The notes under the pieces are model-generated. The model was not told where the DNA came from and did not search any database. It saw only the letters and a program-made list of their open reading frames with translations. A stretch of 20,000 nt of DNA from an uncultured virus (IMG/VR IMGVR_UViG_3300035034_000734) (Duplodnaviria > Heunggongvirae > Uroviricota > Caudoviricetes): the IMG/VR virus record IMGVR_UViG_3300035034_000734. The stretch is one strand, 5' to 3'. This document shows positions 1 to 20,000 of the stretch, piece after piece; position 1 is the first letter of the stretch; every line of letters begins with the position of its first letter. Both the position numbers and the translations under genes were made by a program.

Positions 1-574
1 CTCGGCTCATGGTAATCCGAACTCCACGAACTTCTTGGTGGAGGCGGCCAACAATCTGACCAACGATCACTTCGGTAAAGCGTGGCAGGGTGGTCACATC
101 ACCGTTAACGAGAATAGCCGTATCCACCTGGGTACCTATGTTGATGCCAAAGGCGTCACTCGTGACCTGCGTGAAATCGACAGCCTGGCGATCTTGAACC
201 ACTTCGGTCACAACGACATGAATGCCGTCAATGCGTGGGAATCTACGTTTAACGACATGAATGCACCGATCGAGCTGCGTCTTGAGAAGCGTTTGCAGAT
301 GATCCGCAACCTCGCCGGTGGGAACCTGAAAGTCCGTGGCTTCGCTGAGCGTGTAACGTTCACGCCGGAGTTCATCGAGACACTGGTCGCTTCGGTTGTG
401 CGCGCTGGTCTGATGGTTGATGAGAATGGCCTGCAGTCCATGTACGGCCAGAACTTCCAGGTTGGTAACAACTTCCTGAACCAGTACGCAGCGCATACAG
501 GCGGTAGCGGTATGGTTAACAGCGGTGGCCCTCAGGGCAGTGCGATTTTCCGTCGCCCGATGTCTCGCTGGTGA
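1..574 (+). CDS. chmA: Chimallin (phage nuclear shell protein, phiKZ gp54-like), C-terminal part; 5' truncated by the window
   Basis: Frame is open from position 2, upstream of the TTG at 35, so the gene begins before the window. It lies directly upstream of the nvRNAP beta' N-terminal gene, as gp54 does before gp55 in phiKZ, has a G/N/Q-rich C-terminal tail and is followed by a strong terminator. Identity rests mainly on synteny. Confidence 0.8.
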   Translation, partial: SAHGNPNSTNFLVEAANNLTNDHFGKAWQGGHITVNENSRIHLGTYVDAKGVTRDLREIDSLAILNHFGHNDMNAVNAWESTFNDMNAPIELRLEKRLQMIRNLAGGNLKVRGFAERVTFTPEFIETLVASVVRAGLMVDENGLQSMYGQNFQVGNNFLNQYAAHTGGSGMVNSGGPQGSAIFRRPMSRW

Positions 575-595
575 GTTTGGTTAAGTAGGCAACTC

Positions 596-624
596 AAGGA
601 GGAGCTTCGGCTCCTCCTTTTTTT
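596..624 (+). terminator. Rho-independent terminator after chmA
   Basis: AAGGAGGAGC-TTCG-GCTCCTCCTT perfect stem with a cUUCGg tetraloop, running into a T tract. Confidence 0.93.
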
Positions 625-651
625 CTCAACGCGACAGAGGAGTCCCAGTCG

Positions 652-2115
652 ATGCACATCCCTTCATCGACGCCGAGTGCGTCAACCATGAGTGGTGTAT
701 TCTGTGAAATGATCGATTACGATCGCCTCTATGAATCGGTATCCGATCATGCGATACTGGTTAATACCTTTAACATCCGAAACGACGCTGAGAAGGAACG
801 ATTGAACCGCTTGTTGTACACCGAGTACGACGGCGATACGCTGGACACCATGCCTGCCTGCGACTGTGGCATCCTACGGGGTGAATACAACAAAGGCGTT
901 CGCTGTACGAACTGTGGTACGGTGGTCGTGTCGGTAACAGAGCGTCCTATGGAATCTCTGTTGTGGATCAAATCCCCAGACGGTGTGAAGGCGTTCATCT
1001 CTCCGGCGGCCTGGAACGTGTTGAATTCCATGTTCAGTCACCGAGGCGTTCAGATGATCCGATGGTTGACCGATCCGACCTACACTCCGAACAAGGGTGT
1101 GGATAAGACCGATCCGCTGTTTGATAAATTTCGCGACATCAACTGGAAGCGGTCCATCAACCACTTCATCGAGCACTTCGATACGGCACTGAACGTTATG
1201 TTTGATGCCCGAGTGGTCAGTCCCATTCCAAGGCGTCGTCGTACGGAACAATTCATTGAGGAGAATCGAGACAGGTTCTTCCCCACGTACTTACCCATCC
1301 CTAACCGTTCGATCTTCATCACCGAGAAGACGGCCATGGGCACTTACGCCGACAACGTGATGTACTCAGCGATCGATGCTGTGCGCACCATGACGTCTTT
1401 GGACTCTGGTATTGGTCCAGCGACACAACGGATCAAGGAGAATCGGACTGTAAAGGTGATTCAGCAATTGTCCACCTATTACACCGAATACACCAAGAAC
1501 AACCTGTCCAAGAAGCCCGGTATGTTTCGTCGGCAGGTCTACGGTTCTCGACTGGATTTTTCTGGTCGGGCGGTAATCAGTTCGTTGTCGCACCCCCACA
1601 GTTATGACGAATTGCATTTCCCTTGGGGCTTAGCAGTAATGATGATGAAGACTCACATTACTAGCAAACTCCTCAGGCGCGGTCTGACCCCATCGCAATC
1701 CGAAGAATTCTTGATGCTCCACACCACCAAACATCACCCACTACTGGAGACGATCTTCAACGAGTTGATCAGTGAACATCCTCAAGGACGACTACCGGTG
1801 TTGTTTCAGCGAAATCCCTCGCTGGTACGCGGTTCAGCTCAACAGTTGTACATCAGTAAGATCAAACCGGACCCCAACGTCAACACCATTAGTTTCTCAG
1901 TCCTCGCCTTGGCAGCGCCTAACGCCGACTTCGATGGCGACGAGATGAACGTAGAGATGTTGCTTGATCAGAAAGAACTAAAGGCGTTCAGTCGATTGGC
2001 CCCACATATGGGCGTTCTTGATACACACGCCCCGTTTAAGATATCAGGAAACATCAAGCTACCTGGGCCGGTCATGTCAACCATTGTCTCATGGATGCAT
2101 GCTGGTGAGGAGTGA
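652..2115 (+). CDS. Non-virion RNA polymerase beta' subunit, N-terminal part (phiKZ gp55-56.1-like)
   Basis: Catalytic motif PNADFDGDEMN; Zn-binding CDCG...CTNC; conserved beta' segments KPGMFRRQVYGSRLDFSGRAVI and FQRNPSL; RBS AGAGGAG upstream. Confidence 0.95.
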   Translation: MHIPSSTPSASTMSGVFCEMIDYDRLYESVSDHAILVNTFNIRNDAEKERLNRLLYTEYDGDTLDTMPACDCGILRGEYNKGVRCTNCGTVVVSVTERPMESLLWIKSPDGVKAFISPAAWNVLNSMFSHRGVQMIRWLTDPTYTPNKGVDKTDPLFDKFRDINWKRSINHFIEHFDTALNVMFDARVVSPIPRRRRTEQFIEENRDRFFPTYLPIPNRSIFITEKTAMGTYADNVMYSAIDAVRTMTSLDSGIGPATQRIKENRTVKVIQQLSTYYTEYTKNNLSKKPGMFRRQVYGSRLDFSGRAVISSLSHPHSYDELHFPWGLAVMMMKTHITSKLLRRGLTPSQSEEFLMLHTTKHHPLLETIFNELISEHPQGRLPVLFQRNPSLVRGSAQQLYISKIKPDPNVNTISFSVLALAAPNADFDGDEMNVEMLLDQKELKAFSRLAPHMGVLDTHAPFKISGNIKLPGPVMSTIVSWMHAGEE

Positions 2116-2172
2116 GGTGCCTCAATTTGCACGGACAACCCGTACCGTATGAGACTCAGAAGGAGTACTTAA

Positions 2173-2799
2173 ATGCCTCAATTCTACACGGGCGATCAGA
2201 GTATGATCTCGGCATTTGCGCACGGTGAAACCCACCCCGGCACCGCGCGTTATCTCGAGAACATGATCTCCCAACCCACACAAGCGCTGGGCGCTGCCAG
2301 TCAGGCGTTGATGCAACAAACCGGAGAACTCTATGATCGATTCATGGGTTCCGAGGCGATGCGGCGGATACGAGCAGCAGGCAGACAAATCGCCAGCCAT
2401 TGGCAACGCAATGAAATCCTCCCGATGGAGACAACGGAGCAACTACAAACGGCCCCGCTGAAAATGCATCGCTGGTTGATGGCAGAACCCAACATTCGGG
2501 CTCTGTATCATCAAAACCAATGCGACGGCTACAGCGATACGTATGTAGATGCCGCACCAGGATTCATCGGTCCCGATCATGAGGATTACCAACGCGTTAT
2601 GGACGGCATCGTCGAAGATAGCGATGAATCATCGGAATACGAGTGGTCGTCTACGGAATATATGTACGACTTGCCTGAAGATGAGCGAGAGTTTATCTTT
2701 GATGAGCAGTTTGACATCCTTCGTAGCTGGCACACCATGGCCGAGTCTGTAATGGCCAAGGAAGACGATCCGACTTCTCGCTGGAACGCCGAGCTGTAA
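2173..2799 (+). CDS. Hypothetical protein, probable chimallivirus core gene (position compatible with phiKZ gp59/Imp3, unverified)
   Basis: 208 aa ORF with RBS AAGGAG, acidic C-terminal half, followed by a terminator; family assignment from position only. Confidence 0.75.
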   Translation: MPQFYTGDQSMISAFAHGETHPGTARYLENMISQPTQALGAASQALMQQTGELYDRFMGSEAMRRIRAAGRQIASHWQRNEILPMETTEQLQTAPLKMHRWLMAEPNIRALYHQNQCDGYSDTYVDAAPGFIGPDHEDYQRVMDGIVEDSDESSEYEWSSTEYMYDLPEDEREFIFDEQFDILRSWHTMAESVMAKEDDPTSRWNAEL

Positions 2800-2804
2800 T
2801 CTGG

Positions 2805-2839
2805 TTTAGGTAGGGGTGACGCCCTGCCTAAATTTTTTT
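2805..2839 (+). terminator. Rho-independent terminator
   Basis: TTTAGGTAGGG-GTGACG-CCCTGCCTAAA stem (one G-U pair) followed by T7. Confidence 0.85.
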
Positions 2840-2855
2840 GTCGATAGGTGACGAT

Positions 2856-3494
2856 ATGCTAGGTAGCATGCAGTCTTTCAACGACGATCAATCTGTAAGT
2901 CGAATTGCACCGCCGATGTATTTGGTTGATGGAAACGTCGTTGCGTTAGAACGCCCCAACTCAGAACTGACGGTTGGTTGGCCGTTCGCTGAAGTAGTGG
3001 ATGGTATGCCTCGGTGGTACATCCCAGCCGACGAAGCCTACCTTATCTATCGACGGCTAAAGAAGTCGATGACCGCGATTGGTTTAAGTTTTTTGGACTT
3101 AGAAAGTAGGTTCTTGTACAAGTCAAGTTCCCCCATGCCTCCTCCTAGGAGAATCAGAATGAGAAAATTAAGCGGTCTTCTTCTAGACCGGATGGCATCC
3201 ATTGCGATCGATGTCGCCCACGCAGACGAAGCCAATAAAATGGCGTTAAAGTTGTATCAGATGTTGCCGGTGGATCATCGAGCGTGTTTGGACCATCACG
3301 TTCAAAAAGGACCCCATATTGCACAAGGATATGAGCTTCACGAACATCAGCAAGAACTTGTACAAATTGGTCTATTGACGCGCATTGTGGTTTCCGGTAA
3401 GACAGGTAGCATTGCGGCTAACATGACGGCCGTTCACGTCTATACTGCTGGACTAGCCGTTTCCGCAGAATCTCACAAGGGTAATAACCGATGA
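2856..3494 (+). CDS. Hypothetical protein
   Basis: Start moved from TTG 2838 (in the terminator tail) to ATG 2856, which has AGGTG upstream; ATGA overlap with the next gene; no recognisable motif. Confidence 0.7.
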   Translation: MLGSMQSFNDDQSVSRIAPPMYLVDGNVVALERPNSELTVGWPFAEVVDGMPRWYIPADEAYLIYRRLKKSMTAIGLSFLDLESRFLYKSSSPMPPPRRIRMRKLSGLLLDRMASIAIDVAHADEANKMALKLYQMLPVDHRACLDHHVQKGPHIAQGYELHEHQQELVQIGLLTRIVVSGKTGSIAANMTAVHVYTAGLAVSAESHKGNNR

Positions 3495-3883
3495 CACGGG
3501 TTCCAACACTGACACCGGCTGGTTGGGTCGATGACGTTGTGTCCATGAGCGTCAAGTTAATGGACTACTTTCTCGTCACCGAACACAGTCAATCACATTT
3601 GTACCGAGGTAACATCACGTCCTTAACGTACTTGGTGCAACAATACGGCAGCGAACCCGATGCCTTGGCTGAACACACTCGTGCAAACCTTCAGAACCAC
3701 CTCTCACGGTACTTTGATGAGGTACAGGTCAACACCTCCATTACCAACTTAAATGGTCCTGACGGTCGTTACAACCTTATACTTGACGTCTTACTGTCAA
3801 AAGACGGCAAACAACACAGCTTGGGACGCTTGTTAGAAATAGGGGAATCTAAGGTTCTCTCGGTTTCTGACAAATCCGCTTGA
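3491..3883 (+). CDS. Hypothetical protein, possibly T4 gp25-like fold
   Basis: 130 aa; RBS AAGGG; segment LQNHLSRYFDEVQVNTSI...RYNLILDV loosely resembles the gp25-like helix-strand-strand pattern. Confidence 0.7.
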   Translation: MTRVPTLTPAGWVDDVVSMSVKLMDYFLVTEHSQSHLYRGNITSLTYLVQQYGSEPDALAEHTRANLQNHLSRYFDEVQVNTSITNLNGPDGRYNLILDVLLSKDGKQHSLGRLLEIGESKVLSVSDKSA

Positions 3884-3900
3884 TAAACAAGGAAACGAAT

Positions 3901-4545
3901 ATGCTTTCGAACAGTCAGCGCATTGAGTTAGTGCGGCGCATGGAAGTCATAACTCAGGAAATGAACGACATCGCTCACATTCTGAACACCAACCCAGTAC
4001 CAGTGACCGACGACGACATCGATCGTGGCGTGCGGTCTCTGTTGAAACAAGAAGCCACTCTCGTGTTATCGTCGTTGTCCCGTCAACTTGAGGACGGGAT
4101 CGACAACACCGTATTGGCGACGTATCATCCCCGACAGTCGGGGGACAAATGTCTGAAGGCCTATGCCCGTGAGACCACCAAAGAAGCTTTGATGGTGTTT
4201 AAACGGATGTTAGAGCTGGGCAATTATCGATACGCCACCAAGGAAGATGAAGGGTCTGAAGCGTTCTGTGTTCAGTTGCAGTTCTCTGAAACAACTCCCG
4301 ACGTCCGGCTGGAAATGGTTCGAGTAGAACCGTCTCAACCCATAGCGCAGATTGGCCCTAATCGTCGAGTCCGCCAGCTTATGTCGGAGGAAACCTTACG
4401 ACAACACCTAGATCACACCAAGGTTAATCGAGCTGACGTTGAACAGGCCGTTATTGAACAACAACGACAGATGTCCGAAGACGATATCGTCTGGTTCCAC
4501 GTTGACGTTACCAATCAAAAAGCCGCCGATAAAGCGACTGGTTAA
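3901..4545 (+). CDS. Hypothetical protein
   Basis: ATG 3901 preceded by AAGGAA, preferred over TTG 3880; 214 aa; no recognisable motif. Confidence 0.7.
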   Translation: MLSNSQRIELVRRMEVITQEMNDIAHILNTNPVPVTDDDIDRGVRSLLKQEATLVLSSLSRQLEDGIDNTVLATYHPRQSGDKCLKAYARETTKEALMVFKRMLELGNYRYATKEDEGSEAFCVQLQFSETTPDVRLEMVRVEPSQPIAQIGPNRRVRQLMSEETLRQHLDHTKVNRADVEQAVIEQQRQMSEDDIVWFHVDVTNQKAADKATG

Positions 4546-4607
4546 TTTCGACAGCTTTTCGTCATTATTTGACTAAGAGCCATCGATAAGAACAGGAAGG
4601 ACACCCC

Positions 4608-5135
4608 ATGGCAGAACTTGATGAAAAGTCGTTAGATGCCATCCTCGACCGAGAGGAAAAAGACATCGCTCGAATCAGTGAGAACGAGTTTAAAATGCGT
4701 CTCTTACCGGTACTGGTAAATCAAGGCGATGAAAGTAACCTGCAAGCTTGGTTAGCCGTGGCTGGGACTTGGCGCCGTCAAGTTGAAGTACTCGACGACA
4801 AAACTGGTGAGCCGCTGTTCATTGTACCGGCGTTGGTTGGTGGTACGGGTCAACCGACCTTACAGACCGCCGCCAATTCAGCGTATGAGTTGATTGAGAA
4901 CGCTCAGAAGAAGATGCGAGTCGTTCCCAGAGCCGGTGATGAAATGTTGATTAAGGGATTAACGTCTCGAGTCAGCGTGGCAGGCGATCGTCAGAAAGCA
5001 ATCGATGCGTGGAACTACATCTACCGTCGATACGGGTATGACGATCTCGTTGTTAAAAGCAACAGCGATTCAACCAAAGAAGATGAGGCACCAGTTAAGT
5101 CGGGATCGGATTTCTCCGGGTACGACGAAGCCTGA
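4608..5135 (+). CDS. Hypothetical protein, probable chimallivirus core gene
   Basis: 175 aa; RBS AGGAAGGA; TGATG overlap with the nuclease gene; acidic tail. Confidence 0.8.
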   Translation: MAELDEKSLDAILDREEKDIARISENEFKMRLLPVLVNQGDESNLQAWLAVAGTWRRQVEVLDDKTGEPLFIVPALVGGTGQPTLQTAANSAYELIENAQKKMRVVPRAGDEMLIKGLTSRVSVAGDRQKAIDAWNYIYRRYGYDDLVVKSNSDSTKEDEAPVKSGSDFSGYDEA

Positions 5136-6253
5136 TGTTGAATCAAACCCTTCGTATCGCAACGTTCTCAGATGTCCACCTAGGGCACCGGAGAACGCCA
5201 ACCGAGTCGATCATTGAAAACCTGAAACGCGACATTCCTGATACCGCTGAAACGGGGAAGTTGGATGTGATCTTTATACCGGGCGATCTGTTCGACCGGT
5301 TTTTGACACTGCCAGACACCAACGTTTATGAGATCCATGCGTGGATTGCGCGGTTGCTTCGCACGTGTAAACGTCGTGACATCGTACTGCGTGTCTTAGA
5401 AGGCACGCCGTCGCACGATTGGAAACAGAGTCGTCTTGTTGAGAGCATCAATGAGAACACGGGCATCGATGCTGATGCCCGCCACGTCCCTGATCTTTCA
5501 ATCGAACACCACCAACGGTTTGACATGGACATCATGTACATTCCCGACGAGTGGTCCAGCGACAACGACGACACCTGGAAACAAGTCCAACAGCTGTTGA
5601 GCGAACATCGCTTAGAGCAGGTAGACTTTATCCTGATGCACGGACAGTTCCCATATCAGCTACCTCCCCACGTGAACGTTCCAACGCACGACCCCGATCG
5701 CTATGTGTCGATTTGTCGGCATTATGTGTTTTGTGGTCACGTGCACATACCCAGTCGATATGAGAACATCATTGTACCTGGGTCCTACGATCGTTTAACT
5801 CACGGTGAGGAACACCCGAAAGGTCATTGGCGCGTCTTAGTCAACCCCAAAGGGGACGACGAGGTTGTGTTCTATGAGAACCACGGGGCAACGCTGTACA
5901 AAAGTGTGGACTGCTGTCATTTAAGTGTAGAAGAGGCTTTAGAGAAAGTTGACCAACTGGTGGAACCTTTACTGGCTGGCTCACACGTCCGTGTCGAGGC
6001 AGATCGAGAAGACCCCATTGCGTCCTCGCTGGATGTGTTGAAACGCAAGTACCCTCAATTTAACTGGGCCAGCAAACTTCAAAGTAAAGCGAAGTCAGGA
6101 AAAGAGATGTTGCAGGACATGCGCGCCAAGTATCAGACCAAACCCATCACACAGCGCACCATTGGCGATATGGTTGGGGGGCGGTTGAAACAAATGGAGT
6201 GCGATGATTCGACTATTCAACAGTGTTTAAACGCACTGGGTGAGGTCACCTGA
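5135..6253 (+). CDS. SbcD/Mre11-like metallophosphoesterase nuclease (phiKZ gp65-like)
   Basis: Calcineurin-like motifs SDVHLG, GDLFD, GTPSHD, MHG, GHVH and a downstream PGS. Confidence 0.9.
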   Translation: MLNQTLRIATFSDVHLGHRRTPTESIIENLKRDIPDTAETGKLDVIFIPGDLFDRFLTLPDTNVYEIHAWIARLLRTCKRRDIVLRVLEGTPSHDWKQSRLVESINENTGIDADARHVPDLSIEHHQRFDMDIMYIPDEWSSDNDDTWKQVQQLLSEHRLEQVDFILMHGQFPYQLPPHVNVPTHDPDRYVSICRHYVFCGHVHIPSRYENIIVPGSYDRLTHGEEHPKGHWRVLVNPKGDDEVVFYENHGATLYKSVDCCHLSVEEALEKVDQLVEPLLAGSHVRVEADREDPIASSLDVLKRKYPQFNWASKLQSKAKSGKEMLQDMRAKYQTKPITQRTIGDMVGGRLKQMECDDSTIQQCLNALGEVT

Positions 6254-7107
6254 TGAGACAGTCTGAAGACATCCTCGCAGAACGGGAAATGGGTCAGTAC
6301 CCTATCTCGATAGGCACGTCGTTGGCGCTTGAAGGCGCCAACGGCATCTATCCGGAGCGGGAAGAAAGTCCACCCCCGATTCTTAAATACAACCGATTGT
6401 GGGTCAACGTCGACACCTTGTTCCGAAACCTCTTTGGCAGTCTGACTGCTGAGGAGCAGGCTCGGGTCGTTGCGAAGGATTTGGCAATCGCCATGGCATC
6501 TGAATTCGGCCCTATCGACGCTGCCGTTGCGGAGTCGGCGGGACAGAAAATCAAAGTGACGTTCTATCAGAATTACCACAGTAAAATGTCGCAATGGTTT
6601 CCGAAAGCCAATCTGAAGAAACCCACGACTCCTAAACAGCGCATCTTTGCCGGACTCCGAGCAGAGACGCTGAGACACTTACCCGATTACCTAGACGAGG
6701 TCGATTACCGACGCGTCGATGGCATAATAGACGGCGATGGCCGTTCTCTCATTCTAACGCACAGTGCGTTGGATTTACTGTCAGTGGCTCGTTTTGACGA
6801 GTTGGCTCTTCTGGAGTCTCACACTGGTAAAATAAAACCTCGATCTCAGTGGGGGACCAAACTGGGTGTGAAAGACGAAACGATTCCCTTCAATGCTTTC
6901 ACCCTGCAAGTGTTTGGAGATGGATCAACGTTGTTCACCCCATTATCGATCAAGTACCGTCGAGCGATCTTAGAGGTTGCCAAGAAAGATCGATGGGTCA
7001 GCGTGTCAACTCTTGCAAAGATTCGCATGGGATTGAACACGATCAAAGACCCAGTGATTCGTCAAGAGATCCTTGACTTGATGGATCATACATCATTTCC
7101 AACATAA
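6253..7107 (+). CDS. Conserved protein (phiKZ gp66-like), possible degenerate FEN/5'-nuclease fold
   Basis: 284 aa; TGATG coupling to the nuclease gene; segments LWVNVDTLFRN, FPKANLK and QVFGDGS resemble 5'-nuclease motifs. Confidence 0.7.
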   Translation: MRQSEDILAEREMGQYPISIGTSLALEGANGIYPEREESPPPILKYNRLWVNVDTLFRNLFGSLTAEEQARVVAKDLAIAMASEFGPIDAAVAESAGQKIKVTFYQNYHSKMSQWFPKANLKKPTTPKQRIFAGLRAETLRHLPDYLDEVDYRRVDGIIDGDGRSLILTHSALDLLSVARFDELALLESHTGKIKPRSQWGTKLGVKDETIPFNAFTLQVFGDGSTLFTPLSIKYRRAILEVAKKDRWVSVSTLAKIRMGLNTIKDPVIRQEILDLMDHTSFPT

Positions 7108-7134
7108 ACCCGTAATCCTCTAGGAGGAACACAC

Positions 7135-7836
7135 ATGGACCAAGATAAACCCATCATCATTGATGATAAGAAGTTTGCGCTCTATGGTAAACCGGTTGAA
7201 GGCGGCCGCGGTGCTCCGAAGATGCAATTTGGCGTCTTTCGTGGTAACCCGAACGTGGTAGTCTTTACCAACGACCCGAGTGACCCTGAAAAGAAACCGA
7301 TTCGTGCAGCTATGGACCCCGTTATCTGGGGTGGCTTCATTGAATTGATCAAGATGGCGGCCGATGCTGATCCGAACTGGCAGCGTCGTATCCCGAACCG
7401 GAAAGGGCCTCCTCAGAAGACGTTCGTTGAGTCGGTAACGATCGTTGGTAAAGATGCGGAAGGTGTGGTGTACATTGCTATTAACAAGCAAGGTCGTCCT
7501 ACCAAGAAGATTCCCATTCTTCCTGGTATGTACGCTGATCTGACCGACGATCAAGGCAACCCGATCCCGGACGGTGAGAAGTCGGTGGTGTTTGCGAAAG
7601 GGTTTGCAATCACTCTAAACCACATCATGCTGGACCTGATGCGTGAAACGTACGAACCGGCTCAACCGCCAGGCGGACAGCAAGGTGGTGGTGGTGGTTA
7701 CAACCGCGGCGGTGGCGGCGGTGGTGGTTACCAACAGCAACGCGGGGGTCAACCCAGCGGCGGTGGCGGTGCTCCACAAGGTGGCGGCGGCGCTCCACAG
7801 GGCGGCGGCAGTTTCGAAGACGATCTGCCGATGTAA
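7135..7836 (+). CDS. chmC: ChmC, phage nucleus-associated nucleic-acid-binding protein (phiKZ gp67/Imp6-like)
   Basis: Strong RBS AGGAGG; about 180 aa globular domain followed by a Gly/Gln-rich disordered tail; directly upstream of the gp68-like subunit, the known position of chmC. Confidence 0.75.
   Translation: MDQDKPIIIDDKKFALYGKPVEGGRGAPKMQFGVFRGNPNVVVFTNDPSDPEKKPIRAAMDPVIWGGFIELIKMAADADPNWQRRIPNRKGPPQKTFVESVTIVGKDAEGVVYIAINKQGRPTKKIPILPGMYADLTDDQGNPIPDGEKSVVFAKGFAITLNHIMLDLMRETYEPAQPPGGQQGGGGGYNRGGGGGGGYQQQRGGQPSGGGGAPQGGGGAPQGGGSFEDDLPM
7759..7809 (+). repeat. Short coding tandem repeat (GGGGAPQ)x2 plus GGG in the Gly-rich tail
   Basis: ggcggtggcggtgctccacaa / ggtggcggcggcgctccacag 21-nt units. 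Confidence 0.75.
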
Positions 7837-7842
7837 GACAGC

Positions 7843-7886
7843 ACCAAGACCCGAGGCCGTTTTGGCTTTGGGTCTTGGTTAATTTC
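7843..7886 (+). terminator. Long hairpin after chmC; probable terminator or processing/stability stem
   Basis: ACCAAGACCCGAGGCC-GTTTT-GGCTTTGGGTCTTGGT 16-bp stem with G-U pairs; weak U tail (TAATTT). Confidence 0.65.
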
Positions 7887-7907
7887 CCAAGGCCATTTCG
7901 ATTTTCC

Positions 7908-7937
7908 AAAAAAATAGAATCACATATCATGCAGGTG
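7908..7937 (+). promoter_or_regulatory. Candidate phage early promoter (ACATATCAT-N5-TG)
   Basis: A-rich tract followed by a motif that recurs at 12858-12873; resembles the phiKZ early consensus TATATTAC; upstream of an nvRNAP subunit gene. Confidence 0.5.
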
Positions 7938-7985
7938 CGTACCTTGACGGACCAACAACGAACCGCGCCGTAGGAGAGTTAACGA

Positions 7986-9545
7986 ATGCAGATAATCGAT
8001 GCTGGTGAATCGCACGAGCCGTTTTCCAGAGTGTTCACTGAACACAACGGAGAAAAGATCGCGTGGGACCTACAGAAGTTCTATGGACGTCCTACTAACG
8101 CTACTGTGGCTGGTGTGTTTGAACTGATTAATGGATATTGGTCCAGTCTCCCAAGTTCACGGCAAGATAAGATCTTCCGTGTCTACGTCAATGCGCGTCG
8201 TTGCATTGATGAAGTTATAGACCCTAACCAACTGCATGTGCGGTTGACTGAGATCGTGAAAGACCTGTACGAAGCCATGACGTTTGAAGAAGTGCGTTAC
8301 TGGGCTCGTAACCATGGAAACATTCGAGTACCACCCTCTATTAAAAGCAACTACTCTGAACTTGAAATCTCTGACCGCAATCAAGTGGGTATGGACTATC
8401 AGGCGAAGACATACCTAAGAGACGACTATTTGGAATTGGTCAACATGTCCGTTCTGATGAAGCCTATGATTCCGATCTGGGCGGAGTACGGTCGTCTATT
8501 GGAACAGCTGTCCTCAACCAACAGCTATCGCGAGTATCAGTCGATGAGCCTTCTGAGTCGATCTGGTGCCGTTAACATCCCACCTATGGATCGGTTACGC
8601 CGATACGTAGAAACCTCGTCACTGGACTCTAAGACGGCCATGAGCGCAGCCTTGGGCGGCATCGGCAGCTCGGAGCTTCCTGACTGGTTGATGTCGATGG
8701 TGATCATTCGGAAACTGGTGATCATTGAGCTGTCCTCGTACGAAGACAGTAGCAACATCGTAAGTGTGGTGTATCACCATGTACGCAACACCATCAAATC
8801 GGTAGACCGTAAGTTCTCTGGGCGTATTCGAGAGAAGTCGAAGCCGCGCGGGGAAGACGATGACGAAAACAAATCCATCATTGAGACGTACAAGATCAAG
8901 CAGGAAATCTCCGATGGGGATTTGATGGTGCTATCCGTCTACACCGAGCAGACCTTGAACATGGCTCAACAGATCGTTCCCGACATGACCGCTAAGATGG
9001 TGGATGCGTGTCACAACGAAACCCGTAATCTCATGCATCAGCAGCCGACCGAAGGGCAACTTACCCTTCTACGGTGGATACTCGCTTCGGTGATCCCACC
9101 TCGGTCTATCGACAACATCAGCAAGCCCTCGTTACTGTCCTGCTTTGCAGCGGCACAAGCGATCTTGTGGTACCACGGTCAACCGGATCTGGCGTTGTTG
9201 TTAACCGCTGAAGAAGTCCGTGACAATCAGGGTTTCCTCATCGGGGGAATAGAGTCCCGCAGCCGTATCCCGAAAGATTATGTGGATCAGTTTGTGGATC
9301 TCTACCCGCACTATCAAGAGAAAGGTTCAAAAGAACGAGAGCGGCAAACCAATGTCGCCTGCAAAGCGATTGATCAAACTGCAAAGGACTTTGTGAAGTG
9401 CGATTGGCGAGCCCATGCTCCCAACGAACTCATGGCACTTGGCTCAACTGTGGCCGATAGAAAAATGATCAGTGCCCCCACTGATATAAAGACACAGTTA
9501 TCTGTCCTGGTACTTAGACTTGCAGAGATGCAAGAACAACTTTAG
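7986..9545 (+). CDS. Non-virion RNA polymerase promoter-specificity (sigma-like) subunit, phiKZ gp68-like
   Basis: 519 aa, mostly helical, size and position match gp68 between chmC and picA; RBS AGGAG. Confidence 0.75.
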   Translation: MQIIDAGESHEPFSRVFTEHNGEKIAWDLQKFYGRPTNATVAGVFELINGYWSSLPSSRQDKIFRVYVNARRCIDEVIDPNQLHVRLTEIVKDLYEAMTFEEVRYWARNHGNIRVPPSIKSNYSELEISDRNQVGMDYQAKTYLRDDYLELVNMSVLMKPMIPIWAEYGRLLEQLSSTNSYREYQSMSLLSRSGAVNIPPMDRLRRYVETSSLDSKTAMSAALGGIGSSELPDWLMSMVIIRKLVIIELSSYEDSSNIVSVVYHHVRNTIKSVDRKFSGRIREKSKPRGEDDDENKSIIETYKIKQEISDGDLMVLSVYTEQTLNMAQQIVPDMTAKMVDACHNETRNLMHQQPTEGQLTLLRWILASVIPPRSIDNISKPSLLSCFAAAQAILWYHGQPDLALLLTAEEVRDNQGFLIGGIESRSRIPKDYVDQFVDLYPHYQEKGSKERERQTNVACKAIDQTAKDFVKCDWRAHAPNELMALGSTVADRKMISAPTDIKTQLSVLVLRLAEMQEQL

Positions 9546-9555
9546 GAGTAATTCG

Positions 9556-11091
9556 ATGGCAAACTTTGTGGTTTCGCGCATGTTGATGTTTGAGACCGCT
9601 CGGTACGATGACGTGTTCCTGCGTCCGTACGAGTCTCACTTCAACCAGCAAATCGGTAACATGCTGACCGAGTCAACGGATGGTGGTACAAAAGTCAATC
9701 CAACGACTCTGGCAGCGGCGGCAGGTGCGTTCCTAAAGCCGTCAACCGCGGCGACTGGCATAGCGAACCTGGCGAACGGTTTTGGCGAGAAGCGCTTCTC
9801 GTTCATGATGGAGCTCCGCCGAGATAACGTAGGTCACTTGGGCGGCGGCAGTCGTTACATCTTGACCGGTTACACCAATCACTTGGGGATCAGCAACCTT
9901 AACGGCACGAATCACCTCGACCCGAACATGATGTTCTACATCAACAATGTATTTGAGTTGAGAGACACGTTCATCCCGACGCCTCACGGTAACGAACATC
10001 AAGTAAACGTGGCCAGCAGTCGACACGTGTTGCACAACCAAGGCTCGGCCGATTACATGCAGCAAAGCCAGCCGCAGTACACGCTGAGGCCAGAAGACAT
10101 CATGAGCGAGTTGGAGTACTCCGACACGGCTTTCACCCATGCGGACACGATCAATGGGACTTCGGTACTCAGTGGTCCACGCATGAGCGACCGCCGTAAC
10201 GAGTCGCGCCCGACGTATCTGACGAACACGATTCGGTGTTTCAAAGACGCACAGATGGACACGGATGCTTACGACGGCGCAGACGGGGGTGGTTACGATC
10301 AGTTGCATTCCAATCAGATCTGGAGTCACACCCGAGACAAACTGCGCGACGTGCCGGTATCCAACAACGCCTTCATGCAACTACTGATGTCTTCGACATC
10401 GTACAAGCAGACAGGTTTTGTGAACTACCAAGAACTGTGTCGACTTCTGCCAGAGTTAGACCATGTGGCGGAAGTAGTCATGGCCTCGCCTGCAGCAAGG
10501 TCGGCTGAGTATCAGCCCGGCCAAGGTGAGAACTGGGCGTCTATGGGTCAAGAGACTCTGGCGTCAACGATCATCCAACAGATGACCCCGGCGATCATGT
10601 CGGACTGTCTATTGACCAATATCGGCTTCGTTGCCACCAACGATACGATCGGTTCTATGGACGATGTGCGTGTGTATGCGGCGAATGGGTTTACCGAAGG
10701 GTTGGACTACAGCCGCTACATCAGTCACTTTATTGAGAGACTGAAGCGAGAAGTGCTGATGGACATCAGTCATTTCAATCAAATCCGATACTCGGTAGAG
10801 GTTCACATCGACCTGCTCAATGAGAGCTACTACAAAATCTCATTGGACGGCGGTCCTTTCGTCTGGCACACAGCCCCATCGTTCTGCGACGGTCTGTACG
10901 CGCCGGTGGTGAGTGGCAATCACGATTCGCTGGAAAACATGTCGAGCGACATCAGTACAATGTTGCACAACATCTCGGGAGAACTCTCTCAGATGGTGTC
11001 CGATGGAAACCCGGCCTACGGTTCGGTCAACTCACGTCATGGGCTAATCCCATCGACTAATACCCCATACACAGGCGATACAAGTCTGTGA
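9556..11091 (+). CDS. picA: PicA/Imp1 phage-nucleus protein import factor (phiKZ gp69-like)
   Basis: True start is likely ATG 9556 (RBS AGGAG at 9544-9548), giving 511 aa; directly downstream of the gp68-like gene. Assignment by synteny and size. Confidence 0.72.
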   Translation: MANFVVSRMLMFETARYDDVFLRPYESHFNQQIGNMLTESTDGGTKVNPTTLAAAAGAFLKPSTAATGIANLANGFGEKRFSFMMELRRDNVGHLGGGSRYILTGYTNHLGISNLNGTNHLDPNMMFYINNVFELRDTFIPTPHGNEHQVNVASSRHVLHNQGSADYMQQSQPQYTLRPEDIMSELEYSDTAFTHADTINGTSVLSGPRMSDRRNESRPTYLTNTIRCFKDAQMDTDAYDGADGGGYDQLHSNQIWSHTRDKLRDVPVSNNAFMQLLMSSTSYKQTGFVNYQELCRLLPELDHVAEVVMASPAARSAEYQPGQGENWASMGQETLASTIIQQMTPAIMSDCLLTNIGFVATNDTIGSMDDVRVYAANGFTEGLDYSRYISHFIERLKREVLMDISHFNQIRYSVEVHIDLLNESYYKISLDGGPFVWHTAPSFCDGLYAPVVSGNHDSLENMSSDISTMLHNISGELSQMVSDGNPAYGSVNSRHGLIPSTNTPYTGDTSL

Positions 11092-11108
11092 TGTAAGGAG
11101 AATACCTC

Positions 11109-12359
11109 ATGAGTAAAACCCAGCCACTGTTGGGCTTCTACGCGGGCATCTTGGAATCCTTGAACATCGAGGACGTCTCGGAAGGTCGATTGTCCCTGAA
11201 AGTACCGAACGAAAACGACGAGTACAGCGATACGCCGTGTTTGATCAATGGCAAGCGCGTTGTCCTACCGACGGATAAGATTCTTCGCAGTGGGTCTTTG
11301 GAAGGCATGATTGCTTTCCATCCCCTGTCCGAAAACATGCTTCGAGGCGAGAGTGAGATCGTCAAGTTCTTGCGTAAGATGATTAAGTTTCGTCTCTCGA
11401 GCGTTTCCTCTCAACTGCTGATCGAACTGATGAGCATCGCCGCCGATCCTGAGCGGCACGAGGAACTGAGTCCACGTCAGGCCGCGTATCTTCAATCGGT
11501 ACCCAACGCCAACGAGAAGACTGTGAAAGCAATGAGTAAGCTTCTTCACACGCACTTCGATGACTTGCTCAACATTTACCTTAAACGCCCAGACGCACGC
11601 TCCAACGAGAGTTACCGTCGACTGGCCGCCGTCAGCTTCCCAATTTGGGATGAGTTGAGTGCACCTGGCAGTAAAGTGTACGAAGTAGACTGCGGTAGCG
11701 TCAAGAACAAGAAGACCATTGCGTCTCTGTTCGAGTACGTCTTCCCCAAGCCTGACGATCTGGAAGAATGGTCCGAAGGCAGCAACAGCGGTACAGCGCC
11801 TTACTTCGATTCGCTGATGAAGTGTTACTTGAACATCGGTCGTCATCTGGCGAAGCTGGTCTACAAGTATCGAAAGTATCTGGATCATCCGGACCTGCAG
11901 CGCAGCAACCTGGATTGGGAAGAAGATCTGGATCAGTTAGATCGTTGGAAGACGTTGATTCCGCCGCTGCCGGGTAATGAAGGTGCCGTGGCAAAAGGTG
12001 AAAAGGAACCAGTCGCCGCTGAGAAGCCGAGAGGTCAAGGGTTTCGCCCAGACTTTCAAGCGGCAGCCCAACAGACAACCAACGCCGCCCCTGAAGTCGA
12101 GGACACTCCCCCATGGGAGGAGCAACCCGTTCCTCAGGTTAACCCTAACCCCGAACACGTCACCACAACCGGCACTGGTTTGGATTGGCGAGGCGTCATG
12201 CAGAGTCGTCCTCCGACTGCTCAGGTACCCTCCTACGTTGGTGGACAACCTGTTCAAAGTCATACCCAGTTCCAGATGGGTAATGGAGGAGCACCTCAGC
12301 AGTCTCAGTGGGGTCAACCCCAACCCGCTTGGCAAGGCGGTGGTGGTACGTCACTGTAA
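11109..12359 (+). CDS. Conserved chimallivirus protein (phiKZ gp70-like) with a long P/Q/G-rich disordered C-terminal tail
   Basis: 416 aa; RBS AAGGAG; lies between picA and the nvRNAP beta gene. Confidence 0.75.
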   Translation: MSKTQPLLGFYAGILESLNIEDVSEGRLSLKVPNENDEYSDTPCLINGKRVVLPTDKILRSGSLEGMIAFHPLSENMLRGESEIVKFLRKMIKFRLSSVSSQLLIELMSIAADPERHEELSPRQAAYLQSVPNANEKTVKAMSKLLHTHFDDLLNIYLKRPDARSNESYRRLAAVSFPIWDELSAPGSKVYEVDCGSVKNKKTIASLFEYVFPKPDDLEEWSEGSNSGTAPYFDSLMKCYLNIGRHLAKLVYKYRKYLDHPDLQRSNLDWEEDLDQLDRWKTLIPPLPGNEGAVAKGEKEPVAAEKPRGQGFRPDFQAAAQQTTNAAPEVEDTPPWEEQPVPQVNPNPEHVTTTGTGLDWRGVMQSRPPTAQVPSYVGGQPVQSHTQFQMGNGGAPQQSQWGQPQPAWQGGGGTSL

Positions 12360-12373
12360 TCGTTAGACGACAT

Positions 12374-12407
12374 AAGAGGAGGGGCGAACCCCTCCTCTTT
12401 GTTTTTT
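12374..12407 (+). terminator. Rho-independent terminator between convergent genes
   Basis: AAGAGGAGGGG-CGAA-CCCCTCCTCTT stem followed by TGTTTTTT. Confidence 0.92.
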
Positions 12408-12409
12408 GT

Positions 12410-12772
12410 CTAAGCAGCCTGTTGTTTCTTGGCCAACTTGAGGTTTACTCGATGTATCCGTAACAACCCATCGATGACCCCTTGAGAAGGCACCAGAAGA
12501 CTCAGGTGGTCCGCTCGGTACTGCATAGGACTCGTGTAGTCGTTGACTCTCATGATGATCCAGTGCATCTGTGGTTCGACCTGGTAGTCTTGCAAAACAC
12601 TCACCAAGTCACCCTCGCCTTTGTAGGCGCTCTGTGGATTGATGTCAACTACTTCAGTGTTGTCGTGGTTGCGTAAGAATTGCAAATGATCTTCAATCAA
12701 CTGTCGAAACCCTTGACTGTACATCAACGTAGGGCCTTCCGACGGCATGGTTTCATTCAATGTAATGGGCAT
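12410..12772 (-). CDS. Small protein, possibly LysM/T4 gp53-like baseplate wedge protein
   Basis: ATG at 12772 with GAGG upstream on the minus strand; 120 aa; YKGEGDLVSVL...MHWIIMRVND...LLVP resembles gp53/P2 gpX-type LysM-like domains. Confidence 0.65.
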   Translation of the reverse strand: MPITLNETMPSEGPTLMYSQGFRQLIEDHLQFLRNHDNTEVVDINPQSAYKGEGDLVSVLQDYQVEPQMHWIIMRVNDYTSPMQYRADHLSLLVPSQGVIDGLLRIHRVNLKLAKKQQAA

Positions 12773-12846
12773 TAGGAAAGCCTCGGGGATGGATGCGTTC
12801 GATACTATCATTCATCGTTAGGGGTTAGGGTGGGTTGTCGTCAAGA

Positions 12847-12873
12847 TTATTTCAAGAATATATCATAGACATG
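12847..12873 (+). promoter_or_regulatory. Candidate phage early promoter (ATATATCAT-N5-TG)
   Basis: Same motif as 7922-7937, in an AT-rich intergenic region upstream of the nvRNAP beta gene. Confidence 0.5.
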
Positions 12874-13025
12874 CTTACACATATCCTAACGTACTCTCAT
12901 TTCGTACGCTACGGATCAATGGTTTGAGAAATCTAAGTCCCACTTACATGGGACGCTATGGCGCCTAAGCCTAATAACAAGAAAAACCGATTGTATTAAT
13001 AAAATCAATACTCAAGGAGTTAACC

Positions 13026-14231
13026 GTGAGCGATGCAATTGTAAAAGAAACTCGGCGTAATGAACTCAGACCGGACATTCTGTCCGTAAACAGTTTACAT
13101 TGCTGGCCTGGACAGATATCTTCTCCTCGGCTGCAGATGTTTGGTAGTCACATCAGTCAGAGTTTGACAACCGTAGGGGCCAGTGAACGCCGTTGCTTTA
13201 CCGGTATGGAACCTAAGTTCGGTAAGTACACGTTTGGGGTTCGACTTGAACACGATGCTCGGGTGATCAAACTCATCACCCGATACCCTCGCACACTGGG
13301 CGATAACACCATTAAAGAAAGTCCGGAAAGCATTCTGATCTACGAGTACGATCGACGGCTGTCCAGTGGTCAGATGGTTAAGGAAGTGGATTTCATCAGT
13401 TGCCCCAGCCATCACACGCTGCATCAGAACTTTGGTTATCGCTATAAGTATCTGGACGCGCCATCGGACTACATTGGCGAAGGTGAGGTTCTCGCTCAAA
13501 GCCCTGCCATCGCTGAAAACGGCAACTACAAATTCGGTCTGGAAGCCAACGTCGCTATGATGTCGGTACCTCAGATCATTGAAGACGGTGTGGTGGCCAG
13601 CGAGTCTTTCTGTAAACGAATGACCACAACGGGCATCGAGACATACGTGATCAGCTTCGGTAAGAACAAATACCCACTGAACATCTACGGCGACTACGAC
13701 AATTACAAGATCCACCCAGACATCGGCGAACACGTTGGTGAGGACGGTATCTTGATGGCGATGCGTCGGTACGACGACGAGTTGGCTCCGGTCAACATGT
13801 CTCGAGCTGCTTTGAGGAAACCTGATTTTAAGTACGACGAGTGTGTCTACGTAGAGCCAGGTGCTAAGATTGTGGACATCCGAGTCAGTCATGACGAGCG
13901 TCTGTGCGGCGTGATCCGTGGTAAAGGTATGAACACCCCGGTGGGCATGCACGACCAACCCGACAAGTATTTGACGGCAGACCAAGTGTTCTACCGCTCG
14001 GTACTGAACGAGTACAAACGTCTGTTCGCTTCTCGTAAAGACGCTTTGCGCATCACCCCTCGGTTCCACAACCTATTGGTACAAGCGCAAGCGGCGACCA
14101 CCTCTGGTGACAAGCGTCGGATGATGCGAACGTATCGGGGGGTGCCAATCGACGAGTGGCGTATTGAGATCACAGTTGAGTATCCCATCGTCCCCACGAT
14201 TGGGTTTAAGTTGACAGGGTGTCATGGTGAT
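13026..14231 (+). CDS. Non-virion RNA polymerase beta subunit C-terminal part (phiKZ gp71-73-like), exon 1
   Basis: GTG start with RBS AAGGAG; SSPRLQMFGSHISQ and IEDGVV motifs; ends in IGFKLTGCHGD, the first part of the conserved GDKxxGRHGNKG motif. Confidence 0.92.
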
Positions 14232-14594
14232 GCGACTCTAAATTAACAGATATGAAGTTAGAGTCTGTCCGCCTCAGCAGCGATGTTGGGTGCGAATCTC
14301 TTTGAATTGCTGGGACGTCTTATTAGACGTACGCACCACTGTCGTGGGGAAACCACACGATCACGGTCTGAAAAGCGTACGGTAGAGACAATCAGCAGCG
14401 AAGCTTCTACGTACTGTCGTGAGGCAGGATAGGAAGAACGTTCAACGACCAAGGCCTTACCAGCCTGTAGGGGTCAAGCGACCCCGAAGTGGAGAGCGTC
14501 TCACTGAGACGAAGATATGGTCTGGTCCTTATGGAGACATAGGGCGGGTGTCTTAGCACACCGGCTGCACGTAGCGAGTGTAGTGGACAAAACG
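14232..14594 (+). ncRNA. Group I self-splicing intron (IA-like, 363 nt, no homing endonuclease ORF)
   Basis: P element AATTGCTGGG (14305), Q AATCAGCAGC (14390), R GTTCAACGACCAA (14440), S AAGATATGGTC (14512); P4 TGCTG/CAGCA; P7 GACCA/TGGTC; exon 1 ends in U and intron ends in G; removal restores HGD|KGV in frame. Confidence 0.93.
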
Positions 14595-15464
14595 AAAGGC
14601 GTACTTTGCGACATTGTTAAGGACGAAGACATGCCCGTGGACGCTGACGGCAACCGGGCAGAGTTGATCATGGATGGCCTATCGACTATTAAGCGGATGA
14701 ACGTGTCTCGCTGTATGGAGCAGTATCTGAACGCATGCTCTCGAGACGTGACGAAGAAAATTCAGGCGATGGTAAAGTCAGGCGAATCCAAGGAAGAGAT
14801 CAACAACTATTTGATGCCGTATTATCAGATCGTCAGTCCTCGTATGGTTGACTTGGTCTCGAAGAAGGGTATGGTGACCGATGAACATCTAGCGGCGATC
14901 GTTGAGGATGGAATCTATCTGTGGCAGCCTACTGATAACGAGGTGGAGCCCATGGATGTAATCAAGCAACTCAACGAGCACTATGCTCCTACCTTTGGTC
15001 CAGTCACATACCGTGGCATGGGCGGTGAGATGAAACGCACGGCGAACAAGGTACTGATCGGGAGCATGTACATCATGTTGCTCGAGAAGACCGGTCGTAA
15101 CTGGGCAGGTGTGGCCTCATCCAAACTCAGTCACTTCGGTACCCCAGCGAAGTTGACCAGCGCGGATCGTCACAGTCAACCTGGTCGTAACCAACCGATC
15201 CGATTCGGTGAATCCGAGGGTCGTCTGTTCGTCGCCATGGTTGGCGGTCGAGAAACGGCGGAACTCTTCGATCGGACCAACAACCCCGTGGTTCGTAAAG
15301 TGATTCAGGAACGGATCTTACGAGAAGCCAAACCCACCGCTATCGAGAGCATCATTGACAGGAAGAAGTACCCCAGCGGCAACGGTCGCGTCTTGTCCTT
15401 GATACGCCACTTCGGTGAGTGTGCAGGTTGGCGCTTCAAACGTGAGGTAACACATAATGACTAA
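14595..15464 (+). CDS. Non-virion RNA polymerase beta subunit C-terminal part, exon 2
   Basis: Begins KGVLCDIVKDEDMP...GNRAELIMD...KRMN; also GSMYIMLL and RFGESE motifs; predicted spliced product is 691 aa. Confidence 0.92.
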   Translation, partial: KGVLCDIVKDEDMPVDADGNRAELIMDGLSTIKRMNVSRCMEQYLNACSRDVTKKIQAMVKSGESKEEINNYLMPYYQIVSPRMVDLVSKKGMVTDEHLAAIVEDGIYLWQPTDNEVEPMDVIKQLNEHYAPTFGPVTYRGMGGEMKRTANKVLIGSMYIMLLEKTGRNWAGVASSKLSHFGTPAKLTSADRHSQPGRNQPIRFGESEGRLFVAMVGGRETAELFDRTNNPVVRKVIQERILREAKPTAIESIIDRKKYPSGNGRVLSLIRHFGECAGWRFKREVTHND

Positions 15465-17391
15465 ACCCGTAATAATGAAAGCCAGAGACGTTATAGCCCT
15501 TACCAAAGATCAGTTGTGGGCTTTGCCCCACGCTGACTCTTTGGAGTTGGTGTTTGACGACGGTAAGATTAAGACTACCGTCAAGCGAACGATCTACTGT
15601 GCGTATATGTGGAACGTCCACCGGCGGTACCCAAAGACCCCGTTGCTCACACGGCATCACATGGGTATGGATCGGATCTCTGGCAAAGTCCACAGCACGC
15701 TACTGGAATCAATCTATCGAGACTGGTACGACACATACCGAGGTGAATCTGAGTACAACCGAGAAGACTGCTGGAAGTTGCTGTACGAGACGGTGAATGA
15801 GATCTACAACGATTTCACTCAACGCATCGACGATCACGTTGCGACATTAAGCATCCTGGATTTTATGGAGGTATTGGATACTCCAGAGATTCGCGACGCC
15901 AATCAAAGCGTGGTCCCTACGCAGAAATCCATCGATGACACGTACGACGTCATCTCCAAATCTCTCAACGAGGATCAGTCTCTCAACAACAACGCCATTG
16001 CTCAAGCAGTGCGGTCTAACTTGGTCGACATCAAGCAAGTGTGTCAGTGCGTGGGGCCTCGGGGGTTCGTAACCGAGATCGACTCTACCATTTACAAACA
16101 ACCCATCACGGTCGGGTATGCGAAAGGCATCATGTCGCTGTACGATTCGATGATCGAGTCTCGGTCAGCGGCAAAGGCGTTGATGTTTGCCAAAGACCCG
16201 CTGGCTCAGTGCGAGTACTTTAACCGAAAGCTCCAGTTAGTGGGACAAGTGGTCACCGACATCGCTCCTGGCGATTGCGGTACTCAACACTACATGAGCT
16301 GGAAGGTAGAGTCTTCAGAACTGAAGGTCATGGACGGCATTCACTACGTGGACAACGGGGTGGTGAAGCCAATCGGGCCAACGGATCATCACCTGGTCGG
16401 ACAGATCCTACAGTTACGTACGCCGTTTGGCTGCGTGCATCCGGATCGTCAAACCGTGTGTGAGACGTGTTACGGTCAACTGGCCCACTCCATCCCAGAT
16501 GGTACGGTGCCCGGTCACATCGCAGCCATCTCCATAGGTGAGAAGACCTCTCAGCTGGTATTGTCGACCAAACACGTCGATGGCTCCAGTAAGGTGGATG
16601 ACATCGACTTGGGTGAGTTGTATTCACGGTACTTGGTTCCAGGAGCAGAGGACAACACGCTACGCCTGAGTCGAGACTTGAAAGGACTGCCGGTTAAGAT
16701 CGTGATTCCCTCAGACGGCGCTAAGAGCCTTCCCGACATCTACAACATCATCAACTTGGAAGAAGTGAACGTAGCCCGCTTGACTGAAATGTCAGACGTG
16801 GTGTTCCAAGTAGGACGTGAAGAAGATGAGGGCGGTATGCATGAAATCGCCGTACCCGTCTCTATGGGTTCTCGACTGGGGTCACTGACGTCGGAAGCAC
16901 TGTATTACATCAAAGAGCATGGGTATGGTGTGGATGAGAAAGGAGACTATGTGGTGGATTTGCATTCGTGGGACACGAGTATCGCGTTGTTCGAATTGCC
17001 TTTGAAGCACATCAACATGTTGGACTATCAGGACAGCGTGGAATCGGTGATACTGTCGGTCGATAAGAAACACGGGTTGAGCAGGTTCGAAGATCCCGTA
17101 GATGGGATTAAGTATCTACTCGCGTTGATCAGTTCTAAGCTGACCATCAACCTGTCTCACGTCATGACCATTGCGTATGCGGTGTCAGCGGTTGATCCTA
17201 AAGGCGCAGATTACCGTCTGCCCCGTGGTGGTGAGGACTTTAAGTTCGTGCCAATCGGTGACCTCATGGTTAACCGATCCATGGGTGCTATGATGGCCTA
17301 CGAGCGTCAGGAACAACCGTTTACGAACCCCGAGACGTACATGGTTAAGAACCGACCCCGTCATCCGATGGACGCGCTCCTGATCGGCTAG
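15457..17391 (+). CDS. Non-virion RNA polymerase beta' subunit C-terminal part (phiKZ gp74-like)
   Basis: QCVGPRG; bridge-helix region ESRSAAKAL...EYFNRKLQ; DCGT; Zn site RTPFGC...VCETCYG; trigger-loop-like SIGEKTSQLVLSTKH; RBS GAGGT. Confidence 0.92.
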   Translation: MTKPVIMKARDVIALTKDQLWALPHADSLELVFDDGKIKTTVKRTIYCAYMWNVHRRYPKTPLLTRHHMGMDRISGKVHSTLLESIYRDWYDTYRGESEYNREDCWKLLYETVNEIYNDFTQRIDDHVATLSILDFMEVLDTPEIRDANQSVVPTQKSIDDTYDVISKSLNEDQSLNNNAIAQAVRSNLVDIKQVCQCVGPRGFVTEIDSTIYKQPITVGYAKGIMSLYDSMIESRSAAKALMFAKDPLAQCEYFNRKLQLVGQVVTDIAPGDCGTQHYMSWKVESSELKVMDGIHYVDNGVVKPIGPTDHHLVGQILQLRTPFGCVHPDRQTVCETCYGQLAHSIPDGTVPGHIAAISIGEKTSQLVLSTKHVDGSSKVDDIDLGELYSRYLVPGAEDNTLRLSRDLKGLPVKIVIPSDGAKSLPDIYNIINLEEVNVARLTEMSDVVFQVGREEDEGGMHEIAVPVSMGSRLGSLTSEALYYIKEHGYGVDEKGDYVVDLHSWDTSIALFELPLKHINMLDYQDSVESVILSVDKKHGLSRFEDPVDGIKYLLALISSKLTINLSHVMTIAYAVSAVDPKGADYRLPRGGEDFKFVPIGDLMVNRSMGAMMAYERQEQPFTNPETYMVKNRPRHPMDALLIG

Positions 17392-17402
17392 GGTAGGAGA
17401 CT

Positions 17403-18941
17403 ATGCTCCCACGTACGAAAATCACCACCTACTCCCACGGGCTCTCTATTGAGCCCGGTAGTCAGCGTTGCAGAGAGGCCGTACTGGATTTCTGTCAAAC
17501 GCTGATACAGTGGGAGTATACCAAGAAACCCCCGACATGGCGACCGGTTCGAACGATGAAGAAGGTCTATGCGGGGGCGACTCGAGATCGCAAGGAATTT
17601 CGATTCCATCGCAACTTGTTTAAAGACTTGATGCAGCATCTCCAAGCGTACGGGTTGAGGACGTCCAACATGGACATTGTGGACAAACCCCCAACCGAAC
17701 CGCTACGAGTAACCTTTCCGGTAAATGAAGACGTAGTGCCTCGAGATTACCAAGTCGGTCTGATTGATTTCTTGGGGGACTTCTCACTACGAACCAAAGT
17801 CACCAACCTCCAAACAGGAAAAGGAAAAACCTTAAGTGCGTTGATGGCCATGGTGAAGATCGGAATGCGAACGGCGATTCAATTACGCGGGGGTTACGTC
17901 TCCCGCTGGATCGATGACCTTGAAGGCTTATTCAGCTTTAAGAAAGGAGACATCCTAGTCATTCGAGGTCGCGACGCGTTATTGTCACTGATCAACATGG
18001 CTAAAGCCGACGACCTTCAAGCTAAGGTCATCATCATCACCAACAAGACCCTCTACAAGCTGTTTGAAGAGTTCGAAAAGGACGGATCTGATAACTACTA
18101 CGGCATCCGACCAGAAGAGCTCTACGACCTTCTCAGGGCGGGTCTGCGCATTGTGGACGAAGTGCACGAAGATTATCACCTAAGCTTCCGCACCGACATC
18201 TATAGCAACGTGTCAAGTTCTATTCATTTGTCCGCCACCTTAGATACGGAAGATGTCTTTCGACGTCAGATGTATGACATCGCCTTACCTCAGCAATACT
18301 GGTACAAAGGCGTTGAGTACGATAAGTACATTCAGAGCTACGCCATGTTTTACGCCACCACCAGCGAGTCACTGCCAAAGCTGAAGTTGAGTGAGCGAGG
18401 GCAGGACAGCTACTCCCACGGGGCGTATGAGAAATCCATCCTTAGACAGAAGGTGTTGAAAGACACATACCTGGAGATTTGCCGCTACCCCATCCAGCGT
18501 TTCTACATCGAAGACGATTGGCAAGGGGGTCAGAAGTGTATTGTCTTTTGCTATCTGGTGGAGTTCTGCGTAGTCTTGCGGGATTACCTCCGAGGCATCT
18601 ACCCCGAACTGAACATTCGAGAGTTTGTGGCAGAGACCGATGAGAAAGTGTTGAAGGAGGCCGACATCATCGTCAGCACCATCAAATCGGCGGGCACGGC
18701 ACAAGACATCCCGGACCTGAAGGTCTCGGTATTGACACAGGCGGTGCGTAAGAAAGAAGCGAACATCCAGACACTGGGTCGTTTGCGGAAACTCAAGCGC
18801 TGGCCCAACGTCACCCCGGTGTTTGTGTATCTCAACAACACCAGCATTGAAACCCACATGAAGTACCACGAAGCTAAGAAAGAGATCTTTCAAGGCAAGG
18901 TACTCAGTCAGCGAGAAGAACACATCCCGCTGCGGTTGTAA
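17403..18941 (+). CDS. Superfamily 2 DExH helicase (phiKZ gp75-like)
   Basis: Q motif PRDYQ, Walker A QTGKGKT, DEVH, LSAT, motif V GTAQDIPDL, motif VI QTLGRLR; RBS AGGAG. Confidence 0.93.
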   Translation: MLPRTKITTYSHGLSIEPGSQRCREAVLDFCQTLIQWEYTKKPPTWRPVRTMKKVYAGATRDRKEFRFHRNLFKDLMQHLQAYGLRTSNMDIVDKPPTEPLRVTFPVNEDVVPRDYQVGLIDFLGDFSLRTKVTNLQTGKGKTLSALMAMVKIGMRTAIQLRGGYVSRWIDDLEGLFSFKKGDILVIRGRDALLSLINMAKADDLQAKVIIITNKTLYKLFEEFEKDGSDNYYGIRPEELYDLLRAGLRIVDEVHEDYHLSFRTDIYSNVSSSIHLSATLDTEDVFRRQMYDIALPQQYWYKGVEYDKYIQSYAMFYATTSESLPKLKLSERGQDSYSHGAYEKSILRQKVLKDTYLEICRYPIQRFYIEDDWQGGQKCIVFCYLVEFCVVLRDYLRGIYPELNIREFVAETDEKVLKEADIIVSTIKSAGTAQDIPDLKVSVLTQAVRKKEANIQTLGRLRKLKRWPNVTPVFVYLNNTSIETHMKYHEAKKEIFQGKVLSQREEHIPLRL

Positions 18942-18964
18942 CGACTCACCTAGAGGTAACTGTA

Positions 18965-19189
18965 ATGACCATGGTTTTAATTTTCCTTGTAGGGTTAGGC
19001 TGCGTGCCTGCCATCTTCGGATCGATGATGCTCTTTCACGTCTTCATTCGAAAGAAGAGTGCCCCGGTGGACAAGTCAAACCGGATTAATCATCTTCGAC
19101 TGGTCTGGTTCGCCATGACGCGGGAAACCTTGTTTGTTGAATTGTTCTCTTGGTTGAAGAACGACGAATACGATAACGTCAAAGATTAA
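18965..19189 (+). CDS. Small putative membrane protein
   Basis: 74 aa; RBS GAGGT; hydrophobic N-terminal ~28 aa followed by RKK. Confidence 0.7.
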   Translation: MTMVLIFLVGLGCVPAIFGSMMLFHVFIRKKSAPVDKSNRINHLRLVWFAMTRETLFVELFSWLKNDEYDNVKD

Positions 19190-19263
19190 ACCTATCCCTC
19201 AATAATGGAATGAGGGTATCCAGCATGGACGCGGATGTACCTTAACCCAAAGAGAAAGTAGAT

Positions 19264-20000
19264 ATGAAAAAGATCGCTAAGTTCAATCCGAACATTCGTA
19301 ACGTTGGTGACGTTCTCACTACCAGCGTAGCTTGGGGACTGCATGCAGATGTCCATAATGTGGACACCCACCTGACGAGGAGCTACAATCTTCTCAACGC
19401 GTCAGAACGAATCAAGATAGACCTCCCGGCCATTCATAAGGGCACCGTTGAATTGATGCCATTGATTCTTGACATCGTTCGCCAGCTTCGACCTGAAGGA
19501 TTTGTAGCGTTACACAATCCGAGATCGTCAAAGCCTATCGAGAAATACGGGAGAGCTCAGACAACCTTCTTTGCCGAAACCGATGACGGTGAATCGGTAT
19601 TGCACATGATCCAGGCAGATCGGTATCCACACCCGATCCTTGAGAAGCGGGGTCAGAAGCTGTACTTTGTAAGTGACTACTACATCTACCCCGATCGTGT
19701 TGACGATGTCATTCATCGAGAAATCCAAGTGTTTGACAGCGTTTCAGACAGTCGTCTTGAAAGTTATTTTCCACCGACCCAAGAGACGAAGAGCTATCCT
19801 TCATTGGAGGCGGTAGAGCAAGCGTGTATTTCTTACTTCGGATACGAGTTCCGTCGTTCGTTTAAACATTCGGGTGAAACACTACCCACGGTGGCGGTTC
19901 ATCTTAATAAGCTCATCACTGCTTTGGGCACGTTGTCTACACAAGCGGTGTTGGATTCGATGAGGGATTCTTTGGTGGACGCTACCGAAAAACTTGAGAA
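19264..20000 (+). CDS. Hypothetical protein, 3' truncated by the window and absent from the ORF track
   Basis: Manual translation from ATG 19264 (MKKIAKFNPNIRNVGDVLTT...) is open for 245 codons to the window end. Confidence 0.8.
   Translation, partial: MKKIAKFNPNIRNVGDVLTTSVAWGLHADVHNVDTHLTRSYNLLNASERIKIDLPAIHKGTVELMPLILDIVRQLRPEGFVALHNPRSSKPIEKYGRAQTTFFAETDDGESVLHMIQADRYPHPILEKRGQKLYFVSDYYIYPDRVDDVIHREIQVFDSVSDSRLESYFPPTQETKSYPSLEAVEQACISYFGYEFRRSFKHSGETLPTVAVHLNKLITALGTLSTQAVLDSMRDSLVDATEKLE

Follow-up and report, generated by a model that had tools for sequence, protein, structure and literature searches.

The window, by which we mean the whole 20,000-nt stretch of viral DNA analysed here, is a chimallivirus core block that runs from the nuclear shell protein and a gp55-like beta-prime subunit on to a gp74-like subunit and a helicase; the phiKZ gene numbers of these neighbours are presumed ones, assigned by gene order. 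Three ORFs inside or beside this conserved block (2838-3494, 3880-4545 and 18965-19189) have no PHROG match. Within the block, one polymerase subunit is encoded in two pieces:

13026..14231, + strand: exon 1, non-virion RNA polymerase beta C-terminal subunit (phiKZ gp71 part), 402 codons, including the first conserved lysine, K395
14232..14594, + strand: group I intron, 363 nt
14595..15464, + strand: exon 2 (phiKZ gp73 part), matching phrog_3295 positions 404-693 and starting with the second conserved lysine, K403

Exon 1 matches phrog_3295 positions 5-403 (E 1e-120), and the two exons abut between positions 403 and 404 of this profile. Exon 1 likewise matches residues 5-392 of PDB 7OGP_C (E 2e-72) and exon 2 residues 394-693, and the exons abut between residues 393 and 394 of that single 700-aa phiKZ chain. 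The 5′ junction lies between U14231 and G14232, where ...CATGGTGAT is followed by GCGACTC, and the 3′ junction between G14594 and A14595, where ...AAAACG is followed by AAAGGC; exon 2 begins AAAGGCGTA and the predicted spliced joint is CATGGTGAT next to AAAGGCGTA. The earlier note had proposed that joining U14231 to A14595 restores the motif with its two lysines, and in-silico removal of the 363 nt gave a single open frame of 691 aa with both conserved lysines, reading TIGFKLTGCHGD and then KGVLC across the joint. Two contiguous homologues read GFKVTGCHGDKGVIC at this place. With the intron retained, the frame meets stops at codons 407, 410, 412, 469 and 494. The last base of the intron is a G (G14594), as group I introns require, and a splice site 3 nt upstream fails in the window because base 14591 is an A. 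Many other in-frame pairs of a U and a G lie within 30 nt, and HGxKG spacing is obtained only from 14232 and 14594.

The interval had been called a group I intron from its letters alone, and the covariance-model check bore this out. Of 4227 Rfam families searched over the entire window, only RF00028 matched, at 14197-14544, with 71.7 bits against a cut-off of 50, an E-value of 1e-16 and the full model (1-253) covered. The region folds at a z-score of -3.4, and none of 100 shuffles folded as well. The predicted elements are as follows:

14229..14269, + strand: P1, exon GAU 14229-31 with guide GUC 14267-69 (U14231 with G14267)
14234-41/14258-65, + strand: P1 extension, GACTCTAA with TTAGAGTC, 8 bp closing a 16-nt loop
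14270..14294, + strand: P2 hairpin, GCGA tetraloop at 14280-83; covaries
14298..14522, + strand: ribozyme core, P3 to P8, including P4, P5 with extensions, P6/P6a/P6b and J8/7 (AAGAUA, 14512-17)
14298-304/14490-96, + strand: P3, 87% paired across 17 introns, ending in three G-U pairs
14308-13/14392-97, + strand: P4, 93% paired across 17 introns
14447-51/14518-22, + strand: P7, GACCA/UGGUC, 100% paired, first pair G-C in 17/17
14452-55/14463-66, + strand: P7.1
14470-75/14480-85, + strand: P7.2; covaries in 6/6 pairs
14497-503/14505-11, + strand: P8
14527-33/14538-44, + strand: P9, GAGA loop, one G-U pair
within 14527..14594, + strand: P9.1 and P9.2, one edge mismatch each, and the terminal G14594

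The four stems whose letters had been quoted in the earlier note (14234-41/14258-65, P7.1, P7.2 and P8) all pair without mismatch, and its P9 stems also form; P8 is more likely 6 bp, because the loop as drawn is of 1 nt. The P1-like stem likewise pairs, but it is the P1 extension, the splice-site helix itself being that of GAU with GUC. The exon-frame stop TAA at 14244-46 lies in the extension hairpin. A possible P10 of 4 bp (14263-66 with 14597-600) can be drawn in the window. When 17 related intron cores are aligned, pairing holds in 88.2% of the 1098 cells, and two-sided changes occur in 51 of the 65 pairs. No shuffle in 500 reached the observed value, and sliding the partners left 36–46% paired, a comparison in which the structure is favoured since it was drawn from the window's own sequence. 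The pairs kept poorly are the outer pair drawn for P5 and the innermost P3 pair, each in 2/17. P7.1 and P7.2 lying between P7 and P3′ are the mark of subgroup IA/IA2, and here both pair. The T4 td and Twort orf142 introns belong to subgroup IA2, with P7.1/P7.2 between P7 and P3′, P9.1, P9.2 and an early in-frame stop after the 5′ splice site, all of which the window intron shares; they interrupt other host genes, in phages that transcribe and translate in one compartment.

The window intron departs from its relatives at two paired places. Its exon end is GAU and its guide GUC, 38 nt before the P element, whereas the other 26 tabulated introns have exon GGU and most readable guides are GCC, about 37–40 nt before that element (the L202 group falls outside this readable set). 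The GAU with GUC combination recurs in L222, which carries a 321-codon frame with an HNH motif recognized by eye and whose core groups with that of the window (support 0.82), in a clade with L177 and L224 (0.998). A metagenome scan gave eight stretches, seven in the non-virion polymerase gene, two of these being known loci. In P7, the window has GACCA/UGGUC where 15/17 cores have GACUA/UAGUC, the fourth pair being C-G instead of U-A. Both departures keep the pairing, as one would expect if the ribozyme works.

The insertion point is immediately before the codon of the second beta lysine of the non-virion polymerase, and the start of exon 2 aligns with phiKZ K394 and E. coli RpoB K1073. In the phiKZ structure paper (PMC8287921), K386 and K394 are given as the two conserved lysines of gp71-73 and the Mg-binding DFDGD is placed in gp55; the motif interrupted by the intron is therefore that of the lysines (K395 and K403 in the window) and not that of the catalytic aspartates. 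The placement in the catalytic motif, as first described, has accordingly to be corrected to the two-lysine motif of the beta double-psi barrel, the catalytic NADFDGD being uninterrupted in the gp55 homologue (window 652-2115).

The comparison with phiKZ gp71-73 suggested at the outset showed the same insertion site. The phiKZ intron (NC_004629.1, ~64454-65671) interrupts gp71/gp73 at the identical point, between HGx and KG before K394, and shares with the window an RF00028 core, two hairpins after P7 and the same 3′ architecture. It is 1218 nt long, with a 316-aa NUMOD4-HNH ORF (gp72) embedded in L1, exon GGU, guide GCC and a short P5, whereas the window intron has 363 nt, no ORF, GAU with GUC and an extended P5. 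The best blastn hit of the window intron is the PhiPA3 gp65-66 intron (HQ630627.1, ~55005-55454; 76% over 145 nt), which is at the same junction, ORF-less and 450 nt long, and is termed self-splicing in a preprint (bioRxiv 10.1101/2023.09.22.559000). The two cores fall on different branches, and the PhiPA3 L1 has about 100 nt ending in an endonuclease C-terminus (EDFNGWIFKEM), unlike the window intron, whose putative remnant is 33 nt from mid-gene and spans a hairpin. PhiPA3 also has the gp210 intron in its virion polymerase (gp211/209), likewise a group I intron at a conserved motif of a polymerase beta gene in a chimallivirus, although gene and site differ; its gp210 is described as an active nickase used in competition (Birkholz 2024, PMC11620839), whereas the window intron encodes no nuclease. 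The site is thus a known one, and the window intron is a new member of a known intron family. In the literature found, partly accessible, we met no survey of this insertion site, nor an ORF remnant forming P1, a question that it touches only narrowly.

Among 70 viral homologues returned by a profile scan of viral contigs (including L141, an identical copy from the same phage, and the identical pairs L147/148, L184/185 and L202/203), 45 have no insert, 14 have an intron at the window's site, 10 have one 3 nt upstream and one (L207) is interrupted further downstream. L052, L084, L093 and L130, found by a pattern scan, were left out of the table, being a duplicate contig, distant, or too short in the flank. 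Introns without an ORF make up 9 of the 24 at the window's site or 3 nt upstream. These ORF-less relatives measure 302–450 nt, so that the window intron, described before as a minimal ribozyme, is only compact. In a FastTree tree of exon 1 (72 loci, L208 missing) intron presence is patchy, and intron-bearing and empty genes are sisters several times, the window phage and its closest relative G001 (76–79% identity, no intron at the window's site) among them. Genes that are nearly identical carry ORF-bearing introns in L168 and L169 and ORF-less ones in L167 and L173.

Several further arrangements were observed in related genomes. Eleven loci (L079, L155, L164, L178, L182, L202-L205, L208 and L210) have their intron at the upstream site, which lies 3 nt 5′ and follows the HG codons. 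The sister relation of the cores of L178 (upstream site) and L184 (window's site) suggests that the insertion point may have shifted by 3 nt. L207, L208 and L210 carry further group I-like inserts in exon 2, some 28 codons from its start, and L208 and L210 have two introns each in the non-virion polymerase gene. At the window's site in L184 and L185 (2276-3070), the intron ORF of 265 aa has a cysteine-rich N-terminal part, belongs to a different cargo family and found no Pfam match at E 0.05. The intron of L219 in the same gene (~1-520, turned to intron sense) has an ORF that ends near P5 and looks unlike the HNH family (..VDFYIPELNAVVEADGSQH..), a putative Vsr/DUF559-type nuclease. In G001 itself, a group I intron that holds an HNH-like ORF lies at C1 ~3565-3903 (L212), where the beta-prime frame breaks after ..APNAD, and another intron lies at C1 44919-45290 (L214), within a few codons of the Asp-Asp site of virion beta.

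We consider it about 90% probable, from sequence comparison, that the 363 nt are a group I intron at the phiKZ gp72 junction that probably excises itself, yielding a single subunit of 691 residues, and has likely lost the HNH endonuclease of its relatives. An intact endonuclease ORF was not found in the intron, as the earlier note had stated: there is no start-codon ORF above 49 aa on the + strand, as scanned on the identical copy L141, and the longest stop-free stretches are 56 codons on + and 71 on -. The nearest intron cores, L177 and L222, have HNH-type frames of 305–321 codons in L1. One short piece of such a frame may survive:

14233..14265, + strand: putative HNH endonuclease remnant, 33 nt, frame +1 RL*INRYEVRV, spanning the P1 extension hairpin

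Site endonucleases read KLIVNRYEFRF, RLLNRYYEVKE or KLVKDKFEVRV near their middle. With a profile of 11 of the 16 site endonucleases (L184 and L185, of another family, and three near-duplicates being left out), 14233-14265 ranked first among 152,286 six-frame windows of the contig. Because the likeness was first spotted by eye, the nulls were corrected for 307 profile windows and three frames; the score was then reached by none of 1000 dinucleotide shuffles, by none of 998 41-mers drawn at random from the genome, and by 0–21 of about 1500 controls when stops were penalized more heavily, windows were shortened or the shuffling preserved the hairpin. A held-out profile of four later-found endonucleases at width 11 gave the same peptide and motif as best, matched by 16–213 of about 1500 controls (1–14%), and at width 8 the signal was gone. 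Nucleotide identity to any relative is 12–19/33. The same method recovers the C-terminal remnant of PhiPA3 and gave nothing comparable in 8 other ORF-less introns. Since the 33 nt match an internal endonuclease motif, the endonuclease was probably lost rather than never present, and we think it fairly probable that the P1 extension is a surviving 33-nt piece of the former ORF.

It is unlikely, if still worth weighing, that in this lineage no endonuclease was ever present in the intron and that it reached the site without an ORF, moved by a free-standing nuclease (collaborative homing), RL*INRYEVRV being a chance likeness. Homing in trans is described for T4-like phages (PMC3984707), and the weakness of the remnant tests with held-out profiles also favours it. 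A relative of any of the 16 site endonucleases, as a nuclease acting in trans, was not found in the 76 kb of the phage, which are only about 28% of the genome; this and the HNH frames in L1 of the nearest cores speak against such an arrival, and the null controls speak against chance. The history that we favour would be that an HNH-bearing intron homed into the site and its ORF was then deleted, the ribozyme being retained since nothing short of exact removal brings the lysine motif back.

The same phage has a second group I intron, at G000:C1:19597-20255 (L003 1194-1852), of 659 nt and 79.7 bits with RF00028, in virion polymerase beta after ..VDMDD, apparently the PhiPA3 gp210 site. Its 98-codon frame matches only the C-terminal ~87 aa of related endonucleases (44–48% identity), so its nuclease part has been deleted. 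An origin of the window intron from this one was rejected, that core grouping with other virion-polymerase introns. Both introns carry GATATGAAGTTA within their first 35 nt, at window 14248-14259 and G000:C1:19619-19630, and it contains TATG. The endonuclease leaders of L168 (2170-2240) and L169 (2173-2240) fold stably, at about -21 kcal/mol, into a hairpin that sequesters the GGAG ribosome site and has TATG in its loop; a late transcript initiated within this loop would leave the GGAG accessible. A similar leader arrangement controls T4 I-TevI.

That the shared 12-mer is a vestige of a late promoter, and the window hairpin the old translation-repressing leader of the endonuclease, is improbable. 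The late promoter of phiKZ is given as TATG in PMC7598289, TATG does lie in the GGAG-burying hairpins of L168 and L169, and both strands of the 76 kb together contain the 12-mer just twice, once per intron. However, TATG alone occurs 320 times in the contig, the 12-mer also encodes R-Y-E-V in both introns, and when the window hairpin was compared with 16 leaders, even the best resemblance fell short of significance (p 0.22).

Returning to the window intron, the chemistry proposed for it is that established for group I introns. A guanosine bound at the G14447-C14522 pair would attack after U14231, held by the GAU/GUC helix, and the freed exon end would then attack after G14594 in a second transesterification; the putative 4-bp P10 might help both. 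A stop follows the exon within 1–14 codons in 27/27 introns, and the review cited above (PMC3984707) links such early in-frame stops to ribosome stalling and folding. Native phiKZ polymerase has one 74-kDa gp71-73, with the intron unmentioned in the portions seen (PMC4666361); a preprint calls gp71 and gp73 a spliced fusion (bioRxiv 2026.09.21.753271), and phiKZ orf72 deletions are viable (PMC12676376). Long-read RNA of phiKZ gave no splicing evidence at gp56, gp72 or gp179 in the conditions of that study (PMC10914365), a finding that weighs against the splicing model and against splicing being easy to detect. Related literature also includes PMC11512511 and PMC7824862.

The claim that the full subunit depends on splicing agrees with the stops of the unspliced frame and the 691 aa restored by removal, splicing of the window copy being predicted from these. 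Two polypeptides made without splicing, of 406 aa and of 315 aa from ATG 14517 inside the intron, are very improbable. This in-frame ATG does open a frame continuous with exon 2, and jumbo-phage polymerases are naturally split elsewhere, but it stems from the compensatory P7 change (UGGUC against UAGUC), and 4 and 26 foreign residues would fall between the two lysines. Separate translation of exon 2 is unlikely also because in 16/25 related loci the open stretch 5′ of it lacks a start codon, and phiKZ produces a single chain. Translational bypass was rejected too: the intron of the window can be divided into whole codons, but among its relatives every remainder on division by 3 occurs.

A codon-602 TAA (G000:C1:18424-18426) stands in frame in virion polymerase beta of the same contig, where 3/4 aligned relatives have Tyr; it is a sequencing error or a nonsense allele, and the contig is therefore not error-free. 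A dead or misassembled intron in a defective phage, which this stop would favour, is hardly credible, given the identical 363 nt in a second record (L005), the compensatory P1 and P7 departures and the essential role of the non-virion polymerase in phiKZ.

For annotation, the two ORFs become one essential polymerase subunit. A cycle of gain, decay and loss at one polymerase site fits the intact, decayed and empty alleles found among close relatives. Good splicing of T4 introns needs translation. Chimalliviruses keep transcription apart from translation (PMC12908238), and a short ORF-less intron is a convenient substrate for asking whether splicing needs translation in them; the same question can be put to PhiPA3, a cultured phage, so the window copy adds less. 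If the remnant reading holds, this would be a small, clean case of endonuclease debris reused as RNA structure. More tentatively, and at somewhat less than even odds, a 33-nt mid-piece of a dead endonuclease gene may have been recycled to lengthen P1, as a helix that also holds the stop for ribosomes; the relic of a selfish gene would then belong to the machinery that splices an essential polymerase mRNA, which is made in a ribosome-free phage compartment.
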